A DNA stretch of 41,494 nt, from NCBI GenBank assembly GCA_963733375.1, contig CAVTDB010000011.1, positions 1-41,494 on the forward strand, read 5' to 3'. The notes beneath the pieces were generated by a model. That model was not told the origin of the DNA and made no database searches. It was given only the letters and a program-made list of their open reading frames with translations. Positions 1 through 41,494 of this stretch are shown here, piece after piece. The position numbers and the translations under genes are program-made. Numbering within the stretch: position 1 is the stretch's first letter; every line of letters begins with the position of its first letter. The DNA comes from Nitrospirota bacterium (GTDB taxonomy: Bacteria; Nitrospirota; JACRHJ01).

Positions 1-283
1 CCAAGATTGCTATCACCGCGGAGTAAAGCGAAGTCTCTATCGAAATTACCTTCGCGGGGGCACTAGCAGCCTGTGGGAGCGCGGAAACCGGCGACGTGGC
101 TGAAGCGGTCGACGTCTGCGCCGCCGGGGCCGGGTTCACTCCTTGAACCCCCTGAGGCTGAACGGGCGCCTGGACCGGGGCCGGGGCCTTGACCGGCATC
201 GGCTTGGGAGGCGGGAATAAGTAGTTATAACCTACAAGTATGGCCACCGAGAGGGCTATTGCCAGTATTAAGTTCTTTTCCAT
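1..283 (-). CDS. yidC: Membrane protein insertase YidC, N-terminal part (runs off the window)
   Basis: Manual translation from ATG at 283: MEKNLILAIALSVAILVGYNYLFPPPKP... (hydrophobic anchor plus Pro/Ala-rich linker); canonical position after yidD in rpmH-rnpA-yidD-yidC. Confidence 0.85.
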   Translation of the reverse strand, partial: MEKNLILAIALSVAILVGYNYLFPPPKPMPVKAPAPVQAPVQPQGVQGVNPAPAAQTSTASATSPVSALPQAASAPAKVISIETSLYSAVIAIL

Positions 284-299
284 TTAAACCTTTCAAGGT

Positions 300-412
300 T
301 AAGACCGTACTTTTCTTTCGCGTGAAAGAAAAGTACCAAAAGAAAGCGGAACTTTTGTACGGCTTTTCTTTGTGTTACTTTCTTTTCACCCGAAAAGAAA
401 GTAACGGTTTTA
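300..412. repeat. Triplex-type intergenic repeat locus 1 (inward-facing pair)
   Basis: gtac-ttttctttc-gcgt-gaaagaaaa-gtacc-aaaagaaag ... cttttcttt-gtgttac-tttcttttc-accc-gaaaagaaa-gtaac; ends taagaccg/cggtttta, the right end includes the yidD stop. Confidence 0.95.
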
Positions 413-619
413 CGGTACTGGATCGAACCCGCCCGGATGAAACGGGTGGCATTTTAATATCCTTTTGGCGGTAAGGAAGAAGCCCTTGAAGAAATCATAT
501 TTCGTGAATGCACAAAGGGAGTATTCCGAACAGGATGGATAGAAACGGCAACGCGAAGGCAGAAGCGGCGATATGACCGCCCTGTATAGCTTAATGATGC
601 CGATAAACAGCCATTTCAA
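410..619 (-). CDS. yidD: Membrane protein insertion efficiency factor YidD
   Basis: [10 protein letters not shown] and [17 protein letters not shown] motifs; synteny. Confidence 0.95.
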
Positions 620-1056
620 GGCTTATCCCTCTCCCTGTCTTTAATCACGGCGGGACGTCCGTCCAAATCACGGCTTATAACCGGCGGGTTTGCCAGCGAG
701 TCCGGTAATCCCGCCTTAATCTCGGCGAGCTTCCCGGCTATCCGCCGGACGTTCCTGGGCTATCTTAAAAAAAGGGGCGTCTCCTGCCCCTTTCCTTGCG
801 ATTAAAACCAGCTCCCACCCTGATAACGATGGGTCCAGTCCTGCCGGATGGCTTCCCGTATCCTCCGCTTCACGAGGTTACGCACGCATGCGCACCCGAC
901 CTTGCGGCTCACGGTCATCCCCACCCTTAAAGGCCCCTCTGCGGGCCTCATGACAGCTAATAAATATCTGCCCGGGCTTTTAATCCCCCCGCTGTATACC
1001 CGCTCGTACTCGGAGTGTCTCCTTATGCGGCGCGATTTATCGAGCGGGAACGGCAT
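616..1056 (-). CDS. rnpA: Ribonuclease P protein component (frameshifted in this sequence near 830 and 750)
   Basis: [28 protein letters not shown] (RNR motif); after a frame change continues as [16 protein letters not shown]... to a TGA at 616-618 overlapping the yidD TTG. Confidence 0.85.
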
Positions 1057-1084
1057 TGCCACTACCCCGAAAGGGAAAAACGTA

Positions 1085-1219
1085 CTATTTCGTAAGTCTC
1101 TTGCGGCCTTTGGCGCGTCTGCGCTTGATAACTAACCGTCCGCCCGCGGTGGACATCCTGGTTCTGAACCCGTGGGTGCGTTTCATTTTGATGTTGCTTG
1201 GCTGAAAAGTGATGCTCAT
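1085..1219 (-). CDS. rpmH: 50S ribosomal protein L34 (below the ORF-track size cut-off)
   Basis: Manual translation [44 protein letters not shown]; GGGAGA SD upstream. Confidence 0.95.
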
Positions 1220-1262
1220 AGTCTTCTCCCGTTAAATTGATGCCTTCAGGTCAAAAAAGCGT

Positions 1263-1291
1263 ATTATTATTCAAAACGAAGGAAAAGTCAA
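1263..1291 (-). promoter_or_regulatory. Putative sigma70 promoter for rpmH
   Basis: Minus strand TTGACT-N16/17-TAATAA/AATAAT just upstream of rpmH. Confidence 0.4.
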
Positions 1292-1339
1292 GGATAGTTT
1301 ACTAAAACGCCCGGCATCTTGTCCCTGTTCATCCCTGTG

Positions 1340-1985
1340 TTTTTAAGATAAGAAAATAGTAACACTAATAGCTAGTGGCTGTGGAATTGTGGGGGGCGCT
1401 GTTAAGACCCCGTTAAGACACGTAAACCGGAGGTGGAAATCCTGTGGGTAAAATGGCCCCGCAACGGCCCTGACACTCTGCGTAACTACCCGCCTTAGTA
1501 TTTAAAAATACTTGAATTAACAGGTTTTTAAACTTTATTCAAGGGATAGAAATTTCTTGATTACCGACCCTGTTTCTGTTATCATGCAACACTCCCCTAT
1601 AAGGGGGATTAAGCGGGCAGGGGGACGGTTTGTTGCCGCCGTGTCCGCGTAATGTCTCGGGGCCGTGTCGTTTTAGTGACCGGCAAACTGGCAAGGACGC
1701 GCGTTGCCCTTTAAGCCCATAGACGGGACAAAGATCAGGGGCGTGGATGTGCAAAGGAATTCAAATGGGGAGCCAGGCTCTAAATTGGAGGGGGCTTGTG
1801 TTCCTGAGTAATTTAGACAGCTTTTTTGAAGCGTCTCCCCGCAAAGAAGCAAAACAACGGAAAAACGCGGACTTAAACCCTGTGAAAAATAATAGCTTAA
1901 CGCACGGTTTTAAGGTAAAAAGCAATTGAAAAATAAGTGAAAATTAACTTATCAACACCTGTGGAAAACGATGTGCGTAACTAAG
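1340..1985. promoter_or_regulatory. Probable oriC / dnaA regulatory region
   Basis: Intergenic between divergent rpmH and dnaA; DnaA-box-like 9-mers at 1380-1388, 1443-1451 (TTACCCACA on minus), 1881-1889 (TTTTTCACA), 1949-1957 (TTATCAACA), 1960-1968 (TTTTCCACA), 1972-1980; NAN trio run at 1354-1371; AT-rich tract near 1495-1560. Confidence 0.75.
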
Positions 1986-2047
1986 GCGCGGGAATAGACG
2001 CCTAAAACCATTATTGGTGAAGGCTTTATGGATTATCAGGAAAAATT

Positions 2048-3425
2048 ATGCAGGAAGTAGTAAAGGATATCTGGTCGGAGGCACGGGAGCTTATATCGAA
2101 AGAGGTGAGCCGCCAGAACTTCGACACCTGGATACGCCCAGTGCGGCTCCAGTCCATAGACGGGACGGGGGTGACGTTAAGCGTCCCGAACCGGTTCTTT
2201 AAAGAATGGCTGCACGAGCATTATTTCGAGCTTCTGACCCGGGTACTGAAGGAAGTGCTGGAAAGGGACGAAATCGCCCTTTCTTTTCAGAATATCCAAA
2301 GGGGGCCAGGCGGCAGGGCACGGCCTGGAAGAGATGCCGCCTGCTCCGGCCCTTCCGGCACCCCAGGTCCCGGTTGCCGCAGAACCCCAGAAGATAAGGG
2401 TAAAAAACAACGGCTTCAACCCCAAATACACCTTCTGCAGTTTCGTGGTCGGCAAGTCGAACGAGTTCGCGCATGCCGCGGCCAAAGCCGTCGCGGAAAA
2501 CCCGGCCAGGGCTTATAACCCGCTCTTCGTTTACGGCGGCGTCGGACTGGGGAAGACCCACCTGCTCCAGGCCATCTGCGCGTACATAAAAGAGCACTCC
2601 CCAAAGACGCGGATAACCTTCTTGACTTCGGAGGAGTTCACAAACGAGCTTATCTCGTCCATCCACTACAACCGGATGACCGAGTTTCGGAACAAATACA
2701 GGAATACCGACCTCCTGGTTATAGACGACATACAGTTCATAGCGGGCAAGGAGCGCACCCAGGAGGAATTTTTCCATACGTTCAATACCCTGCACGAATA
2801 CGGCAAGCAGATAGTGATGTCCTCCGACCGCTTCCCCAAAGAGATGCCGGACATGGAGGAGCGCCTCCGGTCGCGTTTTGAATGGGGGCTCATAGCGGAC
2901 ATCCAGCCGCCGGACATGGAGACGAAGGCGGCCATCGTGGCGAAGAAGGCGGAGCAGGAAGGCATAACCGTCCCGGAAGACGTGGCAATGTTTTTGGCCA
3001 ACAACATAAAATCCAACGTCCGGGAGCTGGAGGGCTCGCTGATACGCTTGGGGGCCTACGCATCGCTTACGGGCCGCCAGATAACCCTGGAGCTTGCCAG
3101 GACGGTGTTAAGGGACGTCATAACCGAAAAGGAGAGGGTAATCGGCCTGGACGAGATAATAAAACTCGTGGCCGACCACTTCCAGATAAAGATATCCGAG
3201 ATAAAGTCCAAGAAACGGACCCGGAACCTGGTGCACCCCCGGCAGGTGGCGATGTATTTATGCAGGACGGTCGCCGGCAGCTCTCTTCCGGAGGTCGGGA
3301 AGGCGTTCGGCGGGAAAGACCATACCACGGTCCTGCACGCATGCCGGCAGGTGGACGGGAAGCGTTCAAGCGATATCAAGTTCGACGCAGAGGTAGAGTC
3401 CCTGGCAAAGGCGGTAAAGGGATAA
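2048..3425 (+). CDS. dnaA: Chromosomal replication initiator DnaA (frameshift near 2290-2335)
   Basis: Domain I (FDTWIRP, VPNRFFKEW) in ORF 2048; AAA+ Walker A GGVGLGKTH, IDDIQF and domain IV GGKDHTTV in ORF 2334-3425. Confidence 0.97.
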
Positions 3426-3432
3426 ATCTGAT

Positions 3433-4474
3433 ATGACCGACGAGATAGCAGGTAAATATTCGGACATTATTTTTTATTCATCGCCAGAGGGCGACACCCG
3501 CGTCGAGGTGCTTTTTGGCGATGAAACGTTCTGGTTGAGTCAAAAACGGATGGCGGAATTATTTGGCGTGGATGTTCGTACAATAAATGAGCATCTAAAA
3601 AATATATTTAATACCAACGAGTTGGATGATAATTCAGTTATCCGGAAAATCCGGATAACTGCCGAAGATGGAAAAAATTATCTAACAAATTTTTATAATT
3701 TGGATGCAATTATCGCCGTTGGTTACCGGGTAAACAGCTACCAAGCAACTCAGTTCCGTATGTGGGCCACGAAGACACTTAAAGAATTTATTGTAAAAGG
3801 TTTTGTCCTCGACGATGAAAGGCTCAAGCAAGGGAAAAAATTCGGTCGGGATTACTTCGATGAGCTTCTTGAGCGTATTCGAGAGATACGGGCGAGCGAG
3901 AGGCGGTTTTACCAGAAGATAACGGATATTTATCAGCAGTGCAGTATCGACTATGATAAAAATGCTGAAATAACCAAAAATTTCTTTGCAATTATTCAGA
4001 ATAAGCTGCATTGGGCAGTAATGGGAAAAACTGCCGCGGAAATAATTGCTGGCAGGGCTCACGCGGATAAGCCGAAAATGGGACTAATGACCTGGAAAAA
4101 CAGCCCGGACGGGAAAATAATGAAGTCCGACGTTCTCGGTAGCTAAGAATTATATGACCGAAAAAGAAATAAAGGGGCTTGAAAGACTGGTATCGAGGTA
4201 CCTTGATTATGCCGAGGATCTGGCTGCAAGGATGATACCTATGACGATGAAGGATTGTGTTGAAAAACTCGATGGTTTCCTAAAATTTAACGAATATAAA
4301 ATATTGGATAACCCGGGCAAGGTACGCCATGAAGCGGCAAAAAGACTAGCTGAATCCCATTATGAGAAATTCAGGGTGATACAGGACAGGGAGTTTGAGA
4401 GCGATTTTGATAAGGAAGTGAAAAAGATTTCCCTTCCTCGTAGAAAAACCAATCATAAAAGAGAAGACGCATAA
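3433..4474 (+). CDS. Virulence RhuM family protein (frameshift near 4140)
   Basis: ETFWLSQKRMAELFGV, YNLDAIIAVGYRVNS, GFVLDDERLK, ERIREIRASERRFYQK; the family motif VAKNY bridges ORFs 3433-4146 and 4154-4474; AT-richer than its neighbours. Confidence 0.85.
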
Positions 4475-4507
4475 ATTTATTTTTATATTTAATCGGAGGG
4501 TGAGCGA

Positions 4508-5617
4508 ATGAAATTCCAGATCAAGAAGGAAGAGTTCCTCAAGGGGTTGTCAAGGGTCCAGTCCGTGGCGGACAGGCGGAACACCATGCCCATCCTCTCT
4601 AACGCCCTGATAGAGACCGTGGACGGGGGTATTGCCATAACCGCTACCGATTTAGAGATCGGCCTGAGGGGCGTTTACCAGGCGGAGGTGACGGAGCCGG
4701 GCGGGGTGACACTGTCGGCCAGGAAGCTCTTCGAGATCGTGAGGGAGCTGCCCGAGGAAGACGTATCGGTGGAGAGCGCGGAGAACAACTGGGCCACCAT
4801 AAGGAGCGGGAAGGCGACCTTCAAGTTCACGGGGCTGGCCAAGGAGGAGTTCCCCACCCTGCCCGAGATGGAGGGGGCGCAGTTCGTGCCGGTGGACTCT
4901 GTCCTGATGCACGAGCTTATCAGAAAGACCATCTTCGCCGCGGGCGACAACGATACAAGATACGTGCTGAACGGCATTTATATGGTCCTGTCAAGCGTCG
5001 ATGGCGGCTCCCAGATAGAGATGGTGGGCACGGACGGCCACCGCCTTGCCGTGCTGAAGCGGACAATCGCAACCAAGGCCGAGCCGGGCACGGCTATAAT
5101 ACCCAAGAAATCGGCAAACGAGCTGAAAAAACTTCTGGACGAGGGCGAGGGCGAGCTGATGATGGCGCTCTCCAAGAACCACATCGTCTTCCGCCTCGGC
5201 TCGCTTTATATGGTAACGCGCCTAATCGAGGGGAACTACCCCAACTACGAGCAGGTTATCCCCACCACGAACGACAAGACGGTCTTCGTGGAAAAGGTCC
5301 TTCTCTCCGCCGCATTGAAGCGCGTCTCCCTTCTCTCCCGGGAACGGACGAACGCGGTGAAGTTCACCTTCTCGAAGGAGAAGGCGGCGCTTTCCTCCCA
5401 GAACCCGGAGATGGGCGAGGCCAAAGAGGACATCCCGGTCGAGTACGGCGGCTCCGAGATAGAGGTCGGCTTCAACGCCAAGTACCTGCTTGACGCCCTC
5501 TCCGTGATGGACCAGGATAAGGTCAGCCTGCTTCTGAAGGACAACCTCTCGCCCTGCATCATCAGCCAGGCCGGGGGCGAGGCGTACAAGTGCGTCGTCA
5601 TGCCGATGCGGGTATAA
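4508..5617 (+). CDS. dnaN: DNA polymerase III beta sliding clamp
   Basis: ATDLEIG, GTDGHRL, RLIEGNYPNY, C-terminal VVMPMR. Confidence 0.97.
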   Translation: MKFQIKKEEFLKGLSRVQSVADRRNTMPILSNALIETVDGGIAITATDLEIGLRGVYQAEVTEPGGVTLSARKLFEIVRELPEEDVSVESAENNWATIRSGKATFKFTGLAKEEFPTLPEMEGAQFVPVDSVLMHELIRKTIFAAGDNDTRYVLNGIYMVLSSVDGGSQIEMVGTDGHRLAVLKRTIATKAEPGTAIIPKKSANELKKLLDEGEGELMMALSKNHIVFRLGSLYMVTRLIEGNYPNYEQVIPTTNDKTVFVEKVLLSAALKRVSLLSRERTNAVKFTFSKEKAALSSQNPEMGEAKEDIPVEYGGSEIEVGFNAKYLLDALSVMDQDKVSLLLKDNLSPCIISQAGGEAYKCVVMPMRV

Positions 5618-5623
5618 AAATTC

Positions 5624-5775
5624 CTACTTTCTTTTCGGGTGAAAAGCGGCTAGGGCGCCGCGCATTTGTCCATCTTCGGAGCCTTCGCCTCCGTAAGGTG
5701 GAAGTAGCAAAGAAAAGCCGGACTTAAAAACACCGTTTTCTTTTGCTACTTTTCTTTTTCGTAAAAGAAAAGTAG
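5624..5775. repeat. Triplex-type repeat locus 2 (pair; first unit interrupted by a ~54-bp insert at 5647-5700)
   Basis: ctac-tttcttttc-gggt-gaaaag[insert]aagtagc-aaagaaaag-ccgg ... ttttctttt-gctac-ttttctttt-tcgt-aaaagaaaa-gtag. Confidence 0.9.
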
Positions 5776-5782
5776 AGGTTTG

Positions 5783-6969
5783 ATGTTCTTTAAGAATTTG
5801 ATTCTGCGCAACATGCGCAACTATAAAAATCTGGAGCTTGCGCTCACCCCGGGCCTGAACCTCTTTTACGGGGGAAACGCCCAGGGGAAGACGAACCTGC
5901 TTGAGGCCGCGTGCCTGCTGGCGTCGCTTCGGTCGTTTCGGGGAGTGAAGCCTTTCGCCGCAGTCTCCTGGGATTCCCAGGAAGGCCTGATCCAGGGGGA
6001 GGCGGCGCGCCATAACGGGCGTCTGCGGAAATTAAAGCTTTCCATCGGACGGGGCGAGCGGAAGGTGCTCCTGGACGGGAAGCGTCCGGAGTCCGCGGCG
6101 GACTACCTCCTGAGCGTGCGGGTAATAAGTTTTTCGCCGGAGGATTTATTCCTCGTGAAGGAATATCCCTCCTCCAGGCGCCGGTTCCTGGACCGCTCGG
6201 TATTTCACCTGCGGCCCTCCTACCTTGGGCTGGTCAATCAATGCCGGGCGGCGTCAAAGCAGCTCAACTCGGCGCTGAAGGCCGGCGCCGGGTACAGTGG
6301 CGGCAGGTGCGGGGGTAGACGGGGCGCAGGACGCGGGGGGACGGAGCGAACTGGCCGGGGACGGCGGGAGATATCGGGCATATAAAGAGCTGGGAGGAAG
6401 CGGCCGCGCCTTTGTTCGCGGAAGTGACCTTGCGGCGGCGGGAGCGGGCGGAGATACTGGCTCCGCTGGCCGGGGAGATATTTGAAAAGACCCTGGGCGG
6501 AGGCCGTCTGGAACTTAAATACAAGTCGGCGGCGAAGGGGTCGGATTTAAAGGAACTGACCGGAGAGTATTTAAAACTTTTCGAAAAAAGGCGTCCGGAG
6601 GGTATGAAGCGGCGGCACAGCCTGGTCGGGCCTCATACGGACGACCTGGAAGTCCTGTTAGACGGGCGGGAGATGAAGCTCACGGCTTCGCGGGGCCAGG
6701 GTAAGCTCGCGCTTTTGTCCCTGGTCCTGGCGGACGCGGTGCAGTATAGAGAGCGCGCGGGCGAATACCCGGTGCTCCTTTTTGACGATGCGGGCTCGGA
6801 GCTGGACGACAAGAGGCTTGGGGCGCTCATGGATATGGTATCGACGATGGGCCAGGTCCTGATTACGTCCACCGACGGCGGCCTTCTCGGAAACAGAGAG
6901 GGCGCGAAGTTCAAAGTCGAGGCGGACCAGGACGGGGCAAGAGTAAGTCGTTACTTTCTTTTCGGGTGA
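5783..6969 (+). CDS. recF: DNA replication/repair protein RecF (frameshift in 6290-6390)
   Basis: Walker A GGNAQGKTNLLEA, RRRFLD, VGPHTDDL, ASRGQ, Walker B LLFDDAGSELD; between dnaN and gyrB. Confidence 0.92.
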
Positions 6970-7058
6970 AAAGAAAGTAACACAAAGAAAAGCCGGGGTT
7001 TAAACCCCCCGCTTTCTTTTGGTTCTTTTCTTTCCCGCGAAAGAAAAGAACGGTCTTA
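6944..7058. repeat. Triplex-type repeat locus 3 (pair)
   Basis: gttac-tttcttttc-gggt-gaaaagaaa-gtaacac-aaagaaaag-ccgg, spacer ggtttaaacc, ctttctttt-ggttc-ttttctttc-ccgc-gaaagaaaa-gaacggtctta. Confidence 0.95.
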
Positions 7059-7088
7059 CGAATTTGATTTTCAAGGAGAGATAAATAA

Positions 7089-9514
<2,426 letters not shown>

Positions 9515-9525
9515 AGAGTGTAAAA

Positions 9526-9742
9526 ATGACTCTTCATCCCCGAATTCGTTATTGATGAAAAGGGCAGGAATTAAAGAGCGTGCTCGTTGCCTTATAAGGA
9601 CTAATAGAGAGCTGATTGAACTCGAATTCGCAGGATTGTTATTGATGCGAAACTTATTGATGAAGCCAAAGATGAGTCGCTGCGGTGCCTTGGGAGCAGG
9701 TAATGAAGAGAACGATTATAAAAGAAAACAGTCGAGAAGTGA
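9526..9742 (+). pseudogene. Putative type II antitoxin (RelB/StbD-like), heavily indel-damaged in this sequence
   Basis: Removing inserted bases gives approx. MTLHPEFVIDEKGRKKSVLLPYKDYRELIEL..DVIDAKLIDEAKDE..VPWEQV, an acidic antitoxin-like pattern directly upstream of a RelE-like frame. Confidence 0.6.
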
Positions 9743-10022
9743 ACTTACCGGATAGAGTTCTCTTACCAGATGCGGAGAAAGAAATTCTTTCCCTTGAGTT
9801 AATAGATGTTTATTTATGGAAGAATTACAACGGCGATAGACGCTCTTCAAGATAATCCCAGACCAGAGGCGACAAGGAAACTCGCGGGCACGGTTTCAAC
9901 GAATGGCGCAATAAGAGAGGGCCGCTTTCGAAGAGTTCTCTAAATTGCAGATAGACGAGAAGGATAAAAGTGTTTTTATTGTTCGAGTGACGGATAGAAT
10001 AAGAAGCATATAGAGGAATTTA

Positions 10023-10023
<1 letters not shown>
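9739..10023 (+). pseudogene. Putative RelE/ParE-superfamily toxin, heavily indel-damaged in this sequence
   Basis: Reconstructed approx. MNYRIEF.PDAEKEILSL..DV..RITTAIDALQDNPRPEATRKLAGT.NEWRIREGRFRVL..IDEKDKSVFIVRVTDRKEAYRGI*; NPRP..RKL.G..WRIR.G.(F/Y)RV..HR..AY pattern of RelE/StbE; stop overlaps the gyrA ATG (TAATG). Confidence 0.7.
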
Positions 10024-12530
<2,507 letters not shown>

Positions 12531-12533
12531 TAG

Positions 12534-12561
12534 TTGAAAATTCCTAAATTCCTGATATAAT
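12534..12561 (+). promoter_or_regulatory. Putative sigma70 promoter for rpmE
   Basis: TTGAAA-N16-TATAAT with a TG extended -10 element. Confidence 0.6.
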
Positions 12562-12606
12562 TGCTACTTCTGTAAAATTTTAAAATTGTGGAAGGGAGAT
12601 TTGGCG

Positions 12607-12813
12607 ATGAAGGAAGCAATACACCCGAAATACGAGCCGGTGCAGATAAAATGCGCTTGCGGGAACGTGATTGAGACCCGCTCTACCAGGCAGGGCGTCT
12701 CCGTCGAAGTCTGTTCGAACTGCCACCCGTTCTTTACGGGCAAGCAGAAGCTTATGGACACCGAGGGACGGGTCGAGCGGTTCAACAAGAAATACAGGAC
12801 GAACAAGGCTTAG
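12607..12813 (+). CDS. rpmE: 50S ribosomal protein L31 (zinc-ribbon type)
   Basis: [36 protein letters not shown]; GGGAG SD. Confidence 0.97.
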
Positions 12814-12831
12814 GTACTCATAACTTGTATT

Positions 12832-12878
12832 ACACGATAGGAAACCCGCGGCACACGCTGGTTTCCTATTGTGTTTTT
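12832..12878 (+). terminator. Intrinsic terminator after rpmE
   Basis: acacgataggaaacc ... ggtttcctattgtgt 15-bp stem (one G-U) followed by a T run. Confidence 0.65.
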
Positions 12879-12884
12879 CAGGCC

Positions 12885-13001
12885 TGAAGTCGTTACTTTT
12901 TTTTCGGGTGAAAAAAAAGTAACACAAAAGAAAAGCCGGACATAAAAAACCAGTTTAAAAGTTTTTGGTGTTACCTTTTTACAAAAAAGGTAACGGTTTT
13001 A
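12885..13001. repeat. Triplex-type repeat locus 4 (pair)
   Basis: gttac-ttttttttc-gggt-gaaaaaaaa-gtaacac-aaaagaaaag-ccgg ... ttttt-ggtgttacc-ttttt-aca-aaaaa-ggtaacggtttta. Confidence 0.92.
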
Positions 13002-13014
13002 AATATGAGGTGTT

Positions 13015-13975
13015 ATGCAGACTTCGATTAATGTAGGCGGACAGGCGGTACTCGAGGGCGTGATGATGCGCGCGCCCAGGACGATGACGGTGGCGGTCCG
13101 GGTGCCGTCGGGCGAGATAGTGCTGAAAAAAGACGCGCTGAAGCTTTTAGCGGATAAATGGAAGTTCCTGAAATGGCCGATCCTGCGGGGGACCGTCGCG
13201 CTTTTCTCTTCGCTCGCGCTGGGCATGAAGGCGCTTAACTTCTCCGCCAACTGCGCGATGGAGGAATTGAAGGCGGCGGACGGAGGCGAAAAGGGGAAGG
13301 CTGAAGAAAACGTTAAAGCCCATGAACGACCTGGCGGTGGGGGCGACGATGTTTTTGTCCCTGGGGCTGGGGCTGGCCCTTTTCTTTTACCTGCCGCTCT
13401 ACCTGACGCAGGCCATGAAGGACCTCATGCCGATAACCCAGGCGTCGTCTTTGATGTTCAACCTGGTGGACGGGGTGATACGCATTTCAATCTTCCTGCT
13501 GTACATATTCGCAATCTCCAGGATGAAGGACATAAAGCGGGTGTTCGAGTACCACGGCGCGGAGCACAAGGTAATTTACGCTTATGAGTCGGGCGAGCCG
13601 CTGACGGTGGATAACGCCAGGAAATATTCGACGCTGCACCCGCGCTGCGGGACGAGCTTCCTGCTCATCGTCATGGTGCTCTCTATCCTTGTATTTTCAT
13701 TCGTGCCGAGGTCGGCGCCGTTTTACATGAAAGCGCTCTCGCGGTTCGTCCTCATACCGCTTATCGCCGGGCTTTCATATGAGTTCATAAGGTTCTCGTC
13801 AAAGAAGAAGGACAACCCCATAATAAAGGCGGCGATCACGCCGGGGCTGTGGCTTCAGAGGCTGACGACCAGGGAGCCCTCGGACGACCAGATCGAGGTC
13901 GCGGTCCGGGCTTTAACAGAGGCAGTGGACGAAGAGAATAGAGGTTTGGGGGCGAAAAATTGTTTGGCAAGCTGA
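13015..13975 (+). CDS. DUF1385 family membrane protein, putative metal-dependent enzyme (frameshift near 13310)
   Basis: [43 protein letters not shown] motifs; typical position between rpmE and prfA. Confidence 0.9.
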
Positions 13976-15030
13976 GATCTGTAGTAGAAAAATACGAAAA
14001 GCTCCAGGGCCTCCTGTCCGACCCGAAGGTGTACGGAAACCAGCAGGAGATGATGAAGTACTCCAGGGAGCAGGCGGAGATATCCGGCGTGGTGGAGAAG
14101 TACCGCGAGTACCAGGATGTCGATAAAGCCATTGCCGAGGCCGAGGAGATAATAAACGACAAAAAAACCGACCAGGATTTCAAGGAGCTTGCCCAGGCCG
14201 AACTTGAAGACTTGAGGGAGAAGAAGGCTTTCCTTGAGCAGGACCTGAAACTGCTGCTTGTCCCTAAGGACCCTAACGACGAAAAGAACATCTTCCTTGA
14301 GATACGGGCGGGCACCGGCGGGGACGAGGCCGCGCTTTTCGGAGCCGACCTGTACCGAATGTACACGAAATACGCCGAGAAACGGCACTGGAAGGTGGAG
14401 GTGATATCCTCCAGTTTAACCGGCGGCGGCGGCCTGAAAGAGATAATCGCCATGATAAGCGGCAAGGCCGTTTACAGCAGGCTGAAGTACGAAAGCGGCG
14501 TGCACAGGGTCCAGCGGGTCCCGGATACGGAATCCTCCGGACGGATCCATACCTCCGCCGCGACCGTCGCCATACTCCCGGAGGCGGAGGAGGCGGACGT
14601 GCATATCGACCAGAAAGACCTCCGCATAGACGTCTTCTGCGCGTCAGGGCCGGGCGGCCAGTGCGTGAATACCACCTATTCTGCGGTCCGCATTACCCAC
14701 CTGCCGACGGGCCTTGTGGTCTCCTGCCAGGACGAGAGGAGCCAGATGAAGAACAAGGCCAAGGCAATGAAGGTGCTGCAGGCGCGGCTCGCCGAGAAGA
14801 TACGCGAGGAGCAGGACGCCGAACGCGCGGAAGACAGGAAGTCGCAGGTGGGCACCGGGGACAGGAGCGAGCGCATCAGGACCTACAACTTCCCGCAGAA
14901 CCGGCTGACCGACCACCGCATCGGGCTGACGCTCTACAAGCTGGAACAGGTCATGGAAGGCGACTTGGATGAGACCATCGACTCCCTGACCACCTATTAT
15001 AACGCCGAAAGACTGAAAGAATCTTGGTAG
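13960..15030 (+). CDS. prfA: Peptide chain release factor 1
   Basis: GGQ motif, RVQRVPDTE (PxT), RTYNFPQ. Confidence 0.97.
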
Positions 15031-15911
15031 AAAAACGTACGGACGGACACGGTGAAGTCGCGGCGCTCATAATGCAGGCCGCTGCCGCGCTTGAGCATTC
15101 GGGCGTGGACAACGCCAACTTGGAGGCCGAGGCCCTGATGGCCGAGGCATTGGGGCTGCCTTCCCGCGCCGGAGTGTTAGCGAGGCTTAGGGAAGTGCCG
15201 GGCCCCGCAGCCAGGAGGAGGTTCATAAGCCTTGTCGCACGCCGGGCGAGGCGCGAGCCGCCGCAGTACATCCTGGGCCGGCAGGAATTCCTGGGCAGGT
15301 TTTTTGAGGTGAACCAGGCGGTGCTCATACCTAGGCCGGAGACGGAGCTTCTGGCGCGCGCGGGCGCCGATTCTTTAAAAGAAACAGGTTCTCCTTTAGC
15401 CGCGGACATCGGGACCGGCTCCGGCTGCATCGCGGTGACGCTCGCGCTTGAGGTCCCGGATGCATTCGTTTATGCCGTGGACTGCTCATGCCGCGCCCTG
15501 GAGACGGCGATGGAAAACGCGGAGAAATACGGGGCGTCCGGCCGTATGGAGTTTCTTTGGGGCGACCTTCTGGAGCCGCTCTCCGATAAGGGAATTATGG
15601 GGAAGCTCGACCTCGTGGTCTCGAACCCGCCCTATATCCCGACGGATGAAATCGGAACACTTCAGCCGGAAGTGCGGTTCGAGCCGGTAACGGCGCTGGA
15701 CGGCGGCCCGGACGGCCTTGCCGCGATAAAGCGCCTGGTCCACGAGGCGCCTTTTTATCTGCGGCGCGGCGGAAAGCTTATGATGGAGATAGGGTACGAC
15801 CAGGCCGGGGCAGTCCGGAAACTGGTCGAGAGCGAGCCGATGCTTTCATTTGAGAAATTTATCCTTGATTTCGCGGGCGTCGAGCGCATAATATCAGCGG
15901 TCAAACGCTAA
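15024..15911 (+). CDS. prmC: Release factor glutamine methyltransferase
   Basis: [21 protein letters not shown] motifs; follows prfA. Confidence 0.95.
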
Positions 15912-16045
15912 AGACCGTTACTTTTCTTTCGGGTGAAAAGATTCATCTGTCCAGAGCGATAGCGAAGACAGAAAGAAAAGTAACGCAAAAGAAAGCCGGA
16001 CAGTTTAACCGTTTTTGGCTCCACCTTTTTCCGTAAAAAGGTGGA
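15909..16045. repeat. Triplex-type repeat locus 5 (pair; first unit carries a 32-bp insert at 15939-15970)
   Basis: taaagaccgttac-ttttctttc-gggt-gaaa[agattcatctgtccagagcgatagcgaagaca]gaaagaaaa-gtaacgc-aaaagaaag-ccgg ... ttttt-ggctccacc-ttttt-ccgt-aaaaa-ggtgga. Confidence 0.92.
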
Positions 16046-16063
16046 AAGGGTTTCAGAGGTGTT

Positions 16064-17314
16064 ATGCAGTCTATAGTAATAGAAGGCGGCAAGCGTTTAA
16101 GCGGCGAAGTTAAAATAAGCGGCGCGAAGAACTCCGCGCTCCCCATACTCTGCGCGACACTGCTCGCGCCGGGCGAGCACGTCATATCCAACGTGCCGGT
16201 ACTCCGGGACGTTACCACGATGGGTAAGCTCCTCGAGAACCTCGGGGCGAAGGTCGAACACGCCGACGGCGTCTTCCATCTGAACACCCGGAACCTGACA
16301 AACGACGAGGCGCCGTACGACCTGGTGAAGACCATGCGGGCGTCCGTCCTCGTGCTTGGGCCGCTGGTGGCAAGGCAGGGCAAGGCGAAGGTATCCCTAC
16401 CCGGCGGATGCGCGATAGGCGCCCGTCCGATAAACCTGCACCTGGCCGGCCTCCGCGAGATGGGGGCGGAGGTGGAGATAGAACACGGTTACGTGGTGGC
16501 CAGGGCCAAGCGCCTCAAAGGCGCCAGGATTTATCTGGATACCCCGACCGTGACCGGCACTGAAAACCTGATGATGGCCGCGACGCTTGCCGACGGCAAG
16601 ACGGTGCTGGAGAACGCGGCATGCGAGCCGGAAGTCACCGACCTGGCCGCCTGCCTTACGTCCATGGGCGCGAAGATAAGGGGCGCGGGCACGGACAGGA
16701 TTGAGATCGAAGGGGTGGAGGGGCTTTCGCCCGCGAAGTATTCCGTCATGCCGGACCGAATCGAGACCGGGACGTATCTCGCCGCCGGAGCTATAACCGG
16801 GGGAGAGGTGAAGTTAACGGGCTGTGCGCCCGCGCACTCGGCTGCCTTGCTCACGAAGCTTAGAGAGTGCGGCCTGGAAATCGAGAGCGGCGATGACTGG
16901 ATAAGGCTAAGGAATAACGGCAGGCCGCGCGCCGTGGACATAAAGACCCTGCCGTACCCGGGTTTTCCGACGGACATGCAGGCGCAGTTCATGGCGCTCA
17001 TGTGCGTTGCGGACGGGCTTTCCGTGATAACGGAGACGGTGTTCGAGAACCGGTTCATGCACATCGCGGAGATCCGGAGGATGGGCGCGGACATAAAGGT
17101 GCAGGGGAACGCGGCCGTGGTGCAGGGGGTGAAGAACCTGTTCGGGGCGCCGGTGATGGCGACGGACCTGCGGGCCAGCGCGTCGCTGGTAGTCGCGGCC
17201 CTTGCGGCGAAAGGCAGCTCGGAAATCTCGCGCGTGTATCACCTGGACCGCGGGTACGAGAACATGGAGCAGAAGCTCCAGGGTATCGGGGCGCGCATTA
17301 AAAGGGTAGGATAA
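16064..17314 (+). CDS. murA: UDP-N-acetylglucosamine 1-carboxyvinyltransferase
   Basis: [20 protein letters not shown] (active Cys), [17 protein letters not shown]. Confidence 0.97.
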
Positions 17315-17416
17315 AGTCGTTACTTTTCTTTCGCGGTAAAAAAGGTAGCCCAAAGAATTTAAACGGGTCAGTTTAATTTTTGGGGCTTCCTTTTTACTAA
17401 AAAAAGTAGCGGTCTT
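17312..17416. repeat. Triplex-type repeat locus 6 (degenerate pair)
   Basis: taaagtcgttacttttctttcgcggtaaaaaaggtagcccaaagaa ... tttttggggcttcctttttactaaaaaaagtagcggtctt; same ends and layout with imperfect stems. Confidence 0.75.
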
Positions 17417-17426
17417 CGGGGCTCTG

Positions 17427-18715
17427 GTGAATTTTTTGAAGTACGGGCAGTCCGGGTTCGAGAAGTTCTTCGGGAAGATCGAAGGCCGCGCGGGAGAAGT
17501 GCCCGCGTCAGTCGAGAAGACTGTCCGGAAGATTATCAATGACGTCCGGAAATCCGGCGACGGCGCGCTCATATCATATACGGAGAAGTTCGACGGGGTA
17601 AAGCTCGTTCCAAAAAAAATCCGGGTAAGCGAAAAAGAGATAGAGAAGGCGTATGAGGACGTGCCGGAGGAGGACATTGACGCGCTCCGGCTTGCCGCCC
17701 GGCGTATTGCCGATTTCCACGAGCGGCAGAAGACGCAGTCATGGTTCGTGCAGGAAGATTCCGGCGCCATGCTCGGCCAGCGGGTCCTGCCTCTTGAATG
17801 CGTCGGGATATACGTGCCCGGCGGGAAGGCCTCTTACCCTTCGTCCGTATTGATGAACGCGGTCCCGGCGAAGGTCGCGGGCGTGCCGAAGGTGGTGATG
17901 TGCGTGCCCGCTCCGGGCGGGAAGCTTAGCTCCGCCGTGCTTGTCGCCGCGGACCTCGCGGGGGTGGACGAGATATACAAAGTCGGCGGGGCGCAGGCGG
18001 TCGCGGCGATGGCGTACGGGACAAAGACCATCCCCAGGGTCGATAAGATAGTCGGCCCCGGAAACATATACGTCGCCACGGCGAAGAGGTTAGTTTTCGG
18101 CGCGGTCGATATAGACATGGTCGCCGGGCCGTCGGAGATATTGGTGGTCGCGGACAAGACCGCGAACCCCGTTTTCGTCGCGGCCGATATGCTCTCTCAG
18201 GCGGAACACGACGAGATGGCGTCGGCCGTGCTGGTTACGGACTCGCCGGAGCTGGCGGACGCCGTGAAGCTGGAACTGGATACGCAGGTTAAAGAGCTTC
18301 CGCGCCGGAAGGTGGCGGAGAAGTCGCTTGCCGATTTCGGGGCGATAATCGTCGTGCGGGATTTGCTGGAGGCGGCGGAGATAGCTAACAGGATCGCGCC
18401 GGAGCACCTGGAGCTTTCCGTTGACAGGCCGATGGAGCTTCTGCCGAGACTAAAAAACGCGGGCGCGATATTCATGGGCCATTACACGCCGGAGGCCGTC
18501 GGAGATTATTGCGCGGGTCCGAACCACGTCCTTCCCACGGGCGGGACGGCCAGGTTTTTCTCGCCCGCTTTCCACGGACGATTTCGTGAAGAAGTCGAGC
18601 GTCCTGATGTATACGAAAGAGGCGCTGGAAGAACTTGCCCCCGCCGTGCTCCGGATAGCGAAGATGGAAGGGCTGGACGCGCACGCGCGCATGGTTGAGA
18701 AGAGACTGAAAGTAA
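17427..18715 (+). CDS. hisD: Histidinol dehydrogenase (frameshift near 18565; 3' end 18715 or 18765)
   Basis: GIYVPGG, DKIVGPGN, IDMVAGPSE, QAEHD, APEHLE, GPNHVLPT; after the shift LSTDDFVKKSS...EGLDAHA. Confidence 0.95.
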
Positions 18716-18818
18716 ACCGTACTTTTTTTTCGGGTGAAAGAGAAAGTAGCAAGAAAACGTATTAAAGTATTTAGCCCCGTTTTCTTTGGTCCTTTTCTTT
18801 TTCCAAAAGAAAGCCGGT
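18713..18818. repeat. Triplex-type repeat locus 7 (degenerate pair)
   Basis: taaaccgtacttttttttcgggtgaaagagaaagtagcaagaaaacg ... cgttttctttggtccttttctttttccaaaagaaagccgg. Confidence 0.8.
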
Positions 18819-18846
18819 AATATCTCTTGAAAGGAGTTTCACTCGA

Positions 18847-19718
18847 ATGGTCCTCCGCTTGGAATCCCGAAAGGGAGTTTGCAGGAGTCTACGCTTAAGA
18901 TTTTCCGGAAGGCCGGGTACAATATCACCGTCGGGAGCCGCTCGTATTATCCTTCCATAGACGACCCGGAGATAGAGTGCATGATGGTGCGCGCCCAGGA
19001 GATGCCGCGCTATGTCCAGGACGGGGTGCTCGACGCGGGTCTTACCGGTTACGACTGGATAATGGAGCAGGGCGCGAAGGTGGTGGAGGTCGCGGAGTTG
19101 AACTACGCGAAGGAGGGACTCCGTCCCGTGCGCTGGGTTATCGCGGTGCAGGAGGACTCGCCGATAAAGAAGATAAAAGACCTCGAGGGGAAGCGGATTT
19201 CAACCGAGCTTCTGGGATACACCAAGAAGTTCCTGAAGAAGCACGGCGTGACCGCGGACGTGGAGTTTTCCTGGGGCGCGACGGAGGTAAAACCGGGCGC
19301 GGGACTTGCCGACGCGATAGTGGACCTGACCGAGACGGGAAACTCCCTCCGGGCGAACAAGCTCCGTATAGTCGAGGTGATGCTTACCTCCACCACGCGC
19401 CTGATCGCGAATAAAGAGGCATGGAAAAACCCGGACATAAAGAAGAAGCTCGAAAATATGAACATCCTCCTGCAGGGCGCGATTGCGGCGGAGGAGAAGG
19501 TGGGCCTTAAAATGAACGCGCCTTGCAATAAGCTCGACAAGGTGACTTCAGTCCTGCCCGCCATGCACTCGCCCACCATCAGCCACCACGCGGACCCGGA
19601 CTGGGTAAGCCTGGAAGTAATCATCGACGAGAAGAAGGTGCGGGACCTTATCCCGGAGCTGAAGCGCGCGGGCGCGTCGGGCATAGTGGAATATCCGCTG
19701 AACAAGGTAATACCCTAA
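18847..19718 (+). CDS. hisG: ATP phosphoribosyltransferase, long form (frameshift in the first codons)
   Basis: MVLR(L)[11 protein letters not shown] from ATG 18847 with AAGGAG SD; [22 protein letters not shown]; C-terminal regulatory domain present. Confidence 0.95.
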
Positions 19719-19826
19719 ACCGTTCTTTTCTTTCGCGGGAAAGAAAAGAACCAAAAGAAAGCGGGACTTTAAAGTCCGGCTTTTCTTTGCTACTTTCTTT
19801 TCACCTGAAAAGAAAGTAGGAACTTA
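19716..19826. repeat. Triplex-type repeat locus 8 (pair)
   Basis: taaaccgttc-ttttctttc-gcgg-gaaagaaaa-gaacc-aaaagaaag-cgg, spacer ggactttaaagtcc, cttttcttt-gctac-tttcttttc-acct-gaaaagaaa-gtag. Confidence 0.95.
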
Positions 19827-19829
19827 AAT

Positions 19830-20888
19830 ATGGACATCAAGTCTTTAGTCAGAAAAGAAGTCGCGTCGCTTTCGGCGTATGAGCCGGAGGATTACTCCGG
19901 GGTGCGCATAAAGATAGACGCGATGGAGAACCCGTACCCGCTGCCCGAAGAGCTTCGGGAGGGCCTACTACATGCCCTGGCGGAAGTCTCCCTGAACCGT
20001 TATCCGGACCCCGAGGCGAAGCGGCTGAAAGGCGCGCTCGCAGGCTACCTGGGCGTGAATGCTGAGAGCCTCGTCCTGGGGAACGGCTCCGACGAGCTTA
20101 TCGCGATGATAACCCAGACATTCGGCGGCTCCCCCGGCTTAGTCGCATATCCCGTACCCACCTTCTCCATGTACGGCATCATCGCCCGCTCGATGGGGCA
20201 GGAGGTGATGGAGCTTCCCCTGACGGACGATTTTCAGATTGACTTCGACGGCTGGCTGAAGCTCTTTTCCGAGCGCCGTCCGAAGGTCATCTTCATCAGC
20301 TACCCGAACAACCCGACAGGTAATTTATTCGACCCCGACAAGATAAGGCGGCTGATAGAGGGCTGCTTTTCGATCGTCGTGGTGGACGAGGCATATTTCA
20401 GCTTTTCAGGCGAGAGTTTTATCGGTAAGATAAACGAGCTTCCGAACCTGGCGGTACTTCGCACACTCTCAAAAGTCGGCATGGCCGGGCTCCGGCTTGG
20501 CGTAATGGCGGCGGGCCGTGACATCGTGCGCGAGATGAACAAGGTCCGCCTGCCGTACAACATCAACTCCCTCTCCCAGGCGGCGGGGGAGTACCTGCTC
20601 ATGAACCGCGCGGCGGTAGATTTGCAGGTATCAAAAATTATCGCCGAGCGGGAGCGGCTTTTCTCGGCGCTGAATGAAATCGACGGCGTCACGGCCTGGC
20701 CGTCGAAAACGAATTTTATACTCTTCCGAGTCGCCGGAGCGTCACGGATACATAAAGAATTAAAGGCGCGCGGAATACTTGTGCGCAATATGGACGTGCC
20801 GGGTCCACTCAAGGACTGCCTGCGGGTGACAGTCGGGACTCCGGAAGAAAACGCGGAATTCTTAGTAAATATAAAAGAGATTTTATAG
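19830..20888 (+). CDS. hisC: Histidinol-phosphate aminotransferase
   Basis: NRYPDP, GNGSDE, PNNPTG, VDEAY, RTLSK..GLRLG. Confidence 0.96.
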   Translation: MDIKSLVRKEVASLSAYEPEDYSGVRIKIDAMENPYPLPEELREGLLHALAEVSLNRYPDPEAKRLKGALAGYLGVNAESLVLGNGSDELIAMITQTFGGSPGLVAYPVPTFSMYGIIARSMGQEVMELPLTDDFQIDFDGWLKLFSERRPKVIFISYPNNPTGNLFDPDKIRRLIEGCFSIVVVDEAYFSFSGESFIGKINELPNLAVLRTLSKVGMAGLRLGVMAAGRDIVREMNKVRLPYNINSLSQAAGEYLLMNRAAVDLQVSKIIAERERLFSALNEIDGVTAWPSKTNFILFRVAGASRIHKELKARGILVRNMDVPGPLKDCLRVTVGTPEENAEFLVNIKEIL

Positions 20889-20934
20889 TCCGGCTTTTCT
20901 TTGCTACTTTCTTTTCACCCGAAAAGAAAGTAGG
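20889..20934. repeat. Triplex-type repeat locus 9 (single unit, pyrimidine tail first)
   Basis: ccgg-cttttcttt-gctac-tttcttttc-accc-gaaaagaaa-gtag. Confidence 0.92.
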
Positions 20935-20953
20935 TGACCTTTAAGGAGGCTCT

Positions 20954-21542
20954 ATGGCCCGCAGGGCAAGGGTGGAGAGAAACACGACGGAGACGCAGAT
21001 AAAGCTCTCCCTCAGTCTTGATGGAACAGGTAAGTACAAGGTCGATAGCATCGGTCCCGTTCCTGGACCACATGCTCTCGCTCATGTCCCGGCACGGGCG
21101 CTTCGACCTGACCGTCCAGGCGAAGGGCGACACGCGCGTGGACTACCACCATACGGTGGAGGACGTGGGGATAGTCCTGGGCCAGGCGTTCAAGCAGGCA
21201 CTGGGCGACATGAAGGGCATCGGGCGCTACGGACTGGCGAAAGTGCCGATGGACGAGACGCTCGCGGAGGCGGTGGTGGACATCTCCGGCAGGCCGGGAC
21301 TCGTGTATAACGTGAAGCTCCCGAAGGGCAAGGTCGGGGATTTCGACGTGGAGCTGGCGTACGATTTCTTCAAGGCGCTCACGGACCATGCGGCGATTAC
21401 CCTGCACATAAACGTCCCTTACGGGATGAACCTGCACCATATTATCGAGGCTATTTTTAAGGCGTTCGGCAGGGCGATGGATAATGCCACGGCGCTCGAC
21501 GCGAAGACTAAGGGAATACCGTCAACAAAGGGCAAAATCTAG
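20954..21542 (+). CDS. hisB: Imidazoleglycerol-phosphate dehydratase (frameshift near 21045)
   Basis: [43 protein letters not shown]. Confidence 0.96.
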
Positions 21543-21647
21543 AAACCGTTACTTTCTTTTCGGGTGAAAAGAAAGTAACACCAAAGAAAAGCCGGGGGTT
21601 AAAACCGGTTTTCTTTGGTTACTTTCTTTTTTCCAAAAGAAAGTAAC
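21540..21647. repeat. Triplex-type repeat locus 10 (pair)
   Basis: tagaaaccgttac-tttcttttc-gggt-gaaaagaaa-gtaacacc-aaagaaaag-ccgg ... ccgg-ttttcttt-ggttac-tttctttt-ttcc-aaaagaaa-gtaac. Confidence 0.95.
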
Positions 21648-21666
21648 AAAGGGTTAAGGTTATAAC

Positions 21667-22293
21667 ATGATCGCTGTAATAGATTACGGAATGGGGAACC
21701 TCAGGAGCGTGCAGAAGGGGTTCGAGCGTGTCGGGCACGAGGCGGTGGTGACGTCCGACAAGGCAAAAATTCTGGACGCGGACAAAGTAGTCCTGCCGGG
21801 CGTCGGCGCGTTCGCGGACTGCATGAGGAACCTGGACCAGCTTGGGCTGGTCGATACGGTGAGGAAGGTGATCGACTCCGGCAGGCCGTTCATGGGGATA
21901 TGCCTTGGGCTCCAGCTGCTGTTCGAGGAGGGCGAGGAGTTCGGGATCCACGAAGGCCTGGGGGTGCTGAAGGGCAGGGTGGTGCGGTTCCCGGCGGAAG
22001 TGCCCGGCAATACGGAGCAGTTATATAAAATCCCGCACATGGGTTGGAACAGGATAAAAATAAAAAGGCTTCCCCCATACCTGAAGGATATCGCCGACGG
22101 CGGGTACTTCTATTTTGTCCATTCATATTACGTGGTGCCGCAGGATATGGGCATCGCGGCGACTACCACCGAATACGGCGTGGAGTTCGTATCCAGCGTC
22201 TGGAAAGACAATATATTCGCCACCCAGTTTCATCCGGAAAAGAGCCAGGAACTGGGGCTTAAGATACTGAAGGCATTCGGAGAGAGTAAATGA
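21667..22293 (+). CDS. hisH: Imidazole glycerol phosphate synthase glutaminase subunit
   Basis: DYGMGNL, PGVGAF, GICLGLQ, YFVHSY, QFHPEKS. Confidence 0.97.
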
Positions 22294-23015
22294 TAGTAAT
22301 ACCCGCGATAGATTTAAAGGAAGGCAAATGCGTCCGGCTCCTCCAGGGGCGGATGGAGGACGCGACGGTGTACTCGGAGGACCCGGGAGGTACAAGCGGC
22401 GCATTTTGAGTCGCTGGGCGCGGAGCTGATACACGTAGTCGACCTGGACGGCGCGTTCGCGGGCGAATCCAAAAACCTCTCATCCATAAAGAAAATTTTA
22501 TCCGCCGTTAAAGTCCCCATAGAGGTGGGCGGCGGCATCCGCAACATGGAAACGATCGACTCTCTCCTGGGGCTTGGCGTGAGCCGGGTGGTGCTGGGCA
22601 CGGCCGCGCTGGAGGTGCCGGGGCTTTTAATTCTGGCATGCAAGAAGTATCCGGGCAGGATAGTCGCCGGAATAGACGCAAAAGACGGCAAAGTGGCCGT
22701 GCGCGGCTGGGGCGAGGTGTCGAGCGTGACGGTGGACGAGCTGGCTAAGCGGATGGAGGACGCAGGCGTGCGGGCGATAATCTACACGGACATCAGCCGC
22801 GACGGGATGATGACCGGCCATAATATCGAGGCTACAAAGCGCCTTGCGGGGCAGGTATCGACGCCGATTATCGCGTCCGGCGGCGTCAAGGATATAAGCG
22901 ACATAAAAGCGTTGATGGAGATAGAGGCCCTCGGCGTGGAAGGCGTAATCACCGGCAAGGCGGTATATTCCGGAGAGCTGAACTTAAAGAAGCAATTCAG
23001 ATAACGAAGAGCTAA
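22290..23015 (+). CDS. hisA: ProFAR isomerase HisA (frameshifts near 22390 and 22990)
   Basis: [43 protein letters not shown]; corrected end EAIQITKS* at 23013-23015. Confidence 0.93.
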
Positions 23016-23152
23016 ACCGTTACTTTCTTTTCTGTCTTCGCTATCGCTCTGGACAGGTAAATCATCTCGGGTGAAAAGAAAGTAACACAAAGAAAAGCCG
23101 GGTTAAAAACCGTCCAAAAGTTTTTGGCGCTACCTTTTTACAAAAAGGTAGC
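23013..23152. repeat. Triplex-type repeat locus 11 (pair; first unit carries the locus-5 insert in reverse orientation at 23033-23068)
   Basis: taaaccgttac-tttcttttc[tgtcttcgctatcgctctggacaggtaaatcatctc]gggt-gaaaagaaa-gtaacac-aaagaaaag-ccgg ... ttttt-ggcgctacc-ttttt-ac-aaaaa-ggtagc. Confidence 0.92.
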
Positions 23153-23171
23153 AAAGGTTTAAGGGGTGTCG

Positions 23172-24041
23172 ATGTTAGCAAGAAGAATAATTCCCTGTCT
23201 GGACGTAAAAGGCGGGCGCGTGGTAAAGGGCGTGAGCTTCGTGAACTTAAGGGACGCGGGCGACCCGGTGGAGGTCGCGAAGGCGTACGACGAGCAGGGC
23301 GCGGACGAGTTGACGTTCCTTGATATAACCGCCTCGCACGAGCAGCGCGGGATAATAATCGACGTGGTGCGAAGGACCTCGGAGCAGGTCTTCATGCCGC
23401 TCACCGTCGGCGGCGGGATAAAGAGCATAGAGGATATCAGGGAGCTGCTCAAGGCCGGATGCGATAAAGTGTCCATCAACACCTCCGCGGTCTATGACCC
23501 CCGGTTCATCAAGGCCGCGGCGGAGCGGTTCGGGAGCCAGTGCATAGTCGTGGCGATCGACGCGAAGAGGACCACGCCCGTGACGGACGCCGAGCGCGCG
23601 AAACAGATAGAGGAAATCAGCAAGAAACTGCACTGGGCGAACGACCCGGACTTCAAGACCCTGTTCTTCCAGGGAGTCAACAAAGACGGCCTGCACTGGG
23701 AGGTCTTCACCCACGGGGGCAGGACGCCGCAGTATATCGACGCGGTCGCATGGGCGGCGAAGATGGAGGAGCTTGGCGCGGGCGAGATACTGCTCACGTC
23801 GATGGACCAGGACGGGCAGAAGACGGGCTACGACATCGAACTGACGCGCGCGGTATCCGAGGCGGTCAACATCCCGGTAATCGCATCCGGCGGCGTTGGG
23901 AACCTTGAGCATATCTACGACGGCCTGACCGCCGGGCGCGCGGACGCGGCTCTCGCGGCCTCCATATTCCATTACAAGGAATATACTATCAAGGAGGCGA
24001 AAGAATACCTGCGCGATAAAGGCGTGCCGGTGAGATTATAA
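23172..24041 (+). CDS. hisF: Imidazole glycerol phosphate synthase cyclase subunit
   Basis: [45 protein letters not shown]. Confidence 0.97.
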
Positions 24042-24044
24042 CTT

Positions 24045-24085
24045 CGCTACCTTTCTTGAAAGAAAGGGTAGCGCCAAAGAACTTT
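24045..24085. repeat. Triplex-type repeat locus 12 (single short unit)
   Basis: gctacc-tttct-tgaa-agaaa-gggtagc-gcc-aaaga; tail AAAGA mirrors arm AGAAA. Confidence 0.8.
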
Positions 24086-24307
24086 ATGACGAAAAGCGAA
24101 CTGGAAATAGAACTGAAGAGGCTGAAAGACGAGCTTGAGGACCTGGAAGACGCTATAGCCTTCAACCTGATGAACACCTCCGCGCATATTCCGGGCGGAC
24201 ACGTGCGCAAGGACGAAGAGCTGCTGGAAGAACTTAAAGGAAAAATTGCCGAGATTGAAAAGAAGTTGAACAAATCAAACGGCAACCCCTTGCCGGGAGG
24301 TTCCTGA
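24086..24307 (+). CDS. Small hypothetical coiled-coil protein
   Basis: [61 protein letters not shown]..; heptad pattern; stop overlaps the next ATG (TGATG). Confidence 0.7.
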
Positions 24308-24789
24308 TGGAATTCCAATCCGTAAAAATAAACATCCCCGAGAACTGCAACGTAATCATAGGCCAGAGCCATTTCATCAAGACCGCCGAGGATTTATACG
24401 AGGCGATGGTGAACTCGGTGCCGGGGCGAAGTTCGGAGTCGCGTTCTCCGAGGCTTCCGGGCCTTGCCTGATAAGGGTCGAGGGCACGGACGAAGAAATG
24501 AAGGCGGCGGCGGTGGAAAATCTGAAGAACATAGCTTGCGGGCATTCGTTCTGCATCATGCTGAGGGACTGCTTTCCCGGTGAACGTCTTAAACGCCGTA
24601 AAGGACTGCCGCGAGGTCGCGAATATCTTCTGCGCGACGGCGAACCCGGTCGAGGTGATTGTCGCCCAGACGGAGCTTGGCAGAGGGATAATGGGCGTCA
24701 TCGACGGCTTCCCGCCGAAGGGCGTGGAAGGGCCGGAAGACGTGAAGAAGCGTAAAGATTTCTTGAGGATGATCGGATACAAGCTGTAA
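24307..24789 (+). CDS. Adenosine-specific kinase family protein (DUF355/PAE2307-like; two frameshifts)
   Basis: [61 protein letters not shown] assembled across frames. Confidence 0.85.
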
Positions 24790-24888
24790 AACCGTTACCT
24801 TTTTGGTAAAAAGGTAACGCCAAAAACTTTTAAACTGTCCCGCTTTCTTTTGGTTCTTTTCTTTCTCGCGAAAGAAAAGAACGGTTTT
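24787..24888. repeat. Triplex-type repeat locus 13 (pair)
   Basis: taaaaccgttacc-ttttt-ggt-aaaaa-ggtaac-gcc-aaaaa ... ctttctttt-ggttc-ttttctttc-tcgc-gaaagaaaa-gaacggtttt. Confidence 0.95.
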
Positions 24889-24900
24889 CGGAGGTTTTTA

Positions 24901-25557
24901 ATGTTCGACGTAACGCAGCTCAAGTACGATAAAGACGGCCTCATCCCCGCCATCGTGCAGGACTATGAGGACGGCGCCGTCCTGATGATGGCGTTCATGA
25001 ACAAGCTGTCGCTGGAGAAGACGCTGGAGACCGGGCTATGCCATTACTGGAGCAGGTCCCGGCAGAAGCTCTGGCTTAAAGGCGAGACCTCCGGCCATAC
25101 CCAGGCGGTGAAGGAGGCGTATTACGACTGCGACTCGGACTGTCTGCTCTTCAAGGTCGAACAGAAAACCGCCGCCTGCCATACCGGGAACAGGAGCTGC
25201 TTTTATACAAAGATAGAAGCGGACGGCATCAGGAACGTCGGAGAAAAAAAATTCAACGAGTCCGACGTCTATTCCGGAAGCGATATCATAGACAAGCTCT
25301 ACGGCGTAATCAAGGACAGGAAAGCAAACCCCGCCGAAGGCTCGTACGTCAGCGGTCTTTTCGCCAAAGGTAAGGACGCAATTTTAAAGAAGGTGGGCGA
25401 GGAGGCGGCGGAGGTAGTTATCGCTTCCAAGAACGGCTCTAAGGACGAGCTGGTCCATGAGGTTGCCGACCTGTGGTTCCACTCGCTTGTCGCCCTCGCG
25501 GAGGCGGGGGTCACGCCGTCGGAAATTTATGCCGAGTTAAAGGGCAGGCGTAAATAG
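24901..25557 (+). CDS. hisIE: Bifunctional phosphoribosyl-AMP cyclohydrolase / phosphoribosyl-ATP pyrophosphatase
   Basis: [48 protein letters not shown]; GGAGG SD before ATG 24901. Confidence 0.96.
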
Positions 25558-25680
25558 GCCTGGCCTTACCATTGCCCTCTCGTCGCGGGCGGCCGCAGTG
25601 AACGGTTACAGCCAGCCACGCCATGTCAGATAAAGAAACCGCCGGTCCGCCAGGATAGATTTAACGGTCTCCCCATGCAT

Positions 25681-25708
25681 TTGACAACTTCCGGTTTAGT
25701 GTTATTAT
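25681..25708 (+). promoter_or_regulatory. Putative sigma70 promoter of the polysaccharide cluster
   Basis: TTGACA-N16-TATTAT with a TG extended -10 element, followed by an AT-rich tract. Confidence 0.6.
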
Positions 25709-26094
25709 TAAGTTAATATTATTTAATAGCAAGAAGCCTACCACCAGGAATTCGGTTTTAGAGCACGCGCACTTCCCCGAGAACTACCTCATCAACACAA
25801 GCCATTTGAAAACTTTTTAGCGGACGAGATAGTTTATCCGAACACTCGAGGTGTGCCATGGCCCTGCGGGACGGCGGGGGGTGCAGCGGTATTGAAGAGA
25901 AAGATGAGGGGTTTTGCCCAGGCGGCAAGAACCAGTCATTGCGGAACCCTCACATCAGAATCAAAGCCGAAACTGTCTCCCGGTTTACCTTCCCACACCT
26001 TTGCGCCAACTTTTTTTTAAAGCCGTACCTGGCTGTGACGTACGCATAAAAGCACGTGCGCGGAGTAGTTTTTCCTATACGAAAAGAGGGGAAT

Positions 26095-26970
26095 ATGAGG
26101 GACATCCGGTATCTGTTTGTCTTAACTGCCCTGGCGGCGACCTTGCTGACGGGGAGAGCTGCCCTGGCCCAGGATTATATACTGGGCGGAGGCGACCTGC
26201 TCAAGATCACCGTGTATCAGAACGAAGACCTTACCACCGAGACGAGGGTCAGCGGCAACGGGATGATAAGCGTACCGCTGATCGGCAAGATGAAGGTGGC
26301 GGGGCAGACGCCGGGCGACGTGGAGCAGAAGATAGTGCAGAAGCTTGCGCAGGGCTACATCATAGACCCGCACGTGACGGTTTTCGTGGAGGAATATAAG
26401 AGCAAAAGGGTGACTATCCTGGGAGAGGTGGCAAAGCCCGGGGTATATGAACTTACCGCGAACGCAAGCATACTGGAAATAATTTCCAAGGCGGGCGGGC
26501 TTACGGATAAGGCCGGGGACACCATCGTCATAAAAAGGCAAAAGACCGTCGCCCCCAGTTCCAGCGCGCCAAAGGCCGTCTCCGACAATACCGGCGGAGA
26601 AGAGGCCGTCCAGGCGGCCGAGCGGGCCGACCCCGATGAGACTTATATAAGGTTGAACTTAAAAGAGCTCATGGAAAAAGGAAATCTGGCCGAAAACCCC
26701 AGCGTGCAGGACGGGGACAATATCTTCGTTACCAAGAGCGGCTTCATTTACGTGACCGGCGAGGTAAAGATGCCGGGCGCATACAAGTTCGAGGAAGGGA
26801 CCACAGTAATGAAGGCGATAGCGCTGGCGCAAGGGCTCACTGACAAGGCCGCTCCGGGCAGGACTAAATTGATCAGGAAGATAGACGGCAAGGATGAGTC
26901 TATGAAGGTCAATATGGAGTACCCGGTCAAGCAGGACGACGTGATTTCAGTGCCTGAGAGCTTCTTTTAA
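26095..26970 (+). CDS. Polysaccharide export protein (Wza/OPX-like; Poly_export plus SLBB domains)
   Basis: Signal peptide (ALA-QDY), YILGGGDLLKITV, GMISVPLIG, GEVAKPGVY, GEVKMPGAY. Confidence 0.88.
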   Translation: MRDIRYLFVLTALAATLLTGRAALAQDYILGGGDLLKITVYQNEDLTTETRVSGNGMISVPLIGKMKVAGQTPGDVEQKIVQKLAQGYIIDPHVTVFVEEYKSKRVTILGEVAKPGVYELTANASILEIISKAGGLTDKAGDTIVIKRQKTVAPSSSAPKAVSDNTGGEEAVQAAERADPDETYIRLNLKELMEKGNLAENPSVQDGDNIFVTKSGFIYVTGEVKMPGAYKFEEGTTVMKAIALAQGLTDKAAPGRTKLIRKIDGKDESMKVNMEYPVKQDDVISVPESFF

Positions 26971-26992
26971 CCAAAAAGGGAAGGGGACGGAT

Positions 26993-29116
26993 ATGAAAGA
27001 AGAGCTTGGCCTTAGGGACTACCTGATGATCCTGAGCAAGAGGAGGGTCTCCGCGACGGTCATCTTCGCGATTTTCGTCTTGGTGGTGACCGCGGTAACT
27101 TTCACTATGACGCCGGTCTATAAAGCGACCGCGCAGGTTTATGTCGAATCGCCGAACATGCAGTTCAACATCCAGCAGCAGCAGATGGAGAACCAGACGG
27201 ACACGGCGTCTTACCTCCAGACCCAGATGAACATACTGAAAAGCGAGGCCATAGCCCGGAAGGTCATCGCGAAGCTCCACCTGGACACGGTGGAGTTCGG
27301 GAAGAAAAACTCCAGCTCTCCTCTGGCCTTCCTGGCAAGCAAGGACGCGGCGGCGGCGCCCACCTCGATGGACAGCTCCATACGCGCATTCGAGAAGCAC
27401 CTTAATGTCGAGGTGGTGAAGAACAGCAACCTCGTCAGCGTCAGCTATGAGACGGAGAACCCGGAACTTGCCGCCGCAGTCGCCAATGAGACCGTGCAGA
27501 CCTTCATAGACCAGAACATCGACATGCGGACCGCTCCGGCCAAGAGCTATATGACATGGCTGGACGGCGAGCTCGATAAAATAAAAAGCAAGATGAACGA
27601 GAGCTCGGATTCGCTGGAGAATTTCAAGCGTTCCAGGAGTCTCATCGTCGGCGGGGACCGCAATTCCAATGTCACCCTGGCGGCCTTGAACGACCTTAAC
27701 GCAAGGATGCTTGCCGCGGAGGCGAAGAGATACCAGGCTGAGATAAAATACCAGCAGGTAATGAAGCTTTCTTCCGTTTCCGGCGGGGTAATGAGCCTCC
27801 CTGACGTTTTAAACAATAAGCTCATACAGGACCTGAAGGCGCAGGAGGAGCTTATAAACAAGGAAATGGCGGAGAAGTCCAAGAAATTCGGCGATAAGCA
27901 CCCGGTGATCGTAGGCCTGAACAACGAAATGGCCCAGATAAAAAGGCAGATAAACAGCGAAGTCAAATTAATCGTCAACGGGATAAAGAACGATTACGAA
28001 GCATCCCTCCATGAAGAGAGGAGCCTGCAGGGCGCGTTCAACCGCCAGAAGGCGGAGGCGATGAGCTACGACCAGCACGCCGCGGAGTACGAACTTAAAA
28101 AAGAGGACATGGAGGGCGCGAAGGCCATATACCAGCAGGTGCTCAAGAAGGCCCAGGAAACGACCATCATGGGCACCATCAACGTGAGCAACGTACAGCT
28201 GTTCGACAAGGCCACGCCCCCAAGGAAGCCCTCCAAGCCGAAGAAGGCCCTTAACGTGCTCCTGGGAATCGTCCTGGGACTCTTTACGGGCGTGGGTTTC
28301 GCCCTTGTCAGCGAGCGGATGGACAATACCTACACCTCCCCGGAAGAGCTGGAAGAGCACCTGGGCGTGCCGATGCTGGGGATAGTGCCGAAATCATCCC
28401 AGCAGGACGACAAAAAACCCGAGAACATAGTGGCGGTGACGGACCCGATATCGCCGATGGCGGAATCCTTCAGGACGATAAGGAGCAACATCCTGCTCGC
28501 CAGGAAGGACCACACTCCCCGCGTCATGCAGGTATGCAGCGCGCTGCACGGCGAAGGGAAATCCACCGTCTCCATAAACCTCGCCTGCATAATGGCCGCC
28601 GCCGGCGAGAGGATACTCCTGATCGACGGCGATATGCGAAGGCCCAGACTGCACAAGGTCTTCGAGGTCCCCAACTCGCGCGGCCTCTCCAGCGTTATCA
28701 CGAAAAAGGCGGAGCTGGCCGACGTGCTGAAGAAGACGGGCGTACCTAACCTGACCTTCATCCCTTCCGGGCCGCTTTACTCGAACCCCGGCGAGATGCT
28801 GGGCTCCACCGCGATGTTCAACCTGGTCGCAGGGCTAAGAGAGCAGTTCGACAGGGTGCTTATCGACTGCCCGCCATATCTGGGCATAGCGGACGCGTCG
28901 CTCCTCACGCCGCTCTCCGACGGGGTAGTCCTGGTCGTCAGGAGCGGGAGCACCATAAAGGACGCGGTCTGGAAGATAAAAAAGAATATGGACGTGATAA
29001 AGGCGGAGATACTCGGCGTGGTGTTAAACGACATGACCACCCGCTCCGTGGACTATTACTATCACTACAACTACTCGAACTACATCAGCACCAAGAGGCC
29101 AAAAGCTAGCACTTAG
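26993..29116 (+). CDS. wzc: Polysaccharide co-polymerase / BY tyrosine kinase (Wzc/GumC-like)
   Basis: Two TM segments, coiled periplasmic domain, AESFRTIRSN, GEGKST, LIDGDMR, IDCPP, C-terminal Tyr cluster YYYHYNYSNY. Confidence 0.9.
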   Translation: MKEELGLRDYLMILSKRRVSATVIFAIFVLVVTAVTFTMTPVYKATAQVYVESPNMQFNIQQQQMENQTDTASYLQTQMNILKSEAIARKVIAKLHLDTVEFGKKNSSSPLAFLASKDAAAAPTSMDSSIRAFEKHLNVEVVKNSNLVSVSYETENPELAAAVANETVQTFIDQNIDMRTAPAKSYMTWLDGELDKIKSKMNESSDSLENFKRSRSLIVGGDRNSNVTLAALNDLNARMLAAEAKRYQAEIKYQQVMKLSSVSGGVMSLPDVLNNKLIQDLKAQEELINKEMAEKSKKFGDKHPVIVGLNNEMAQIKRQINSEVKLIVNGIKNDYEASLHEERSLQGAFNRQKAEAMSYDQHAAEYELKKEDMEGAKAIYQQVLKKAQETTIMGTINVSNVQLFDKATPPRKPSKPKKALNVLLGIVLGLFTGVGFALVSERMDNTYTSPEELEEHLGVPMLGIVPKSSQQDDKKPENIVAVTDPISPMAESFRTIRSNILLARKDHTPRVMQVCSALHGEGKSTVSINLACIMAAAGERILLIDGDMRRPRLHKVFEVPNSRGLSSVITKKAELADVLKKTGVPNLTFIPSGPLYSNPGEMLGSTAMFNLVAGLREQFDRVLIDCPPYLGIADASLLTPLSDGVVLVVRSGSTIKDAVWKIKKNMDVIKAEILGVVLNDMTTRSVDYYYHYNYSNYISTKRPKAST

Positions 29117-29167
29117 TCTTCCCGGCCCGGTCCCGGGCCAAAGAGTCATTGGGTTCGCAATTTTTAA

Positions 29168-30199
29168 ATGGCGCTAAATCACGGCGGGCGAGGTATGCCC
29201 GACCGACACGGACGGAGTACGGCCTTGAACATAGACTCGCACATGCACGTGAACTTCAAGGGCCTGGACGCCGGCGGGATAGTCTCCTACCTGGACCGGG
29301 AGGGGCTAAGTAAATGCTGGCTTCTGACCTGGGAAGAGGTAGCCCCGAAAGCCCCCGTGTACATGCACCTCTCGGCGGACGACGTGTTCGATGCGTACCG
29401 TAAATATCCCGAGAGGATATGCCCCATGTACGCGCCGGACCCCGCGGCTGCCGACGCGGCGGATAAGTTCATGGCCTGGGTGGACAAAGGCGTATGCGGC
29501 TGCGGAGAGCTGAAGACTTCGCTTCCCTGGGACTCGCCGAAGCTCGACCGGCTGCTTGAGAAGGTCAACGCCCTGGGGATGCCGCTTGTATTCCACATGG
29601 AGAGCGGGGGCCCGCGTTATGCGCCGGCTGGCGATAACGGGTTTGAAAAGCTGATGGCAAAGATGCTGAACACCCCGCGCTACCTGGGCTACCCCAGGAA
29701 GGTAATCAATTTTTTAGAGAACGTGTACGCGCCGCTCAGGGAAACAAAAGAGAAGATGCGAAGCGATTTTCCGGGATACATGACGGATTTCGCCGCCCTG
29801 GAGACCCGCCTTCGGCAGTTCCCCAGGATCAAGTTCATAGGGCACGGGCCGCTCTTCTGGGAAGGCATATCCCTGGAAGGCGCCACGGAGGGGGTCCTGC
29901 CGCGCGGCAGGGTGATAGCCGGAGGGATAACGGTTAAGCTCATGGACGAGTACGACAACCTCTATGCCGACCTGTCGGGCTATTCGGGCTACAGGGCACT
30001 CACGAGAGACCCCGGGTTCGCGCGGCAATTCATAATAAGGCATTCCGGCAAGATACTGTACGGGACCGACAACTTCTTCCTGGGCCTTAAGCGATTTTTA
30101 GAGTCGCTCAAGCTCCCGGAGGACTGCGCCCGGCGCATATACGGGGAGAATGCATTGCGGATCGCGGGTGGAGCGGGAGGGGGAGGGCTTTCGAACTGA
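29168..30199 (+). CDS. Amidohydrolase-superfamily metalloenzyme (start uncertain, possibly TTG near 29225)
   Basis: IDSHMH, GCGELK, PLVFHME, FIGHGP, LYADLSG, ILYGTD. Confidence 0.8.
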   Translation: MALNHGGRGMPDRHGRSTALNIDSHMHVNFKGLDAGGIVSYLDREGLSKCWLLTWEEVAPKAPVYMHLSADDVFDAYRKYPERICPMYAPDPAAADAADKFMAWVDKGVCGCGELKTSLPWDSPKLDRLLEKVNALGMPLVFHMESGGPRYAPAGDNGFEKLMAKMLNTPRYLGYPRKVINFLENVYAPLRETKEKMRSDFPGYMTDFAALETRLRQFPRIKFIGHGPLFWEGISLEGATEGVLPRGRVIAGGITVKLMDEYDNLYADLSGYSGYRALTRDPGFARQFIIRHSGKILYGTDNFFLGLKRFLESLKLPEDCARRIYGENALRIAGGAGGGGLSN

Positions 30200-30221
30200 T
30201 GGTCTTCAAGGAGGATTAGCC

Positions 30222-32054
30222 ATGTGCGGAATTGTGGGATATATAGGCGAAAAAAACGCCGTACCCATTCTCCTGGCGGGTCTTAAGAAGCTGGAGTACA
30301 GGGGGTACGACTCCGCCGGCATCGCCTTCCTCCAGGACGGCAGTCTCGGCATCAGGCGCAGCGTCGGAAAGCTTAGGAACCTGGAGTCGGCCATAGAGGG
30401 AGAGGCCTGCATCTCCGGGATAGGCATCGGGCATACCCGCTGGGCGACACATGGGAAACCCTGCGAGGCCAACGCGCACCCCCACCGCTGCGGCAAGGTG
30501 GCGGTAGTCCATAACGGCATCATCGAGAACTACGCCCAGCTAAAGACCGAGCTGGTACAACGGGGGCATACGTTCAAATCGGAGACAGACACTGAAGTCA
30601 TCGCACATCTTATAGACGATGGGCTTACGGAAGGGCTGGACCTGGAAGCCGCGGTAAGGCGGGGCTTAAGCCAACTGAAAGGCTCGTATGCGATAGGCGT
30701 GGTGGTGGAGGACCGCCCGGACGTACTGGTGGCCGCCCGCGCTGGCTGTCCGCTGGTGATAGGCCTGGGCGCCGGCGAATTTTTCATAGCCTCGGACCTC
30801 CCGCCGATACTGGGATACACGAAAGAAATCATATTCCTGGACGACTACGAGATGGCGGTGCTGTGCAGGGACGGAGTGAAGGTGACGGCCTTGGACGGCT
30901 CCGCCAGGAAAAAAGACATAAGCCAGGTAAGGTGGAGCCCCGCGATGGCGGAAAAAGGGGGCTACAAGCATTTCATGCTTAAGGAGATATACGAGCAGCC
31001 CCAGGCGATCCGCGATACCTTCCTGGGCAGGATAGACGCTCCAAACGGCAGCGTCTCGTTTGAAGATTTAGACATCCCGGACGAGGCCTTGAAGACGGTA
31101 AAAAAGGCCGCGCTTATCGCCTGCGGCACCTCCTGGCATTCGTGCCTGATAGCGAAGTTCATGCTGGAAGAGCTGGCCAGGCTCCCGGTGGAGGTGGATA
31201 TCGCATCCGAGTTCAGGTACAGGAGCCCCATAGTCGGCGCGGACACCCTGTTCGTGGCGGTAACGCAGTCCGGCGAGACGGCGGATACGCTGGCCGCGAT
31301 GCGCGAGGCCAAAAAACTCGGGGCCAGGACTATTTCCATATGCAACGTGGTCGGAAGCACCGCGAGCCGGGACGCGGACGGCGTGATATACACCCACGCA
31401 GGCCCTGAGATAGGCGTCGCATCCACCAAGGCATTCACGGCCCAGCTCACCGCGCTCTTCCTGCTTGCGGTCCGCCTGGGGACCCTTCGCGGAACGCTGG
31501 ACAAGGAAAAAGCCGCCGCATTACTTGGTGAGCTGACGGCCATACCGGAGAAGGTGGGGCGCACCCTTTCCGTGATGGAAGACGAGATGGGGAAGTTAGC
31601 GAAAATTTTTTACAAAAGCAGCGATTTCCTTTACCTCGGGCGGGGGTACAGCTATCCGACGGCCCTGGAGGGCGCGCTGAAGCTGAAGGAAATTTCTTAT
31701 ATACATGCCGAAGGCTATCCGGCGGGAGAGATGAAACACGGGCCGATCGCGCTTATAGACGAGAACATGCCCGTGGTAGTCCTCGCGCCTTCGGACGACG
31801 TTTTCGAGAAAGTGGCTTCAAATATCGAGGAAGTCCGTTCGCGGGGCGGCCAGGTTATCGCCTTTGTGACGGACGGAGACTGGAAGCTGGAGGGGAAGGC
31901 AAACTATATATACCGGGTGCCCGGCACCGTCCCATGTCTGACGCCTGTGTTGATGGCCGTACCCCTCCAGCTCCTCGCCTATAAAATAGCGCTCTTAAGG
32001 GGGAGCGACGTGGACCAGCCGCGCAACCTGGCCAAGAGCGTAACGGTCGAATAG
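30222..32054 (+). CDS. glmS: Glutamine-fructose-6-phosphate aminotransferase
   Basis: MCGIVGY N-terminal Cys, LEYRGYDSAG, GHTRWATHG, QSGETADT, C-terminal PRNLAKSVTVE. Confidence 0.97.
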   Translation: MCGIVGYIGEKNAVPILLAGLKKLEYRGYDSAGIAFLQDGSLGIRRSVGKLRNLESAIEGEACISGIGIGHTRWATHGKPCEANAHPHRCGKVAVVHNGIIENYAQLKTELVQRGHTFKSETDTEVIAHLIDDGLTEGLDLEAAVRRGLSQLKGSYAIGVVVEDRPDVLVAARAGCPLVIGLGAGEFFIASDLPPILGYTKEIIFLDDYEMAVLCRDGVKVTALDGSARKKDISQVRWSPAMAEKGGYKHFMLKEIYEQPQAIRDTFLGRIDAPNGSVSFEDLDIPDEALKTVKKAALIACGTSWHSCLIAKFMLEELARLPVEVDIASEFRYRSPIVGADTLFVAVTQSGETADTLAAMREAKKLGARTISICNVVGSTASRDADGVIYTHAGPEIGVASTKAFTAQLTALFLLAVRLGTLRGTLDKEKAAALLGELTAIPEKVGRTLSVMEDEMGKLAKIFYKSSDFLYLGRGYSYPTALEGALKLKEISYIHAEGYPAGEMKHGPIALIDENMPVVVLAPSDDVFEKVASNIEEVRSRGGQVIAFVTDGDWKLEGKANYIYRVPGTVPCLTPVLMAVPLQLLAYKIALLRGSDVDQPRNLAKSVTVE

Positions 32055-32092
32055 TGCGTGCGATGAAAAACTTAAGCCAAAAGGAGGACGCC

Positions 32093-33461
32093 ATGGAAAC
32101 TTTTATCGAAAGAAATGAAAGCAGGAAGTTACAGAAGGCCGATATCTTTGAAGCCCTCCTGGAAAAGATCGAGACCCGCCGGGCCACGGTCGGCGTGATA
32201 GGCCTGGGATACGTCGGACTCCCCCTGGTGCAGGCGTTCACGGGGGCCGGGTTCCCTGTAATCGGGTTTGATAAGGACACCGAAAAGATAGAACATCTCT
32301 CCGCGGGGACGAGCTACATAAAGCACATCACCGATTCCTCCGTCACCGAGATGACCGGCTCCGGCAGGTTCTCAGGCGACTGCCGATTTCGACAGGCTCA
32401 AAGAGGCTGACTGCATCCTCATCTGCGTGCCCACCCCGCTGAACGAGTACCGCGAGCCGGACCTCTCTTACGTGTTGAACTCGACGGCGGCGGTGGCAAG
32501 GACGCTCCGGGCGGGACAGCTGGTCGTACTTGAATCCACCACCTATCCCGGCACGACGGACGAGGAGATGCGCTCCGTCCTGGAGAAGACGGGGCTTCAG
32601 GCGGGCAAGGATTTCTTCCTCGCTTTCTCGCCGGAGCGCGAGGACCCCAATAACGGCAGCTTCAATACGGCCAGCATCCCCAAGGTCGTCGGCGGATACA
32701 CCGGCAAATGCCTCAAGGTCGCGAATACCCTTTACGGCGGCATCATCAAGAGGACCGTCCCGGTATCGTCCACCCGCGTGGCCGAGGCGACAAAACTGCT
32801 CGAGAACATCTTCAGGAGCGTAAATATCGCGCTGGTCAACGAGCTGAAGGTGCTGTTCGACCGGATGGACATAGACGTCTGGGAAGTCATCTCGGCGGCA
32901 AGCACCAAGCCCTTCGGCTACATGCCGTTTTATCCCGGCCCGGGGCTCGGCGGGCACTGCATACCCATCGACCCGTTCTACCTCACCTGGAAGGCCCGCA
33001 AGTACGACTTCAATACGCGCTTCATCGAGCTGGCGGGCGAGATTATCACGTCCATGCCCTATTACGTGATGGATAAGACGGCGCAGGCGTTAAACCACCA
33101 GGGCAAGGCGCTGAAAGGGGCGAAGGTGCTGGTGCTGGGGGTCGCATACAAGAAGAACGTGGACGACATGCGGGAGTCCCCGTCCCTGAAGGTCATCAAC
33201 CTCCTGATGGAGAAAGAGGCGAAGGTGGAATACTCGGACCCGTACGTCCCGAAGATACCGAAGCTCAGGAAATACAAGCTGGACATGTCCTCGGTGCCGC
33301 TGACGGAGAAGAACCTGTCGAAATATGACGTGGCGATGATACTCACGGACCACGGCGGCTTCGATTACGAATTCATCTATGAACACTCGAACCTCATAAT
33401 AGATACCCGCAACGCGATGGCGGGGATAAAAGACACCAAAAAGAAGATTTTCAAGGCATAG
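32093..33461 (+). CDS. UDP-N-acetyl-D-glucosamine 6-dehydrogenase, WbpA-like (frameshift near 32375)
   Basis: GLGYVGLP, CVPTP, LESTTYPGTT, FSPEREDP, KLLENIFR, GGHCIPIDP, DMRESP. Confidence 0.9.
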
Positions 33462-33472
33462 AGGAGGATCAG

Positions 33473-35060
33473 ATGAGAAAGCCGGCGGTCGCTGTAATAG
33501 GCGCGGGATACTGGGGCAAGAACATAATCAGGGCCCTGCACAAGCTCGGCGCCCTCTCATGCATCTGCGATTCGAGCGAAAAGGCGCTCGAAGTCCAGAG
33601 AGAGACATACGCGGGCGTGCGCACGGAGACGGATTACCAGGCGGTCCTGGATGACGCCACAATAACCGCCGTAGCCATAGCGTCACCCGCGGCAAGACAC
33701 GCGGAGATGATACGGCAGGCCCTGGAGGCGGGCAAGGACGTTTATGTGGAAAAGCCTCTCTGCCTTTCCGAATCCGAGGGCGCGTCTTTGGTGGCGTTGG
33801 CGGCCAGCCTGGGGAGGGTGCTGATGGTGGGGCATCTCCTGCAGTACCACGATGCGGTGGTGAAGTTAAAAGAGATGATAAGCCAGGGGGAGATGGGGAA
33901 GATTCATTATATATACTCGAACCGGCTGAACCTGGGCAAGTTCAGGAGCGAGGAGAACGCGCTATGGAGCTTCGCGCCGCACGATGTCTCCGTGATATTG
34001 GGGTTAGCGGGAGAGATGCCTGAAACCGTATTCTGCAACGGCGGGGCTTTCCTGCAGGACGGGGTCCACGACAGCACCTGCGTCCGTCATGAGCTTTCCC
34101 TCCGGGATGAGGGCGCACATATTCACAAGCTGGCTGAACCCGTTTAAAGAGCAGAAACTGGTGGTGGTGGGGAGCCGGAAGATGGCTGTTTTCGACGACA
34201 TGCAGCCCCCGGAGAGGAAGCTTCTGATTTATCCGCACGTCATCAACTGGAAGGGGAACTTCCCCGTGCCGGAGAAGAAGGAACCGGAAGCCGTGGACCT
34301 TCAGGGCTCGGAGCCTCTTTTAAACGAGATGTCCCATTTCCTTGCGTGCGTAACGGAACGGAAAGTACCCGTGACCGACGGCGCGGAGGGCCTGAGGGTC
34401 CTGAAGGTGCTTCAGGCGTGCCAGAAGTCGCTGGATACCGGGACGAAGGTATCGATGACCGAAAAAAAGGAAACCTTCTTCGCCCATCCGACCGCGGTCG
34501 TAGACCAGCCCGCGGATATCGGCGAGGGGACGTCCATCTGGCACTTCACGCACGTGATGAAGGACTGCAGGATCGGCCGCTCATGCAACATCGGCCAGAA
34601 CGTGGTCATATCGCCGGGCGTGAAGGTCGGGGATAAGGTGAAGATACAGAATAACGTCTCGGTCTACACCGGCGTGGTGCTGGAGGACGGCGTCTTCTGC
34701 GGCCCTTCGATGGTGTTCACGAACGTGATGAACCCGAGAAGCTACGTATCCCGGCGGGACGAATATAAAGAGACGCTGGTAAAAGAAGGCGCGACCCTGG
34801 GCGCGAACTGCACCGTAGTCTGCGGGCATACCATAGGGAGGTTCGCATTCGTCGGAGCGGGCGCGGTGGTTACGAAGGACGTGCCGGACTACGCCCTGGT
34901 GGTCGGGAATCCGGGCCGGATAATCGGGTACATGTGCGAGTGCGGCGCCAGGCTCTCTTTTAACGGAGAAGAAGCGGATTGCCCGGCCTGCGGCGCGTCG
35001 TATGAAAAGAGAAGCGGAAGAGTAGAGAGGAGGCAAAAAATTGAAAGTACCGTTGCTTGA
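33473..35060 (+). CDS. WbpB/WlbA-like Gfo/Idh/MocA oxidoreductase apparently fused to a WbpD/WlbB-like hexapeptide N-acetyltransferase (frameshift near 34085)
   Basis: [24 protein letters not shown], then in one frame [46 protein letters not shown]. Confidence 0.82.
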
Positions 35061-36162
35061 CCTGAAAGCGCAATACAGCACCATTAAAGAAGACGTTATC
35101 GGCGCCATGATGGAGGTGCTGGAGGCCCAGCATTTCATACTCGGGCCGAAGGTGACGGAACTGGAGAGGCAGGTCGCCCAGTACTCGGAAACCAAGTGGG
35201 GAGTAGGCGTATCCTCCGGAAGCGACGCCCTCATCATATCCCTGATGGGTCTTGAGGTAGGCCAGGGTGATTATGTCATCACCACGCCGTATACCTTTTT
35301 CGCCACGGCCGGCGCGGCCGCAAGGGTCGGCGCCATCCCCGTATTCGCGGACATCGACCCGAAAACATATAATATCGACCCGGCAAAAATAGCCAAGGCG
35401 GCCGCAAAGATACCCAAGGGTAAACTGAAGGCGATAATACCGGTGCATCTCTACGGCCAGTGCTGCGACATGGACGGGGTCATGGAAGTCGCGCGTGAAT
35501 ACGGCGCGGCGGTAATCGAGGACGCGGCCCAGGCGATAGGCGCAAGGGACCGCCACGGCCGCCCGGCCGGGAGCATCGGGGATACCGGGTGCTTCTCGTT
35601 CTTCCCCAGCAAGAACCTGGGCTGCTTAGGGGACGGCGGGATGGTGGTGACAAGCCGCGACGACCTGAAGGACAAGCTGACCATCCTCCGCGCGCATGGA
35701 AGCAGTCCGAAATATTTCCATAAGATAATCGGCGGCAATTTCCGCCTGGACGCCCTCCAGGCGTCGGTGCTCTCGGTGAAGCTCAGGCACCTGGACCTCT
35801 GGAGCGAGAAGAGGCAGGAAAACGCGGACCTGTACAACATGCTGCTTGCCGAGGCCGGGCTTCCGGTCGAGACGCCGTATATAGAAGAAGGATGCCGGCA
35901 TATATTCAATCAATACGTAATCCGGGCGAAGGACAGGGACCTCTTAATGAACTTCCTGAAGGAAAAAGGAGTCGGTACGGAAGTGTATTATCCCCTTCCG
36001 ATGCACCTTCAGGAGTGTTTTAGCTATCTGGGGTATAAAGAAGGCGATTTCCCCGAAAGCGAGAAGGCCGCAAGACAGACCCTCGCGCTGCCGGTATACC
36101 CGGAACTCAGTTCGGACGCGATAGCCTACGTCGTGGAGCGGATAAAGGAATTTTACGCTTAA
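35041..36162 (+). CDS. DegT/DnrJ/EryC1/StrS aminotransferase (WbpE/WlbC-like)
   Basis: [41 protein letters not shown]. Confidence 0.9.
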
Positions 36163-36175
36163 AGTGGAGTCAGCC

Positions 36176-37393
36176 ATGAAAAAAATGTTCATCCCTTTTT
36201 CCGTACCCTTTATAGGTAAAGAAGAGATCGACTCCGTGGTCGATACCCTGAGGTCCGGCTGGCTAACTACCGGGCCCAAGACGAAACAGTTCGAGGCGGA
36301 CTTCGCCTCGTACATAGGCTGCAAGCACGCCATAGCCGTGAACTCATGCACCGCGGCTTTGCATCTGGCGATGGATGCGGTAGGGGTGGGTAAGGGTGAT
36401 AGTGTCCTGACCACTCCCATGACTTTCGCCGCGACCGCGGAAGTCATCGAGTACATGGGGGCGACGCCAAGGTTCGTGGACATAGACCCGGGTACGCTGA
36501 ACATGTCGCCCGTGCTCCTCGAGCAGACGCTTCTGTCCATGCCCGAGGAGGAGCGCGCGAAGGTAAAGGCGATAATCCCGGTGCATATGGCCGGACAGCC
36601 CTGCGACATGGACCCCATAACCGAAACGGCAAAGAGATACGGGCTGAAGGTCGTGGAGGACGCGGCGCATACCATGCCCGCCAGATACAAGGGGCGGATG
36701 GTGGGGACGATTAGCGGGATAACGTGCTTCTCCTTCTATCCCACCAAGTGCATCACCACGGGTGAAGGGGGGATGGTGACCACGGACGACGATGAATATG
36801 CGGACCGGATGCGGGTGATGAGCCTGCACGGGATCTCAAGGGGCGCGTGGAACCGCTACTCGAAGGAAGGCTCCTGGTATTACGAGGTCCTTGAGCCGGG
36901 CTTCAAGTATAACCTGCCGGACGTCCTTTCCGCTATCGGCATCGGGCAGCTCAGGCGCTCGGAGGAGCTGCTGGAGCTTCGGATGCGGCACGCCGAAATC
37001 TATAACCAGGCCTTTAAGGATATGCCGGGGATAGAGCTGCCGGAGATCTCTCCGGACGTGGAACATTCATGGCACCTGTACATCATAAAGCTGAACCTGG
37101 AGATGCTCTGCATAGACAGGGGGCAATTTATAGAGGAGCTTCGGGAGCGCGGCGTGTTCGCGTCGGTCCACTTCATCCCCCTGCACATCCACCCGTATTA
37201 CCGGGAAAAATACGGCTATGAACCGTCCGATTTTCCGAGGGCGGATGAGCAATACCAGAGGATGCTATCACTGCCGTTCTATCCTAAAATGAGCGACGAG
37301 GAGTTGGATTACGTCATAGAAACTGTCAGGGAGGTCCTTGAAAGGAACTATGTTAAACAAATTGCCGAGACGGGCAGCGGCTTAGCCGCGTAA
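36176..37393 (+). CDS. Second DegT-family aminotransferase (WlbF/PglE-like)
   Basis: SGWLTTGPK, VNSCTAALHL, VEDAAH, FSFYPTKCITTGEGG, GFKYNL, SVHFIPLH. Confidence 0.9.
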   Translation: MKKMFIPFSVPFIGKEEIDSVVDTLRSGWLTTGPKTKQFEADFASYIGCKHAIAVNSCTAALHLAMDAVGVGKGDSVLTTPMTFAATAEVIEYMGATPRFVDIDPGTLNMSPVLLEQTLLSMPEEERAKVKAIIPVHMAGQPCDMDPITETAKRYGLKVVEDAAHTMPARYKGRMVGTISGITCFSFYPTKCITTGEGGMVTTDDDEYADRMRVMSLHGISRGAWNRYSKEGSWYYEVLEPGFKYNLPDVLSAIGIGQLRRSEELLELRMRHAEIYNQAFKDMPGIELPEISPDVEHSWHLYIIKLNLEMLCIDRGQFIEELRERGVFASVHFIPLHIHPYYREKYGYEPSDFPRADEQYQRMLSLPFYPKMSDEELDYVIETVREVLERNYVKQIAETGSGLAA

Positions 37394-37407
37394 CGGAGCA
37401 ATACACG

Positions 37408-38000
37408 ATGGGAATCCTAAAAAGGTTATTCGATATTGTGTTCTCATTGCTGGGGCTTGTCTTTCTCTCCCCGTTTTTGTGCCTTTCGGCGCTTGCGATA
37501 AAGATGCAGGACGGCGGGCCGGTATTTTTCAGGCAGGAGAGGATAGGGAAGGGCCTTCGGCCCTTCAAGATGTACAAGTTCCGCTCGATGACCCCTGAAA
37601 CGTCCGGGACGGGCCCTTCCATCACGGTAGAAGGCGACGCGAGGGTGACGAAGCTCGGCAGGGCCTTAAGGAAGATGAAGGTGGACGAACTGCCCCAGCT
37701 TATAAACGTCCTGAAGGGGGATATGAGCCTGGTCGGGCCGCGCCCGGAGGTATGGAAATACGTAAACCATTTCATATCCGATTTCCGGGAGGTGCTGAAA
37801 GTACGCCCCGGCATCACCGACTACGCCTCCATTGTCTATCATGACGAGGAGGAAGTGCTAAGGAGGCTCGGACGACCCGGAGAATTTTTATCTCAAGACG
37901 ATACTCCCGGCGAAGATCGCGCTGAACAAACAATACGTGCGGGAGATGAGTTTAGTCCGCGACGTGGACATAATCATGCGGACGTTTGCCGCCCTTTTCC
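37408..38000 (+). CDS. Monotopic phosphoglycosyl transferase (bacterial sugar transferase, PglC/WlbG-like; frameshift near 37870)
   Basis: KRLFDI, FFRQERIG, YKFRSM, DELPQL, GDMSLVGPRPE, VRPGITD; corrected C-terminus YVREMSLVRDVDIIMRT. Confidence 0.88.
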
Positions 38001-39948
38001 AGGCCGGTTCTCGCGGTGCTGCGGGATGTTCCGCACCACGGCCTGCGAGCTGTGCGGCACACGGGCAAACGGTTCTACACCGTCAGGGAATTTATAATCA
38101 CCTACAGGGGCTTCTTCGTCTTCTTCTTTCACGCCTCCGCCGTAGTAGTCGCGAATTATATCGCATTTTTGATCCTGTTCGAGGGAGCGATACCCGCAAG
38201 GCTCGCCAGGATCATGCCGTACTCCATACTGCTCGTCCTGGCGGTCCGCCTTCCGCTCTTCAAGGCCTTCGGCCTGTACAAGGGACTCTGGAAATACACC
38301 GGCATCAGCGACGTAATCAGGATAGTCTTTTCCGTCACCGTCGGGACGCTTGTATATATGACGCTCGATCGCATCTGGCTCTTCGGGGCCCTGGACATTC
38401 CGCTATCGGTCGTCGTCATGGACTGGCTCCTGACGATGGCGTTCATCAACAGCATAAGGCTCCTGCTGAGGGTTTACGAGGACTACGTCGTTTCCGACAA
38501 GAAGGGGAAAAAGGTCCTTATAATCGGCGCGGGCAACGCCGGCGAAATGATCGTCAGGGACATGCGCAAGAACCTGCACCTGCACAAACCGGTCGGCTTC
38601 GTGGACGACGACCGGCGCAAGAAGGGCCTGTCCATCCACGGCGTGCCCATACTCGGGACTACCGAAGACCTGTTCGCCATAATAAGCGAATACAGGCCGG
38701 AAGAGGTGCTTATCGCGATACCCTCCGCGAAGCCCGAGACCATGATTGCCTTGATGAAAAGTTAGTTGAGATAAGCTTCCGATAAAGACCCTGCCCTCAA
38801 TCAGCGACATCATAAGCGGGCACGTGAGCATTAACCAGATAAAACCGCTGGAACTGGAAGACTTGATGGCGCGGCCTCCCGTGCAGGCGGACAGGGAGCT
38901 GCTGGGCGAATTCATAAAGGGGAGGACGGTGATGGTCACCGGGGCCGGGGGTTCTATAGGCTCCGAGATTTGCAGGCAGGCGCTGGCCCTTGGCGCGAAG
39001 GCGGTCGTCGCGTACGAGCGGCACGAGAACAGCCTTTACAACCTGGAGATGGAAGTCCGGAGCAAGGACAAAAATGCGCCCCTGTACCCGGTAATCGGCG
39101 ACGTAAACGACAGGCACAGGCTGGACGAAATCTTTACCTGCTACGCGCCCGATACCGTCTTCCACGCCGCGGCGCACAAGCACGTCCCGATGATGGAGGT
39201 GAACCCGCGCGAGGCGATATACAATAATATCCTGGGCACCCGCAAATGCGCGCTTCTTGCCGGAGAGCACGGGGTGGAGCGGTTCGTCCTTATCTCCACC
39301 GACAAGGCGGTCAATCCAAGCTCCGTGATGGGCGCCTCGAAACGTGCCTGCGAGCTTGTAGTCCACGCGTTTAACGAAGGCTCCTCCACCAAGTACATCA
39401 CCGTCCGGTTCGGCAACGTCCTGGGCTCGTCGGGGAGCGTCGTGCCGCTATTCAGGGACCAGATAAAGCGCGGCGGCCCCGTGACGATAACCCACCCGGA
39501 CATCGTGCGCTTCCTGATGCTGATTCCGGAGGCGGTACAGCTCGTGCTCCAGGCGGCAAGCATCGGGGACGGCGGCGAGATATTCGTGCTGGACATGGGC
39601 GAGCCGATGAAGATTGCGGACCTTGCCAGGAACTTGATCGTCCTGGAAGGCTATGAACCCGATAAAGACATCAAGCTGGAATATGTCGGTCTCAGGCCGG
39701 GCGAAAAGCTCTACGAGGAGCTCTTCGATAAAAGTGAGGACGTCTCCCTGACTAAGGCCAGCAAGGTATTCATGGCCATATCGAAGGACCTTCCGGACCG
39801 GGCCGCTATAGCGAAATTCGGGCACCTGCTTGAGCAGTGCGTGATAAGGAAGGACACCGACGGGATGCTAAGACAGCTCTGCCGGCTGGTGAATACCTAT
39901 ACGTACAACGGGCAGGTGGGCGCGGAGGAGATCAAAAAGGCGGCGTAA
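38001..39948 (+). CDS. Membrane-bound nucleotide-sugar 4,6-dehydratase (CapD/PglF/WbpM/WlbL-like; frameshift near 38770; start unclear)
   Basis: Four TM segments, IIGAGNAG, GFVDDD, VTGAGGSIGSE, HAAAHKHVP, ISTDKAVNPSSVMGASK, VRFGNVLGS, GLRPGEKLYEEL. Confidence 0.9.
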
Positions 39949-40000
39949 AAGAGGGAATGTCAATTCTCAGCGAGCGAAAAATCTTAATTGTAGGGGCCGA

Positions 40001-40026
40001 CCCGCCGGATTTCGGCGGGGTTTTTT
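40001..40026 (+). terminator. Intrinsic terminator ending the polysaccharide cluster
   Basis: cccgccg-gattt-cggcggg followed by g and T6. Confidence 0.75.
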
Positions 40027-40041
40027 CAGTTGAAAGCTGCT

Positions 40042-40376
40042 TTACTGGTGCTCATAAGTCTTGGTTCGCAGTTGCAGGTTGTTTGTACGCTCACGACGCC
40101 CTTTGTGCTCGGGCGATCTCGCCTGCCCTCTTGATCGCCTCTTTCGTGTCCACGAACCCGCTCAACTGGACGACGCCATTATAGGTATTCACGTCAATCT
40201 CGTGCGCCTTCGTCATCGGGTCGCCGATAAGGTCCGCGCTGATCTTCGCGGAGATGGTCTTGTCGTCCAGATACACGCCGGACGACCGCGATTGTCGCTC
40301 TGAGACGCGCATCCGATAACGCCGCCAGGACCACCAGGACCGCGGCCACCGCCAAGTATATTTAGCTCTCCTCCAT
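40042..40376 (-). CDS. BON-domain lipoprotein (several frameshifts)
   Basis: Reconstructed signal ..LAVAAVLVVLAALSGC (lipobox), DDKTISAKI..IDVNTYNGVVQLSGFVD..GVVSVQNNL. Confidence 0.75.
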
Positions 40377-40426
40377 GATTCCCGCCTTAACTTCAAGGAT
40401 TTCGGAAAAACTGTCCTGCAGGAAAA

Positions 40427-40454
40427 AGTCTAACGTATCCTAATGGGCTGTCAA
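40427..40454 (-). promoter_or_regulatory. Putative sigma70 promoter for the BON gene
   Basis: Minus strand TTGACA-N16-TAGACT. Confidence 0.4.
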
Positions 40455-40523
40455 ACAGCGTGGGGCGCTTAAGTGGTGAATTTGGAAGGATTTTTTTATA
40501 GAGCGGCTATGGCGCAGTAGTGT

Positions 40524-41494
40524 TCAACGCGGCTTTACGGCTAATTTTAACGCCCGTTCAAGGTCCCTCTATCAGGTCATCTGCGTCCTCGATACCCACG
40601 GAAAGCCGGACGGTGCCCTCGGTGATCCCGCGGGAGAGCTTCTCCGCGGCGGGCAGTGGCCCGTGACTCATGGTCCACGGATGCCCGGCCAGGGACTCCA
40701 CTCCTCCGAGGCTTCGGCAAGAAAAAACACTTCGAGCGTCCAGAAACGCCTTGGTCGCCGGGAGACCGCCCTTAAGCCGCACCGTCACCATGCCCCCGAA
40801 ACCCCGCATCTGGGATTTTGCCACCACATGGCCGGGATGGACCTCTAACCCCGGATAATACACTTCCTCCGCCAGGGGGTGCGCCGTCAGGAAGCGCGCA
40901 ACGGCAAGCGCATTGGCTTCGTGCTGGCGCATCCGCACGGCGAGCGTCTTGATCCCCTTAGTGCAAGCCAGCAGTCGAAAGGCCCGGGCACCGCCCCGGC
41001 AAGCCGAAGATATAGCTGGACCTTCTGAAATATCTCCTGGTTCGAAGTTATTACCGCGCCGCCGATTAAGGGCCCAGTGTCCCCCGATGTACTTGGTCGT
41101 GGAATGTACCACCACGTCCGCACCCAGTTCCAGCGGGTTCTGGAAGTAAGGCGTGGCAAACGTGTTGTCCACTACTAAAGGGATGGCGAGGGCCTTGCAT
41201 CTCAGGGCGATAGCGCGTATATCCGAAATCCCAAGTAACGGGTTGGCCGGAGACTCAAGCCATACCATCTTCACCGTTTTGTCAATCTTCGAGACGAAAG
41301 AGTCCGCGTCGGACGAGCCGGCATAGGCCGCGGTGACCCCGTTCCTTGCAAGGAGCCTGTCGAATATCCCGTAGGTCCCGCCGTAGAGGTCTTCCGAGAC
41401 CAGCGCCTTCTCACCCGGCTGCAGCACGGAGAGCACGGCCATGGACGCCGCCTGGCCGGACGCGAAAGCGACGCAGTGATTTTGCTCCCTCAAG
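40524..41494 (-). CDS. Cystathionine gamma-synthase/lyase family PLP enzyme (5' truncated by the window; frameshifts)
   Basis: FASGQAA, DLYGGT, LESPANP, VVDNTFATP, HSTTKYIGGH, SLGGVESL, RLSVGIED. Confidence 0.9.

What the first reader, a model, noticed from the sequence alone, without database searches (positions are those of the whole stretch)
15935..23068. The same ~32-bp hairpin mini-element is nested inside two repeat units, at mirror-equivalent sites and in opposite orientations
Seen: locus 5 has gggt-GAAA[agattcatctgtccagagcgatagcgaagaca]GAAA-gaaaa (15935-15974); locus 11 has TTTC[tgtcttcgctatcgctctggacaggtaaatca]TCTC-gggt (23029-23068). The 24-nt core ctgtccagagcgatagcgaagaca is an exact reverse complement between them, and the remaining 12 nt align without gaps at 8/12. 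One copy sits right of the GGGT loop and the other left of it, i.e. the same position on opposite arms of the palindrome. Each is flanked by a perfect or degenerate GAAA/TTTC duplication, and the insert has its own ctgtc...gacag stem. Inference: two independent, sequence- or structure-targeted insertions, so a second tiny element parasitises the first. From memory the cttcgctatcgctc core resembles widespread CTTCGCTnCGCTCAG REP-like palindromes (unverified).
Basis: partly seen in the sequence, partly recalled or inferred. Interest (0 to 1): 0.75.

Follow-up and report, generated by a model that had tools for sequence, protein, structure and literature searches.

The report
Tiny mobile repeat invading hairpin repeats
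A 36-base, gene-less DNA unit known only from one genus of uncultured Nitrospirota has copied itself into the loops of other hairpin repeats, into its own copies and in frame into genes, which makes it one of the smallest mobile DNAs seen; how it moves is still unknown.

Summary
The same 24-nt core sits at 15947-15970 (+) and 23033-23056 (-), each time between the 4-nt loop and one arm of an AT-rich host hairpin.

It belongs to a repeat family with a fixed 36-nt unit: a variable 12-nt head (GARAN-GNTTTAC) plus a nearly invariant 24-nt core. There are about 40 copies in this genome, about 30 and 11 in two sister species, and one in another genus. I found it nowhere else in 185,579 species genomes.

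Empty alleles in sister species show real, separate insertions: the prmC-murA hairpin, an RqcH/NFACT gene, a membrane-protein gene and a lipoprotein gene. Copies land just 5' of GA(AA). They favour loops of two unrelated hairpin repeat families and the element's own centre (nested copies), and they also form tandems.

The flanking GAAA is not a target-site duplication, because the left GARAN travels with the element. The REP-like resemblance is not supported.

I found no longer autonomous copy and no Y1-HUH, IS110, TnpB, reverse transcriptase or Cas1 gene in the three carrier genomes. Best reading: a non-autonomous, very small mobile element acting on single-stranded loops, with an unknown enzyme. 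The closest analogues are the cyanobacterial small dispersed repeats. Earlier notes of this scan describe similar tiny nested repeats in other phyla.

The parts
15935..15970 (+). 36-nt mini-element, copy at locus 5: 12-nt head GAAAAGATTCAT (15935-15946) plus 24-nt core (15947-15970)
   Evidence: nhmmer E 3.9e-12. Absent from the orthologous hairpin of G002.
15917..15984 (+). AT-rich host hairpin of the prmC-murA spacer: arms 15917-15930 and 15971-15984, loop GGGT 15931-15934. The insert lies between the loop and the 3' arm.
   Evidence: The composite folds at -14.9 kcal/mol, z -4.6.
15971..15974 (+). GAAA that follows the insert. It is the landing motif and the first bases of the host 3' arm, not part of the inserted unit.
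   Evidence: The empty allele in G002 reads TTTC-GAG-GAAAGAAAAGTAAC. Every copy listed but one, G000:C8 44412 (flank AAAGA), is followed by GA.
23033..23068 (-). 36-nt mini-element, copy at locus 11, on the minus strand: core 23033-23056, head GAGATGATTTAC at 23057-23068 as read on the minus strand
   Evidence: E 7.8e-14. The orthologous copy is present in G001 (L046).
23019..23086 (+). AT-rich host hairpin of the hisA-hisF spacer: arms 23019-23032 and 23073-23086, loop GGGT 23069-23072. The insert lies between the 5' arm and the loop on the + strand.
   Evidence: -11.6 kcal/mol, z -5.4.
15985..16044 (+). Rest of the composite host repeat at locus 5: A-rich tail GCAAAAGAAAGCCGG and a second small hairpin CCACCTTTTT..AAAAAGGTGG
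   Evidence: Repeat families D4, D8 and D12.
6950..6981 (+). Example of an unoccupied host hairpin in the same window, used as the empty reference form
   Evidence: Folds at -12.2 kcal/mol, z -8.2.

Best explanation
The two features are copies of a 36-nt, non-coding, non-autonomous mobile DNA element confined to one genus of Nitrospirota.

The unit has a 12-nt variable head (consensus GARAN-GNTTTAC) and a 24-nt almost invariant core, CTGTCCAGAGCG-NN-AGCGAAGACA with a free central dinucleotide.

It is inserted as a whole and in one orientation, immediately 5' of a GA, usually GAAA. On the other strand this reads as 3' of TTTC. No target bases are duplicated or lost.

It lands preferentially where that motif is exposed at a hairpin loop:
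- the loop/arm junction of the AT-rich host hairpin; because that hairpin is a palindrome, it offers the same site on both strands, which explains the mirror-image pair in this window;
- the loops of a second, GC-rich hairpin repeat;
- the centre of its own copies.

Being 36 nt long, it is tolerated in frame in proteins when the central dinucleotide does not make a stop codon.

Shown: the unit, its boundaries, the empty and filled alleles, the target bias, the nesting and the lack of a duplication.

Inferred: it moves through a single-stranded intermediate, cut and rejoined next to a short fixed motif, in the manner of IS200/IS605-type 'peel and paste' elements. The trans-acting enzyme would be one the profile searches did not recognise, or a host DNA-processing enzyme.

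My odds: mobile element with independent insertions about 0.85; single-strand, enzyme-mediated mechanism about 0.35.
For: Family and unit:
- The 24-mer occurs 13 times exactly and 28 times at up to 5 mismatches in the 2.39-Mb genome.
- nhmmer gives 40 hits at E <= 0.01, two of which are left halves of interrupted copies.
- All copies share the 36-nt register, or 35 nt with one central base missing.

Distribution:
- 4 of 41 relatives' genomes hold it: 27, 22, 9 and 1 matches.
- It occurs in 27 loci, all in 3 Nitrospirota MAGs, among 185,579 species genomes.
- It occurs in 13 metagenome contigs and in 0 viral contigs.

Empty versus filled orthologous sites:
- prmC-murA hairpin, empty in G002.
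- RqcH/NFACT gene: 36 nt in frame between the NFACT_N and NFACT-R_1 domains in G000, absent in G002, G001 and G006.
- Membrane-protein gene, just after the start codon, empty in G002.
- LEA_2 lipoprotein gene: empty in G002 and G009, 65 nt in G000, a 72-nt nested pair in G001.
- Second units of two tandem pairs, absent in G002.

No duplication:
- Left and right 5-mers match no better than shuffled pairings (positions 3-5: p 0.44 for 33 non-host copies).
- 16 of 24 hairpin-borne copies start GAGAT before a target GAAAG or GAAAA.
- All 4 nested inner copies start GAAAC before GATAG or GACAG.

Target bias:
- 12 of 36 G000 copies (9 by script, 3 more by eye) sit at the loop-side GAAA of about 143 host hairpins. 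That is 286 of 16,691 GAAAR sites, P 5e-13.
- In all 24 aligned hairpin-borne copies the insert abuts the first GAAA of the arm, never the second one 4 nt further in.
- The GC-rich hairpin family has only 17 short-loop members, yet at least 3 filled ones by strict pattern and about 7 by eye.

Independence from the host:
- Among 24 hairpin-borne copies the core differs at 0.003 per site, against 0.16-0.17 for the adjoining host arms.
- The 4-nt loops before the insert are as varied as in empty hairpins.
Against: - No enzyme was found. PF01797 (Y1 HUH), PF01548 (IS110), PF07282 (TnpB), PF00078 (reverse transcriptase), PF01867 (Cas1) and PF01609 gave no hit in G000, G001 or G002, which are 81, 97 and 94% complete.
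- The Y2 search rang in no control genome and says nothing.
- No longer copy enclosing a gene exists in the three genomes. Every left half has a right half within the unit or belongs to a nested pair.
- Element orientation shows no link to local GC skew: 12:9 against 7:8. The skew is noisy, so this is weak evidence.
- The element has only one weak 5-bp stem, whereas IS200/IS605 ends carry two good hairpins.
- Hairpin-borne copies are nearly all one lineage (GAGAT head, AT centre) and 22 of 24 classifiable ones have the same orientation relative to the host's tail. This could also come from copying among like repeats.
- Outside the recognised hairpin families, the landing point lies in a predicted hairpin loop in 11 of 24 rebuilt sites against 30% of 1,500 random GAA sites. 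This is only suggestive.
Confidence: 0.55

Rival explanations
1. Hitch-hiking or homology-assisted copying. The unit entered a host hairpin once or a few times. It then spread among the roughly 140 similar host hairpins by gene conversion or templated repair using the shared arms, or was amplified together with the host repeat. Under this reading most hairpin-borne copies, including perhaps the two in this window, are not independent insertions.
For: - Hairpin-borne copies are one lineage: head GAGAT-GATTTAC in most and centre AT in 23 of 24.
- 22 of 24 classifiable copies have the same orientation relative to the host's tail.
- All clean nested inner copies share another lineage, GAAAC head with AA or GA centre, as expected if copying follows flanking homology.
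- The host repeat offers 14-nt arms plus about 15-30 nt of further similarity.
Against: - The loop directly before the insert and both arms vary among filled copies as much as among empty ones, with compensating arm changes (0.16-0.17 differences per site), while the core is invariant at 0.003. A conversion tract would have to begin exactly at the insert.
- The two window copies have opposite orientations in the host and different heads.
- Insertions with empty alleles exist in three unrelated genes that offer no flanking homology.
Confidence: 0.2
2. No dedicated enzyme. Copies arise by replication template switching. A nascent strand stalls at a hairpin, anneals by the GA or GAAA microhomology to another copy, copies 36 nt and returns.
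For: - No transposase family was found in the carrier genomes.
- Junctions share 2-5 nt (GA to GAAAN) with the element's own start.
- Tandem pairs and deletion derivatives between direct repeats occur.
- Targets are hairpins, which stall forks (general knowledge).
- The empty allele of the membrane-protein site in G002 holds 9 nt identical to the head of the inserted copy.
Against: - The boundaries are the same to the base in all copies, although only 2 nt of homology are guaranteed.
- In nested and tandem cases the head stays GAAAC whatever the target (GATAG, GACAG, GAAGG, GAAAA).
- In all 24 aligned hairpin-borne copies the insert abuts the first of the two GAAA motifs of the arm, never the second.
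Confidence: 0.15
3. The 24-nt core is a functional site, for example for a DNA- or RNA-binding protein, kept by selection. Its spread is a by-product, so the element is a recruited regulatory module rather than selfish DNA.
For: - The core is about 50 times less variable than the neighbouring host arms.
- Many copies lie just after stop codons or in spacers of operons.
Against: - Copies sit in both orientations relative to transcription (the two window copies), inside coding frames and inside each other.
- There is no Rfam match in the window.
- Presence or absence differs between sister species at housekeeping loci.
Confidence: 0.07
4. A miniature DDE-type transposon moved by the Mu-type transposases of the genome, making 5-bp target duplications (GAAAN on both sides).
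For: - Weak rve hits occur 5 times in G000 and once each in G001 and G002. One 777-aa ORF carries a Mu-transposase C-terminal domain.
- The unit ends in ACA-3'.
- Five-base repeats are perfect at some sites, such as RqcH GAAAA/GAAAA and lipoprotein GAAAC/GAAAC.
Against: - Matching of the flanking 5-mers is at chance level.
- Most hairpin copies read GAGAT before the element and GAAAG after it.
- There are no terminal inverted repeats.
- nhmmer found no element-like sequence near the transposase genes.
Confidence: 0.03

Closest known systems
Small dispersed repeats (SDR) of heterocyst-forming cyanobacteria (Elhai et al. 2008, Genome Res 18:1484). The paper is not held. I saw only its citation in PMC3116915, PMC3733652 and PMC2884548; the details are recalled.
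   Same: Very small (tens of nt), gene-less dispersed repeats. They appear as insertions in otherwise conserved sequence, nest in one another and in other repeats, and have no known enzyme.
   Different: Different phylum and unrelated sequence. The unit is 36 nt rather than 21-27 nt (recalled). It is strongly asymmetric (variable head plus invariant core), has a fixed landing motif GA(AA) at loop/arm junctions, and has documented in-frame insertions in housekeeping genes.
IS200/IS605 single-strand transposition and gene-less derivatives (abstract of PMC6006769 seen; further details recalled)
   Same: Insertion in one orientation next to a short fixed motif, with no target duplication and a preference for single-stranded or hairpin DNA. 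This is what the element works like.
   Different: No Y1 transposase gene in the three carrier genomes. Only one weak stem instead of two subterminal hairpins. 36 nt is far below any described derivative. No strand bias was seen.
REP / REPIN elements with RAYT transposases (PMC3116915 abstract and one Discussion passage; PMC3733652 abstract and passages)
   Same: Short, abundant, mostly intergenic repeats of one lineage of bacteria, thought to be moved in trans.
   Different: Not a real palindrome, no GTAG or CGTC tag, no RAYT gene, not arranged as inverted pairs, and it also occurs inside genes. Here it is the guest inside REP-like hairpins, not the hairpin itself.
Insertion sequences that target palindromic repeats: IS1397 in BIME palindromic units, and Tobes and Pareja 2006 (titles seen in the reference list of PMC3116915); IS110-family bridge-RNA elements (search listing only)
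   Same: Landing in the loop region of another repeat's hairpin.
   Different: Those are full insertion sequences of a kilobase or more that encode their own enzyme. This unit is 36 nt with no gene.
Rickettsia palindromic elements (recalled; no paper read here)
   Same: Selfish repeats tolerated in frame inside protein-coding genes.
   Different: Those are about 100-150 nt palindromes in another phylum. This unit is 36 nt and adds 12 residues (e.g. RITCPERQRRQK in RqcH).

Membership tests
REP/REPIN-RAYT | 20-40 nt imperfect palindrome forming a stable stem-loop | tested here: not met
   Only a 5-bp stem, CTGTC/GACAG. Energies are -3.3 and -5.3 kcal/mol, z -2.3 and -2.9.
REP/REPIN-RAYT | Conserved unpaired GTAG or CGTC tag at one end (PMC3733652 abstract) | tested here: not met
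   The unit starts GARAN and ends GACA. Neither tag is at an end.
REP/REPIN-RAYT | RAYT (Y1 transposase, PF01797) gene in the genome | tested here: not met
   0 hits in G000, G001 and G002. Hits occur in 5 of 13 genomes searched, and controls rang in 6 of 14. These are MAGs, 81-97% complete.
MITE | Terminal inverted repeats of 15-30 bp and a size of 70-300 bp (PMC3733652 Background) | tested here: not met
   The unit is 36 nt and its ends are not inverted repeats.
MITE | Target-site duplication of fixed length | tested here: not met
   Flanking 5-mers match at chance level. The head GAAAC or GAGAT is independent of the target.
IS200/IS605-derived gene-less element | Insertion next to a fixed short motif, in one orientation, without duplication | tested here: met
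   Always directly 5' of GA, mostly GAAA. Empty alleles differ by exactly the unit.
IS200/IS605-derived gene-less element | Subterminal hairpins at both ends and a TnpA (Y1) gene in the same genome | tested here: not met
   One weak stem. No PF01797 hit. No TnpB hit.
IS200/IS605-derived gene-less element | Orientation bias relative to replication (lagging-strand template) | tested here: inconclusive
   12:9 against 7:8 relative to the sign of local GC skew. The skew is noisy in a 26-contig MAG.
Small dispersed repeats (SDR) | Very small dispersed repeats seen as insertions in conserved sequence and nested in each other (recalled definition) | tested here: met
   Empty and filled alleles. Nested copies.
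Small dispersed repeats (SDR) | Sequence families SDR1-8 of Nostocaceae, 21-27 nt (recalled) | not testable with these tools
   The paper and its sequences are not held. The element's core pattern occurs only in Nitrospirota MAGs, so sequence membership is unlikely.
CRISPR repeat | Regular array of repeats with unique spacers, plus cas1 | tested here: not met
   No repeat-spacer array in G000; the only periodic hit is a 99-nt coding repeat. Tandem units have no spacers. No Cas1 hit in G000-G002.

The most novel reading that the evidence does not exclude
The 12-nt head may act as an address. Lineages with different heads invade different targets. GAGAT-GATTTAC goes to AT-rich hairpins. GAAAC-GGTTTAC goes to the element's own centre and to the position right behind another copy. 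GAAAT heads go to the GC-rich hairpin. If so, this would be a protein-gene-less, head-guided single-strand insertion system served by an unrecognised or host enzyme. It would be a minimal programmable mobile DNA, and a route to the long-open question of how sub-40-nt repeats move.
Probability: 0.12. Interest if true: 0.85.

Novelty: new variant of a known kind. Interest (0 to 1): 0.6.

Why it matters
Mobile DNA below about 50 nt is barely documented, and its mechanism is unknown.

This family offers unusually clean material:
- a fixed 36-nt unit;
- exact boundaries fixed by empty alleles in sister species;
- a defined landing motif at hairpin loops;
- self-nesting;
- lineage-specific targets;
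- three near-complete carrier genomes that lack the usual transposases.

That narrows the search for the enzyme, or for an enzyme-free process.

It also shows that such units can add 12 residues to conserved proteins such as RqcH and to signal peptides. And it explains part of the layered repeat architecture that fills the spacers of these Nitrospirota genomes.

Tried and rejected
- Rfam scan of the window: no family.
- CRISPR origin: no array and no Cas1.
- Longer autonomous copy:
  - The cluster at the end of contig C25 encloses only a broken GalT-like gene.
  - Left-half-only hits in G001 and G002 proved to be degenerate whole copies.
- Five-base target duplication: looked convincing at four sites but is at chance level overall.
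- Twelve-base duplication: rejected by the same comparison.
- GC-skew orientation test: no link.
- Public reads:
  - The best runs hold at most 0.30 of the sampled words, so they are relatives rather than this strain.
  - Laid contigs gave joints 23032>23073 with 4 other letters. These may come from any empty host hairpin, so there is no verdict on population polymorphism.
- Y2 transposase search: the controls were silent, so it is uninformative.
- Conservation of the unit between strict orthologues: only 4 usable pairs (0 of 144 against 5 of 320 differences), too few to say anything.
- Structure preference outside the hairpin families: 11 of 24 against 30%, weak.
- Elhai 2008 could not be read.
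- Literature searches for the element's 12-mers and for related terms found nothing relevant.

Full report
**1. The observation**

- At locus 5 the AT-rich host hairpin is interrupted between loop and 3' arm. Its arms are 15917-15930 and 15971-15984 and its loop is GGGT.
- The interrupting sequence is GAAAAGATTCAT followed by the 24-mer CTGTCCAGAGCGATAGCGAAGACA (15935-15970).
- At locus 11 the reverse complement of the same 24-mer (23033-23056) and of GAGATGATTTAC (23057-23068) lies between the 5' arm (23019-23032) and the loop GGGT.
- The 24-mer occurs exactly twice in the window, once per strand. None of 100 shuffles gave any match.
- The host arm motif occurs 29 times against 1.09 expected.
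- The flanking genes are a PrmC methyltransferase and MurA at locus 5, and two His_biosynth genes (hisA, hisF) at locus 11.
- The insert's own stem is real but weak.

**2. A family, and its unit**

The window is a whole contig of a 2.39-Mb, 26-contig assembly.

- The 24-mer occurs 13 times exactly and 28 times at up to 5 mismatches.
- A profile built from these copies finds 40 hits at E <= 0.01. Two of them are left halves of copies split by a nested copy.
- Put in register, every copy has three parts:
  - a 12-nt head, GARAN then GNTTTAC, which varies;
  - a 24-nt core in which only the central dinucleotide varies (AT, AC, GC, GT, AA, GA, or one base missing);
  - a following GA, mostly GAAA.
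- The period in tandem copies is 36 nt, or 35 nt in the variants lacking one central base.

**3. Where it occurs**

- A pattern search of 41 genomes (this one and 40 relatives) finds it in 4. These are this genome (27 matches), two species of the same genus (22 and 9) and one genome of another genus of the family (1). The control pattern found nothing.
- A 20-base core pattern scanned over one genome for each of 185,579 species gives 27 loci. All lie in three MAGs titled Nitrospirota or Nitrospirae.
- JGI metagenome contigs give 13 more loci. Viral contigs give none.
- No paper in the library holds the core's 12-mers.
- The recalled likeness to widespread REP-like palindromes is therefore not supported.

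**4. The copies are insertions**

Orthologous sites in sister species give empty alleles.

- *prmC-murA.* G002 has the same host hairpin without the unit. G001 has only part of the host repeat. Two genomes of another genus have no repeat at all. This is a layered series.
- *hisA-hisF.* G001 has the unit at the same place and orientation. G006 has a host-like hairpin without it. G002 has a 1-kb low-GC insert instead. The two window copies therefore have different ages and different heads, so they are separate events.
- *RqcH/NFACT gene.*
  - In G000 the unit lies in frame between the NFACT_N and NFACT-R_1 domains and reads KRITCPERQRRQK.
  - G002, G001 and G006 lack it.
  - The G002 gene is frameshifted at an A-run at that spot. 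This is possibly an assembly error.
- *A 161-aa membrane or secreted protein.* The unit follows the fifth and sixth codons (MVHKMK|RLTCPERQRRQK). G002 lacks it.
- *A LEA_2 lipoprotein gene.* There are three states.
  - G002 and G009 are empty.
  - G001 has a 72-nt nested pair, in frame.
  - G000 has 65 nt: one whole unit plus a 29-nt partial one, out of frame.
  - My first reading of this site, single in G000 versus nested in G001, was too simple. I withdraw it in that form.
- *Two tandem pairs after small genes on contig C10.* Each is a single unit in G002.
- *Central dinucleotide.* Coding copies in the frame that would read TAG with an AT centre carry AC or GC instead.

**5. The flanking GAAA is not a duplication**

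- In 33 copies outside the AT-rich hairpins, the 5-mer before the GNTTTAC and the 5-mer after the core match no better than in shuffled pairings (positions 3-5: p 0.44).
- Sixteen of 24 hairpin-borne copies start GAGAT although the target reads GAAAG or GAAAA.
- All four clean nested inner copies start GAAAC before GATAG or GACAG.
- The added units of the tandem pairs start GAAAC before GAAGG or GAAAA.
- The head therefore belongs to the element. The event is the insertion of exactly 36 nt in front of a GA, with only that dinucleotide (up to GAAAN) ambiguous.

**6. Target choice**

- By a strict pattern the genome has 131 unoccupied and 9 occupied host hairpins. Three further occupied ones have degenerate arms (by eye).
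- Twelve of 36 copies therefore sit at 286 of the 16,691 GAAAR sites (P 5e-13).
- In all 24 aligned hairpin-borne copies the insert abuts the first GAAA of the arm, never the second one four bases further in.
- Because the host is a palindrome, this site exists on both strands. That is why the two window copies are mirror images.
- Twenty-two of 24 classifiable copies nevertheless have the same orientation relative to the host's A-rich tail. The loop before the unit is then the C-rich reading. Locus 5 belongs to the minority.
- A second, GC-rich hairpin family (arms ATTCCC..GGGAAT) has 17 short-loop members. At least 3 are filled by strict pattern and about 7 by eye.
- The element's own centre is hit repeatedly. 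There are three nested copies in G000, one in G001 and one in a metagenome contig. Two further copies look like nested pairs reduced by deletion between direct repeats; that last point is inference.
- Outside these families the landing point lies in a predicted hairpin loop in 11 of 24 rebuilt sites, against 30% of 1,500 random GAA sites. This is weak.

**7. Relation to the host repeat**

- The host hairpin occurs in 9 of 11 relatives of the same taxonomic family and in none of 13 genomes of other families.
- It is expanded in this genus: 91, 39 and 64 strict matches against 0-16 elsewhere.
- The mini-element is almost confined to the genus.
- Among 24 hairpin-borne copies the core differs at 0.003 per site, the head at 0.148 and the host arms at 0.16-0.17, with compensating changes in the arms.
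- The insert is thus either much younger than the diversity of its hosts or strongly constrained. The first option fits independent insertions. The uniform lineage and orientation keep homology-assisted copying alive as a rival.

**8. Mechanism**

- No longer copy with these ends exists in the three carrier genomes.
- Profile searches found no Y1 HUH transposase, IS110, TnpB, reverse transcriptase, Cas1 or DDE_Tnp_1 in them, although the controls rang.
- The Y2 search had silent controls.
- Mu-type transposase genes are present. The lack of inverted ends and of a duplication speaks against them.
- Four features resemble single-strand 'peel and paste' transposition most closely: a fixed unit, one orientation, landing next to a short motif without duplication, and a taste for loops.
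  - The abstract of PMC6006769 was seen. Further detail on that mechanism is recalled.
- Membership of that family fails on the enzyme and on the two-hairpin ends. The GC-skew test shows no strand bias.
- I therefore rate 'mobile 36-nt element, independent insertions' at about 0.85 and the single-strand enzymatic mechanism at about 0.35. Homology-assisted copying and template switching are the main rivals.

**9. Comparison and novelty**

- The nearest described kind is the small dispersed repeats of cyanobacteria. That paper is not held, so only citations were seen.
- Earlier unchecked notes of this scan report comparable tiny nested repeats in Poribacteria, a flavobacterium, Bacteroidia, cyanobacteria and giant viruses. 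A look-up by sequence found no look-alike of this element.
- This is a new sequence family in a new phylum. Its features of its own are a 36-nt asymmetric unit, the GA(AA) loop-junction target, lineage-specific targets and in-frame insertion in RqcH.
- I file it as a new variant of a known kind.

Noticed in passing
window 301-405, 5617-5776, 6944-7059, 12886-13001, 17313-17411, 18713-18813, 19716-19826, 20879-20934, 21542-21647, 24787-24888: The host is itself a composite intergenic repeat. It has an AT-rich 14-bp-arm hairpin, an A-rich tail (..AAAGAAAAGCCGG) and a second small hairpin, and it fills most spacers of this operon-dense contig. Arms vary with compensating changes. The family is found in most relatives of the taxonomic family and is expanded in this genus.
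   Followed up: partly
G000 contigs C2 37.1 and 43.3 kb, C3 274.7-275.9 kb, C25 142.1 and 150.5-151.9 kb: A second, GC-rich hairpin repeat (arms ATTCCC..GGGAAT and variants) has only 17 short-loop members. A large share of them carry the mini-element in the loop. Some loops (GAATGATTTAAT-like) resemble the element's head, which hints at where the head came from.
   Followed up: partly
L020 (G002:C6) about 317520-318577, orthologous to window 23005-23165: In sister species G002 the hisA-hisF spacer holds a low-GC insert of about 1 kb with an open reading frame, instead of the repeat. It was not identified.
   Followed up: no
G000 C3 192.6, 196.6 and 162.1 kb; C1 98.3 kb; C20 19.2 kb (L097): There are five weak integrase-core (rve) hits. 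One 777-aa ORF has a Mu-transposase C-terminal domain. G001 and G002 have one hit each. Their ends were not studied.
   Followed up: partly
L054 (G000:C26) 1012-1075: The LEA_2 lipoprotein gene of G000 carries 65 inserted bases, not a multiple of three. A new Shine-Dalgarno-like GGGAGG lies inside the partial copy, so the start of the gene has probably moved or the gene is decaying.
   Followed up: partly
L072/L091 (G002:C4) empty allele of the G000:C10 41013 site: The empty site in G002 contains 9 bases identical to the head and first stem bases of the copy inserted in G000. This is either chance through codon usage or a hint of homology-guided landing.
   Followed up: no
L052 (G000:C25) 2640-3640: A GalT-like (galactose-1-phosphate uridylyltransferase-like, by eye) gene on the minus strand is split over several frames. 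This is either a pseudogene or assembly errors.
   Followed up: no
G000 C3 5300-5650: A 99-nt periodic coding repeat, ankyrin-like by eye, was the only hit of a crude CRISPR-style scan.
   Followed up: no
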